Below, piece after piece: positions 1 to 64,000 of a stretch of DNA of 64,000 nucleotides. A program made the translations under genes and the position numbers. The notes beneath the pieces were generated by a model. The model did no database searches, was not told the origin of the DNA, and saw nothing but the letters and a program-made list of their open reading frames with translations. Positions within the stretch are counted from its first letter, which is position 1, and every line of letters starts with the position of its first letter. The DNA comes from Octopus sinensis. Taxonomy: Eukaryota. The stretch is from positions 39,804,001-39,868,000 of the forward strand of contig NC_043012.1 of the NCBI RefSeq assembly GCF_006345805.1, in the 5' to 3' direction.

Positions 1-145
1 TTCCATCTACTAAATCCACTCACAAAGCTTTGGTCGCCCCGAGGCTATAGCAGAAGACACTTGCCCAAGGTGCCACTCAGTGGGACTGAACCCGTAACCA
101 TGTGGCTGGTTAGCAAGCTACTTACCACACAGCCACTCCTGCGCC
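1..145 (-). mobile_element. tRNA-derived SINE family A, 5' half (cut by window edge)
   Basis: The reverse complement begins GGCGCAGGAGTGGCTGTGTGGTAAG (A-box region), then GGGTTCAGTCCC (B-box), then CCTTGGGCAAGTGTCTT. It matches the full copy at 23073-23490. Confidence 0.85.
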
Positions 146-562
146 TATATGTATATCTACATAGTATGTGCGATGAAGGGAGATTGCGGGAGGTAACTCA
201 GAAATCTAAAACCTTTAACTTGCCTCCATTGCATTACCACAATTATCAACACAACCAGTACCACTATCACCACAACAACACCGTTATCACCACTATGCTT
301 CCACTACGACCACCCCTACTATCACCTCTTCTATCAGCTCCATCATTATCACACCAGTACTACCATTATCGTATTAAATATGTTTATCGTAACAGTAAAT
401 GTACGTGAAGGGGGGGGGGAGCACGCCATTTGCTGCTCCCCCCCCCCAATAACACACGCACAAAAAAAAGAAGCAAAATGATAAACCAGCATTATTAACA
501 ATATATGTTATTTAGCAAACAAGCCGTATAAATATGATTATTGATAAAAACCAAATCAACTT

Positions 563-619
563 AACAACAACAACAACAATAACAATAATAATAACAATAA
601 CAATAATAATAATAATAAC

Positions 620-656
<37 letters not shown>

Positions 657-666
657 TAATAATAAT
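563..666. repeat. (AAC)/(AAT)n microsatellite
   Basis: Direct reading of the sequence. Confidence 0.95.
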
Positions 667-1179
667 AAGCCGGCAAAAACCTAGTCAAATCAAGCAGGAG
701 TGAATAATACCAGCTAATTATTGTTAATAGCTGCTGCCTGGTTGCCTGTGTGATTAGCAGCCATGATTCCCTTGATTATATCTTTTACATTAGATTTGTT
801 TCTTCGCATTCTTTCTAGACTTCGTCAATTACTAAAAGACTTGAAATCAGTTTAAATATCTCTTAGCTCCAACAGTGACAACAACGTTAATCTAATTCGT
901 CACAACTTTGCTACATTTGCGAAGAATAAAAAGATTTCAGTTTAACAATTCAGTCTATAAGATTGACTTTTTTTTTGTTTTGTTTTTACCCTTCCGTTGT
1001 CGTTGAGTTGTTGTTGTTGTTGTTGTTGTTTCCTTCGTTTCTTATTTTCTCCTTCTTTCCTCTTCTGCTTGTTGTATGAAGCAACAGTGTGAAACTTATT
1101 AAGAAATGTTAGATAAAACAATATCTGATTATTCGCAGTTTACCAATTACACTTGTGTGTTTATAAATCTTATATATGT

Positions 1180-1499
1180 CTCTCTAAACTTATATGTGAG
1201 TGTGTGTGTATGCATGTATATGTGTATATACGCATATATATGTGCGTGTATGTATATATGCATATGTGTGTGTAATTGTGTGTGTGTGTATGTTTGTATG
1301 TATGTATGTATATACGTATCTGTATCTAGGTAAGTGTATAATGTGTGTATATATTTAGGCTTATATGTGTATATATGTGTATATATATATGCGTATGTGT
1401 GTGTGTATATATCTATGCAAGTGTATATGTGTGTATATATATATTTATTTAGATGTATATATAGGTATTTAATGCATATATGTTCATATATACACGGCT

Positions 1500-1553
<54 letters not shown>

Positions 1554-1760
1554 AGGTGTTTTTATATATCTGCATATATATAGCTATTTATACATGCGTA
1601 TATATATATCGATATATATATATTTATGCCTGGGCATATATATGTATATGTATGTATAAGTATATATATGTGTGTATACGCGTATATATATGCGTAAACG
1701 TATATATGCGTGTGTATATACATGTGTGCATGTGTATAGGTGTGTATATATGCACCTTGA
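1180..1760. repeat. Compound (TA)/(TG)/(TATG) low-complexity microsatellite
   Basis: Direct reading; this tract is the source of the YICV-type ORFs. Confidence 0.9.
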
Positions 1761-2055
1761 GCGAGTTGTAATAAGATACCTTTAACTGTCTCAGTGTCTA
1801 ATATCGTCATGGTTACGACGGTCATTATCATCATTGTATCCAAAAATCTTAATGACCCTGATTAACACCTGGTTAGACCTGATTAAGTCTTGACCTAGAG
1901 GTCAATCTTGTCCTGGGTTCAATGACAGACAATGCCATCATCATTCTTTCCCCGCAACGACGTGTCATATTCTATATGTGTCCAACCACATGCTAGAAAC
2001 GACAGTGACATCTTTTTGGTCATAAAAATTGAAAATACACTTTGGATAATGTAGT

Positions 2056-2440
2056 GGATGGAAGCACTCCGTCGGTTACGACGATGAGGGTTCCGGTTGA
2101 TCCGAATCAATGGAACAGTCTGCTCGTGAAATTAACGTGTAAGTGGCTGAGCAGTCCACAGACACGTGCACCCTTAACGTAGTTCTCGGGGATATTCAGC
2201 GTGAAACAGAGAGTGACAAGGCCGGCCCTTTGAAATACAGGTACAACAGAAACAGGAAGAGTGAGAGAAAGTTGTGGTGAAAGAGTACAGCAGGGATCAC
2301 CACCATCCCCTGCCGGAGCCTCGTGGAGCTTTTAGGTGTTTTCGCTCAATAAACACTCACAACGCCCGATCTGGGAATCGAAACCGCGATCCTATAACCG
2401 CGAGTCCGCTGCCCTAACCACTGGGCCATTGCGCCTCCAC
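2056..2440 (-). mobile_element. tRNA-derived SINE family B, full length, 13-bp TSD
   Basis: The minus-strand head has A-box TGGCCCAGTGG and B-box GGTTTCGATTCC; the tail ends GTAACCGACGGAGTGCTTCC. TSD TGGATAATGTAGT at 2043-2055 and 2441-2453. Probably an OR-type octopus SINE (name not verified). Confidence 0.92.
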
Positions 2441-2730
2441 TGGATAATGTAGTACAAGATATACTGCTCTGGAAAATACAGTTTGGAGTCGTAACAGTTT
2501 CCCTGTTATTTATCATCTTTTTGTTTGATTGAGGCTCACCTAGAGATAAACAGCAAAACACTGGAGTTCTTCTATCTGTAGAATAGATGAATGACATTTT
2601 GTTACAGTCGATTGTTGACATTAAGGCAACGACAAAAAAAAATCTGATGACAGGGTTTCGATCCTCAATCAATGACTCTACACTTGCATGACATCCTTTA
2701 ATGTTCACAACTGTGTATATATATGTGTAG

Positions 2731-2769
<39 letters not shown>

Positions 2770-3629
2770 CACGCATACCGAGATAGATATATACATTAAG
2801 AAAAACAAGGCAGGCAGATTTTTCATAATATACAATATCTGTACACCACTCCAAACACTTGCGCTCTCTCTCTATATATATATGTGTATGTGTGTGTGTG
2901 GTTGCCTGTATATGTATTTGTATGTGTGTAATGTAAATGTACGTACGTGTGTGCACTTAAAACTGAAAAAAATGCTAGATCAAGGGCGTTGATCTATTTT
3001 CAAGGATTATTAGTGTCTCGTCAGAGGTTTTACATCCCTTGGCCAACACCAGAGCACTAAGCAGTGAATGTGTTTGTATACACAACAAATCGTGTAACTT
3101 CAGGAACGGGTGCAACTCATTTACATACCATAAGTAATTCACACATTACTTAATGTCAGGGGACAGTCGACGGGTATCTCGGTCAACACAGTGTCAAGAT
3201 ATGTTATAAATAAGTTATGTATAAGACATACAAACAAATTTAACTGTCTGCGTAGATTGTAAAAAGGATGACCAATTATATATATCACCATGAATTATCT
3301 CCCCTTCATTCAATCTCTCTTTATTATTATTTCCCTTTCATCCAACCTCTTTTTTTTTGGAATCAGTTGCCATGTTGGATGACTGGACTCAGCACGTTCT
3401 TTTCATTCTCTCTCAATATATTTCTTCTTCTTATTCCTTTCTGGCAAAACGTAAGAGACTTTTCCATTTTTCCCCGAACGTCAACCTAATATACTTGCTT
3501 GTTGTTCCTACACCTGTCTTGATTTATAAATTAAAGCAACCATATGTTTCATGTTAAGAAAAGTAGGAAAATATCCAAGTATCTAACCAATTGTTCAAGC
3601 CGATCACATTTCCATTTTGGAAAGCATAA

Positions 3630-3691
<62 letters not shown>

Positions 3692-3739
3692 GCAGATAGA
3701 TAAGCAGACAGACAATCAGGTAAATAGATATAATGCATT

Positions 3740-4125
3740 GTTGATGTACATGTGTGTATGTATATAAATATATACATATTCATATAAGCGTATATGTGCA
3801 TACGCGTGTGTATACATATATATACCTATAAGTATATATGTGTGTATATATATATATATATACACACACATATATATATATATATATTTATATGTGTATA
3901 TATGTATATGTGTGTATATATATATATGTGTTTATGTATATATGTATATATGTATATATGTGTGTATATATATGCATATATATATATGTGTATACATGTA
4001 TATATATGTATGCATATATATACATGCGTATAGATGTACATATACATATGAATATATGTTTTTATATATATATAATATATATATGTATATATGTATATGT
4101 ATATATGCATATGTATATATGTATG

Positions 4126-4160
<35 letters not shown>

Positions 4161-4165
4161 ATGTA
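3740..4165. repeat. Compound (TA)/(TG) microsatellite
   Basis: Direct reading of the sequence. Confidence 0.9.
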
Positions 4166-4944
4166 GAGTAAGGGAGAAAGCAAAAGCACATAAAGAGTGA
4201 GAGGGGGAGTGTGAGTGACTAACAGTAAATATGGAATCTAATTGTAAACGATAAAAACTAAACAAAAACTATACCACCACCGGCGCCACCACCGGCGCCA
4301 CCACCAGCGCCACCACCATCCCACAAAAAATAATTACTAAAAAGAAACTTTTTCTCCCCCTCCCCACACATCCCCCAAACCTAATAATTATTAATTGTTA
4401 TTAATTAAGCAGAATTCGAGGAATATTCAATATATATTTTAATGTTGTTTTTTTTATCTCATAGGAGAGTCAATCCTAATCTCCCCAGACTCGTGAGCCA
4501 ATTAAGCAATTACTCCGTTACGTTAATGAATTAAAGAAATGAAATTTGGTTTTCGTTTATAAATTTTTGTTTTGGATGGGATTGGGGTGGGTGGGTTGTG
4601 TGCATGTGTTCGTTCGCTGTGTGTGTATGTGTTTGTATAAGTTTTTCTGTGTTTGTGTGTGTGTGTGTATGTGTGAGAGTGAGTTTCTTATTGTGTGCAT
4701 GTGTGTGTGTGTGTGCGTGTTTGTGTGTGTCCTTGTTTGTCGTAATCCAAAATAGAGTGTGGGAGGGGGAAGAAACGACGATAAAAGGTAGGGGGGGAGC
4801 GGAAGAACAAAAACGAGAAACAGGAAGATGATGACGAAGAAAAAGTGCGGGATGATAATTAAAAGTTAGATATGTTTATAAGATTAGTGTTTATTTCTTA
4901 TCATAATAATAATAACAGTCGTCATGGCCGTGGTCGCCAACATC

Positions 4945-5425
4945 GTCGTCGTCGTCAGCATATTAGCCGTCATCGTCGTCGTCAGCATATTAGCCGTCAT
5001 CGTCATCATATTAGCCGTCATCGTCGTCAGCATATTAGCCGTCATCGTCATCGTCAGCATATTAGCCGTCATCGTCGTCGTCAGCATATTAGCCGTCATC
5101 GTCGTCGTCAGCATATTAGCCGTCATCGTCGTCGTCAGCATATTAGCCGTCATCGTCATCGTCAGCATATTAGCCGTCATCGTCGTCGTCAGCATATTAG
5201 CCGTCATCGTCGTCGTCAGCATATTAGCCGTCATCGTCGTCGTCAGCATATTAGCCGTCATCGTCATCGTCAGCATATTAGCCGTCATCATCGTCGTCAG
5301 CATATTAGCCGTCATCGTCGTCGTCAGCATATTAGCCGTCATCATCGTCGTCAGCATATTAGCCGTCATCATCGTCGTCAGCATATTAGCCGTCATCATC
5401 GTCGTCAGCATATTAGCCGTCATCA
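4945..5425. repeat. 27-bp minisatellite, about 18 units (AGCATATTAGCCGTCATCGTCGTCGTC)
   Basis: The CATATTAGCC core recurs 18 times. Units are mostly 27 bp with a few shorter ones; the array is built on a (GTC/ATC)n background. Confidence 0.95.
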
Positions 5426-5584
5426 TCTTCGACACCGTCGTCTCCCTCCCCATCGTTATAATCATCGTTACCAATATTATCGCAGGTTTATCTCCATATC
5501 CAGAGTCGTCATTTATCTTCACTATTTAGAATTATTATTAAAACTTCGTTATTAGTAGTATCGTTAGTTACATCTATTTAAGTT

Positions 5585-5705
5585 CCGGTTTCAAATCCCA
5601 CTAACGTCAGCTCGGCGTAATTTAAAGTACCAACCAAGCAGTGAGATCGATTACATCGATCTCACTGTTTCCCTTCAAATTTCTGGCCTCGCCTAGTTTA
5701 GGAGC
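5585..5705 (+). mobile_element. Degenerate SINE family C-like fragment
   Basis: B-box-like GGTTTCAAATCCC, then AAGTACCA, the tcgat/atcga hairpin and a caaatttctggcct tail resembling family C. Confidence 0.5.
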
Positions 5706-6094
5706 AGGTATCGTTATTTTGGTGAGTGGAGTAGATTATTCATTTTAGGATGCAAAAGCTCTGCAACACCTGACGAGGCCCTCAGATTCTGTGTTTATCG
5801 CTGTCGGAGGAATCAGTGCTATATTTAGCATCGGGCATCTACCACTGACAAAACAATGGAAGGCTGAAATCAAATGGTTTGGTAGTCCCTGAGGCGATGA
5901 CGGACGATTATCGACTAGGTGAGACATAAACATGAGTGCTTGTATGTGCCACAAGTACAGAGGAGAGATTCCTTTACGGTAACTAACGCAGTTTTTCTAT
6001 GTTCTAACACAACAACTACTTTTAAGTAGCGATAAATATCATACATTTTGGTGTCGATACTGTTTCTCTTGCTATTAATTATATATATTTGTCA

Positions 6095-6466
6095 GTGGAG
6101 GCGCAAAGGCCCAGTGGTTAGGGCAGCGGGCTCGCGGTCGGAGGATCGCGGTTTCGATTCCCAGACCGGGCGTTGTGTGTGTTTATTGAGCGAAAACACC
6201 TAAAGCTCCACGAGGCTCCGGCAGGGGGTGGTGGCGACCCCTGTTGTACTCTTTCGCCTCAACTTTCTCTCACTCCACTCTTACTTCCTGTTTCTGTTGT
6301 ACCTGTATTTCACGCTGTGTCACGCTGAATATCCCTGAGAACTACGTTAAGGGTGCACGTGTCTGTGGAGTGCTCAGCCACTTACACGTTAATTTCACGA
6401 GCAGGCTGTTCCGTTGATTCGGATCAACCGGAACCCTCATCGTCGTAACCGACGGAGTACTTCCAC
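6095..6466 (+). mobile_element. SINE family B, near full length, 12-bp TSD
   Basis: Same head and tail as 2056-2440 with a small internal deletion. TSD ATATATTTGTCA at 6083-6094 and 6467-6478. Confidence 0.92.
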
Positions 6467-6910
6467 ATATATTTGTCATATCTTGTGTCCCTGTTGAGTC
6501 GTAGTGAGCCATAATTGAACGAAGCCTTAGGCACTGGTGTAAGACTACGTCGTCTTATATGTGACAAGCATAAGAATACGTCTACGTGCGTGTATGTATT
6601 TGATGTATATGTGTGAGTAAATGGTTAAGACATTCATTTCACAGCCACGAGCTTCAGAGCACGATCCCAACGCGTGGTAACCTTCGCAAACATCATAAAT
6701 TTATTTTCCAGCCTCCGCTCGATCTATAATTGTGAGTTAAAGTGAAGCAATGGGAACCATTGGGTGGATTGTACACGTAATGACACTCACCGGGCAATGC
6801 CGATTCTGCCTGTGAATTCTGTTAGGCGTACGCGTGTTTCTGCCACTTATACGTTAATTCAATTCACTGCACAACTGAATCTTCATCCTCGAAACCGATG
6901 GGAAGCCATC

Positions 6911-6977
<67 letters not shown>

Positions 6978-7901
6978 TCACATACGCATTATTTATATAA
7001 TCATCTGGATTCTTATAAAGAAACTGGTCTCTAGCAAAATTCCTTCAGAGGATTCATACCTGTTGTCGCCTTAATCTCTCCTTAATCCATACCTACTGTC
7101 TTGATAATAACATCTAAACACATCTGAAAAGAAGTCGGGATAGACATGGACGGATTGTCTTTGCATATTGAACCTACACAATCAAAACCAAACCCGATCG
7201 GAATAGCAACCACACTAAATCTTGATGAATCACTTTTTATTTTTATTATTTCTAAAATTCTAAAATCTAAAGAAATAAACTAATGCTTTAAAACACACAA
7301 AAGGAATCTCCAGGCTTAGAGCTTAAATAAAGCAAAAATTGTAAAGGAAATCATCTTGGGGCATTTCCAAAAGCCAAGCATTGGTGGTAGTGCTTCGTAT
7401 GTTGTTTTTGTTTTTTCTTCCTTTCTAAAGCATCTACATAATCAGTTGATTTAATTAAAGGTGTAATTGTATGCCATTCAAATTGTATCAACTCGTAGCA
7501 ATTATAATTAGAATTAGTTACATTTTCTTACATACCATAGTAATTTTTAATTAAGTCTTTAAGTACAATCTGATGATTTTTCTACTGAGCGAGCATTTTC
7601 TGTTTCTTTTTTGTCACTGTTTTCTGCATGACTTTACTGTTCGCCATCGTCGTCACAGAGTTCCACTATCGTGTAAGAACATCAATTTTGCTGTAAGTAA
7701 TGGTAAGCCGGATTAGTAACGACATCAGCAGAACGTCAGCATCATTATAGCCATCAGCAGCAGCAACATCATCATCATCAATATCAATTAGGCTATCAGC
7801 AACAGTAGAACTTCCGTCAGCTGTATTATCACCCCCATCTTCATTATCACCATCGTTATCATCCTTATAATACTCTTCATCACCATCACCAACATAATTG
7901 C

Positions 7902-7937
<36 letters not shown>

Positions 7938-8004
7938 GTCAATTTTTATCGGCATTACTGACGGAGTAATAGATAACAATTAAATATGATTTTGTTCTTT
8001 TGAA

Positions 8005-8190
8005 TCCTTTCTTCTGGGGTGGGTAGAGGTACTGATCGATTACATCGACCCCAGTATTTCAGTGGTACTTAATTTAGCGACCCCGAAAGAATGAAAGACC
8101 TCGGCAGAATTTGAACTCAGAACATGACGACGGATGAAATGCTGCTAAACATTTTGCCTGGCGTCCTAACGATTCTGCCATCTCGCCGCC

Positions 8191-8192
<2 letters not shown>
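8005..8192 (-). mobile_element. SINE family C, copy 1 of a tandem array
   Basis: Minus-strand head AAGGCGGCGAG..GGCAGAATCGTTAG with B-box GAGTTCAAATTC; body TTTCATTCTTTCGGGGTCGCTAAATTAAGTACC. Confidence 0.8.
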
Positions 8193-8239
<47 letters not shown>

Positions 8240-8453
8240 GTTCTACTGTAGGCACAAGGCCTGAAATTTGGGCGGCGAAGAGATTAAGTCGATTACATCT
8301 ACCCCAGTGCGTAACTGGTACTTGTTTCATCGACCTCAAAAGGATGAAAGGCAAGGTCGACCTCCGGGCAATTTCAACTCAGAGCGTAGAGATGGATGAA
8401 ATACCGCTAAGCATTTCGTTTAGTGTGCTAACGATTCTACCACCTCAACGCCT
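8240..8453 (-). mobile_element. SINE family C, copy 2
   Basis: Same consensus; tail CCTTGTGCCTACAGTAGAA followed by (ATT)n. Confidence 0.8.
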
Positions 8454-8527
8454 GTATTGATGATGATGATGATGAGGAAGAGGAGGAGGAGGATTAATGA
8501 TGATGATGATGATGATGATGATACTAC

Positions 8528-8739
8528 TATCTACGATAGGCACAAGGCCTGAAATATCGGGGGAAGAGATAAGTCGATTACATCGACCCAAGTGTGTAAC
8601 TAGTACTTATTTTATCGACATCCGAAAGGATGAAACGCAAAGTCGACCTCGGCGGAATTTGAACTTAGAACGTAATGACAGACAAAATACTGCTAAGAAT
8701 TTTGTCGGCCTGCTAACGATTCGGTGAGGTCGCCGCCTT
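8528..8739 (-). mobile_element. SINE family C, copy 3
   Basis: Same consensus; flanked by (TGA)n and (TAA)n. Confidence 0.8.
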
Positions 8740-8754
8740 AATAATAATAATAAT

Positions 8755-8965
8755 CATTTCGACTGGAAACAGAAGGCCTCAAATTTGTGAGGTGGGGACT
8801 AATCGATTATATCAACTCCAGTGCTTCACTGGTACTTAATTTATCGACCCCGAAAGGGTGAAAGGCAAAGTCAACCTCAGCCGAATTTGAACTCCGAACG
8901 TCAAGACAAACGAAATGAAGCTAAGCATTTTGCCGGAGTGCTAACCATTCGGCTAAATGGCCGCC

Positions 8966-8967
<2 letters not shown>
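8755..8967 (-). mobile_element. SINE family C, copy 4
   Basis: Same consensus; flanked by (TAA)n. Confidence 0.8.
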
Positions 8968-9031
<64 letters not shown>

Positions 9032-9054
9032 GTAACAACAACAACAACAACAAT

Positions 9055-9253
9055 AGTTTAAATTTTGCCATAAGGGCAGCATTTTTCGGGGAAGGGATGA
9101 CATCGGTCCCAGTGTTCAACTGACACTTGTTTTGCCGAACCCGAAAGGATGAAAGGCAAAGTTGACCTCGGCGGAATTTGAACTTAGGACGACATGACGG
9201 ACGAAATGTCGCTAAGCAATTTTTCCGGTGTGCTAATGATTCTGCCAGCTCGC
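9055..9253 (-). mobile_element. SINE family C, copy 5 (alternative tail subtype)
   Basis: Same head and body; the tail is of the 'aaattttg-ca-aagg-cagca' subtype also seen at 22196 and 29237. Confidence 0.78.
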
Positions 9254-12184
9254 TAGTTTTAGTAAAGATGATGCGTTATTTCTTGTAATAGTAGTAGTGG
9301 TGATAGTAGTTTTGGTGGTAATTGTGGAATTTATGGTTACAGTGTTAGTAGTGACGGTGATTGAAATGTACAACATCAGCGATATGATGGTAGTCATGGC
9401 AGGAGCTGAAAGTTTGTGCAAAGAAGGAAGTATTGTTATTTGTTTTTGCTTTTGTTTGCTTCTTTGTAATTGCATTTATTTGTGTCATGTTTTTGTTTTG
9501 GTTTCCTTTTTGTTTTACATTTTGTTCTCAATACTCCTGTTGCGTTCAGAAATCACGAAATGTGCAAAAGTCTGAGATACAATTAGCTTCAACATGTGCC
9601 AAGCGGAGAAATCGTTTGAGCATTTGTTTGTTTTTGAAAGAAAATAGAAGAAAAGAAAGACGAGGAAAGAGAAGTTTTAGGAATGATGTAGAGAGAGGGA
9701 CAGGGACAGAGAGGGAGAGACAGAGAGAGAGAGACTTAGAAAAGCAGAGGAAGCCTGATAGGGGAAGAGAACTTAGTTCAAATTTGAAAATGAGGCGGAA
9801 AATGTAAAATTTGTGAAAATGAAAAAAAAAAAAAAAGGAACTTGAATGAAATGAAAAACAAACAAAAATAGAAAAAACTAAAGGCAGTAAAAGTTTTAAA
9901 AAGAAAAGATTAATAATTAAATTGCTGATGATTTACGTATGATTATTGTTTTTGAAAGCAAATTAAAATTTGATATTTTATTCCCCGTGGGTATTTAAGT
10001 TATAATTACCCAAGATTTTCATGCAAATCGCTAAAATATTCAAGTTCATGCCAATTTTATTGAAATAGTGAATTTGATGCTTGGTAGGTGTCTCATGGTG
10101 CCACTGAAAATACGGTGAATATTTCAGGCAACGTCACAAATTCACCAAAGATTTTTCATTACTTTTTCGTTTTGTCTTTGTTTTTTTTTCTACTTTTTTT
10201 TTTGTAGGGGAGGTTATAGTGAGGAAATAAACTGTAGAATTGTATAGTAAGAGGAGAGTTTCACATTTATTCTATTTCTTAAATTTTATATTTTATTTTA
10301 TTTCTTTACATATTTATATGTTATGTTTTAACTTTTGTTGTGGGGTGCATAGGGAGTTTGATTTTTATTTATTTTCTAATAATATTTGCAGATGTTTTAG
10401 TCTCGAATAAATCTTAAAAGCCGTTCGTTCACACTTTGCTTTTAAAATACTAAATGAATATTTACCTTATTTCAATTTTTTTTCTATGTTTTATTAATTT
10501 TTCTTTCAATTATTAGTGTTTTTACTTGTGTGTTTTTGATATTTTTTAACGTTTAGAAAACATTAGTTGCAGTTAATGAGATTTTAAAGAGAATTACATT
10601 GTTGTTACACTAAAGCTTGTAAATCGCTTAATAACCACGAGTAAATGTATTTCTTTACGTCATAATGTATGTAGCTTTGTATCAATGTATTTGGGTGAGT
10701 TGGTGTGAAGACATGACTACATGTCAGTAATGACGTTCCGATCAAAGTTCATATTTGCCTCATTGATGTTGTAAACAATTAAATCTTGACCACCTGGGAA
10801 CTTTTTTAATGTCTGCATAACGAGGTTAGAAAACGAGACGAAGACTGTTTTATTACATAAACCATTCCCCTCTTCGTTCGATAGCCTCGTTTTATTACAT
10901 AAAAAGCGGATAGTGAGAAAAGTAGAGGTGGCTTGCTTTACTAAAAACATTTGTTGACAAATGAGCCAGCAAGAGAGATTTTCGCTCGGTTACGAATCCC
11001 TGCCACCTTTGTCTTAAATCAGAATCATCCAACCTGGAAATAAAAAGATGCCAAAGATTACTTCGCCGATATTAGAGACAAACGATGTCTAAATTGAGGC
11101 AGTCATGACTGGATTGCTTTTGATCAGAGACCTGCATAACTAAGGCTTACTTGGTGTTTAAGGGACAACAACAAAGCCTAATTGAAGATGATGTGAATCG
11201 TAACGCTTCCACAGTGTAGACAGTGATCTTCTTTGAACAAACATGATTTGACAGGTTTAGCGACTAAAGAGTGACGACATATAACAGAGATGGGTGGGGT
11301 GGGGGTGTCTTTCTGGTTTTGTTGCGTACAACCAAAGAGTGGGGACAAGTGGCAGACATATGATAAGATCAGTAGGTGAAACCAGTGAGTGATGACACAT
11401 TACAGAGACAGATGAAAACTGATGGACTCGATTCTATAAAGAATAGTCAATACCCCCTCCACCGCCATCTTGACACCCTCGGGAACGTCCAGTCCAAATG
11501 TTGACTGCAAAATCATTTTATTTGTTGTTGATCACGTCCTCTATTATCCTACTGATGTAAAATGGAGATTTCGCTATTATTTCTATAAGATCGGATCATG
11601 AACCGTCATTAATCCGGAAGTGATCCCAATAAAGTTACTCCATTGAGAACAATAGAAAGTAAACAGATATAATGTTTATAAAAATAATATTACAGAGCTG
11701 TAGTTGTTTTTGTTGTTGCTGCTGTTGTTTCAGGAACTGTTGTTGTTTAGCCCCAACTCAGCACAAATCTATTACCAACATCGTTTATTCATAACGATCT
11801 CACTTTTTTTGTCAGGCAGTGTGTATCAAGCATTCAACTTCTGACATCGTAAGAAGACATTTAAAGGAGACTCGCTCCTCACACATTCTAGCTGGTGAAA
11901 CAACTGCATACCGTTCCCCTCCTTGGTTCATAAAAGTTATCGTGATAAGACAGCAGAACAACAGATTGCAGGAATGCATCCAGAACTTTAGAATCTGGAT
12001 TTAAATGAATCTGAGATCAACTTTGAACGCCAGAAGACAGGAACGTCTTGTGAAGAAATGTAGTAGAAAAACCATGTGAGGAAATTAGAACTCTTGACTC
12101 GTAGCTTGGTATTCTGATACCATATGTGTGTGTGTGTGTGTGTGTGTGTGGACCTATTTATACATACACACACATACATGTATT

Positions 12185-12530
12185 CTTTCTTTTATGCTTA
12201 TACTTGTTTCAGACATGTCTGGCCATACTGGGACAACGCCTTGAACGATTTTAATTGACCGATTTTTTAAAGCCTTAAGCTATCGGTCTCTCTTGTGAAA
12301 TGGTGATGAGGGGAGAAACAAAGACACACGCATTGATATATATATATACATATAGAAATATATATATAACACGGGCTTCTTTCAGTTTCCGTCTACCAAA
12401 TCCACTCACAAGGTTTTAGTCGACTCGAGGCTATAGTAGAAGACACTTGTCTAAGATGTCACGACGTGGGACAGAACCCAAAAACATGTGGTTGGGAAGC
12501 AAGCTTCTTACGACAGAGCCACACTCGAGC
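12185..12530 (-). mobile_element. SINE family A, diverged near-full copy
   Basis: Contains gggcttctttcagtttccgtctaccaaatccactcacaagg and the family tail cttgtttcag. Confidence 0.8.
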
Positions 12531-12952
12531 CTATATATATATATGTGTGTGTGTGTGTGTTTATATATATATATATACACGTGCATACTTATTAACATGT
12601 GTACTTACATAATGAATAAAATGTATACACACACACACACCCATTATAGCCACAGGACATCAAAGGCAGCCTAGGCATGCAGAATATCCAAGAGGCTTAG
12701 AATGTAATTGGCGTATAAACATACAGACAGACATGCAAGCATGTTTGTGTTTACATGCACTTGGCTAAATACACACGTGCATACGCGATGACATGCATGT
12801 CTGCAAGCTTATATGCATCCATGTGCACAAGTATCAATGCATCTATATACATATATATATATATTATATATTTATTCATACATTTATATATATATATATA
12901 TATATTTATTTATATATATATTTATTCACATATATTTATATATATGTATTTA

Positions 12953-12991
<39 letters not shown>

Positions 12992-13053
12992 TTATATAAA
13001 CATATACATATATATATTTATTTATATATATATATATATATAGACATACGTAC

Positions 13054-13115
<62 letters not shown>

Positions 13116-13130
13116 ATGTGTGTGTGTGTA
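12530..13130. repeat. Compound (TA)/(TG) microsatellite tract
   Basis: Direct reading of the sequence. Confidence 0.85.
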
Positions 13131-13299
13131 AAACAAACCCTGTTTATGTACACGAAATTCCTATGATAGTGCCTTGTTTCTAGGCTACAAGCCGGTTCTT
13201 TCTCCATTGGTGAAAAATTCGAAAAATAAATGAAATGTGTGTGAGTATGTATGTGTATGCGTGTGTGTACATTTACGTGTGTATTTATGTATATATATA

Positions 13300-13333
<34 letters not shown>

Positions 13334-14335
13334 TGGTAAGTACGTATATATTTTTATCAGATAATCTCGATAATAAAAATTAAATCAAGCTAGAATCTAA
13401 TATCCATTATGTGTTTGCTTCTGCGTTATCCCACGGGGACGGTATTACGGCGGTATCTTTGCGTAGATTCCTTTGAAACATCAAATGTAGAAGTTAGCGC
13501 TAACACACATACGCACACCAACACACGTAAATATGTAAACACACATCGCTTTCGTAACAATAACACAAAAGAAACTCTGTGTGTGTGTATGGGCGCGCGT
13601 GCGCGCGCGCGCGCGTGTGTGTGTGTTTAGTGTAAATTCTTCAACAATCTAACTCCTGCTAGTTCTACTTCACTACACAGATAAACGCGAACATGAACCG
13701 AAATTTTTGTGTAAATTTAAATATACATTTGTATAAGCTTACATTCGAATACACTTGAAAGAAAATTGAGCCAAGGGAAATAACTAAAATAAGCCAATGG
13801 CGTGAATTAACATACATCAAGTATATTTGATGTACAGATTAACGTATCATTTCAAGAGAAATTATTGATGTATTGTCATTTAAAACTTATAGAAAGAAAC
13901 CAAAACTTAGTGGTATTTGATAAAAACTCACGGTGAAAATGGGAGAAAATTTCAAAAGATTATAAAACTGAATCAAATCACTTGTTTCAGAGAAAATCTA
14001 ATATTATGTTTGTGCAGACGCTGATATTTTTCTCTGTTATTTGATCTCATAAATGCCGCATAGTAAACACGAACCTGCTTGTCTTTTTATAGACAGCAAG
14101 GGTTAGCAAGATACTAGGCTAGTTATAACTTGAATCATAGTAGATAAAAAATTCAGCAATTTGTATGGATTACGATTTAAAACGAAAATCTTCTACGTAC
14201 GTCATACTGCATATCAGTAATTACTTTCATTACAGTAAATACACTCATGTACAAAGTTACATACTATACATCGATATAATGACAAGACATACGGGATGTA
14301 TCATATCTGTAGAGGCATAAAAATATTCATGTAGG

Positions 14336-14393
<58 letters not shown>

Positions 14394-14509
14394 TAATCTC
14401 GGCAATAAAATTTAAAACAGACTAGATTTACTGTTCTATATTTTAGAGATGAGGAATTCTGTACGTTATTTACATTGGCCGGATATGTGTTCTCATCTTG
14501 TTTGTTGTT

Positions 14510-14555
14510 ACCACAATGTTTCGGTTGATTTACTCTCCAGCCTTCATCAGGTGTT
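14510..14555 (-). ncRNA. Minimal type I hammerhead ribozyme motif (Penelope-type), decayed
   Basis: AACAC-CUGAUGA-AGGCUG..CAACC-GAAA-CA-UU-GUGGU. The core is intact; the stem III palindrome ACGU has become ACAU, with mismatches in stems I and II. Confidence 0.6.
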
Positions 14556-14614
14556 CTGGTAGAATTTTTAACCAAGCTCTGGGTTCTCGTTTCTAAGGCT
14601 TTTTTTTTTGCTGA

Positions 14615-14616
<2 letters not shown>

Positions 14617-14693
<77 letters not shown>

Positions 14694-14714
14694 ACATTAT
14701 TATCATTATTATTA

Positions 14715-14758
<44 letters not shown>

Positions 14759-14780
14759 ATTATTATCATTATTATTATTG

Positions 14781-14827
<47 letters not shown>

Positions 14828-14846
14828 ATTATTATCATTATTATTA

Positions 14847-14893
<47 letters not shown>

Positions 14894-14915
14894 ATTATTA
14901 TCATTATTATTATTG

Positions 14916-14965
<50 letters not shown>

Positions 14966-14984
14966 ATTATTATCATTATTATTA

Positions 14985-15040
<56 letters not shown>
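14617..15040. repeat. (TTA)n with higher-order unit TAACATTATTATCATTATTATTATTG, about 5 copies
   Basis: Direct reading; the aac/atc/ttg interruptions recur in fixed order every 60-70 bp. Confidence 0.9.
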
Positions 15041-15042
<2 letters not shown>

Positions 15043-15146
15043 AGGTACTGCCTGGAATTGAACTCGGAATCTTGGGGTTAATAATAACATCAGTAAACAC
15101 ATACCTTAAGAATGAGAGCCCAGGATTGGGTTCAAAATTTCCCCAG

Positions 15147-15192
15147 GATATCTGATGAAGGCTGGAGAGTAAATCAGCCAAAACGTGGTGGT
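15147..15192 (+). ncRNA. Minimal hammerhead motif, probably inactive
   Basis: CUGAUGA-AGGCUG..CAGCC-AAAA-CG-UG: GAAA is mutated to AAAA and the cleavage triplet is GUG. Confidence 0.5.
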
Positions 15193-15526
15193 AACAACAA
15201 ACAAGATGAGGACAAATTTCCGTCCGATGTAAATAATGTAGACTAGATTTACACAGAATAGAAACGGTATCAGCAATTACAGGGGTTGAATAAGAGTTTG
15301 ATCAGTTTTTATTCAATAAAACTCTTATTCAAACCTTTTAATTCCTGATATCATTTCTATTTTGTGTAACTCAGAACTTTTTATACGTAAACATATGTAC
15401 ATTTTTTCATATTAAATGTATTTAATATTTTTGTAACTTGCTCGTCCTTACATTTACTCCTCTACCTGCTCAAGTTTAAATCTCTTGAGTACTACCAAGT
15501 GTGTTCTATACGGAGAATATCTGTCT

Positions 15527-15589
<63 letters not shown>

Positions 15590-15604
<15 letters not shown>

Positions 15605-15985
15605 TGAGGCTGTGTGCTGTCTGTCTCCTACGATTTAGATTCCTATCTACTCCACATTTTGCGGTGCAGTTTAACCAAAACCGGGTATCTTATATTCGTG
15701 ATTCATATCGAACACTTCTGGGTATTAGCGCGCGTCTACGATGAGTCTACGATTAAAAAAAAAAATTACCATCAATTTTTCCCATTTTTAATGCATTTTT
15801 GGCATATATAAGGGAAGTAACTCTTTAAAAATGTATTATTAAATCTCGGAACGTAAAAAGCTACAGTAACACCCCCCCCCTTTTGGGTTAGCCATATTGA
15901 GATGGCTATTATACTTTACATCTCTAAAAATGCTTATATAGTTATTTCCCTTACAAACCCGAGCAACGCCGGGCGATACTGCTAG
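15590..15985 (+). mobile_element. Non-autonomous Helitron-like element
   Basis: The 3' end CCCGAGCAACGCCGGG hairpin (15958-15973) is followed 8 nt later by CTAG|T (15982-15986), the canonical Helitron terminus. The 5' end merges into (TA)n, so the 5' TC is not visible. Confidence 0.7.
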
Positions 15986-16199
15986 TATATATATATATAT
16001 AGACATAAACAGTTACCAATAAAGTGATGGAGGGTGCTAGTAACTACCAGCTACTAACTAACCCACAAGAGTAAACAAGAGAGACAGAGACAAGCAGAAA
16101 CAAGGAAAATAGCCCTTGTATTTGAATACTATGCAAATATTCTTTTAAAATATACTTTTCTTTTAATTTTTCCAAAATTTAATTGTTTTCCATACTTAT

Positions 16200-16447
<248 letters not shown>

Positions 16448-17109
16448 GTTTAGAATTGATGATATCATAGAAGAGATTAATGATATCGTATTTTGTGTCG
16501 AGTCAGTTCTCTTTCTACTTTGTGTAAATATGAGTGTATATATGCGCGCGTGTATATGTGATCAGTCTGTGGATATTAATTGTATGTGTACGTATTGTTC
16601 TACTGAATCATGTAAGTAATTCTCATTTTCATCAGTTTTATAAAGACACTAGACCCACTCCACGTCAATGTTTCTAGATCTTAGTAGTCTCGTCTTCAGA
16701 ATGACGTGGTGTTGGCATGTGTTGCTGTCGCAGAATTAATGTATTTAATAAAAGCATTACGGTTGTTGTATACATCATGTGTAGGCTGAGAAAATATATA
16801 TTAGTTCCGTAATCTGTGTGTTTATTTGTGCATTTATTGTGCTAAGAGTATTAGTGCTATCATTGATCGTCTATTTCTTCAGGGTAGTCTACAATATAAA
16901 CTTTATTCTTTTCCCATTTAACTTTGTTTTATGTTCAAAACTACAGTACAAAGCAATTGACCTTTATGGTAGTTGTATGATCAATTTTTGTAGATAGTCT
17001 GATGTGTACGAACAGTGTAACTTGCATGTTTGTAATCAATTTTGAGGTTGTAGGGCGGATTAAACCAAATTATAGTCTTCTTTTTCGTTGTTTACTGTGT
17101 GGTGAGTGG

Positions 17110-17700
17110 GGGTCATTCAGATCTAGAATTTAATAGAAATATTAAAGAAACTTGCTTAAATATAACCATTTGTACTAACTTAATGTTAGCCATCTTCTGA
17201 CACAAAACATTAGATTTGAAGATAAATAATACCACTACATAAATATGATTGAAAATGATACATCCATAAAACTTCCGACTTCTCAACAGTCATAATTAAA
17301 AATCTTGGCAGCAAAAAAGATAAGAATACCTCTTATCTAACGCCGGATCGAGTTATCTTCTAGAAGTGATTTCTATAATAATGATGCTCTAGCTAGAAGC
17401 GGCTTCAGTGAGAAACTAATTCATATAGATTAGAAGCCACCCACCATACAACACAGTAGATATAGGAAGAGGAAAGTAACTTGTTTAATCAAACTCACTG
17501 TCTAGACGTCACAACGGATATAGCCAAGAACTTCCTAGTTCAGTTCCCATACGCAGATACAAATACCAAAAGTTTTTCAATTCGCGCAACGTCACGTTTT
17601 CCCAGATTAACAACTACAGCCTCAAACACACACACCTTTATTAGATCACAAAAATATTAGCTAACTTGAAACTGTTGAAATGTATCGGCTTGCTTTCTCA
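17110..17700 (+). mobile_element. Penelope-like element ORF remnant (RT C-terminus and linker), frameshifted
   Basis: Frame-hopping translation gives ..LNITI.TNL.., ..ALARSGFSEKL.., RKRKVT.FN..LDVTTDIAKNFL and YQKFFNSRNV. These match the recalled Penelope motif series RKRKIIWFNPPYS..VxTNIGKxFL..KIFNRNNVKxSYS. Confidence 0.65.
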
Positions 17701-19419
17701 AACGATCCTCATGAGGATCCGCTTCAGGATATATACGAGGTACACCGAGTGATCCTAATACACCAGATGGCATGGAGGGCAGTTACAGTGGTTTATCTAC
17801 AATCACTTCCAAGGGCTGTTTTCTTTGATGGATTAACTCATTTCTATCACGAAACAGAATAATCCCTATCTCTCTCTCATATTTCGTTTAAAAACCAGGT
17901 AACCAGCGCTCACCATTCTCTCTAATAACATCCAATATTAATGATAGAACCGTACATATATTAATGAGTCACAGACCTAGAAACTAAGCCTAACAGAAAA
18001 ATTACAGATGTCGCTGCAATCTGTTGTTTCTCTTAATCAAAAATCAAAATTATCATCCAATTACTGCCACCAAAGAAGATAGTTTCCAGAAAAATTTAGA
18101 ATTTAGCCACCCGCAGCTCCCAGCCCTTAAAATTCCGTTTTACTTAGCTTTTTTTGAATAATTGTATTTGAATGAAATAGACTTCAATGACTTGCCTCCC
18201 TTTACATTGTAGCAACATGAGGACTGAAGCAGTCTGTGAGTCTACGATACATCCAAGGACATGACCAACTGTAAGGAATAAGAACTGGAATTACAGTGGC
18301 GAACTGACAAATGCATTCTACCCGTGAGGGTTTCTGTGGGGTGGATGCGTGTGTGTGTGCGCGCGCACATTTCTATGTGCAAATGTATTTTTATATGTAT
18401 ATACAAGCAGAGACTCCCACACCGAGACACATATATTGGTGTAATATTAAATAAGCAATGTGCGTTCGAACGTATCGAGTACTTTTTGACTTGCAGACAT
18501 CTTAGCTCTGCAAATGAACACACACACACACACATACACACATACACACATACATACACACACACACCGGATCTTTGTCTATTAGAAAGAAATCCTGAAA
18601 TAAAATTGAACAATGACACACATACATACGCACATAGATACATAATACTCAAGTATGAACGTACGTACGTGCATACAATATGCATGTATGTATGAACGTA
18701 CGTACGTACATACATACATACATGCATATAGTATTTGATACAGCATTAACTGACATTTAACGAATAAAAGTATTTTGTCTCGTTTTCTGTACACATTTGA
18801 GCAGTCTCTCATTTTATTTTTACGCAACTAATTACTGCACCTACCAACGTGTATGTGTGCCTCTGAGTGAATGAGAGAGAGAGAGAGAGAGGAGAGAGAA
18901 TGCAGTTCTCTACGTATATGTTAGGTTTTTCAATATATTTTACACTATCATCTGACACACGTATATCAAGGAAATATTGCCATAGTTATGTGACTTCACT
19001 GCGTTTCATATTACTAATTATTTATTCAGACAACAGTATTTTCATAGATATGATGTCCTCATGGAGCTGCTCTGTGTGAGAATGTTTTTCTCTGCACATA
19101 TGATAACGATATCAATGTATCACACTTGTAAATATCTGTAATATCTAATAAGATCTTTATCTCTGGAGATGTTATTTTCTCCCCCCCCCCATCACCACCA
19201 AATTGTAGTTCCTCTCTGAGCCATCATTGTTACGACCGTGCTGTAGCACAGCCTGACCCATTGTGCTCAGCATTCAAATACATTTCCCACCACAATCATC
19301 GTAGTCACCAATATTCAAAAGAAATTTGCTCGATTCCCTTTCATTGTTCAGCTTCTGAGTCGACCATTATTAGAAATGTGACGAAAGGCGTCCGGTCTGC
19401 TTAGAACTACAAACGACTC

Positions 19420-19575
19420 TCTTTACTCTTTATATATTCTTTTATTTTTCATAGTCATTAGACTCTGGCCCTTGCTGGAGCACCACCTTGTAGAATTTCC
19501 GGTCAATAATCCGCAAGCCAACACTACTTACTCATGTTAATGTATCTGTATATCGCACCGCTAAGTTGCCAGCAC
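19420..19575 (-). mobile_element. SINE family A, degenerate 3' tail fragment
   Basis: agtcattagactctggcccttgctggagcaccacc matches the family A tail. Confidence 0.5.
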
Positions 19576-20369
19576 AAAGACTGTTTCTCCAAGTGTTGTC
19601 AAATGTAAAATCAATCGTAGAGGCAAATATATTCACACACACACACACATAAATATATTTACTTTTATATATATAAATGTGTGTGTGTGTGTGTGCGCGT
19701 GTGTGTGTATGTGTGTGTGTGCGTGTGTGTGTATGTGTGTGTGTGTGTGTGTATGTATGTGTGCGTGTACGTATATGCGTACAACGGTCTTCCATATAGT
19801 TTCCGTTTAGAAAACGAAGCATTAAACTTCAGACGGCGGTTGCGAAGCCAAGTTCTATACTGCAAAGCCACATACCGAATACAAACGTGTGTTCTATATA
19901 TATGTGTGTGTGTATGTGAGAGAGAGAGGGAGAGAGAGAGAGATTAGCCTTTATTTCAATATATTTGCCGTATTGATTATGACAGCGACTGATATCTGAA
20001 TGTAACCGTGTTGCTATGTAACAGTGTAATATATAAGTAACTCCTATTGTATTTTCTTTCGCTTTGATTGTTATTTTTCGTGTCCGAAAAGGGACGGGTG
20101 GTGTACGTATGGTGAGGCATATAAGTGTGTGTGTGTGTGTTATTTTGTGTGTGTTTGTGTGTGTGTGTGTCTTCCTATGTATGAGTGTAACATGTAAATC
20201 TTACTTTATATATCTAAATGAATTGCAAAAAAATGCAATATGTTCAAATATCAAAAATAGATGCATTTTGATCATTTTTGTAGAGACGATTATTATTATT
20301 ATCATTATTATTTATATAGGCAATTACTATTTTTGTTGTTGTTGTTGTTGTTATATGGGTTTTTGTTCC

Positions 20370-20495
20370 TAATTTAGGCACAATGACAGCAATTTTGAAG
20401 TGGGGAGGTTAGTTGATTAAATCGACCCCGGAATTTAACTGGTATTAAATTTAATGACCCCCCCCCCCTGAAAGATGGAAGCAAAGTTGATCTCA
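20370..20495 (-). mobile_element. SINE family C, 3' fragment
   Basis: ggcacaatgacagcaatttt..gattaaatcgaccccgg..actggta matches the family C tail and body. Confidence 0.6.
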
Positions 20496-20668
20496 GTAAT
20501 GATAATAAAAGTAATTCAAATGAAAATTGTAAATTCGTAGTTTCAACAGTTTCCTAAGATACCGAAAGTGACTCATATTATTTAATGGAATCTACAACCC
20601 TGAGTTTAAAACAGAAGGTTAAGAAGTATACTGAGTACGTTATCACCTCACTAAAATTATTTGTTTTC

Positions 20669-20728
<60 letters not shown>

Positions 20729-22195
20729 CTTTTACTGCTTAATGTTTTTGGACGGCGGCTATAACGGAAGGGTTCGAAAGACTCTTATTCATCGATAATA
20801 TCAGCCCTATTAAGTTATATGGTTATTTATTTATCGATGTCAAAACTGCTAATGTAGACCCAGATGTCAGGGGATGTGACTGAAGAGATGTAAGCTCAAC
20901 GCATTTTTGTACTCCGCTGCTCTAATTCCAACAATACACACGACAACTATAGATGGTTGTAACGCTTGCAACATTGATTCTGAAAATGTGGCTGCATGAT
21001 TGTTTGGAAGGATTACTATGTATGTCTCTTTTATGCAGAACATTCATTTACACACACATACACACACACGCACACACAATATATTTGTATGTTTCTGTCG
21101 TATGTGTGTGTGAGAGAGAGAGAAAGTATGTGTGTGTAAAATTTCCCCCTGGGACTGGAGTTTCACACAACCACGATCCATGTCACCTGAAGATCGCCGT
21201 GTCATGAAATTCGTGTCGCTAGGAAAATAATTCATTTCCAATAAACAATATCTCCCTCACTTCCACCCTCCATATTGAGTCATCTCTTCCTCTTTCGTCA
21301 AAAAATTGTAGCATTTCGGTGTGTGTCTGTGTGTGTGTGTGTGTAGAAGCACATACATATATGCACAAAGCTATGTGTGTATGCGTGCGTGTGTGCATGT
21401 GTATGTATATCTCATATATTTACGTTATTTGTGTATACATTTCTTTGTAGAAAGTTTTGCATATAATGTGACACAGTCAATGTTGCGGTCTCTCTGCAAA
21501 AGCACTCTTTCTCAAGAGGCTTACCTCCGTTTTAAAAAACTGCACCAACAATAGAAGCACAGCTGGAACCGACGAATATACAACCTATTCTTGTCTTGAA
21601 ATGTCAAAGTTCCACCTGTAGTGATCTCTTTTATTTTCAGCATGTTTTTTTCCCTCTCGTTGTATTCAACTGCTGTTCGACATCGCTTTCGGTCGCTTTA
21701 CTTATTACTGAATGATCGAAATGTGTGCGGACATATATGTATGTGTATGCCTTCTGCATAGACACGTATATGTACACTTACGTCTGTTTTCTCAAATATC
21801 ATAATATTCTCATGAGGAAATGTGAAAGTTACAAGTCACTATATCTATATACATTTATATTTTATTCACACTTGCCTAAGTTCAATAAAATATTCATTGA
21901 TAGATTTGGGTGATCAATCAAACAATATATATCAAATATCACATATTGTTTTTCAATCTAGTACAAGCAATATGCAATACTAAGTACTACATTTACTATA
22001 TAATTATTGATCTGTAATCTTGTATGTATTTTGTAATTTTAATTGTTTCTTGTTCATTCAAATGGGAATATTTCATTTCATTTTATATTTTCCTTTTTTA
22101 TATGCTTTTGTTTACGATCAAAGCTAACTTGTTTGTTTTTTTATACATATATATTTGACTTTTTACCCTTTTTACTATTGTTAGTTTTTATTTAT

Positions 22196-22407
22196 ATTGA
22201 TTTCAAATTTTGGCACAAGGCCAGCATTTTAGGGGGGTAGTCGATTTCATCGACCCCAGTGTTTAACTGGTATTTGTTTTGTCGACTCCGGAATGATGAA
22301 AGGCAAAGTCGACGTCGGCGGAATTTGAACTCAGAACGTAAAGACGGACGAAATGCCGCTAAGCATTTTGCTTGACGTGCAAACGATTCTGCCAGCGCGC
22401 CGCCTTA
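22196..22407 (-). mobile_element. SINE family C, full copy
   Basis: Close to consensus: aaggcaaagtcgac..ggaatttgaactcagaacgtaaagacggacgaaatgccgctaagc. The central GCCTTTCATC..GGGGTCGATAAA..AGTACC block resembles the Meta-SINE domain as I recall it (unverified). Confidence 0.85.
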
Positions 22408-23072
22408 GTTTTTTATTAATATTACAAGCGAATTAGTAAAATCATAAATATGCTGGACAAAATATTTATTTACTGACTGTAATTTGAGTTCAAATCCCGC
22501 TGGAGGTAACTTTGCTTTTAACACTGGAGCGATAAAATAACGCACCAGTTAAGTGTTGACTGAAGAAAATTGAGTGAGCCTTCCTCTAAATTTGAAGTTT
22601 TGTTCTTAGTTTAGCACTAGCTTAAAGAGTTCTGTTGTCGTGAGTAGGTCGGATCCGGCTATCATCTGTGTCCATTGTGGAAAATTCCATGCCAGTTGTC
22701 TTTGTTCTGGAGAGACTGGCATTTTCCTGTGACGAGACTTTGTTGGAAGTAATTTCGAAACGAACATTGAAAGGAAAGCTCATAGATCTTTTCCTCTTCA
22801 AACAAACCCTAACCCTAACCCTCATCGATTGCTTTCAAGTTTCACTTAGAGAGGAATGTGAAAGAAGAGGCGGAGAGGAAGAAGGAGAGGGGAAAAAAGG
22901 AGTCGATTAAGAAATAAGACAATTAATGAAGAAAGGAAGTGAAAAGGATGGTATCCACCAATAATTTGCTTAATGTTGGTTTAGAGAGGCGAAAATAGCT
23001 CGAGCGCAAGAGTCATTTTGCAACAGAATGGAAGAGAACTCTTACTATTCAGATTTAGAAGTGATCCTCGAG

Positions 23073-23233
23073 TGGCAGGAGTGGCTGCGTGGTAAGTAGC
23101 TTGTTTACCAACCACATGGTTCCGGGTTCAGTCCCACTGCGCGGCACCTTGGGCAAGTGTCTTCTACTATAGCTTCGGGCCGACCAAAGCCTTGTGAGTG
23201 GATTTGGTAGATGGAAATTGAAAGAAGCCTGTC

Positions 23234-23270
<37 letters not shown>

Positions 23271-23490
23271 TGTTTGTGTTTGTGTGTATGTGTTTGTCCC
23301 CCTAGCATTGCTTGACAACCGATGCTCGTGTGTTTATGTCCCTGTTACTTAGCGGTTCGGCAAAAGAGACCGATAGAATAAGTACTGGGCTTACAAAATA
23401 ATAAGTCCCGGGGTCGAGTTGCTCGATTAAAGGCGGTGCTCCAGCATGGCCGCAGTCAAATGACTGAAACAAGTAAAAGAGTAAAGAGAG
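23073..23490 (+). mobile_element. SINE family A, full-length, well-preserved copy
   Basis: tRNA-like head, CORE-like CCTTGGGCAAGTGTCTT, internal (TA)/(TG) tract, and tail GGCGGTGCTCCAGCATGGCCGCAGTCAAATGACTGAAACAAGTAAAAGA. Confidence 0.92.
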
Positions 23491-23840
23491 AGAGCGTGAG
23501 TTTCCTTCACTAATTATAGCAGGCTGTACTACTCTTGGGCCAACAGCTTATGCATTTCTATACTGCTGCGCCATTTCATCCTACTTCACTCTAAACTTCG
23601 ACAATTTTTGACTGTCCCTCTTATTCTTTCTCATCTGTAAGTAGTTCTTGCTGTGATACTGTAAGAAAATATTTATCATTATTGTTATTGAAATTATTAC
23701 ATGCTATATTAGTTTGCAGAGATGTTGTCTTGAGATTTTGGTGACAGCAAGTCTCCTCATATCTCAGAATTCTTGCAGAATTAATAACAATAAAATAATA
23801 AAAGTGTCATCCTGTATTCATGCAGAATACGGGAGAGCAC

Positions 23841-23899
<59 letters not shown>

Positions 23900-23909
23900 T
23901 ATTATTATT

Positions 23910-24464
23910 GAGTGAGAGAGCAGTGCATGCCATCAAAGTGACACTGAGGTAAAATATACGAAGCCCAGTATACCCATCATGACTACCCGTCTGATAAGGG
24001 TACACTAGGCACATGCATCACAACCATATGTGCGCGACATGGTGATCTCATAACAAGATAAACAGCGCATGACCTTGCGGGTGGGGCCCAGTTAGAATTT
24101 TCTTCTGGTTGGGTAACCCATCCCACTCAAAAGGTCCCTGATTAAGGGTTGTTTAAGGATGTTGAATGAAACACCTATGATTCCAGAGATGCATCATTCA
24201 GACCCCAGAGAATCCCTCTCAACACATGGCTATGATGCTCCCCCACTACTTCTGCTCGTGATCAGAGATGCACATATCGTCAGCCACTAAGGGACATGCT
24301 CAACTGGTTAAGGTCAAACAACTGACAAGCAAATCTGTGGTATTGAGCAGAATATTTGCTGTAGCCCATCTTTTATACCAAGACAAAACAATGTACATGA
24401 TAACACTTCCAATCAGTTAAGATCAGAAACCATGAGAGCCACTACCTGGTACTGCATCAGGGCA
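23910..24464 (-). mobile_element. 555-bp non-coding element embedded in (TAA)n; probable interspersed retroelement
   Basis: A complex-sequence block with sharp borders and (TTA)n on both sides, lacking an ORF and Pol III boxes. That it is repetitive genome-wide is my recollection, not shown in this window. The strand is assumed from the (TAA)n orientation. Confidence 0.55.
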
Positions 24465-24564
24465 TTATTATTATTATTATTATTATTAATTGTTGTTGTT
24501 ATTGTTGTTATTATTGTTGTTATTATTGTTATTATTATTGTTATTATTATTGTTGTTATTATTA

Positions 24565-24623
<59 letters not shown>

Positions 24624-24675
24624 ATCATCATTATTATTATTATTATTATTAATATTATTATTATCATTATTATTA
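24465..24675. repeat. (TTA)/(TTG)n microsatellite forming the Dong LINE 3' tail
   Basis: Direct reading; it abuts the LINE 3' UTR. Confidence 0.9.
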
Positions 24676-27030
24676 CTCAGTAGTCTTATTTTTATCACTT
24701 GCTTTCACTGCACTACCGAGCGCAACCTTGTGTGCTTTGGATATATGCTGTGGTTTGTTGTGATGCTCTTATTTTCACTGTATAGAAAGTGTTTTACGTA
24801 GGATATGTACAGTACCTAGTAGTGCTATTTTCTGTATGTAAGTCCTGGTGTTTTTGTTATGTATTTGTCTGAATATTTTTTATCACAACTAATGCGTCCA
24901 CTATGATAGGAATTGTTTGTTTTTAGGCTCCTATATCCCGCATTATGATGACGAAACTTCGTTTTCTGCGTGACTGGCTCGAACAGCGTACCTCACTGAT
25001 TGACACTACTTACTGAGTTTGTCCACTATGTATTAGTAGTGGACCCGCCCAATTCTCACCTGCGGGCGTCTGCCACAACCCCCCCCCCTTGAGATTTTCT
25101 TCTCTTCTTTGAACACAACATATCTTTTTCATTTCTTTTTCTTCTAACCAGAATTATTTTTCTCTTCTTATTTAGATTTTTTTTCTTATTCCACACAGAA
25201 TTATATATATTTTTCTTCAAAATGCCGCAGGTAGTACCAGTCTACATTGTTTACTGGTATCGCTGCTACATATAGCGACCTTACTTAAATACTTTGAACG
25301 GACTTATATTATTTTTCACTGTGTGTTGTTCAGTTCTGTGTTAGTTTCAATTTTATCTGACACTTTTTCTTCAGAATCTTTTTTATATACTTTTTCACTG
25401 AGTGTATATTATTTTTTACTGTGTGTATATTATTTTTCACTGTGTGTAGTTCAATTCTGTGTTGGAGTTCATGTTTTCTCAGACATTTTTTTTTTCAGAA
25501 TTTTTTAAATATATTTTCACTGTGTGTAGTTTACTTTTCACTGTGTGAAGTTCAAATCCCACCTCGGGATTTGTAACATTTTTCCACTGCGTGAGCTCCG
25601 AATCCTCGTCACCACTATATTCCGCATTATGATAACGTAACTTCGTCGTCTGCGTGACTGGCTCGAACAGCGTACCTCACCGACTGACACTACTTACTGA
25701 GTTTGTCCACTATTTATTAGTAACGGACCCGCTCACTTCTCACCTGGAGGCGTCCGCCACAACAGCTCTACATTTTAGTTACCTATTTGTATTTTGAAAG
25801 TTTCTCCGTCACTTTTAGAGAAACATTGTCATCTGTTGGTATTGATACATCGATTAGAAAGCATTTTTTGCTTGGTCATCTCTGACAACTATATCCGGTC
25901 TATTGGCCTTAATTTCTCTATTTGTATTGACATATCCCCGAGTTGCTTTCTCATTTTCTTTTACCTATTCTGGCGTGTGCCTATAATACCATTTTTTTTC
26001 TGTTGTCATTCCATAGTGTCGGCATAGCTTCCAGTGTATATAGGTCCCAACTCAGTCGTGTCAGAATATTCCTTCTTAGCCAGGACTGGACGGCCAGGGA
26101 CAATATGATTTATTGTCCCTTCTCCATCTCCACATGTTCTGCAGTTACTTGTATTTTGTTTTCAGTATGTTTTTGGTAATTTATGGTGGGAAGGCTTTGA
26201 TCTTGTGCTGCAATTAAAAATCTTTCAGTCTCTGCTTTGAGTCCTGAGCTTCTCAGCCATTGTCGGGATTTTGCATTGTCTATTTCTTTTCTGTTTAGTT
26301 TAGTCCAATATTTGCAATGAAGGGGCTTTTCTTGCCATCGTTTTATCATGATCCGTTCCAGTTTTTTACAGCTTTTGATGTTTCTTCTTTTTCTTAATAG
26401 TTGTCAGGTACTATGGCTTCTTTTTTGTATTTGTCAGCTTCCTTAAAGACAGAAAACAGTTTTTTGTTTTGCTCATCTTTTGTGGCTATTTGTTTTAGTT
26501 TTCCTTGCTTCTGAAGTAAGTATTTCTGTAGTTCTATAATGGTTATTTTGTAATAGTTTTCTAGCTGTATAAGGCCTCTACCACCTTCTATACGTTGTAT
26601 ATATAACCTTTCTATGTCAGATTTTGGGTGGTGCATCCTAAATCCAGTCATTATTTTTATTGTTTTCCTGTCTATTTCGATTAGTTCATTTAGAGTCCAG
26701 TTAAGAATAGTGTAACTGTAACTTATAACTGGGACGTCTAGCGTGTTGATACTTATCGTGTTTTTCGCATTGAGCTCTATTTTTAGTATAAATCTAACTC
26801 GTCTATAGTATTCCTTTTTTATCTTCTTTCATTTGAGTCTGCTGTATCGTATCTAGTTCATTGATTCCTAAGTATTTGTATATCTGGCTTTGGTCTAATT
26901 CTCTTATTTCATTTGCTTTATCTAGTGTGATGTTGCTACTCTGAACTAATTTTCCTTTTTCAGGATTGCTTTGGCACATTTTTCTAAACCAAATTTCTTC
27001 TTTATTTATTTGGTAAACCATTCTGCTGTC
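24676..27030 (-). mobile_element. R4/Dong-clade non-LTR retrotransposon, 5'-truncated and decayed, interrupted by an LTR element at 24931-25764
   Basis: The minus-strand translation gives YKYLG, MHHPKSDIERLY..EGGRGL, GLKAETE.FLIAAQDQSLPT, CRTC..TINHI (CCHC finger), RPDIVVRD..CFLIDVSIP (restriction-like endonuclease PD..D) and QKIALLGTVHILRKTLSIQ* (stop at 24775). A ~100-bp 3' UTR ends in (TAA)n. Confidence 0.9.
24931..25764 (-). mobile_element. Complete non-autonomous miniature LTR retrotransposon (TRIM-like)
   Basis: LTRs 25615-25764 and 24931-25080 are 150 bp each, ungapped, with 16 mismatches (~89% identity). The 5' LTR starts TGTTGTGG. PBS TGGTGACGAGGAT (25614-25602); PPT AAGGGGGGGG before the 3' LTR; TSD GCTC at 24927-24930 and 25765-25768. 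Confidence 0.85.
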
Positions 27031-27043
27031 AGTAATGTTTCCA

Positions 27044-27275
27044 AAGGCAGCGAGCTAGCAGAATCGTAAACACGCCGGGAGAAATGCTTAGTGACAGTTG
27101 GTCCGTCCTTCCGTTATGAGTTTAAATTCCGTCGAGGTTGACTTTGCCTTTCATCATTTCGGGGATCGCTGAAAGAAGTACCAGTTAGGCACTGGAGTCG
27201 ATGTAATGGACAATCCCTTGCCTGCAAATTTCAGACCTTGTGCCTTTAGTAGAAAGGATTATTATCATTATTATT
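27044..27275 (+). mobile_element. SINE family C, full copy
   Basis: AAGGCAGCGAGCTAGCAGAATCG head; tail cttgtgcctttagtagaaaggattatt. Confidence 0.85.
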
Positions 27276-27440
27276 GAACTGTGTGAATCATAGAGATGTA
27301 ATTCGTCGTTCAGTGTAACAGCGCCATCTGGGCCTTGAATCCATTCGAAGCGGATCGTGTGGCTAACATTCCATCTGCGAATATATTCTGCTGGTTATAT
27401 CACCTGCGTTGGAGATCAACAAAAGTATCACACATGCATA

Positions 27441-27472
<32 letters not shown>

Positions 27473-27604
27473 CCTGCATATAATTTTTATATTTACGTGT
27501 GTGTATGTGTATACACACATATATATTTATGTAACTATATATTCGAGCAGTTTGCCAAAATTAGAAAGAATACGTAACTATATATAGTTGGAAATATATA
27601 TATA

Positions 27605-27817
27605 TATTTCATCTTTTATCCTTTACGTCCATGTTGGGGCAACGCCTTGAATTTTTAGTCGGATGAATCGACCCCAGGATTTATTCTTTGTAAGCCTAGT
27701 ACTTATCCTATCGTTCTCTTTTTCTGAAGTGCGTAGTTACCAGGACGTAAATACACCAACATCGGTTATCAAGCGATAGTGGGTGGACAAACAGATACAA
27801 GCGCACATACACACACA

Positions 27818-27850
<33 letters not shown>
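27605..27850 (-). mobile_element. SINE family A, 3' half
   Basis: cgaccccaggatttattctttgtaagcctagtacttat..caacatcggttatcaagcga. Confidence 0.75.
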
Positions 27851-27864
<14 letters not shown>

Positions 27865-27917
27865 GAAAAAACAAGTAAAAAATAGAAAATGCTAAAATAA
27901 TTTTATAGTGAACATTT

Positions 27918-27955
27918 CAGTACAGGTTTCGGTCATTTTGAGACCTTTTCAACTG
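27918..27955 (-). ncRNA. Minimal hammerhead motif with U3-A8 core variant, inside a probable Penelope terminal-repeat fragment (about 27865-28030)
   Basis: CAG-UUGAAAA-GGUC(ucaaaau)GACC-GAAA-CCUG-UA-CUG: stem I CAG/CUG, stem II GGUC/GACC, cleavage triplet GUA. Confidence 0.55.
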
Positions 27956-28387
27956 TAACGATTAAATAATTAAATTTAGAAAAATTAGAAGAAAAGTTTT
28001 CTTAAAAGAATATTTCTATAGTAGTGTTCAGATTTAAGTGGCATTCTGCCTTTCTCTGACTCCCTTGTATATATATATATACTCCTGCATGTATATATAT
28101 ATATATATATATTGGTAAACAGTAAAATTAATTAGTAAAATTAATATATATATATATATATATATATGAAAATAATAATGCAATACGAATGTATTACTTT
28201 CCAGTAAAAGATAGCCCATAAGGATAAAATTATTGGTGCCTAGTTGTACCATTTATCTACTTTTATGTGTGTGTGTATATATATATATATTATATATATA
28301 TACACACATAGGTAAATATTTACATATACATACATGTGCACATATGTACACATATAGACACATATACATATACATATATATACATAC

Positions 28388-28452
<65 letters not shown>

Positions 28453-29236
28453 TAAATATTTATATATGTATATATACGTTTTATACTTATATGTGTATAT
28501 GCAACTCATATAAAAGTGCCTATCTACATCCGTGTATCAACATTCGTATGTATGATGTGTGTTCATATTTTCCTGTTTCTACGCTTGTAAATATAATGAG
28601 AAATCTCTAACGTATTGTTTCGCACTGCCATCGTCTTTCTGTCTATCGTTTCTATCTTTAAGGTAGCACAGTATTTAATGAATGTCCTTATTACCTCTAT
28701 TTATCCTCGTGTGTCTCGTCATGGCTATATTCATTGTGATCACCATTCCTTGGCCTCGGGGAACTAACACAGCAGACACTGTCATTTCGATCACAATTAA
28801 ACCCTAATCGATTAGGTTTTGTCTTATTGTGGCACTACTTTCCACAACTTCTTCCTTTAAGCATTTCAAGATATCCGTCTGTCTATCAATCGATTTATCT
28901 AGCTGGCTAGCTATTGCTCTTTCTCTCTTTTTCGCTTTATCTCTCTCTATCTCTCTTTCTCCTCGTCCATTCTCTCACGCTCCGAGAAGTATATATGTAC
29001 GAACACACACACACACACATTATATATTATATGTGCATGTGTATATGGATATGGAATGAACGAAATGCCGACACCTGCATCCAAAATGTCCTGGACAAGA
29101 AAAAAAACTAGAGAACTCACCGAGCAAGACGTCATTGTATAGTTCCGAAGTATCGGCTATCTCTCTCTCTCTCTCTATCTATCTATCTCGCTTTCTCTCT
29201 CTCTCTATCTCCATCCCTTCTTCTCTTAAATATCGG

Positions 29237-29421
29237 TTTCAAATTTTGGCATAAAGCCAGCAATTTCGACCCCAGTGCTTCACTGGTATTTATTTTATTG
29301 ACCATAAAAGGATGAAAGACAAAGTCGACCTTGGTGGAATTTGAACTCAGAACGTAAAGATAGACGAAATACCACAAAGCATTTTTCCCGGCGTGCTAAC
29401 GATTCTGCCAGCTCACCGCCT
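29237..29421 (-). mobile_element. SINE family C
   Basis: Consensus head and body with a small internal deletion. Confidence 0.8.
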
Positions 29422-29444
29422 CAATAATAATAATAATAATAATA

Positions 29445-29657
29445 ATCCTTTCTACTATAGGCACAAGGCCTGAAATTTTGGAGGAGGTGACTAGTCAATT
29501 ACATCGATCCTAGTATTCCACTGGTTTTTATTTAATCGATCCCGAAAGGATGAAAGGCAATGTAAAAAGGTAAAATTTTAACTCCGGACGTAACGACGGA
29601 CGATATGCCGCTAAGCATTTTGTCCGGGGTTCAAACGACTCTGCCGGTTCGCCGACT
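29445..29657 (-). mobile_element. SINE family C, tandem with the previous copy across (TAA)n
   Basis: cctttctactataggcacaaggcctgaaattt tail and a diverged head. Confidence 0.78.
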
Positions 29658-29722
29658 TTACTCTTTTGAATATTATCAAGGTATTACAATAGCCTGGCTT
29701 TCGTGGGCCCACACACACACAC

Positions 29723-29975
<253 letters not shown>

Positions 29976-30144
29976 TACATCTGCACCGTCGGATGTTCCT
30001 GAACCAGTTATTAAGTACCCTACCCGTTAGGGTTCGATGCTACACTTGTCGAAACAATTGTAGTGATTAATAAAAATTCTCGTATTTACCATCTCCCGTC
30101 TTCTATTTACCATCTATATATCTATATAAGGTAGAAAAGGTTTT

Positions 30145-30250
<106 letters not shown>

Positions 30251-30809
30251 GTATATATATACATAGTGATTGAAAAATAAAAACTTTTTATTTTTCAATC
30301 ACTTTCGGAATTACAACAATTGGTGGCTTGGAGTTTTAACTGCTCTTTCTAGCGAGTCAGATATCCTAATCTTCGAGTATCTCTTTTGTGTTTGAACGGA
30401 CACTGTATTCTTCTCTGAATAATATATAGTTTATTGACTATTTTTTCTTCCTCGCTAGACCACTGGTAACTAAGAATTTTTCGATGAATATTCTTGCTAC
30501 CCTAAGATTTTAATACATATATGTACATACGTACATATATATATATATATATATAATATATATATATATATATTATATATATATATATATATATTCATGC
30601 ATATATGGGTACAGGACATAAAAAAAAAACGTTGAACACAATGAGAAACGAAAACAAAAACAAAATGATAGAAACGAACTTTTTTTCTAAGAACAACAAA
30701 AAACAGAAACGAGACATACAACGTAAAGAATATTCCCCTTCTTCAGTCGTCCCGGTTTCAACTACTCCACGAATCGAAGGCAAATATAAACACACGCAAA
30801 TATCTGTTT

Positions 30810-31175
30810 GTATGTAATGTTGCTGGAGGTGGGGGTCGTAGGGGAATGGTCCTGTTAGATGCAACTCTCATTATACTTTCCGCTTGGATTCCGAAGAGCT
30901 ACCAACTGAAAGAAGAGATATTATCCAACCGTCTCGTTCCTGGCATATCCCTACGTCTTGCAATCGCTTCTTGTGGCATTCTATTCCGTAGTACCAGAAC
31001 TGTGGCCTCTTAATGCGGCGAAGTAACAACACGACCTGGAGACTCATTAATCTCTGAGTTACTCCCCTTGTCGAGTAACGTTACCCCAGAGACCCTTTGG
31101 GGGAACCTCATTTCGACCTCTTACATTCGCGACCAGACTCTTTCCAACATTACCCAACATTCATGACCATGGGTA
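30810..31175 (-). mobile_element. RTE-clade LINE 3' fragment (Rex3/Expander-like)
   Basis: The minus-strand translation THGHECWVMLERVWSRM.EVEMRFPQRVSGVTLLDK..RMPQE..LDNI matches the recalled RTE C-terminus YGHECWVMTERVRSRVQAAEMGFLRR. Confidence 0.75.
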
Positions 31176-31626
31176 AATATATATACACTTCTTTTTATTG
31201 GTTTCGGCGATCTGGTTGTAGCCCAACTGGGCCAACGTCATCACGTCTTTTCTTCTTGGTGCTCACTATTTACTGAACTAGGGAAACTGGAGTCGAAGCT
31301 GCATCCATCATTTCTTTCTCTTATCGTCATCAGTTTGTCAGGAATTGTACACAACTGTTGGCATTTACTCCACGTATATTCTTTGTGATTTCTTTTTAGC
31401 CCTTTGATATCCAGGCTATATTACAGTGTTCTGTCTTCAGTCGAGAAAAAAAAGGTGCATATTTTTTGTAGCTTGCAAATCGTGACATGTTCCCTTCTTT
31501 GTAGAATTGAAACCAAATTTTGGTAGTAATTACTACAAGAGCTCCCGGACATTTCTGATTGTATACACACACATGTATGTATATATGTATATAAAATTAT
31601 GTATATATGTATATATATTATATATA

Positions 31627-31656
<30 letters not shown>

Positions 31657-31657
<1 letters not shown>

Positions 31658-33264
31658 CAGAGGTATGTACACCACTAAAAAATTCAGTAAAATTGCCATT
31701 ACTCTGATAATATCGAAGGAAATCAGACGAAATTTATGCTGAATTATAATATATTATAGATGCAAACATAGAAATTTTGTACATAAAACAATAAACATTT
31801 TTAAAGATATGAATGAAATATTAATTTTCAAACGCTGCAAAAATATGTATACCCTAAAGGATGATCATTTTTACTATATTCAATATCTGATGTGACTGTC
31901 AATGACTGCATTAAGTCTTCTGGCCATAGAGTCGACTAAATATCCGTATATAAGCGATGAAATCGACCTCCATTCATCCAGAATTATGTCTTTCAACTGT
32001 GTTACATTGCGGGTTTTTTTTTTCCTTAACCTTCCTTTTCAAAACACCCCACAGATGTTCTGTTGAGTTTTAATTCAGGTGACATGGTATGCCAAGGCAA
32101 TACCATGGCCTTTTTATCTGTTAAAATCTTAGTTGTCACCTTTGAAGTGTGTTTAGGGTCATAATAATGTTAGAACATGGAATGTCTTCTTAGTTCCTTG
32201 ATGCTTTTCAACATTGTTTTCTGCAATATGTCGGAATAAAGCCTCCAACCCATTGTTCTCTCAATAAACGTGAGTCCTCGCACACCAGCCGCAACCAAAA
32301 CATAACACTTCTGTCGCCGTGTTTCACGGTAGCCACGGTGCATCTCTCGCTATTATCTTCACCTGGTCGTTTAATACTATTCTCGTTTAATACCATCTGA
32401 CCCAAACAAGTTGATCTTAGTCTCGTCAAAAAAAACGAAATTCATTCCAAAACTCCTTCCTCTTACTTACATAGGTTTCGTCAAAAGAAAGACAACTTGA
32501 TTTATGCCTGGTAGTGAGGAGAGTCTTCCTACGAGGATTGCATCCATGAAGACCACACTTGGTTCGAACTTCGGCGAACTGTTTGGGCGGATACATTCTT
32601 TCCACTAACAGAAGACACTTCTTGGGTCAGAGCCGAAGCGGTACGACGCCTGTCGTCCATCACGCAACGTTGGGTGTGGCGAATATCACGCGCAGTTAAA
32701 ATAGAAGGACGACTTGGACAATGTTTATTGCTTAGCCATCCAGTAGCTTTGTACTTCTGAATTACTTTGGCAACTAATATGTTTTCGTTTGCTAATTAAC
32801 TTGCATCCTAAACCATTTCTGTGCAAATTAAAAATAATTTTCTTCAAATCTTCAGACAATTCTTTTCCTTTTTGGTGCCATTTTAATCACAATGAAGAAG
32901 ATTTTCACCACGGTCCACAGATTAGAATTCCTGCAGATGCAATAACCAATGACCGGCGCAAAAATGCCAGGAGAAATAATTTATTAGAATTGAAATTATC
33001 AGCAATATCTGAATTTAGTTTAAAAGGTGGAGAAAATATTGAATATACCAAATTTCTTTTAGGGTGTACATATTTTTGTGACGTTTAATAGTTCGTTCAT
33101 ATTTTAGAAAATCTTTATTGTTTTCTGTTCCAAATTTGTATAATGTTTGCATCTATAATATATTATATTCAGCATAAATTTCGTTTGATCTCCTTCGATA
33201 TTATCAGAGTAATGGCAATTTTACTGAAATTTTTTAGTGGTGTACATACTTCTGTGAGATACTG
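31657..33264 (-). mobile_element. Near full-length Tc1-family DNA transposon with ~200-bp IR/DR-type inverted repeats
   Basis: The right end reads CAGTATCTCACAGAAGTATGTACACC on minus with a flanking TA. The left TIR is its near-perfect complement over ~100 bp, but the outer ~9 bp are lost into (TA)n. Inner DRs lie at about 31839-31856 and 33061-33078. Confidence 0.9.
31880..32881 (-). pseudogene. Tc1 transposase, frameshifted and with stops
   Basis: Frame-hopping translation gives MAP..ELSEDLKK, GLHGCNPRRK, DETKINLFGSDG, RCTVATVKHG..SVMFW, MSPEL..EHLWG and DSMARRLNAVI, i.e. Tc1 DDE motifs. Confidence 0.85.
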
Positions 33265-33330
33265 TATATATGTGTGTATGTGTGTGTGCAGCATGTATGT
33301 ATGTATGTATGGATGTATGTATGTATGTAT

Positions 33331-33413
<83 letters not shown>

Positions 33414-34099
33414 TTTTCTCTGCCGGTTCTTTAATTTGATGGCTATCGTTTCTCACACAAGGTATATGAAACAAGCCATATTCGATATCTCCTGCGTCAG
33501 TTTGTCTTGTAGAAATAAAAGTGGAGAACAGATGACTGTCAGTGCCAAAACACTTTACCAATAAAAGTAAATCAATCACGTGTGCCTATCTGCCTGTCTG
33601 TCTGTCTGTCTGTATGTATGTATGTATATGTGTGTATGTTTCTAGATGTGGGAATGCAGACGCTAACAGGTTTAAAGAGAATGGAAGAGAGAAGCAACAA
33701 CAAAAGCAACGAATAATACGATACACACTCACACGCATAAATATGTATATATATAAATACACACACATTCTTCCTCTCTCACACATACATACACACACAC
33801 ATGTATATATATATATGCATACATACACACGCACACATACACTCACACATGCACGCATGCTCAATACCAGAGGTTTTGTTCTTCATTTCAAAAACAGGTG
33901 ATATTTATCTTAGTATATCGGCATTCCAGATATTCATGACCCCTAACTACGATAGGACATGAACAGAAATGATGGAGAGGAAATAAGCTACAACCCCATG
34001 GTGTCGAATTTGACCTCATGGAGAGAGCAGTTTTGTAAATTGGTAAACACCGGTTTGGGAATCAACACAGAAGATAAGTCAATTGTATTTTCTGAAATT

Positions 34100-34317
34100 T
34101 GTTTCGGTCATTAGACTGCGCCCATGCCGGGGCACTGCCTTCGAGAGCTTAAGTCGAACGAATTAACCCCAGTGCTTCTATTCTCTAAGCCTGGTACGTG
34201 TTCTGTCGGTTACTTAGGCCGAATCGCGACGTTACAGGAATGTAAACACACCAGCTCCGGTTATAAAGTGGTGGTGGGACACACACACACACACACACAC
34301 ACATACACACACACACA

Positions 34318-34371
<54 letters not shown>

Positions 34372-34540
34372 ACACACACACACACGACGGGTTTCTTTCA
34401 GTCATCCATCTACCAAATCCACTCACAAGGCTTTGGTTGGTCAGTGATCATAGTACAAGACACTCGCCTAGGGTGCCACGCAGTGGGACTGAAACCGGAA
34501 CCATGTGGTTAGGAAGCAAACTTTTTACCAAACAGCCAAG
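34100..34540 (-). mobile_element. SINE family A, full copy with expanded internal (CA)n
   Basis: Consensus head and tail on the minus strand. Confidence 0.85.
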
Positions 34541-35561
34541 TTTTCGTTTTTCGCTACTTCTGATTGATTTCGGAAAAACGAAATGAAATTCGAGCATGGT
34601 GCTCTCTGGCAGCACCGAGAAACCATTATTGTTTGAATTCCACAGAGCATCAGAACAACCTCATGGCCATGTTAATTCTAATATTGTACTTGAGACAGAA
34701 TTCCTGTCAAAGATTTCATTAGTGTGGAATGGCGGCTTCTGTTGATTATCCTAGGATTTATGGCGGGATAGCTGTTTAATCTTCATCAGAGAGCTCTTTC
34801 CCAAGAATTGGTCTGTTGTCATGAATTTACAGAACTACGGTCTATGCCAAGATGAAAACTTCGATACTGTGGCTTCGACCTTCATCACATTTCTTCTGTC
34901 ACGTTATGCCAGAACTACGAACCCAAAATGCCGACATATTAAAAAGAATTTCCCCTACAACCAATTAATAGGATATTCTGTGTTGCTGACATTTTCCCTC
35001 TCATTATACATTCACACATTGCTTCTAATAAACTGTGTATTTGTCACAGCTCATACTGTTTAATACATTGAAATAGGACGCATGTCATACCATTTTAAAT
35101 GCTTATAACAAGGCATGAAACTATCTTGCCCTGGCGTACGTGCGTTCAAGACAGGCACACACTGGAAAAACTAAATTCGTCACCATCTTTACTAAGTGAC
35201 GGTTGTATAACTAAAGCTTTATTCTAGTTTATTTATGTTAATTTTATGTTCATTTATGCTAATTCAGCACGTGATCTTGACATTAAATACATTACTATCC
35301 TAATCGCGGCAGAGTTTTGTCTTTTACCTTCACTTTTTTATAAATGGTTTTGTTATTTTTGTTCTCCAAGTATTTCAGCGTCACTTTTATCAAACTCATT
35401 AAGTACAATTGATTTATTTTTATTGCCAATTTTTAGAAATTTGAATTCTTTATATAAAGATATTTACGACGTTGACTGTAGTTGCGATTGAATTATAAAA
35501 ATGTCTTTCGGTTCTTTTTACAACCTTTCGTTTTCCCTTCGTGTATATATATATTAGAGAG

Positions 35562-35564
<3 letters not shown>

Positions 35565-35604
<40 letters not shown>

Positions 35605-35607
35605 TGC

Positions 35608-35675
<68 letters not shown>

Positions 35676-35730
35676 GTGGGTGGGTGGGCGGATGGATGGA
35701 TGGATGGATGGATGGATGGATGGATGGATG

Positions 35731-35769
<39 letters not shown>

Positions 35770-35810
35770 GATAGATAGACAGATAGATACAGACAGACAG
35801 ACAGACAGAC

Positions 35811-35863
<53 letters not shown>

Positions 35864-35885
35864 TAGATAGATAGATAAATAGATA
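35565..35885. repeat. Compound (AGAT)/(GGTG)/(GGAT)/(AGAC)/(AG)n
   Basis: Direct reading of the sequence. Confidence 0.95.
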
Positions 35886-36622
35886 GATGTACACATTATC
35901 ATATGCTTCACATTTACATATTTATGTATGTACATATTAACGTGTATTTTGTTTGACCTTTGCTCTGCAGCCTGTACCTAATAAATATGGGAGCTAAATG
36001 AGCTTTGCCAGTGACACACGCGTCAGAAACACATGTGCGTCGGGCCACGTGGGTTTATTGCCTCGGGTAATATTTTAATGTACTAAATAGATTTACACAT
36101 CATATATTTCACATAGCAATGCTCTCATTCATATTCTGGTTCTCCTCGTTGAGAGCTTTATAAATATTTTACACATGAAATAGTTCTTGCTGTCCTAAGA
36201 AGTTTCATTTTAATATGAATTTTATATTTGTTGAGGGGTGTCTATGTATATATGCACGTACACACATACTCACAGACACACACCACATACCATACCACAC
36301 ACACACACACACACCACACACAAAGCGTGAGTGTATAAAGTGAAAAACACCATTATTGGTTAATTTCTTTTTGTGAAGTGAGGTTCGGAGAAGACTATAA
36401 CTGGAGGCTCTGAGGGAAGGATGGTGAAGGTGGGAGTAGGAGGACTGAAATGAAGGGGAGGAGAAGAGGAGGAGAAAGAGGAGTCAGATAAAGCAAGGGA
36501 AGAAAATAAGATGACAAAAAATATAAAATCAGAAAATATTCGCCATAAAAGAATATTAAAATGTAAATGAAAAAATTGTGGATGAAAGTAAATGGTGTGT
36601 ATAACAGAAAATATTAATGACA

Positions 36623-36669
<47 letters not shown>

Positions 36670-36914
36670 TGTATTCATGTATATATAAATATCCCATATA
36701 AGTACTTATATATTTATGTATTATATGTGTGTATGGTTGTGTGTGTCTGTATATAATATATTTATATATATATATATACATACATACCTATATATACATA
36801 CACTATATGTATATATACACTATATATATATATATAACGTATATGTACATGTGTATGCATACACGCAAGTATGTATACATATCTCCATACATATATGTAT
36901 TTATATATATAAGC

Positions 36915-36958
<44 letters not shown>

Positions 36959-38099
36959 ACAGATATATATACAAAACATACGTACACATGCACACACAAA
37001 GGAAGGGTGTGATAGAGACAGAAAGAGATGTAGCCTGGTGTTACATACTTATTTCATGCTCTATGTTTTTATTATTTTTCATTTTCCGAAGTATATATTT
37101 AATAAATAAAAGCAAGAACTCTGATGGAAAAACTTGATTTATTTTTGTTCAATACATTTATCCCCCCATTTTCCTCATAATTTTTTTAATGTTGAAATTG
37201 TTGTTGAATATATTGAATGTATGGTGAAAGCGATTGAGACGACCGAAAGAAGAAAAAAACAGTATAATATATATTAATATATTATGGAAAAAATATATAT
37301 AAAATATTTTCTAAAATGAAAATATCAAATGAGACGATTTGAAATCATTTTGTGGTGTTTTGTATGTTTCTATTAGTATGGTCGTTTGAATATGGTGAAG
37401 AAAAAAATTGGAAACTATAACTTATTGTGGACACAGATAATTGAATTGAATGTGTTTTTTGTGGGGGTGGTTAAAGGAACATTCATACATACGTATATGT
37501 ACGTGTGTGTTTGTGTGCGTGCATGAGTTTGAGTATGCGTGTGGAGAAAGACAGAAAGAGAGAGAGAGAGAGGGGGGAGAGAGCGTGAGAGAGAGAGTGT
37601 GTGTGTGTGTTAACAGGGGGAAGTGAGGAAACACTGATGCAAAGAAAATTACTTTGTTTATAACATGATAGATAATAAATGGTTGAGGAAATTGTTAGAT
37701 AGTGCCGAGCTGCTCTTTGAAAGCTATATATATAAAACCGTTGTGTGTTACGTAGCAAACACACACATATGTGATAATTACTTCATCTTACCAGATAATA
37801 GCCGCCTCCAGATGAAATCTTTGTGCGTTTTTGGTTGATAGTGACACACAATTGTATTGACACAGTTGTATGAAATCATATATCATTCTCCAGATGCCAA
37901 CAAATAAATGTCCAGTAGCAAGCAAGGCCAAGATTGTCGACAGTTATGTCAACCATAATTTATATATTAGTGTAGTTACTAAGAGATTTCCAATATAAAG
38001 GAACACATGCAAGTGAGTAAGTGTTTGAGCTGTGAGTTTGAGATTCTTTACGTGACTTTTAAATCCTGCATACATGCACACTTGCCTTTTGTTGCTTTT

Positions 38100-38990
38100 A
38101 CTGGTGTCTATGTTTTTACGTTTTTCATAATTGATATGGTACAATAATTCACTGTTAAACAGCATCTGCTTCAAATTTCCCTGCTACTGGGATCGAGGAG
38201 AAGATGTATATCTACTCAAGACGGTTTTAAATCATGTTGGTTTTTACATATAATGAGTATGAGAGTGTGCGCCAGATCATTTGAGGTACTTTTGAAGCTG
38301 GTATTTACTAAAACCATTATTTTAATATAAAACAGTTTTGGGAAATAAAAGATAAGTCAAAGATTATTCTACTAGACTTTTTTAAACCAGTGGGTTGAGG
38401 ACAAGGTTTAGTGTTGATAAAGGCTCTGTTGTTGATTGTTTATTATATTACGGTTGATATGTGTTTGTGCCTGAATTAAGGGCAACATAAATTCACAATC
38501 CTTAAGCCGTTGATTATGATTATCGATTAGAACGAAGTAAAACTCACTTTTTACAAGTTTCTTTTGTAAAGAGTCGGCACTTTGACAAAAATCTATTGAA
38601 ATTCCGGAAACCCGTTTCACTCCGAGTAGGAAGAATAAACCTGCTCAGGATTTGCAATCTGGATGCCCCGCCCCACTACCAATATAACAAGGCCATTTAC
38701 TGAATTTATAAGCACTATATACATAAACACATTTCGTACCTCCCATGCTGCTTCTATATCGGTTATATATGCCTGCCACGAACACAACCACTTGGTCTTT
38801 CCTTATGGATCTGCTTTCCGAGAAACTAATAAACTTATTTGATGTTTCATTTGTAAAAGTAACATTGTATTAAATCGGCCATTAAATTGGGCATTCACAC
38901 CATTTATTTCTTAAACAATATGAGTAAACACTGGACAGGGTTAAAAATAAAGCTTTTGCAAAGATTAACATTCTCTCATAAACCGTAGAC
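38100..38990 (-). mobile_element. L1/Tx1-like LINE reverse-transcriptase remnant, heavily decayed
   Basis: Frame-hopping motifs occur in the expected order: (W)RPI.L.N, KQIHK.DQSG..RGRHI, ISIDF..ADSL, KNNGFS. These correspond to the recalled WRPISLLNxDYK / LIHxDQSGFxxGR / LDFEKAFD / NNG series. Confidence 0.5.
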
Positions 38991-39079
38991 CATTCAAAGA
39001 AAGGAGCCATGTTATCTCCCTACTGAAACGTGTATAGTCGTGTACCTACCGCAGTATTAAGCTGGGCCTTTTCGATATA

Positions 39080-39300
39080 CAGGGTGTCCAGTATGATCTT
39101 TGCAATTTGAAAAATTTAGAAAAAAGTGACAAATGAGGATAACTCAGCAGAGTTTATTGGAAGACATAGATAAAAATATATAAAGTTTTATGGGGAACTT
39201 CAGAACTCTTCCATATGGGTTCCATTGGTTGCTCGCAACACAACTATTCAATGTCTTGTAAAAGCTGTAAAGATAATTTATAGACATTCTGTATATCATG
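39080..39300 (-). mobile_element. One-ended mariner/Tc-like fragment
   Basis: TA|CAGGGTGTCC terminus; the opposite TIR was not found. Confidence 0.45.
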
Positions 39301-39389
39301 TCTATCGCTGCAATAGGTGTGTGAGTTTGAGAGGAGCATAATTATCTGATCCTCCTCTGTTTTCTTTTACCCAAAGCCAGGAACTTTTT

Positions 39390-39698
39390 AGCCCTTGTTT
39401 CAGTAACTGTGGCCGCATTTAGTCGCAGAAATTGACCCCAGAACTTACTCTTTGTAAGCACACCAACATCGGTTGTCAAGCGATAGCGGGGTAAACAAAC
39501 GCACGCACACACACGCACACACACGCACACACACACAGACACACAAATATACTTACATATATATATATATATATACACACGACGCGCTTCTTTCAGTTTC
39601 CGTCTACTATATCCACTCACAAGGCTTTGGTCGGCCCGAGCCTATAGCAGAAGACACTTGCCCACGGTGCCACGCAGTAGGACTGAACCCCGGAACCA
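39390..39698 (-). mobile_element. SINE family A, 5'-truncated and internally deleted
   Basis: ttctttcagtttccgtctactatatccactcacaaggctttggtcggcccgag. Confidence 0.8.
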
Positions 39699-40599
39699 GA
39701 GAGAGAGCTAAATCGGTCTATGTTCTTACTCGCAATTTCACTTTTTGGTCCACGAACGATTTTAATAGATTCCTTCGCGTTATTGAAATCTGTACAACGG
39801 AGACGTTATCATTGCAGTAAGATATATGTGTGTGTGTGTGTGTGTGTGTGTATAAAAATACGTGTATATGTGTATATATGCAAGCATATGTGTATATTTG
39901 GAATGCATGTATTTGTATTGGTGCCACGTTAGAAATAACGGAGGAAAAATGTAAAGTAGCAGTGCCGTAAAATATTGACTTGGTTTGTCGACTGAAGCCA
40001 GCAGACACTCATACAAACTAACGCACACCCCTACAGACATGTACCAACGCCATGTGTGCGTGTGTGTGTGTTCTGACGTTACTGTCTTCGTGACCGTCGC
40101 CAACATTTTCATCCCATAGTAATCATGATTATCGTACACAGCAGCACAGCACCAACACCACCATGACCACCACCAATATCGGCAGCAGCAACCTCGTCTT
40201 TTATCGAAAGTTCTTTTTCAGTTTTGCCTAAATGTCAACTCTTCTTCTATTTCGGGCTGAGAAATTGGTCGGAATACAAAACTGATTGTTTTTATTTCTA
40301 TAAATAACTTCCAGACAAACTGGAGATTTTTATAAATGGGCCTCACTCTATGCATACAGAAGTGTGTGCAAGTATGTATAGAGGTGTAATTGTATGCATA
40401 TATATGTGCACATAGGCGTACTTGAGTGTGTATATACCTACGCATTATATTAGCGTGTGTGTGTAGGTATATTTATGTGTGTATATATGTGGTTATGTAG
40501 CATATCAGTGTGTATGTGCATGTATTTGTATTACAATATATGAAAGGTTAGTAGAATTCTTAGACGGAAATATGTACATGAATGCTTGTGAGCAAAGTC

Positions 40600-40663
<64 letters not shown>

Positions 40664-40667
<4 letters not shown>

Positions 40668-40925
40668 CGTGATCAACCAGGCTATCAAATGTTGTTAACA
40701 TCGCTGGTCACAATGCGCTTCGCATTGTCTTAGCCTTCAAATGACGCCACCCCGCTGGCTAAGTGAGCAGGCCAACAGAAGAAAGAGTGAGAGAAAGTTG
40801 TGGCGAAAGAGTTCAGCAGGGACCGCCACCACTCGTGGAGCTTTAGATGTTTTCGCTGGGAAACGAAACCGCGATCCTACGACCGCGTGTCCGCTGCCCT
40901 AATCATTGGGCCATTGTGCCTCCAC
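40664..40925 (-). mobile_element. SINE family D (family B head, different 3' tail), inserted in (TA)n
   Basis: The head equals family B; the tail ..TGTGACCAGCGATG..GATAGCCTGGTTGATCACGGTGA(TA)n is unrelated to the B tail. Internal deletions are present. Confidence 0.85.
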
Positions 40926-40944
40926 ATATATATATATATATATA

Positions 40945-41435
40945 TATTCTTTTATTCTTTTACTTGTTTCAGTCATTTGACTGTGGCCATGCTGGAGCAC
41001 CGCCTTTAGTCGAGCAAATTGACTCCAGGACTTATTCTTTGTAAGCCTAGTACATTATTCTATCGCCCGCTTTTGTCGAACCGCTAAGTTACGGGGACGT
41101 TAACATATCAACATCGGTTGTCAAGCGATGTTGGCAGGAGAGCTGGCAGAAACGTTAGTAGGCCGGGCGAAATGCGTAGCCGTATTTCGTCTGCCGTTAC
41201 GTTCTGAGTTCAAATTCCGCCGAGGTCGACTTTGCCTTTCATCCTTTCGGGGTCGATTAAATAAGTACCAGTTACGCACTGGGGTCGATATAATAGACTT
41301 AATCCGTTTATCCTCTCTGTGTTTAGTCCCTTGTGGGTAGTAAAGAAATTGATGTTAGCAGGAGAACAAAGACAGACGAACAAACATATACACACACACA
41401 CACATATATTCATATATGTATATATATATATATAG

Positions 41436-41467
<32 letters not shown>

Positions 41468-41650
41468 TATATACATATATATATATTCACGACGGGCTTC
41501 TTTCGATTTCCGTCTACCAAATCCATTTACGAGGCTTTGGTTCGCCCGAGGCTATAGTAGAAGACAGTTGCCCAAGGTGCCACGTAGTGGGACTAAACCC
41601 GGAACCATGTGGTTGGTAAGACACCTACTTACCACACAGCTATTCCTGTG
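40945..41650 (-). mobile_element. SINE family A, host of a nested family C insertion
   Basis: Tail at 40945-41141 and head at 41366-41650 join into one family A copy once 41142-41350 and one TSD copy are removed. Confidence 0.85.
41142..41350 (+). mobile_element. SINE family C variant with its own tail, nested in SINE A; 15-bp TSD with one mismatch
   Basis: GATGTTGGCAGGAGA (41127-41141) and GATGTTAGCAGGAGA (41351-41365). Near-consensus body gaggtcgactttgcctttcatcctttcggggtcgat. Confidence 0.85.
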
Positions 41651-41676
41651 CCTATTATACATATATGTCCTACCCT

Positions 41677-41723
<47 letters not shown>

Positions 41724-42009
41724 TATGCATTTGTTTGTGTGTATACATGTATGTATTCATGTGTGTGTGCGTGTGTGAATTTTTATATATGTGGATATGT
41801 GGCTATATAGGCCAGTATGTAAATGAGTATGCGTGTATATATATATCTATGTACGTTGTGTATACCCTGGTAAGCATGTTTTTACATACGTATATATATG
41901 CGTGTACATTCATGTGTATGTATATGTTTGTATATAGTTATATATGTACGTATGTATCTCTGAAAGTGTGTGTGTGTGTGTGTGTGGTGTGTGTGTGTGT
42001 GTGCGTCTG

Positions 42010-42300
42010 TGCAAGGATTGGCGTGGTTGGTAGGAATATCACTAAAAGAGCACATTCAAAATGGGAAAATTGAAGACTGGAGCAGAGTTAATGATGTGAT
42101 CGCAGAGATGCGCTGTGTGGGACAGGTTGCAAGGTTCACAGACATTGGGTGGACCCTTTCAGTTGCCGAGTGGTATTCAAGATATCGGAAAAGGCCACTT
42201 GGATCGCCTCCACGACGATGAGAAGACGATTTTATTAAGTACGGAAAAGATGGTGCAATCAAGACAAAATTGGAAACGCATTGTGATCAGCGGCGTGTAA
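42010..42300 (+). mobile_element. RTE-clade LINE 3' end
   Basis: ORF 41970-42221 reads VGISLKEHIQN..MRCVGQVARFTDIGWT..EWYSRYRKRPLGSPPRR, matching the RTE WAGHVAR..DxRWT..EWxPR..KRPxGRPPxRW motif. Confidence 0.82.
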
Positions 42301-42376
42301 CGTTATCTGAAGGCCTGGCCAATACTGTGACACTGTGATATCAAAACATACATCTGTCTGCACGCTTGGGTATATG

Positions 42377-43013
42377 CAGGGTTCGGCAGAATTAACGCCC
42401 TTTTTTATTTAGTAATTTTTATAGTACAAAAGTTGTTTTATTTATTGATTTTTATTAAGGTTGATTCGACCATTTATTGATTCTTCTAATACAAAAGTTA
42501 ATTCGAGAAGTTACAGAAACGAAAAAGAAGATACAATTAAACGAACATAAGTTGCAGTAGTTTTAAGAAATTTATAAAGTATTGCCCCATCAAAACAATG
42601 TAATTCATTAAGATAATAAGTTTAATTAAAATGTGCAAAAGCCTCTCCTTCGTTTTTTGTACAATGCTAACGCCTTCCAGCAACACTTCTACAAAACTTT
42701 TCACACATTTCCACGTTAATCGGAGAAAGTTTATCAGAAATTGCTTGTTTTAATTCAGGAATCGTTTTCGGTTTCAGGGAATAAACACAATTCTCCAACG
42801 CACACTGCAAGAAAAAAATCAGGTGGTGTTAGGTCTGGTAATTGTGATGGTCACTCAATTACTCCACATCGCCCTATACACCTCCCATCAAAGTTAAGAT
42901 TGAAGTATTCCCGAGCGTTGAGGCCATAGTGAGTTGGTGCACCTTTCTTTTGCAAGTAGAAAACTATAAAAAGAAATACAAATAAGAAAGAGCGTTATTT
43001 CCGCCGCACCCTG
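42377..43013 (-). mobile_element. Internally deleted mariner/Tc1-superfamily element with both TIRs
   Basis: ~35-bp TIRs CAGGGT(G/T)CGGC(A/G)GAA(T/A)TAACGC(C/T)CTTT with TA on the right (TG on the left). The minus strand keeps GAPTHY..REYFN..GRCIGR.G.IE.PSQLPDLTPPDFF, the C-terminal third of the transposase. Confidence 0.82.
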
Positions 43014-43880
43014 TATATTTGTTACATGCTAAACTTCTGGAATATTTTAACTAGAAACTAAATTTCATAGCTGGCCCCCCCACTTCTGGTTTTGCGAAGC
43101 CCACCTTCACAAGATTGATGCTGAGGTCATGGATTATATAACCAAATCTCTTAATAGTTATATGTATAAATATAAATCTACCCCAGGGTCCATAACTGCA
43201 GATTTCTCTTTCGTTTGGAATAGATGTTTTTATCTGACTGATTTCCCACAATGATATATTCTTGTGAGTGCCTCTACGTGACGGCTTGACCTTTTAGAAA
43301 TAGCAGCCATATATCCCCCCAAATCACACATTCCAGCTTTGAAAAGTGAAGAACACATTGGACTACATAGCCGTAAAAACTCATGATACACGAGTCAGAC
43401 AGGATGGCCATAGTGGATTGTCCTTAATCATAGGTCCGTTCTGCCAGGTATTAACAATAACAGCCAGCACAACTGATTTTCCTGGAGAGTGACATGATAC
43501 AATAATTAAAGATCCGAATTATTAGTTTGAAGATAAAAGGCAGCAGACATGGCCATTTTCAGAGTCTTCCAAGAGTGTTCGGAGGGAGGGGATTATCCTC
43601 AGATTGGAGACCCGGTCTTGAATATTTGCAATCCAATAAACTCTACCACACAAACACTAGTTCCAAGTGTTGGTGCTTCGCTGAGCAACATATTAAGGCT
43701 AATCTTCGACATGTGGAGCACAAATCGTTTCCTTTTAGTTCATGGTGCGGCTTTTCATTACAATTTAAGTGGCTACATTATGCGCAGTGTGTGTACTCTA
43801 GTCAAGTCGAGAAAGAATATTTCCTCCTTGATGTGTGTGTGTGTATATATATATGTATGTGTGTGTATATATGTATATAT

Positions 43881-43934
<54 letters not shown>

Positions 43935-44008
43935 AATATTAGGGAATAAATCCAAACTTACAGGGAAAAATCAGATTTAGGATTGAATCCAATTTTATAG
44001 TAAAATAT

Positions 44009-44263
44009 TATATTATATTAAATTAGAGACAAAACCACTATTAGGCAAATCAACAATGAAAAACTTAAGCCAATACATATGATTAATTTATATTATTTAA
44101 ATATATAACAAAATTATTAAAAAAATATAATTAATATCACTTATATTTTTTTAATAATTTTGTTATATATTTAAATAATATAAATTAATCATATGTATTG
44201 GCTTAAGTTTTTCATTGTTTGATTTGCCTAATAGTGGTTTTGTCTCTAATTTAATATAATATA
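44009..44263. repeat. Near-perfect long palindrome (122/123-bp arms, 10-nt spacer)
   Basis: Arms 44009-44130 and 44141-44263 are reverse complements with a single 1-nt indel; spacer TTAATATCAC. Confidence 0.95.
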
Positions 44264-45113
44264 TATATATATATATATACATAAGATCCACAAAGAACAC
44301 AACTTATCTGCAGCTCTTGGTGGTCCAGATCGAAGTGCAACAATCTGTGTGGGCGTCTTTTCAGAACATCGTCTGGTTTAAAAAGCCACATCAAATGGCA
44401 TGATGGTGCTAAAGTATAAGTACATGAGGTGGTCAAACTCTGCATAAGGAGTAGACAACCACCATATATCTATATATATATATATGTGCATATATACATG
44501 TATCTATGTGTATGTGTTTATATAAACAATAAATTAAATAGATAGATTCAATTGACAATCCAATAATTTATTAATATTATAATAAACATAATATACTAAG
44601 AATATTATATAATATAAGATAACATTAAATAATTCTTTAAAAACCCAAAAGAGCCAGGAATTTGTTTCGAATTATATATATCATTTGATCTATAAACAAT
44701 TCAATCCATTTATATAAGTCACATCAGAGCTGTGGTTGAAAGACCGGCGAAATTCCGTGTGATTTACACACCTCTTAGGCGTCAAAGAACAAGAAATTTC
44801 GCCTTTGTCGAATTTGTCGCTGAAATTTCTGCAATTTTTGCTGGGAGCCATTTCGAAAAGATACGTTGCTTCATTCAATGCGCAGTACATTATTCCCGGA
44901 CAACAAAAATTGGTTGAATGGCCACAGCTTGAACTTCTTGTTCATGAGTCTACTCAGTCTAGAATGACTTGGGGCTAAACAATAAGCAACAACTTCATTT
45001 AGATGTCAATGAGAATGTTACATCTATTATTAAGTACCATTCCAGTAGCGAAAGAAAGAAAACAAACTTTTGACCGTATACACACTTCGTATGGCACACA
45101 CATATATATATAA

Positions 45114-45157
<44 letters not shown>

Positions 45158-45237
45158 ATACAACACACGTATATATTACGGATATAGATATATACACGTA
45201 TATATATATTTATATATACGTTATATATCTATATCCG

Positions 45238-45287
<50 letters not shown>

Positions 45288-45453
45288 TATATGTATATAT
45301 CTATATACGTATATATATATATATATATATCTATATACGTATATATATATAGATATATATCTATATACGTATATATATATATATATAGATAATACTAAGC
45401 AATTAAGGGTTTAGCAACGAAATAGATAGATAGATAGATCTATATACGTATAT

Positions 45454-45507
<54 letters not shown>

Positions 45508-45509
45508 AA

Positions 45510-46020
45510 ATAGAAAGATGAATAATCTTGTTGCAGATTAATCAAAAGTCTAACCGATACCTTGGTAGCAAAAATCACAGCAGAAGACAGCACGGTTGGA
45601 GGTACAACCATATGGTGTTGCAACCGTGCGTTGGTGCGGATAATTGAATTTTAATATTATTAGTGATTGAAGAAATGGAGCTGAACGAAGATTGAACAGA
45701 AATCGTTTTATTTCATTCTACACGTGTTTCGAAAGGCACAACTTACCAAATTCGATGAATAATGAGACCATATTGTGTCTTTCTCTTCAGGAAGAAATAG
45801 GAAATCCGTTGAAAAAACAAAAACAGAACAGAGGCGGAGCAAAACAAATCGAACTAGGCTCCTAAGGCCATGGCCAAACTGTTTATCAGTGTATGCTGAA
45901 ACTGGGTGGTGGGTGCGTTGAAGATTTTAACGGGTCAGGCAGCGGTCATTTCGGTGGGTGAGGGCACGGGGTGTGTAGATGTTCTTTGTGACCGAGAGTA
46001 AAGTTCTGACTATTTAAAGA
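45510..46020 (-). mobile_element. Probable Penelope-like terminal-repeat (pLTR) fragment
   Basis: It contains a hammerhead followed directly by AATAAA on the minus strand, the typical PLE 3' arrangement. Boundaries are approximate. Confidence 0.5.
45711..45797 (-). ncRNA. Type I hammerhead ribozyme motif with intact core
   Basis: UUUCUUC-CUGAAGA-GAAAGACACAA..UUGUGCCUUUC-GAAA-CACGUG-UA-GAAUGAAA. Stem II has 11 bp with one mismatch, stem III is the palindrome ACACGUGU, the cleavage triplet is GUA, and stem I has 7 bp with a 1-nt bulge. Confidence 0.72.
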
Positions 46021-46336
46021 ATATTAGATGTATTATATGGGGCGACACAAAAACTACTTAGAGACATGTGTGTGTTTACTGTTCTATATATGTGTACGGG
46101 CGCAAGTTGGCAAGAAGCGCTACATTCTGGTCACTGCCGAGAAATCCGTCAAGGGTAGAAAACATTTTATGTGTACGTGTGTGCGTTTGATCGCGCGGCT
46201 GTCAGTTGGTAAACAGCTCTACACAATGGTCACTGCTGTAAGATCCGTCGGGCGGCAGAAAATATTTTATGTGTGCGTGTGTTCGTCTAATCATGCCTGT
46301 CAAAGAAACCCCCCGTCGTCAAAAACCAAAACCCCA

Positions 46337-46385
<49 letters not shown>

Positions 46386-46450
46386 TATATATATATATTT
46401 ATATATATTAGATATACGTATATATATATATATATATATATATTATACGT

Positions 46451-46509
<59 letters not shown>

Positions 46510-47269
46510 TAATAGACGAAACCGGAGTTAACTTGGGGCCACCAACAACAGCAACACCATGTACTCTAATGACGTGACCACCTGCGAATTCACATCGACA
46601 CACAAACAGACAAGGGACACTGTGAAGTTATATCAGGCTTAATCCGTACAGAATAGTAATTCATCTACAATATTTTCATCATTGTTTGCAATGATTGCGA
46701 AGCTAGCGCTGCCAAAATAGATTCGAAGGAAAGCTGGTTGAAACCATCTGAATTAGTTCCAAAGAATATTATATCTCGACTCCCTATAGAGCGTAATATA
46801 CAATGAAATCTCCACAGACACACACAACACACACACACACACACACACACATATGTATGTATATATATATATATACATAAATAGACACATACGCAGACAC
46901 GACTACAGAAGCACACCCCTCTCTTACTCCAACACACAACCAATGATGTTACAATTTCTTTGTCTTTCACGCGTGAAATTCATAAAAAGAAACCAGTTAA
47001 ACAGAAAGATCAGAGTGAAAGTTTCAAAGACGAACTCATAAGCGAAATATTATTGCTTTTGGGATATTAAATCATGTTTGAGGTGAAGTTAATCCGATAA
47101 ATAATTACCTTTATTTACTAATGTAGTAATGTTGGTGGTGTAAAGACTCGGGAGATATTATTTTCGATTATGAAGAAGAAAAACACACACATCTACATAT
47201 ACTCAGAAACACACAGACAAACACATACACTGATACACATCCACACATACATATATTTCTACGTGAATG

Positions 47270-47315
<46 letters not shown>

Positions 47316-47763
47316 TATTGCTACGCTTTTGCACGCACAATGTGTGAGAGTTATATATAGTATTAGAAATATAATAATATATATATATATATGTAAATGT
47401 ATGTGATGTGTGTGTGTGTATATATATACACATACACAAACTCACAAACGCACACACAAGGCGAGTGAGATAAAAAAAAAGCATACATACACATATATAT
47501 TCATATACTACTTCGACATACATATTCAAAATACATATACTAATATATATTAAATATGCATATATACAAGACACATACACGTGTATGGTGTGTACATAAT
47601 ATATATACAATGGCAGTCATAATACTAGGATACACAAACACACATATACACGCACGCGTATCTCTATATATTTATGCGTGTGTGTATATATATATATGTA
47701 TATATATAGCATATATATATGTGTATATATGTGTATATATATGTGAGTATATATGTATGTGTG

Positions 47764-47869
<106 letters not shown>

Positions 47870-48080
47870 ATTATATACTAATAAATACTAAATTTGAGCC
47901 AGACACGAGTTATTATATTCGGAGATGAAAATGTTGAGAATTATGAATCTTGGATTAAGAAATCTATTTGTTTCTTTGGTCTTGAATAAAATCCTCATAC
48001 ATAAGAAAATGTATGTGTTGTATGCCTCAACACACACACACAGACACACACACACACCACACCACACAACACACCACCAC

Positions 48081-48134
<54 letters not shown>

Positions 48135-48194
48135 AATTATTCAGTACAGACAGTATACGGAAGTTTGTATCTAGAAATAGGAGAAACATATTTC

Positions 48195-48241
<47 letters not shown>

Positions 48242-48520
48242 TGTATGTATACATACACATACATACAGGCACATATACACTTAATCTGCCATCTATGAGT
48301 TGCTGTGGCTGTGTGTACGTATTGCTATATGTATTTGTCGGAGATATTGTTGATGTTCTTGCTGTTGTTTTTTCCTGTTTCTGTCTACCGAAGTGTTTGT
48401 CATCTTCTTCGTCGTTGCTGTCTTTGTGTAGAAATCCTCGGAACTGCGCTGTATGCCACACAATTCACAAACACGTGCAGGAATGCTTGTGTTTTTGTTT
48501 GTATGTATGTATATAAACAC

Positions 48521-48570
<50 letters not shown>

Positions 48571-48939
48571 TGTGAAAGACGTGATTGATTGCAGAATTAT
48601 TCAATAGTCAGACATTTATAGCTCCCGCCCGCTGCCATATTGTTGTAGATGTATTTATTGTCAGCCATGTTGTCGTACGATAAGAACATTTCGAAACTAT
48701 GGCCATCTCGTTTTTCAAAGATTCTAGCGAGATGTTTAACGGAGATTGATTCCTACGCTACTTTTGGCAGGTCGAATTACTTTCCTTAGAAGACCTTCTG
48801 CCATAAATATTGTATAGATATATATTTAATTGGTAAAGGAATTTAGGCGGGAAGAATAGAAATTCCTTTATGCTTCCTGCTTTGATTATTTTTTAAGTAC
48901 ATTTCTATGCGTGTTTATGTTTATGCGCACTTATATATT

Positions 48940-48970
<31 letters not shown>

Positions 48971-48975
48971 TGTTG

Positions 48976-49026
<51 letters not shown>

Positions 49027-50099
49027 TAGAGAGAGAGTTTATTTGTCCTCTCTGGAAGGATTTGCTTTGGTTTAGATGTTCCTACCTGAGAAGTTTTGAG
49101 AAACAACCCACTTTGAGATGTTTTTATGCCGATGCAACATAAATATTTGATTTATCGTAGTGATATTAATGTTCGCGTCTGTTTTTACTATGACTACACT
49201 TTATTCGCGCCGCTTATTGTTATTGTTGTGATTTTATCTACGAGGCGAGTAATACGCAGAGTATTACTCTTGGCTCTTCATTCATGTCACGCGGTGTCAA
49301 TTTTGTCTTTCGCTTGGATAAATGGCTTAGAGAAAGGAAACTTGCATGCATGGGTAACTCCTGGGTCCCCACAAGTCGAATTTTATCCAGGTTCTTGGCT
49401 GGGGTAAGTTTCCTTACTGTGGAAGTTTGGTCTAACGAGACTGACGAAGGAACAAAGTATTTTAATTAATGTTTATCTTCAGATGGAGAAAAGACCATTT
49501 ACCTCTCCTTTGAATATCTTCAGCCGATTTTAATTATTCAATTATGTCCACTCTGACATTATCTTTTTCCTCTTCAATAATGCAAACTTTAGAATATTTT
49601 ACCTTAAATCTTTCTCTATTTCATTAGATTCAGATCTTTATGGGTTTATTTTATTTTGTATTTGTTAATATTCACTTGGAATATTGAAGTATTATTTTGT
49701 TGCGTTTTTATAATAAATCACTCTACCTAATTAATATAATCAATATCGTTTATATAATTTTAATTATTTACTTTTATGTTTTCTCTTGTTATAATTCTAT
49801 GTTACGGTACGATTAATTATTCCCTAAGCACATCAAACTCAAAGCAATCGTTCTCCTTTTACCTTTGGACAGCCTGACATAGTTTTTATTGGCATTGTTT
49901 ATCAGATTTTGTTTTGAATACAGTTTCTCTAATGACCTAAACATTAGCAGTTTAAAGTCAGCTATCACTCATGTATATGGGTGGCTGCTGATTCTAAACT
50001 ATTTGGTAGTATACACCATGCTTTCGTTACGTGTTATAGATAACTGTATAGTTATGAGTAGACATTGATGTCTCGTGTCTTTCGCACTTTCATCGAGTA

Positions 50100-50260
50100 G
50101 CACATTCAGGATGATACAGCTGAAGATAGAGAGAGGGGGGAATGCAACAGTACTCGACTGGTCCTCACCTCCAGCTGAGAAGGCTGGACTAACATGAAAT
50201 GAGGTGTCTTACTCAAGTAAGCAACGTGCTGCACGCTCCAGGAAGGTAACCCAACTATAA
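50100..50260 (-). mobile_element. Old CORE-like SINE fragment
   Basis: Minus strand: cttgagtaagacacctcatttcatgttagtccagccttctcagctg, a CORE-like block. Confidence 0.4.
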
Positions 50261-50266
50261 TCATAT

Positions 50267-50458
50267 AGTCGATCTGACCAGTAACCGTACAGTCGATCTG
50301 ACCAGTAACCGTATAGTCGATCTGACCAGTAACCGTATAGTCGATCTGACCAGTAACCGTACAGTCGACCTGACCAGTAATCGTACAGTCGATCTGACCA
50401 GTAACCGTACAGTCGATCTGACCAGTAACCGTATAGTCGATCTGACCAGTAAGCATAG
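50267..50458. repeat. 24-bp minisatellite, 8 units (AGTCGATCTGACCAGTAACCGTAY)
   Basis: Units start at 50267, 50291, 50315, 50339, 50363, 50387, 50411 and 50435; they are head-to-tail with no spacers. Confidence 0.95.
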
Positions 50459-50739
50459 AGTATAAAGGAACTGTACCTTTACCTTGTTCCCATTTCCACA
50501 TCCATTCTCCTCGATCTGGTTAAATCAATATGTCTGCCTGTATAACACTCAAATTTACATCCGTTTCCTTTTCATATCGATCTCTAAATTAACCAATATG
50601 CAAAATAGTAGCATTTATGTGTGTGTGTGAGTGTGAGTGTGTTTTTGTGTGTGCGTGTGTGCGCGTGTGTGTGTGTGTGTGTGCGTGTGTGCGTGTGTGT
50701 GTGTGTGGCCATTGGAAGGTGACAAGTTGGAATATTCAC

Positions 50740-50870
50740 TGGCATGGCATGCCGGACAAAACGGTTTGCGGCATTTTGTCCGTTTTACGTTCTGTGCTCA
50801 ACTTCCACCAAGGTTGACTGCTTTTCATCCCTCCAAGGTCAACACAATAAGTACCATTTTCACCGGAATC
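50740..50870 (+). mobile_element. Degenerate SINE family C fragment
   Basis: gcggcattttgtccgttttacgttctg..gttgactgcttttcatcc..ataagtacca. Confidence 0.55.
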
Positions 50871-51067
50871 ATAAATAGCCATTTGACAAAAGCTCAAAAG
50901 GCAGGAGAATTAAAGTCGTAGGCAACCAGCTTTCTCTTTAACATATATCCAGAAATATATGTGTGTGCATATTTATAAACGCATAATTAGAGGTTATATA
51001 TATATGTATATGCACATGGAAGCATATATGCTATACATGTGTATTCAGATAAAGATACTTGGTAAAA

Positions 51068-51220
51068 TGATAATAATAATAATAATAATAATAATATAAT
51101 AATAATAATAATAATAACAATAATAATGATAATAATAATAATAGTAATAGTAATAATAATAACAACAACAACAACAATAATAATAATATTAATAATAATA
51201 ATGATAATAATAACTACAAG
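51068..51220. repeat. (AAT)/(AAC)n microsatellite
   Basis: Direct reading of the sequence. Confidence 0.9.
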
Positions 51221-51977
51221 CACAACAGCAGCCACACGATGGAGAACAAAGAAGACGGTTGTGTGTTTTCCCCGTCGCCATTTGTAGATAAAAGGTGGAG
51301 TTAATGAACAATGGCAACTGATTGTTGTTTGTTTATTTATTTGTTAGCGTTTTTAATTGTTTCCTGTTTGTTTACTTTTATTCTTCGTCGTGTCGCATTC
51401 TTCACTTTGGTGAGTAAAAGAACGTTTGTGTGTGTATAAGTGTGCGTATAAGTGTGCGTATGTTTGTGTGTGTGTGTGTAGAATTGTAGGTATGTCTATA
51501 GAGCATGTGTGTACGTCGCGAAAGAAAGAGCGTATCAAAATAGATTGTTCAGGAAATAGATAAATGTAAAGATATCAATACAGATATCACATTTATCACA
51601 TTTTCTTCTAGAAATTCAAATACAAAAAAATACTTTAAAGAACGTCGCCATTCACCGCCATATTTGGTTTTGGAAAATTTATATTTTTTATTTGATTTCA
51701 TATTGGTTCTGTAATTCTTTTTTCGTTTTGCTGTTTTGCTTGATTTTTTTTTGTTTGTTTGTCTATTTATCTTCATTAATGTTCATTTATTATTTTTCTT
51801 TAATTAGAGAAAATTTTCCGTGCGAAGTTGAAGATAAACTTTTTTCTCCCTTTTAATCATAAAGTTGCCGTACTTATCTTTCTCTTACACCTTCATCTTC
51901 CCATACTTCTCCACGACAACCTCTTAGTGTGTCTGTCTGTTTGTCTTTGTCTCTTTCTCTCTGTCTGTTTGTCTCCC

Positions 51978-52012
<35 letters not shown>

Positions 52013-52314
52013 CCCTCTTTCTCTCCCTCTTCGTCTGGCTATGTGCACACACACTCACACCACACACACACACACAAACAGTTAAATAAATATGAATTTA
52101 AAGTAATAATTGAAACATACGCCTTACAAACAAAACCTTGCATGGTTTGTATAAATCCTCAGAGTAAAGACTTCGATAAAACATGAAATGAACTCCTGCT
52201 TTCAGCAATGATATAATGAAATAGAAAAATGTCTAAAAGGAAAAGAGACGAAAAATAAAATGTTTAGGTTAAACAGTCAACATGTAAATTTTAGTATAGT
52301 ATTATATATATATA

Positions 52315-52374
<60 letters not shown>

Positions 52375-53349
52375 TTAGTATAGTATTATATATTATATAT
52401 ACATATACTTGTGTGTGTATGTGTGTGTGTGTGCCTGCGTGTGTATGAAGTAAAATCACGCAGATAGCAAAGAGTAAATTTTGAGGCAAAGAGAAACCAC
52501 AAAATATACTACAGGAAAGCGAAAGTACGTGCCTCAAATGCATAAAAATATAAAGCAAAGAACAACAAACGAAAAAGTGTACAAAGGACATAAATATATA
52601 TATATGAGAGAGGAGGAGGGAGGGAGGGAGAGAGAGAGATAACTTTTGAAAAGGAAATCAAAATTAATTGAATTATCTAGACCTGTGGCAGCAATGTCTT
52701 CAGATCTAAAATGCAATCTAAGAGAAAAATTGAATATAGTCTACACAGGCGACGTGTAGATCATTAACGGCTGACGTTGCACGTGTGCGCACTACATCCA
52801 CATACTTTCCACTACAATTTTAATATCAAGACCTTCCATTCATATTCGCTAATTTAACTAATTGCTAGCTAGATATACTCTATTTTAACAAGACGACTAA
52901 TGAAAATATTCATTAACTGTTATAAATGTAGCTAACTTTAATAAATAATGTAACACATTGTAGCTAGTTTATCAATATAATTAGGTGACCTAATCAAACC
53001 CCAATAGTAAAAATGACTGGTAAATTTCAGGATTAACCATATTTGGCAATTTCAGAGTAACCAGAGAAGCAATCAGTAGCATAACACCACCTCTACCTGA
53101 ATTAGCCTCTCCCTTAACGATCTCTGATTTATCACTCTCTTAATAACTGGACATTTGGAAGTAAATGAATTATTAAAAGGTGTGCGTATACGTATGTGTG
53201 CGCCTGTGTTTGTATATATATATATATATATATAAATGTGTGTGGGGGTGTATACGTGTGTGTTTGTATATCTACATATATGCGTTTGTATTTATATATA
53301 TATATACATGTGTGTGTATGTGTGTGTCTATATATATATACGTGTGTAT

Positions 53350-53387
<38 letters not shown>

Positions 53388-54017
53388 GTGTGTATGTTTA
53401 TATATATATATATGTCTGTGTGTTTGTATATATATGTGTGTGTGTGTGTGTACACGCACACACAATGAGATAGACAGCGAAACATACCTATATGTGTCCT
53501 TACATAAGTATAAACATGAGTACGGATATTCTGTCCGTGTGTCTTTGTCTTCGTTAAACACTGGCATAACCGTATGATCAGTGAGAGAGAGAGGGAGAGA
53601 GAGTGAGAGAGAGAGAGAAGAGAGAGAGAGAGAGTGAGATACCCAGGCTGACGCGCACATATAGACAAGCACATAAACAAATACATACATAGGGAGAAAG
53701 AGGGCAAAAGAAACGTGTACTTTTGGTAATATATTTCTTGCTTCCTTAGTATTGATTCTGCGGTGGTTGTATGCATGTGTATGAGTACGTATGTGTGTAG
53801 ATATGCGTGTGTGTCGTCTGTGTATTTATGAGTATGCATAATTTGTAAATATGCGTCTGTGTGCGTACATGTATGTGTGTCCGTGTATGATTACTTGCTA
53901 TTTATGTATGACGCCGCAGCTACGTTGTGAAATCAGGCAGGTTGAGAACTAGCAAGCACCATTAAACTGCTCTTTCCACGATACGGAACAATGCTTGAAT
54001 AAAAGAGAACCGAAATG

Positions 54018-54055
54018 CTCTTGACGTTTCGGACTGTATTCCTTCATCAGAAAAA
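54018..54055 (-). ncRNA. Minimal hammerhead ribozyme motif, intact core
   Basis: UUUUU-CUGAUGA-AGGA(auacag)UCC-GAAA-CG-UC-AAGAG: ACGU palindromic stem III, GUC cleavage triplet, 5-bp stem I with two G-U pairs. Confidence 0.62.
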
Positions 54056-54121
54056 GAAAATAAGAGAAACAGAAAGGCTAACCATTTAATACGCTATCAT
54101 TATTTGAGACAGTATGTGTGC

Positions 54122-54181
<60 letters not shown>

Positions 54182-54814
54182 TTCTCTCTCTCTCTCTCCT
54201 TCTCTCTCTCTCTCTCTCTCTCACGACACTTAAGACTGGGAATGAAAGACTCGAAGCAGCCTTTCGTTGATACACGTCCGTGAAGAAATATCATTCCACT
54301 TAACCAGCGATATTCACTTCTTCAATCTATTTTGTACCTGTTTGAAGTCGCCATACATTAAACATATGTAAGTCTGCGTGTATATGTGTGTGTGTGCGCG
54401 CGCGTGCAATAGTACACATATAACAACTCATTGAGGCTGTAGTCAGTATTTTAATTAAGTCCATTCTTATTATATCAACCCTCCTCGTCCTCCCCCCCCC
54501 CTCACCAGATAATGAGCAACAAAAGTAAACAAAGAAAGAGTGAGTGCCTGGGTTAAAAGCGGCCGAAACAGCGGCAGAAGCAGAATGAGTGAGAGAAAAG
54601 GTGAGAGAGAGGAAGAGCATATTGTGACAGACAGACAGACAGACAGACAGACGGACGGACATCATCACGTATATACACAGACACATATATACACACGGTT
54701 GTGTGTGATTTGCATACACACGTGCTTTTTCTGTGCATTTATACGAATCGGATGCAGGCGGAAATCATGTTTATCCATTCTATTTCGTTTAATGTTATCT
54801 GTTAACTATCTGTG

Positions 54815-55204
54815 TGTGGAGGCGCAATGGCCCAGTGGTTAAGGCAGCGGACTCGCGGTCGTAGGATCGCGGTTTCGATTCCCAGACCGGGCGTTGTGAG
54901 TGTTTATTGAGCGAAAACACCTAAAGCTCAACGAGCTCCGACAGAGAGTGGTGGTGATCCCTGCTGTACTCTTTCACCACAACTTTCTCTCACTCTTTCT
55001 TCCTGTTTCTGTTGTACCTGTATTTCAAAGGGCCGGCCTTGTCACTCTCTGTGTCACGCTGAATATCCCCGAGAACTACGTTAAGGGTACACGTGTCTGT
55101 GGAGTGCTCAGCCACTTACACGTTAATTTCACGAGCAGGCTGTTCCGTTGATCGGATCAACCGGAACCCTCGTCGTCGGAACCGACGGAGTGCTTCCATC
55201 ATCA
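54815..55204 (+). mobile_element. SINE family B, full length, 12-bp TSD
   Basis: TSD TAACTATCTGTG at 54803-54814 and 55205-55216; near-consensus sequence. Confidence 0.93.
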
Positions 55205-55216
55205 TAACTATCTGTG

Positions 55217-55251
<35 letters not shown>

Positions 55252-55292
55252 TGTATGCAAACGGTTATTCTTATATTCATATACATTTTAAT

Positions 55293-55465
55293 ATGAGCCG
55301 AATCCGGGAAGGGCTGCAATACCAGATCAACCCGTGGCAAAGACGGAGTTAGTCCCTAACTCTTCGCCTCGTCCTAAAAACCGGTTTCAAATTGATGGCC
55401 CCTAATAAGGACCATGTCAGATATTAAGCTAAGAACAGATACTACATTTTGATCTTAGCCAAAAG
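55293..55465 (-). pseudogene. U2: U2 spliceosomal snRNA pseudogene, lacking about 13 5' nt
   Basis: Minus strand: CTTTTGGCTAAGATCAAAATGTAGTATCTGTTCTTA-GCTTAATATCTGA..CCACGGGTTGATCTGGTATTGCAG..CCGGATTCGGCTC. It matches metazoan U2, including the GUAGUA branch-point recognition sequence and the 3' stem-loop IV. It has a 3-nt deletion in stem IIa and an altered Sm site (GGTTTTTAG). Confidence 0.9.
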
Positions 55466-55578
55466 TTTCACGTCTTCGCGTTGTTATTTTTTCTTGTTTT
55501 TTCTCCGCTTTTTTATAAACTATAAATAAATTAATATGTATACAAATTTTATGTTTGCCACCCGCAAACATCTTGCTA

Positions 55579-55651
<73 letters not shown>

Positions 55652-56016
55652 AGCTTTACTGTCGCGTCGTATATTATCGACTGCCATTTCCAGTAACTAT
55701 TCGTGCATTGTTGTACCACTATTCAATATATGTGTGTGTGTGTGTGTGTCTGTGTCTGTGTGTGTGTCTGTGTTTTCTCAACCTATGTATATGTGTGTTT
55801 GCGCATGTTAGTAAAACATGCCTGACACTCGATTTCCGTTTAGACAAGTTTCTCAACTCTCAGCATTCATACCGTCAGTCTACACACTAGAATAATGTTC
55901 GTATGCAAATGACACTTTCGCAAAGATATCGCTACTCTGCCACTGGTGCTGTTACTACTATTACAATTATAACTACTTGCACTATTACTGCTTCTACTAC
56001 TACAACAGATGCTACT

Positions 56017-56389
56017 GTGGAGGCACAATGGTTAGGGCAGCGGAGTCGCGGTCGAAGGATCGCAGTTTCGATTCCCAAACCGGGCGATGCGAATGTTTAT
56101 TGAGCGAAAACACCTAAAGCTCCACGACGCTCTGACAGAGAGTGGTGGCGAACCCTATGTACTCTTTCACTACATCTTTCACTCCTTCTTTATTCCTGTT
56201 TCTGTTGTACCTCTATTTCAAAGGGCCAGCCTTGTCACACTCTGTCACGCTGAATCTCCCTGAGAATTACGTTAAGGGTTATACGTGTCTATGGAGAGCT
56301 CAGGCACTCGCAGGTTAATTTTACGAGCAGGCTGTTCTGTTGATCGGATCAACTGGAATGCTCGTCGTCGCAACCGACGGAGTGGCACG
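56017..56389 (+). mobile_element. SINE family B, 12-bp TSD
   Basis: TSD ACAGATGCTACT at 56005-56016 and 56390-56401; inserted in a (CTA)-rich tract. Confidence 0.9.
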
Positions 56390-56758
56390 ACAGATGCTAC
56401 TACTAAAATTTTTACTACAATTACAAAAACTACAACTCCTACTACAGACACCATAACTTTCCTCAGCGAATACTACTGTTTATATTGCCGGTTTTATATC
56501 TACTATTGCTGCCATTTCTACTGTAACCTTGTCACTACTACAACTACTACTACTACTACGTCTGCTACTACTACTGATACTACTACTGTGCTGCTGCTAC
56601 TACTACTACTACTATAACAAACTACCAACATTAAACCTGTTCCTTGTGTTTTGGTGTGTATTTTTTCTTGTTTCGAAAGAATCTGCCAATTTGGCTTGTA
56701 ATGACAATATATTTTTTCTTTCTATATACAAACTCGCATGCGCACATAAAAGCACACT

Positions 56759-56794
<36 letters not shown>

Positions 56795-57169
56795 ACACAC
56801 ACACATACCTATCTATAGGTATGTAACTGCACATGCACACCCGTAAAGATATATATATATATATAAAGTAAGTAGAGAGAGAGAGTAAGTAGAGAGTGAG
56901 AGTGAGAGAGCGGTGTTTGTATGTGAGAAAGTGTTAACGAGAAAACAAAAGAGGAGCAAATAACGACCGAATGTTTGCATGCTTTGTGTTGATTGCAGTT
57001 GCTGTTTGAATGGTTGAGATTAAAATGATTTCCAGATGAACATGTAATGGCGCTTTAGTCTGCAGTTGAATGAGTTGGCAATCGCTGAAGTGAAGTCGGA
57101 TGTTGCTGTGGCGGGGTAGCTCACGATTTACACCCTACACACTCACACGCATCCGAACCCTGTATGTAT

Positions 57170-57170
57170 A

Positions 57171-57241
<71 letters not shown>

Positions 57242-57303
57242 TTAGTGGGGTAGAGTATGTCCATATGTGACTTTATTTCTGTGGGTGTGATGTGTGGATG
57301 TAT

Positions 57304-57334
<31 letters not shown>

Positions 57335-57549
57335 CATATATAAGTCCAAGCATACAGATATACGCCTAAGTACATTTACATATAAATATACATATATATA
57401 TATCGATACGGTTATGTAAGCATATAGGCTTTTGTGCATGTATGTATATATGTGTATGTATATGTGTGTGTTCACATGCATCCATATATCGTATGTCACT
57501 ATTCACACACGATTACTTACATACGCACATACATGTGTGTGTGTACGTA

Positions 57550-57609
<60 letters not shown>

Positions 57610-57680
57610 ATATATGTATGTGCATACGTGTATATATGTATATGCGTGTGTATATGTATGTGCATATTTGTCTGTATGTG

Positions 57681-57722
<42 letters not shown>

Positions 57723-57865
57723 CATATATATATGTGTATGTGGGTGTACATATATATTTACATCTGTGTGTATGTATATATATATATATGTCTGTGTGTA
57801 TGTATATATATATATATTATATCTGTGTATGTATGTTTGTATGTCTATATGTATATATATATAAG
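57170..57865. repeat. Compound (TA)/(TG)/(CA) microsatellite field
   Basis: Direct reading of the sequence. Confidence 0.85.
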
Positions 57866-58254
57866 TTGAGGGAGAGAAAGAGAGAGAAGTTCGTTTATTT
57901 GCCAGCATTCACATGTTTAAAAGCATGTGAATGTTTGTACTTGCTGGGAGGAGGGGAGGGGTGTGTGTGTGGTGTGTGTGTGTGTGGTGTGTTTGTGTAG
58001 CTTTTGATTATACGTTTGTGTAATTGCAACTGGGAAGCCATTAGCTAGAGCTGAATTTAGCCAAACATGACAAAGATGAAGACATGCACCATAATGTGTC
58101 TATCTAAAGAATCTATTTTGGGTAAATATTTTAAAAGACACACTTCATTTCACCTTTTGGCACATGGAGATTTCTGAAAGATTATATGCATATGAGCATG
58201 CATGCATACATGCACAAATACATAGATACATACAAAAATGTATATATATATATA

Positions 58255-58289
<35 letters not shown>

Positions 58290-58771
58290 ATATTTACATA
58301 GTTAGATATATGTATATGTATGTATACTCAAACGTGTATGTCTATACTTACGTGCATGTATATACATACGTATATACACGTAGGTGTATGCATACGTATA
58401 TGCATGTATATGTGTATATATATATATATCTGTATGTATGAATATACATACGTATATGTACGTATGTGTTTCTATATATGTATGTATGCGTGTATATGTA
58501 TATATGAGATTGATTATGCAAACGAAAATAGAATAATGAATAGGTAAGTGGTTGACTGTAAGTTCTTTCTCCATTATATAACTACGAAGTCCACTATTCA
58601 ACAATGCACTCAATACTTGTTATAATGTATAGTTTATATACTTTACTTTGAATATTAGCTGTATGGTTGAATCATGCTTTATTTGTGTCGATGGGGGGGG
58701 GGGTTGGAATGTGTATCCGACCATCGTTAGGATCAAATATATCTCCATTATTATTATTATTATTATTATTA

Positions 58772-58807
<36 letters not shown>

Positions 58808-59289
58808 CCTTGCTCCTGATGAGTGCCGGATGCACAGCATGAAACGGATAATTCACTTGGAGAGTAGATATTCAAACAATCGTAAAATATCTATCTATAT
58901 ATAGAGAGAGATGTGTGTGTATGTGTTGCATGCATGTATATGTATGTATACAGAAATATATATCACATCTATAAATGTGTATGCGTATACATATACACAT
59001 ACATATTTATAGATATTATTAAGCAGTTGTAGGTTTCATTAGAATCTTGGTATATTAATGTTCAGAGTGCTGTGAAAGAGTCGAGTTCCACATGTACTTA
59101 GGTGTACCAAATATATACAACAAAATATATGTGTAAGTATACGAATACACACACACACAAATACTGGCACACACAAGTACACACACACATGCACGTGTAT
59201 GTATACTGATACACATGTAGGTTCACGATCCAATGCAAATTAGCATGGTTCCAGGTATGGTGTTCATATTTATATATTCACCATAATAG

Positions 59290-59465
59290 ATCGCTAGCCA
59301 CTGAACCTTTCTCTATTTTCTCTCCCTGTTTATTTCTGTGTTCCTTTCTGTCGAAGAGCATAGGCTCGAAACATAAAAGACTTTCTCACTTCACGAACGT
59401 TAAACTAATACATCTGTTTGTTGTTTACACACACGTCTTCGTCTTTTTTTTTGTAAATTCTCACT
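59290..59465 (+). mobile_element. Probable Penelope-type terminal fragment with a degenerate hammerhead-like motif
   Basis: TCGAAGA-GAG/CTC stem-GAAA-CA-TA-AAAG at 59343-59380; core and stem I are imperfect. Confidence 0.35.
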
Positions 59466-59508
59466 ATATATATATGGGTGGGGTGTGTTCCGTTGTCCAC
59501 ACACACAC

Positions 59509-59561
<53 letters not shown>

Positions 59562-60726
59562 TATAGATTTGTATTTAATGCATATAAACAAACATGGTTT
59601 CTATGACTGGGTGTTCAGTTCTTCTTAGCAGAACCTTGTAGAAATATATTTTGCTTCAACTCCTGTTGGCCTATACCTTGATGCGAATTTGATTGACTCA
59701 AACTGCTTTGAAGTCCATCGTGTGTGTGTATGTGTACCTGCGTGTGTGTATGTGTACCTGCGTGTGTGTATGTGTAAGCGTTGGTATGTTCTGCCCATCG
59801 GTAATATAGTTGTTCGACTGAAAAACACCGGTAGAATAAGTTTAAAATGAATACTGTAATCGAATTCTTCCACTGAAAACCATAAAATCAATGCCAAACA
59901 ATGGCCAGAGTTCAAGGATTGACATTCTCTTTTTTCTTCCTTTCACCGTTTTCTATCTTTCTCTCTCCCCGCCCACTTTTCTTTTTGTTTCTCGTTGCTC
60001 ACACATGTCCATCGTCCATCTTTCTTTTTTCACGTGACTATCTTTTCCTGCACTACGTCCAATGGACTGAACGTCTTCTATCACTCTCTTCTATCTTTTC
60101 TCTTTTCAAAGAAAATATTTCTCCCAGCGTTCACTATTTTCCCCTCGTTCTGGTCTAACGACCCCATGTTTGTTTTCGTTCGGCTTCTTTGTATGTCTCC
60201 ACTGTCCTATTTTTGTTCCCAACTTTGACACCCCATTAATTCAAAATTTTATTTTAGAAGTTATGGGAGCAACTGTCTTCGAAGACTCATATTGCTGTTG
60301 AATGCTCGAAATGAGGAGTAAATAGACAACCGACAACTGATGAATGAACGTTCTTTGTATTACTTGCCCTATTTTCCATATTTGTCTCTCACTGTTCGCG
60401 TATTTAACTCATTTGTTTTCGTAGTTCATGTTGGTTACACAGTTGGTGACGTCCTGTACCCATACACACACACACAAACACCTCCCACACACACACACGT
60501 ATATATATATAATTCTGACCAGTAGCAAATGAAATATACGTTTCGTAACGTTTCGGAATTGTATCACTTTCCCAAAAATTGCAACGTAGTAGTTACAAAC
60601 TATATTGAAATATATTTTATATAGTGCAAAATTATCTGATATGGAGTCCAATGATTTGGATAGAGTGAATAAAAGTATTATGTATATATATATATATATA
60701 TAATTATATATTATATATATATATTG

Positions 60727-61107
60727 CACAGGGCGGTTGTGTGGCAAAAAGCTTACTTCCCGACCACATTGTTCCAGGTTCGGTCCCACTGCGTGGCACC
60801 TTGGGCAAGTGTCTTCTACTATAGTCTCGGCCCGACTAAAGCCTTGTGAGTGGATATGGTGGACGGAAAGTGAAAGAATCTCGTCGTATATATATGTGTG
60901 TGCGTGTGTGTAAGTGTTTGTCCCCCCACCCCCACCATCGCTTGAGAAACGAAGTTGGTGTGTTTCCGTCCCGAAACCTAGCGGTTCGGCAAAAGACACC
61001 GATAGAATAAGGACTAGGGTTACAAGGAATAAGCACTGGGGTCGATTTGTTCGACTAAAGGCGGTGCTGCAGCATGGCCGCCGTCAAATGACTGAAGCAA
61101 GTAAAAT
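60727..61107 (+). mobile_element. SINE family A, full copy
   Basis: Consensus head, CORE-like block and tail. Confidence 0.88.
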
Positions 61108-61200
61108 ACTATAGTATTATCAACATTTTTATGAAGATCACATTCATTGTCGTTAGCATCATCATCAGCAAAAGTACCAGAACAGCTTCAGCCGCCACAT

Positions 61201-61577
61201 TACTATTACGGTACTCCGTCGGTTGCGACAACGAGGCTTCCAGTTGATCCAATCAACGGGACAGCCTGCTCGTGAAATTAACGTGCAAGTGGCTCAGTAC
61301 TCCACAGACACGTGTACCCTTAACGTAGTTCTCGGGAAGATTCAGCGTGACACAGAGAGTGACAAGGCTGGCCCTTTGAAATACAGGTACAACAGAAACA
61401 GGAAGAAGAGTGAAAGAAAGTTGTGGTGAAAGAGTACAACAGGGTTCGCCACCACTCCCTGCCAGAGCTTCGTGGAGCTTTAAGTGTTTTTGCTCAATAA
61501 ACACTTCTGAGAATCGAAAACGCGATCCTATGCCCTTGAGTCCGCTGCCCTAACTACTGGACCATTGCGCCTTCACA
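61201..61577 (-). mobile_element. SINE family B, 12-bp TSD with one mismatch
   Basis: CAGCCGCCACAT (61189-61200) and CAGCCACCACAT (61578-61589). Confidence 0.88.
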
Positions 61578-61854
61578 CAGCCACCACATAGGTATAAAAG
61601 CAATGCTTATCAAATCTGAAAGAACTTTTTGAAATAGCATCAAATCTGCCTCGAATGACACTCAGTTCTCTTTAGAAACAGGACACATTATGCAAAACAT
61701 GTCTCCTCACAGAATAAGCCACGACCGGAACACCTTTGGAAATAGGTTATGTTAGGTAATGATTGATAAATAACACCAGTAACACAAAATGGCAGCCAGT
61801 GAACAGTCAACAAGAAACATGGACAAGCAGACGTTGAAGAAACCGAAACATAGA

Positions 61855-61967
61855 GGCGTTGTTGTGTGGTAAGTAGCTTGCTCACCAACCACATGTTCAG
61901 TCCCACTGCGTGGCATCTTGGGAAAGTGTCTTCTACTTTAGCCAAGGAAAGCCAGTCCTATATATAT

Positions 61968-62011
<44 letters not shown>

Positions 62012-62515
62012 CGTGACCAACCAGGCTATCAGATGTTGCTACCATCACTGGTCACAATGCGCTTCGCATTGTTTTAGCCTTCAGATTACGCCACCCCGCT
62101 GGCTAAGCGAGCAGTCCAACAAAAGAAAGAGTGAGAGAAAGTTGTGGCGAAAGAGTACAGCAGGGATCGTCACCACCCTCTGCCGGAGCTTCGTGGAGCT
62201 TTAGGTGTTTTCGCTCAATAAACATTCACAACACCCGACCTGGGAATTGAAACCGCGAATCTACAACCGCGTGTCCGCGGCCCTAACCACTGGGCCATTG
62301 CGCCTCCATATATATATACTGTGTGTGTGATCACCGCTTGACAACCTCCTTTGGGTGTTTGCATCGTCCTCGTAACTTAGCGGTTCGGCAAAAAAGAAGA
62401 ATTGAATAGGTACCAAGCTAAGAACTGGAGTCGATTCATTTGACTAAAACTTCTTCAATGCGGTGCCCCAGCATGGCCGCAGTCTAATGACTGAAACAAG
62501 TAAAAGATTAAAGAT
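61855..62515 (+). mobile_element. SINE family A split by a nested family D copy
   Basis: Head at about 61855-61955 and tail at about 62325-62515, with a D copy in the internal (TA)n. Confidence 0.75.
62008..62308 (-). mobile_element. SINE family D, full copy in (TA)n
   Basis: Same structure as 40664-40925; (TA)n on both sides. Confidence 0.9.
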
Positions 62516-63174
62516 ACGCATTGTAGAATACCCTCAGCCACACAGGAGACTGGTTTCGAAACAAACATTCTAAAGCCAGCCATCTTCGAATCTATCTCGC
62601 CATTATTTCAACAGAAATAGAAAACACATCTGGAGGATCCAAATATTACCTTCGCATAAGCTTGACGATATACACAACTATAACCGCTATTCGCGACACC
62701 ACCTCCGCCACCATCAGCTGTATCACTTCATTGTCTACATATTCATCAACATCACGAGTATATAAGCGTGTGTGTACGTGTGTGTGTGTATATATATATA
62801 ATAAACTGAATTGTTTTGAAACCTTATCGATTTGTGGAAAGGAAACCATAGCATCAAAATATCTTCAAATGTGACAGACAAGTAAATGCTAACAACAGGA
62901 ATTGAATCTAGAAAAATAAAAATAAAATATGTAATATATGTATAAACGACATACGTAAATATTTATAGAAATTTGTATATATATATATGTATATATTTAT
63001 GTGTATAATCATATAGGTTTTCCTGTGTTGCAAAAGTTTATCAAATCAAGCACTTAAGTTCCCTTAAAGTGCACAATAATCGTGTTGATAATAGAATTAA
63101 GTGAAAGTCAGTCGTTATTTATAGTTATATAATGTGAAAGGGAAGACACAAATATCCGTGTGGATGTATGTGCG

Positions 63175-63330
63175 TAGACATACATACATACATACATACA
63201 TACATACATACATACATACATACATACATACATACATACATACATACATACATACATACATACATACATACATACATACATACATACATACATACATACA
63301 TACATGCATGCATACATACATACATACATG
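63175..63330. repeat. (TACA)n microsatellite
   Basis: Direct reading of the sequence. Confidence 0.95.
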
Positions 63331-64000
63331 TATAACAATATATATGGGAAAATAATAAGCATGCATATATATATGCGCTCGCATAATGAATGCAACCGTA
63401 CAGGACAAGATAAATATGATATTGGAGTTGTGACAATGTTTCTATTAAGGGGGTAACTGTTGTAAATATTTCTATAGTTTATTTAATACTTTATGTATAA
63501 AAGCTGAACCCTATTTGATGCTCAGCCAGATACAAGTACAGGCACTTCGTATGTGTTGGTGTGAGTGAGTAAAGGTAAAGAAATGAAGTTGTATATTATA
63601 AGTATATGTAATGTCAATAAAATATGTATATATGTATTTATATATATGTTAGCTTTAACAAATGATTGAAAGAGATCTCGGTACATACATCAGCGTGTCT
63701 GTATATCGAGTTTTATTAGCTGGAATGACTTTATTATAGCTGTAGGCATCTACTTCTTTCATATACGAACGTCAGCTTATAGAAAATATTTTATATACAT
63801 ACGTCTGTGTGTGTGTCTGTGTGTGTGTGTGTGAGTGTGTGTGTGTGTGTGTATGTGTGTGTGTGTGTGTGTGTGGTGCAGTGTGTGTATGTATATGCAT
63901 GTGTGTGGTATCTACGTTTATCCATCCTCCTGGAGTATTCCCTCAAAGCCTAGCAACGAATTAAAATAGTTTCCGTATTTCCCTCCTTACATAAGGTTAT

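What the first reader, a model, noticed from the sequence alone, without database searches (positions are those of the whole stretch)
24927..25768. Complete 834-bp TRIM-like LTR element with tRNA-Ser(GCU) PBS and a non-canonical LTR end, nested in a LINE
Seen: two 150-bp LTRs (~89% identical), a PBS abutting the 5' LTR, a poly-G PPT, a GCTC TSD, and a 534-bp non-coding interior with about six TTTTCACTGTGTG subrepeats. Removing it restores the Dong frame (..KM-W-SLK..TIPIIV). Known: TGGCGACGAGGAT is complementary to the 3' end of tRNA-Ser(GCU); here 13 nt pair with one G-U. TRIMs are well known in plants but only sporadically reported in animals. The LTR ends TG..TATAG (4-bp TSD) or TG..TATA (5-bp TSD with one mismatch) instead of TG..CA. 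Inference: a possibly undescribed cephalopod TRIM family mobilised by a Gypsy-type partner with unusual integrase end specificity.
Basis: partly seen in the sequence, partly recalled or inferred. Interest (0 to 1): 0.75.

Follow-up and report, generated by a model that had tools for sequence, protein, structure and literature searches.

The report
Small non-coding LTR retrotransposon inside a LINE
This is an old, complete copy of a miniature protein-less LTR retrotransposon (a TRIM) that jumped into a decayed LINE; it is a real mobile element but an ordinary kind, and its odd LTR end looks specific to this copy's lineage, not like evidence of an unusual integrase.

Summary
An 834-bp element lies on the minus strand at 24931-25764. 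It has two 150-nt LTRs (89% identical) and a PBS, TGGTGACGAGG, directly after the 5' LTR. A G-run polypurine tract sits directly before the 3' LTR. The interior is 534 bp, non-coding, with six TTTTCACTGTGTG subrepeats. GCTC flanks both ends.

Joining the flanks gives a sequence that aligns without a gap at the junction to two other copies of the host LINE, so the whole unit entered in one event. An exhaustive protein search found a second, diverged copy at a different locus in an independent dataset (LTR 80% identical, homologous interior and PBS). It is therefore a transposon family.

Both PBS versions are one CpG transition away from TGGCGACGAGG. That 11-mer is the exact complement of the 3' end of human tRNA-Ser(GCU), and two bivalve TRIMs use it.

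The relative has the standard ...CA-G-TGG junction where the window copy has ...TA-G-TGG. The non-CA end is probably a small deletion in this lineage.

The LTR is not tRNA-like, so it is not a Helenus element. The autonomous partner, the copy number and the source organism could not be tested.

Verdict: a new member of a known kind, of modest interest.

The parts
24927..24930 (.). Target-site duplication, left copy (GCTC on +, GAGC in element orientation). If the TSD is 5 bp it is 24927-24931 (GCTCC).
   Evidence: The empty-site alignment shows this sequence once in paralogous LINE copies.
24931..25080 (-). 3' LTR, 150 nt: (G)GTTGTGGCAGACG...GCGGGATATAG. Base 25080 is G where the 5' LTR has T, and it merges with the G-run.
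   Evidence: It is 80% identical to the LTR of the related copy L005:347-492.
25081..25091 (-). Polypurine tract AAGGGGGGGGG, directly before the 3' LTR. It is preceded by a small hairpin GAGA-AGAAAA-TCTC (25092-25105) and a 16-nt purine run (25096-25111) that overlaps the hairpin.
   Evidence: Sequence read directly. The hairpin also surfaced as a chance Rfam match.
25081..25614 (-). Non-coding interior, 534 bp.
   Evidence: ORFs are at most 61 aa. A six-frame search of the two LTRs and the sequence beside them gave no protein homologue. The PBS-proximal ~230 nt are homologous to L005.
25305..25547 (-). Two 121-bp tandem units (81% identical), each with 21-bp sub-units. They carry the six TTTTCACTGTGTG motifs (written on the + strand).
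25550..25566 (-). Second tRNA-complementary piece. On the + strand GTTCAAATCCCA-CCTCG matches the T-arm and acceptor GTTCGAATCCCACCCTCG of tRNA-Ser(GCU). It is conserved in L005 (GTTCAAATTCCGCC).
   Evidence: The statistics are weak: p about 0.013 against shuffles, and 5% of other window chunks score as well.
25604..25614 (-). Primer-binding site TGGTGACGAGG, directly after the 5' LTR. It is one C>T (CpG) change from TGGCGACGAGG.
   Evidence: L005 has TGACAACGAGG and TGGCAATAAAG at the same place. Bivalve Helenus-3 and Helenus-6_PiIm have TGGCGACGAGG.
25615..25764 (-). 5' LTR, 150 nt: TGTTGTGGCGGACG...GCGGAATATAG.
25765..25768 (.). Target-site duplication, right copy (GCTC). As a 5-bp TSD it is 25765-25769 (GCTCT), one mismatch from the left copy.
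25769..27100 (-). Host LINE, the part upstream of the insertion. It covers the reverse-transcriptase C-terminal region, the CCHC zinc finger and the RPD...D...K endonuclease-like domain, and is broken by stops and frameshifts.
24464..24926 (-). Host LINE, the part downstream of the insertion: the last ~50 codons, a ~95-nt 3' UTR and a (TAA)n-type tail (24464-24680).

Best explanation
The feature is an old, complete copy of a non-autonomous LTR retrotransposon of the TRIM type. It lies on the minus strand at 24931-25764, inside the 3' end of the ORF of a decayed Dong/R4-like LINE.

Inferred life cycle (standard for LTR elements, not shown here): an RNA running from the 5' LTR to the 3' LTR is packaged in trans by the proteins of an autonomous LTR element. 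The 3' end of tRNA-Ser(GCU) anneals to the PBS and primes minus-strand DNA. The G-rich polypurine tract primes plus-strand DNA. The partner's integrase inserts the linear DNA and duplicates 4 or 5 bp of target.

Shown here: the anatomy, the precise single-event insertion with a target-site duplication, the absence of coding capacity, and a second diverged family member at another locus.

The 3' LTR end without CA is best explained as a 1-3-nt deletion in the U5 end of the source copy. U5 is copied into both LTRs at reverse transcription, so both LTRs of this copy carry the deletion. Integration then went ahead from a TA end.

The LTRs differ by K2P 0.116, so the insertion is old, roughly 10-60 million years depending on the rate assumed. 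The copy is dead.
For: LTR pair, 150 nt, 89% identical, E 2e-54. The PBS 11-mer is unique in the window, sits directly after the 5' LTR, and 0.01 matches are expected by chance. It pairs over 11 nt (one G-U) with the 3' end of tRNA-Ser-GCT, the longest match among the 13 human tRNAs tabulated in PMC10359600. The same core, TGGCGACGAGG, is the PBS of two bivalve TRIMs. A G-run PPT sits directly before the 3' LTR. The empty site aligns colinearly, without a gap at the junction, with LINE copies L003 (85% nt identity) and L002; the target GAGC/GGAGC is present once there, and the protein alignment agrees. There is no coding capacity. Second family member: P0122 is an ORF called across a related copy. 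Its contig, L005-L007, carries an LTR 80% identical (E 7e-33), a homologous interior and PBS, and a different flank, so it is a different locus. Both PBS versions are one CpG transition from TGGCGACGAGG. L005 has ...ATATCA|G|TGG... where the window has ...ATATA|G|TGG....
Against: Only one other copy was found, it is partial (one LTR, no TSD visible), and it comes from an unnamed dataset. No genome of the source organism could be searched, so copy number, solo LTRs and a TSD consensus are unknown. No autonomous partner was found. The 3' terminus lacks CA. No promoter or R region could be defined: the only AATAAA lies 46 nt into the LTR, which leaves very little room for U3. Which of the two states at the U5 end is ancestral rests on two lineages and on the general CA rule.
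Confidence: 0.85

Rival explanations
1. It is a Pol III-driven TRIM (Helenus/TRIMp3 type): the LTR carries a degenerate tRNA-derived promoter, as in the bivalve Helenus elements.
For: The sense strand of the LTR has a B-box-like GTTCGAGCC and, ~36 nt upstream, AAACTCAGTAAGTAGTGT, which matches a typical D-arm/A-box (TAGCTCAGTCGGTAGAGC, written from my own knowledge) at 12 of 18 positions (sequence). The PBS is shared with Helenus-3 and Helenus-6_PiIm, and the 5' terminus TGTTGTGG is shared with Helenus-6_PiIm.
Against: Rfam gives no tRNA match at E up to 10 on either strand. At the relaxed ARAGORN setting the window yields 165 'genes', about one per 390 bp, which is noise. Alignment to 27 bivalve Helenus LTRs gives no score above the shuffled range. 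The B-box-like motif is GTATGGGCC in the related copy L005, so it is not conserved. A T4 run in the interior of the sense strand (GCATTTTGAAG) would stop Pol III before the 3' LTR.
Confidence: 0.05
2. It is a one-off internally deleted copy of an autonomous Gypsy/BEL/Copia element, not a member of a dedicated miniature family.
For: Only two copies are known. The interior is low-complexity and built from tandem duplications. Deletion derivatives of autonomous elements are common (established knowledge).
Against: The related copy L005, at another locus and 20% diverged in its LTR, shares the same non-coding interior next to the PBS, including the subrepeats and the T-arm-like site. The non-coding interior was therefore propagated by transposition. 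No gag, pol or integrase remnant was seen in the interior ORFs.
Confidence: 0.07
3. It is not a single element: either two independent copies of a 150-bp repeat (SINE-like or solo LTRs) happen to bracket unrelated DNA, or it is a local segmental or tandem duplication.
For: No other copy of the repeat lies in the 64-kb window. The interior contains tRNA-3'-end-like pieces on the + strand.
Against: Excising exactly LTR-interior-LTR plus one TSD restores a LINE sequence colinear with two paralogues, so the interior is not host sequence. The PBS and PPT sit at the inner LTR borders in the one orientation that works. There is no poly(A) or microsatellite tail, no inverted terminal repeats and no tRNA head. 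L005 has the same LTR-PBS-interior order.
Confidence: 0.02

Closest known systems
[quoted passage not shown]
   Same: Under 1 kb in total; 100-250-bp terminal direct repeats; a PBS directly after the 5' repeat and a PPT directly before the 3' repeat; a short TSD; no ORF; dependent on a partner element.
   Different: The 3' terminus is TA (or AG), not CA. The interior is unusually long for a TRIM (534 bp) and consists largely of tandem subrepeats. The biv-TRIM of Satovic et al. 2019 lacks a recognisable PBS, whereas this element has a clear one.
Helenus-3_PiIm and Helenus-6_PiIm, bivalve TRIMp3 elements (Kojima 2024, PMC10886601)
   Same: The PBS core is TGGCGACGAGG, assigned to tRNA-Ser-GCT. 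LTRs are ~136-156 nt. There is one nucleotide between LTR and PBS, and the TSD is 4 bp. Helenus-6_PiIm also starts with TGTTGTGG and ends in ...TTTA, not CA.
   Different: Helenus LTRs contain a clear tRNA-like sequence with A and B boxes; this LTR does not. There is no significant sequence similarity overall. The start TGTTGTGG also occurs in unrelated Helenus families, so it is weak evidence of kinship.
Retroviral U5-PBS junction (...CA, one or two nt, then TGG...; for example HIV-1 ...GCA-G-TGGCGCCCGAAC, from my knowledge)
   Same: The related copy L005 has exactly this layout, ...ATATCA-G-TGG... The window copy keeps the G spacer and the PBS.
   Different: The window copy lacks the C of CA in both LTRs, so integration must have used a TA end.
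Cassandra (5S rRNA in LTR) and retrozymes (hammerhead ribozyme in LTR)
   Same: Small non-autonomous LTR elements.
   Different: Rfam finds no 5S or hammerhead match in the region at E up to 10.

Membership tests
TRIM | Two terminal direct repeats of about 100-250 bp | tested here: met
   150 nt each, 89% identical.
TRIM | Total length under about 1 kb and no protein-coding capacity | tested here: met
   834 bp. ORFs are at most 61 aa. A six-frame search of the LTRs and adjoining sequence gave no homologue. The only hit of the exhaustive search is an ORF called across another copy of the element.
TRIM | PBS complementary to a tRNA, directly after the 5' repeat | tested here: met
   TGGTGACGAGG sits 0-1 nt after the LTR. 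It pairs over 11 nt (one G-U) with the human tRNA-Ser-GCT 3' end. The inferred ancestral form TGGCGACGAGG is a perfect complement. The source organism's own tRNA was not available.
TRIM | Polypurine tract directly before the 3' repeat | tested here: met
   AAGGGGGGGGG(G) directly before the 3' LTR.
TRIM | Target-site duplication of 4-6 bp, from insertion as one unit | tested here: met
   GAGC on both sides, or GGAGC/AGAGC. The empty site aligns colinearly with two LINE paralogues.
TRIM | LTR termini 5'-TG...CA-3' | tested here: not met
   5' TG is present. The 3' end is TATA or TATAG in both LTRs. The related copy L005 does have CA at this position. This feature is usual but not obligatory; Helenus-6_PiIm ends in TTTA.
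TRIM | Multiple dispersed copies (a family) | tested here: inconclusive
   One further copy at a different locus in another dataset. None elsewhere in the window. The source genome could not be searched.
Helenus / TRIMp3 | tRNA-like sequence with A and B boxes inside the LTR | tested here: not met
   No Rfam tRNA match at E up to 10. ARAGORN calls it only at noise level. No similarity to 27 Helenus LTRs. The B-box-like motif is not conserved in L005.
Cassandra / Ajax / retrozyme | 5S rRNA-derived sequence or hammerhead ribozyme in the LTR | tested here: not met
   No such Rfam match at E up to 10.
Elements mobilised by Gypsy (Ty3-like) partners | An autonomous gag-pol element sharing LTR ends, PBS and PPT-proximal sequence | not testable with these tools
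   No eukaryotic genome collection could be searched by DNA. There is no Gypsy remnant in the window. The only hints are the PBS shared with bivalve Helenus and the 4-5-bp TSD.
Dong/R4-clade LINE (host element) | Non-LTR retrotransposon with a C-terminal CCHC finger and a restriction-enzyme-like endonuclease, associated with (TAA)n | tested here: met
   The motifs C-x2-C...H...C and RPD...D...K..K are invariant in the alignment with homologues that carry RVT_1. Three independent copies end in (TAA)n. No phylogenetic placement against reference Dong sequences was done. The link between Dong and (TAA)n is from my own knowledge.

The most novel reading that the evidence does not exclude
The PBS region may record repeated read-through of the tRNA-Ser primer. 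Besides the 11-nt PBS, the interior holds a second piece complementary to the T-arm and acceptor of the same tRNA (25550-25566). That piece is conserved in the related copy and is the seed of the 121-bp subrepeats. The sequence right after the PBS (ATTCGGA) resembles the complement of the T-loop. The related copy has a tandem duplication of the U5 end plus PBS. If this is real, the family either uses an extended, bipartite tRNA-template contact like Ty1 and Ty3, or it preserves an intermediate of the route from LTR strong-stop DNA to tRNA-derived SINEs that was proposed from squid SINEs (recalled from my own knowledge, not checked here).
Probability: 0.1. Interest if true: 0.55.

Novelty: new member of a known kind. 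Interest (0 to 1): 0.3.

Why it matters
TRIMs are easily missed by standard repeat pipelines and have been described in only a few animal groups. A curated family with its PBS, PPT and termini would improve repeat annotation of a very repeat-rich genome. It would also give a handle for finding the autonomous partner. The copy shows that an LTR element can still integrate, with a normal short target duplication, after losing the conserved CA at one end. Beyond that, it is a dead, neutral insertion inside another dead transposon, and nothing suggests an effect on the host.

Tried and rejected
- BLAST of the LTR and the interior against the window found no other copy.
- A six-frame translation of both LTRs searched against 5.8 billion proteins gave nothing. 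The candidate list stopped at exactly 8000, which looks like a cap, so this negative is weak.
- A 20-mer scan of metagenome contigs gave one 21-nt chance match and no element.
- Scans of viral contigs and prokaryote genome contigs with conserved LTR blocks gave nothing.
The single-frame query then worked.
- A protein search with P0122 returned only P0122 itself.
- Looking up a window LINE ORF to identify the source record found nothing on record.
- Literature searches for the assembly and run accessions found nothing, so the organisms behind L002-L007 are unnamed.
- Tests for a tRNA-like or Pol III LTR (Rfam, ARAGORN, alignment to Helenus LTRs) were negative.
- RNA folding of the LTR-PBS regions was not informative: z = 0.4 for the 5' LTR and -2.7 for the 3' LTR, with different folds.
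- A PDB sequence search for the LINE protein gave no hit.
- Rejected readings: SINE, DNA transposon (no inverted terminal repeats), Penelope or DIRS structures (a precise 4-5-bp TSD with PBS and PPT), and chance repeats.
Full report
**What is there**

The region holds two direct repeats, 24931-25079 and 25615-25763. They are 149 nt, gapless and 90% identical, with BLAST E 2e-54. Extended by one base they are 150 nt and 89.3% identical, with 10 transitions, 6 transversions and K2P 0.116.

The element reads correctly only on the minus strand:
- GAGC | TGTTGTGGCGG...GCGGAATATAG (5' LTR, 25764-25615)
- TGGTGACGAGGATTCGGAGC... (interior, 25614-25081) ...GAGAAGAAAATCTCAAGGGGGGGGG
- (G)GTTGTGGCAG...GCGGGATATAG (3' LTR, 25080-24931) | GAGC

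The 11-mer TGGYGACGAGG occurs once in the 64-kb window, exactly at the LTR border, where 0.01 matches are expected by chance. The motif TTTTCACTGTGTG (at most 1 mismatch) occurs six times, all in the interior, where 0.11 are expected. These motifs lie within two 121-bp tandem units. The interior has no ORF longer than 61 aa.

**It entered as one unit**

The flanks belong to a LINE on the same strand. I joined 24926 to 25765, keeping one GCTC. The result...AAAATGTAGAGC|CTAAAAACAAAC..., aligns without a gap at the junction to two other copies of the LINE, L003 (85% nt identity) and L002. These read ATGTGGAGTCTAAAAAC and ATGTGGGGACTCAAAAC. At protein level the window's TKM*SLKT-(K)-TIPIIV matches TRMWSLKTKKIPIIV of the closest homologue. 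The 834 bp are therefore an insertion with a short target duplication. This rules out chance repeats, a local duplication and two independent repeat copies.

The LINE itself is decayed, with several stops and frameshifts. What is restored is colinearity, not an open frame.

**TSD length and LTR end**

The duplication is either GAGC (4 bp), with the LTR ending in TATAG, or GGAGC/AGAGC (5 bp, one mismatch), with the LTR ending in TATA. Two observations favour the 5-bp reading, though neither is decisive:
- The LINE codon at the site is TGG (Trp) in both paralogues and in all six aligned homologues. The downstream copy, GGAGC, keeps that ancestral G, while the upstream copy, AGAGC, has a later G>A change.
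- In the related copy the G is a spacer between LTR and PBS (see below).

Either way the 3' terminus is not CA.

**The PBS**

The sequence of human tRNA-Ser-GCT-1-1 ends in ...GGGTTCGAATCCCACCCTCGTCGCCA (table in PMC10359600). The window PBS pairs with its last 11 nt, with one G-U. This is the longest end-anchored match among the 13 tRNAs in that table; the others reach 3-5 nt once my script's wrongly counted T/C (really A-C) pairs are removed.

Kojima (2024, PMC10886601) lists two pearl-oyster TRIMs, Helenus-3_PiIm and Helenus-6_PiIm. Their interiors start with t/c + TGGCGACGAGG, and he assigns them to tRNA-Ser-GCT. Many PBS matches in that paper are only about 7-12 nt long, so an 11-nt PBS is normal for this class.

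**A second family member**

No eukaryotic genome could be searched by DNA, and several indirect attempts failed. An exhaustive HMMER search with the longest open frame of the LTR (window:25636-25764:+) gave one meaningful hit. This is P0122, a 142-aa ORF with E 2.5e-4 and 56% identity over 41 aa.

Its contig was recovered identically from three sequencing runs (L005-L007, 1.08 kb). It carries an LTR 80% identical to the window LTRs (E 7e-33), preceded by a homologous interior with subrepeats, the T-arm-like site and the PBS. The flank is different and is not LINE sequence. So the element has transposed to at least two loci. Copy number remains unknown.

**What the relative says about the odd end**

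In element orientation L005 reads ...CATAATGCAGGATATATCA-G-TGACAACGAGG.... About 50 nt further on, a tandem duplicate of the U5 end plus PBS reads ...TTATATCA-G-TGGCAATAAAG.... This is the standard layout of CA, one nucleotide, then PBS.

The window copy has ...ATATA-G-TGGTGACGAGG. It lacks the C, or TCA depending on which repeat is used for alignment. The loss is present in both window LTRs, so it was already in the U5 of the RNA that was reverse-transcribed, and integration took place from a TA end.

With only two lineages the direction of change is inferred from the general CA rule. The simplest reading is a lineage-specific deletion that the integrase tolerated, and not a partner with unusual end specificity. 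Ends without CA are in any case on record; Helenus-6_PiIm ends in ...TTTA.

The two PBS versions, TGGTGACGAGG (window) and TGGCAACGAGG (inferred common form of the two L005 repeats), differ from TGGCGACGAGG by the two possible decay products of one CpG. The ancestral PBS was therefore probably a perfect 11-nt complement.

**Is the LTR tRNA-like (Helenus)?**

I noticed a B-box-like GTTCGAGCC and an A-box-like stretch on the sense strand. The tests were negative:
- Rfam shows no tRNA, 5S or hammerhead match at E up to 10.
- ARAGORN finds something only at a 70% threshold with introns allowed. At that setting the window gives 165 'genes'.
- Alignment to 27 bivalve Helenus LTRs stays within the shuffled range.
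- The motif is GTATGGGCC in L005.

The element is a plain TRIM, not a TRIMp3.

**The host LINE**

Homologues carry RVT_1 and zf-RVT domains. The alignment shows an invariant C-x2-C...H...C finger and RPD...D...K motifs, typical of the restriction-enzyme-like endonuclease of R2/R4/Dong-type LINEs (the motif assignment is from my knowledge). The window copy, L003 and L002 all end in a conserved 3' UTR followed by (TAA)n, the microsatellite associated with Dong (my knowledge). Dong-R4 LINEs are abundant in Octopus vulgaris (PMC13282606). 'Dong' is therefore reasonable, though I did not place it phylogenetically. No tool named the source organism, so 'cephalopod' stays an inference.

**Mechanism and age**

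The standard LTR-element cycle is inferred from the anatomy. The steps are trans-packaging, tRNA-Ser priming at the PBS, PPT priming, and integration with a 4-5-bp duplication. Only the end product is shown here. The LTR divergence of K2P 0.116 implies an old insertion, about 58, 29, 15 or 6 million years at 1, 2, 4 or 10 x 10^-9 substitutions per site per year. The rate for this organism is unknown. I could not define a promoter or an R region.

**Novelty**

TRIMs are known from plants, hymenopterans, cestodes, bivalves and others (PMC10886601, PMC6934838, PMC3532108, PMC4558846). I found no description of one in cephalopods in the searchable literature. Repbase and Dfam could not be checked. 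Interest is modest.

The one less ordinary aspect is the cluster of tRNA-Ser-complementary pieces and duplications around the PBS. Its statistical support is weak (p about 0.013 against shuffles, and 5% of other window chunks score as well). I give it as the novel case at low probability.

Noticed in passing
window 24464-24680; L003:960-990; L002 around 1035-1050: The host LINE and two other copies of it all end in a conserved 3' UTR (...AAGACTACTGAG) followed by a (TAA)n-type microsatellite. In the window this tail is 212 bp, with AAC variants. This fits a (TAA)n-associated Dong-type LINE.
   Followed up: partly
window 25021-25044 and 25705-25728; L005 around 440-465: There is a hairpin in the LTR sense strand, GTCCACTA-loop-TAGTGGAC. 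The three available LTRs differ in the 5' arm only by transitions that keep G-U pairs (GTCCGTTA, GTTCACTA). The loop carries AATAAA in two of the three. This could be a poly(A)-signal hairpin, but three one-sided changes are weak evidence.
   Followed up: partly
L005:255-346: The related copy has a ~50-nt tandem duplication of the last ~15 nt of U5 plus the PBS (TATATCAGTGACAACGAGG... and TATATCAGTGGCAATAAAG...). The PBS region of this family seems prone to duplication.
   Followed up: partly
window 25092-25111: The sequence just before the PPT, a GAGA...TCTC hairpin then AAG plus a G-run, shares the 10-mer AAATCTCAAG with the same position in the bivalve Helenus-6_SaGl and Helenus-3_ArIr interiors. 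Overall alignment scores are not above chance, so this may be coincidence or a short shared cis-element.
   Followed up: partly
window 12370-12609, 23108-23344, 39458-39817, 60412-61083, 61691-61957: A repeat recurs at five or more places in the window. It shows up as similar pseudo-peptides (...IHSQGFGRPEAIVEDTCPRCHAVGLNP...) next to TATA/CACA microsatellites. It is probably an abundant SINE-like element.
   Followed up: no
window 4872-5555: A minisatellite gives long open frames in three frames (RRQHISRHRR..., TANMLTT..., SILAVIV...).
   Followed up: no
window 25080: The first LTR base is T in the 5' LTR and G in the 3' LTR, where it merges with the G-run of the PPT. The exact PPT/U3 border and the 5' TG of the 3' LTR are therefore ambiguous. 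In L005 the LTR appears to start three bases later, at TGTGGCAG.
   Followed up: partly
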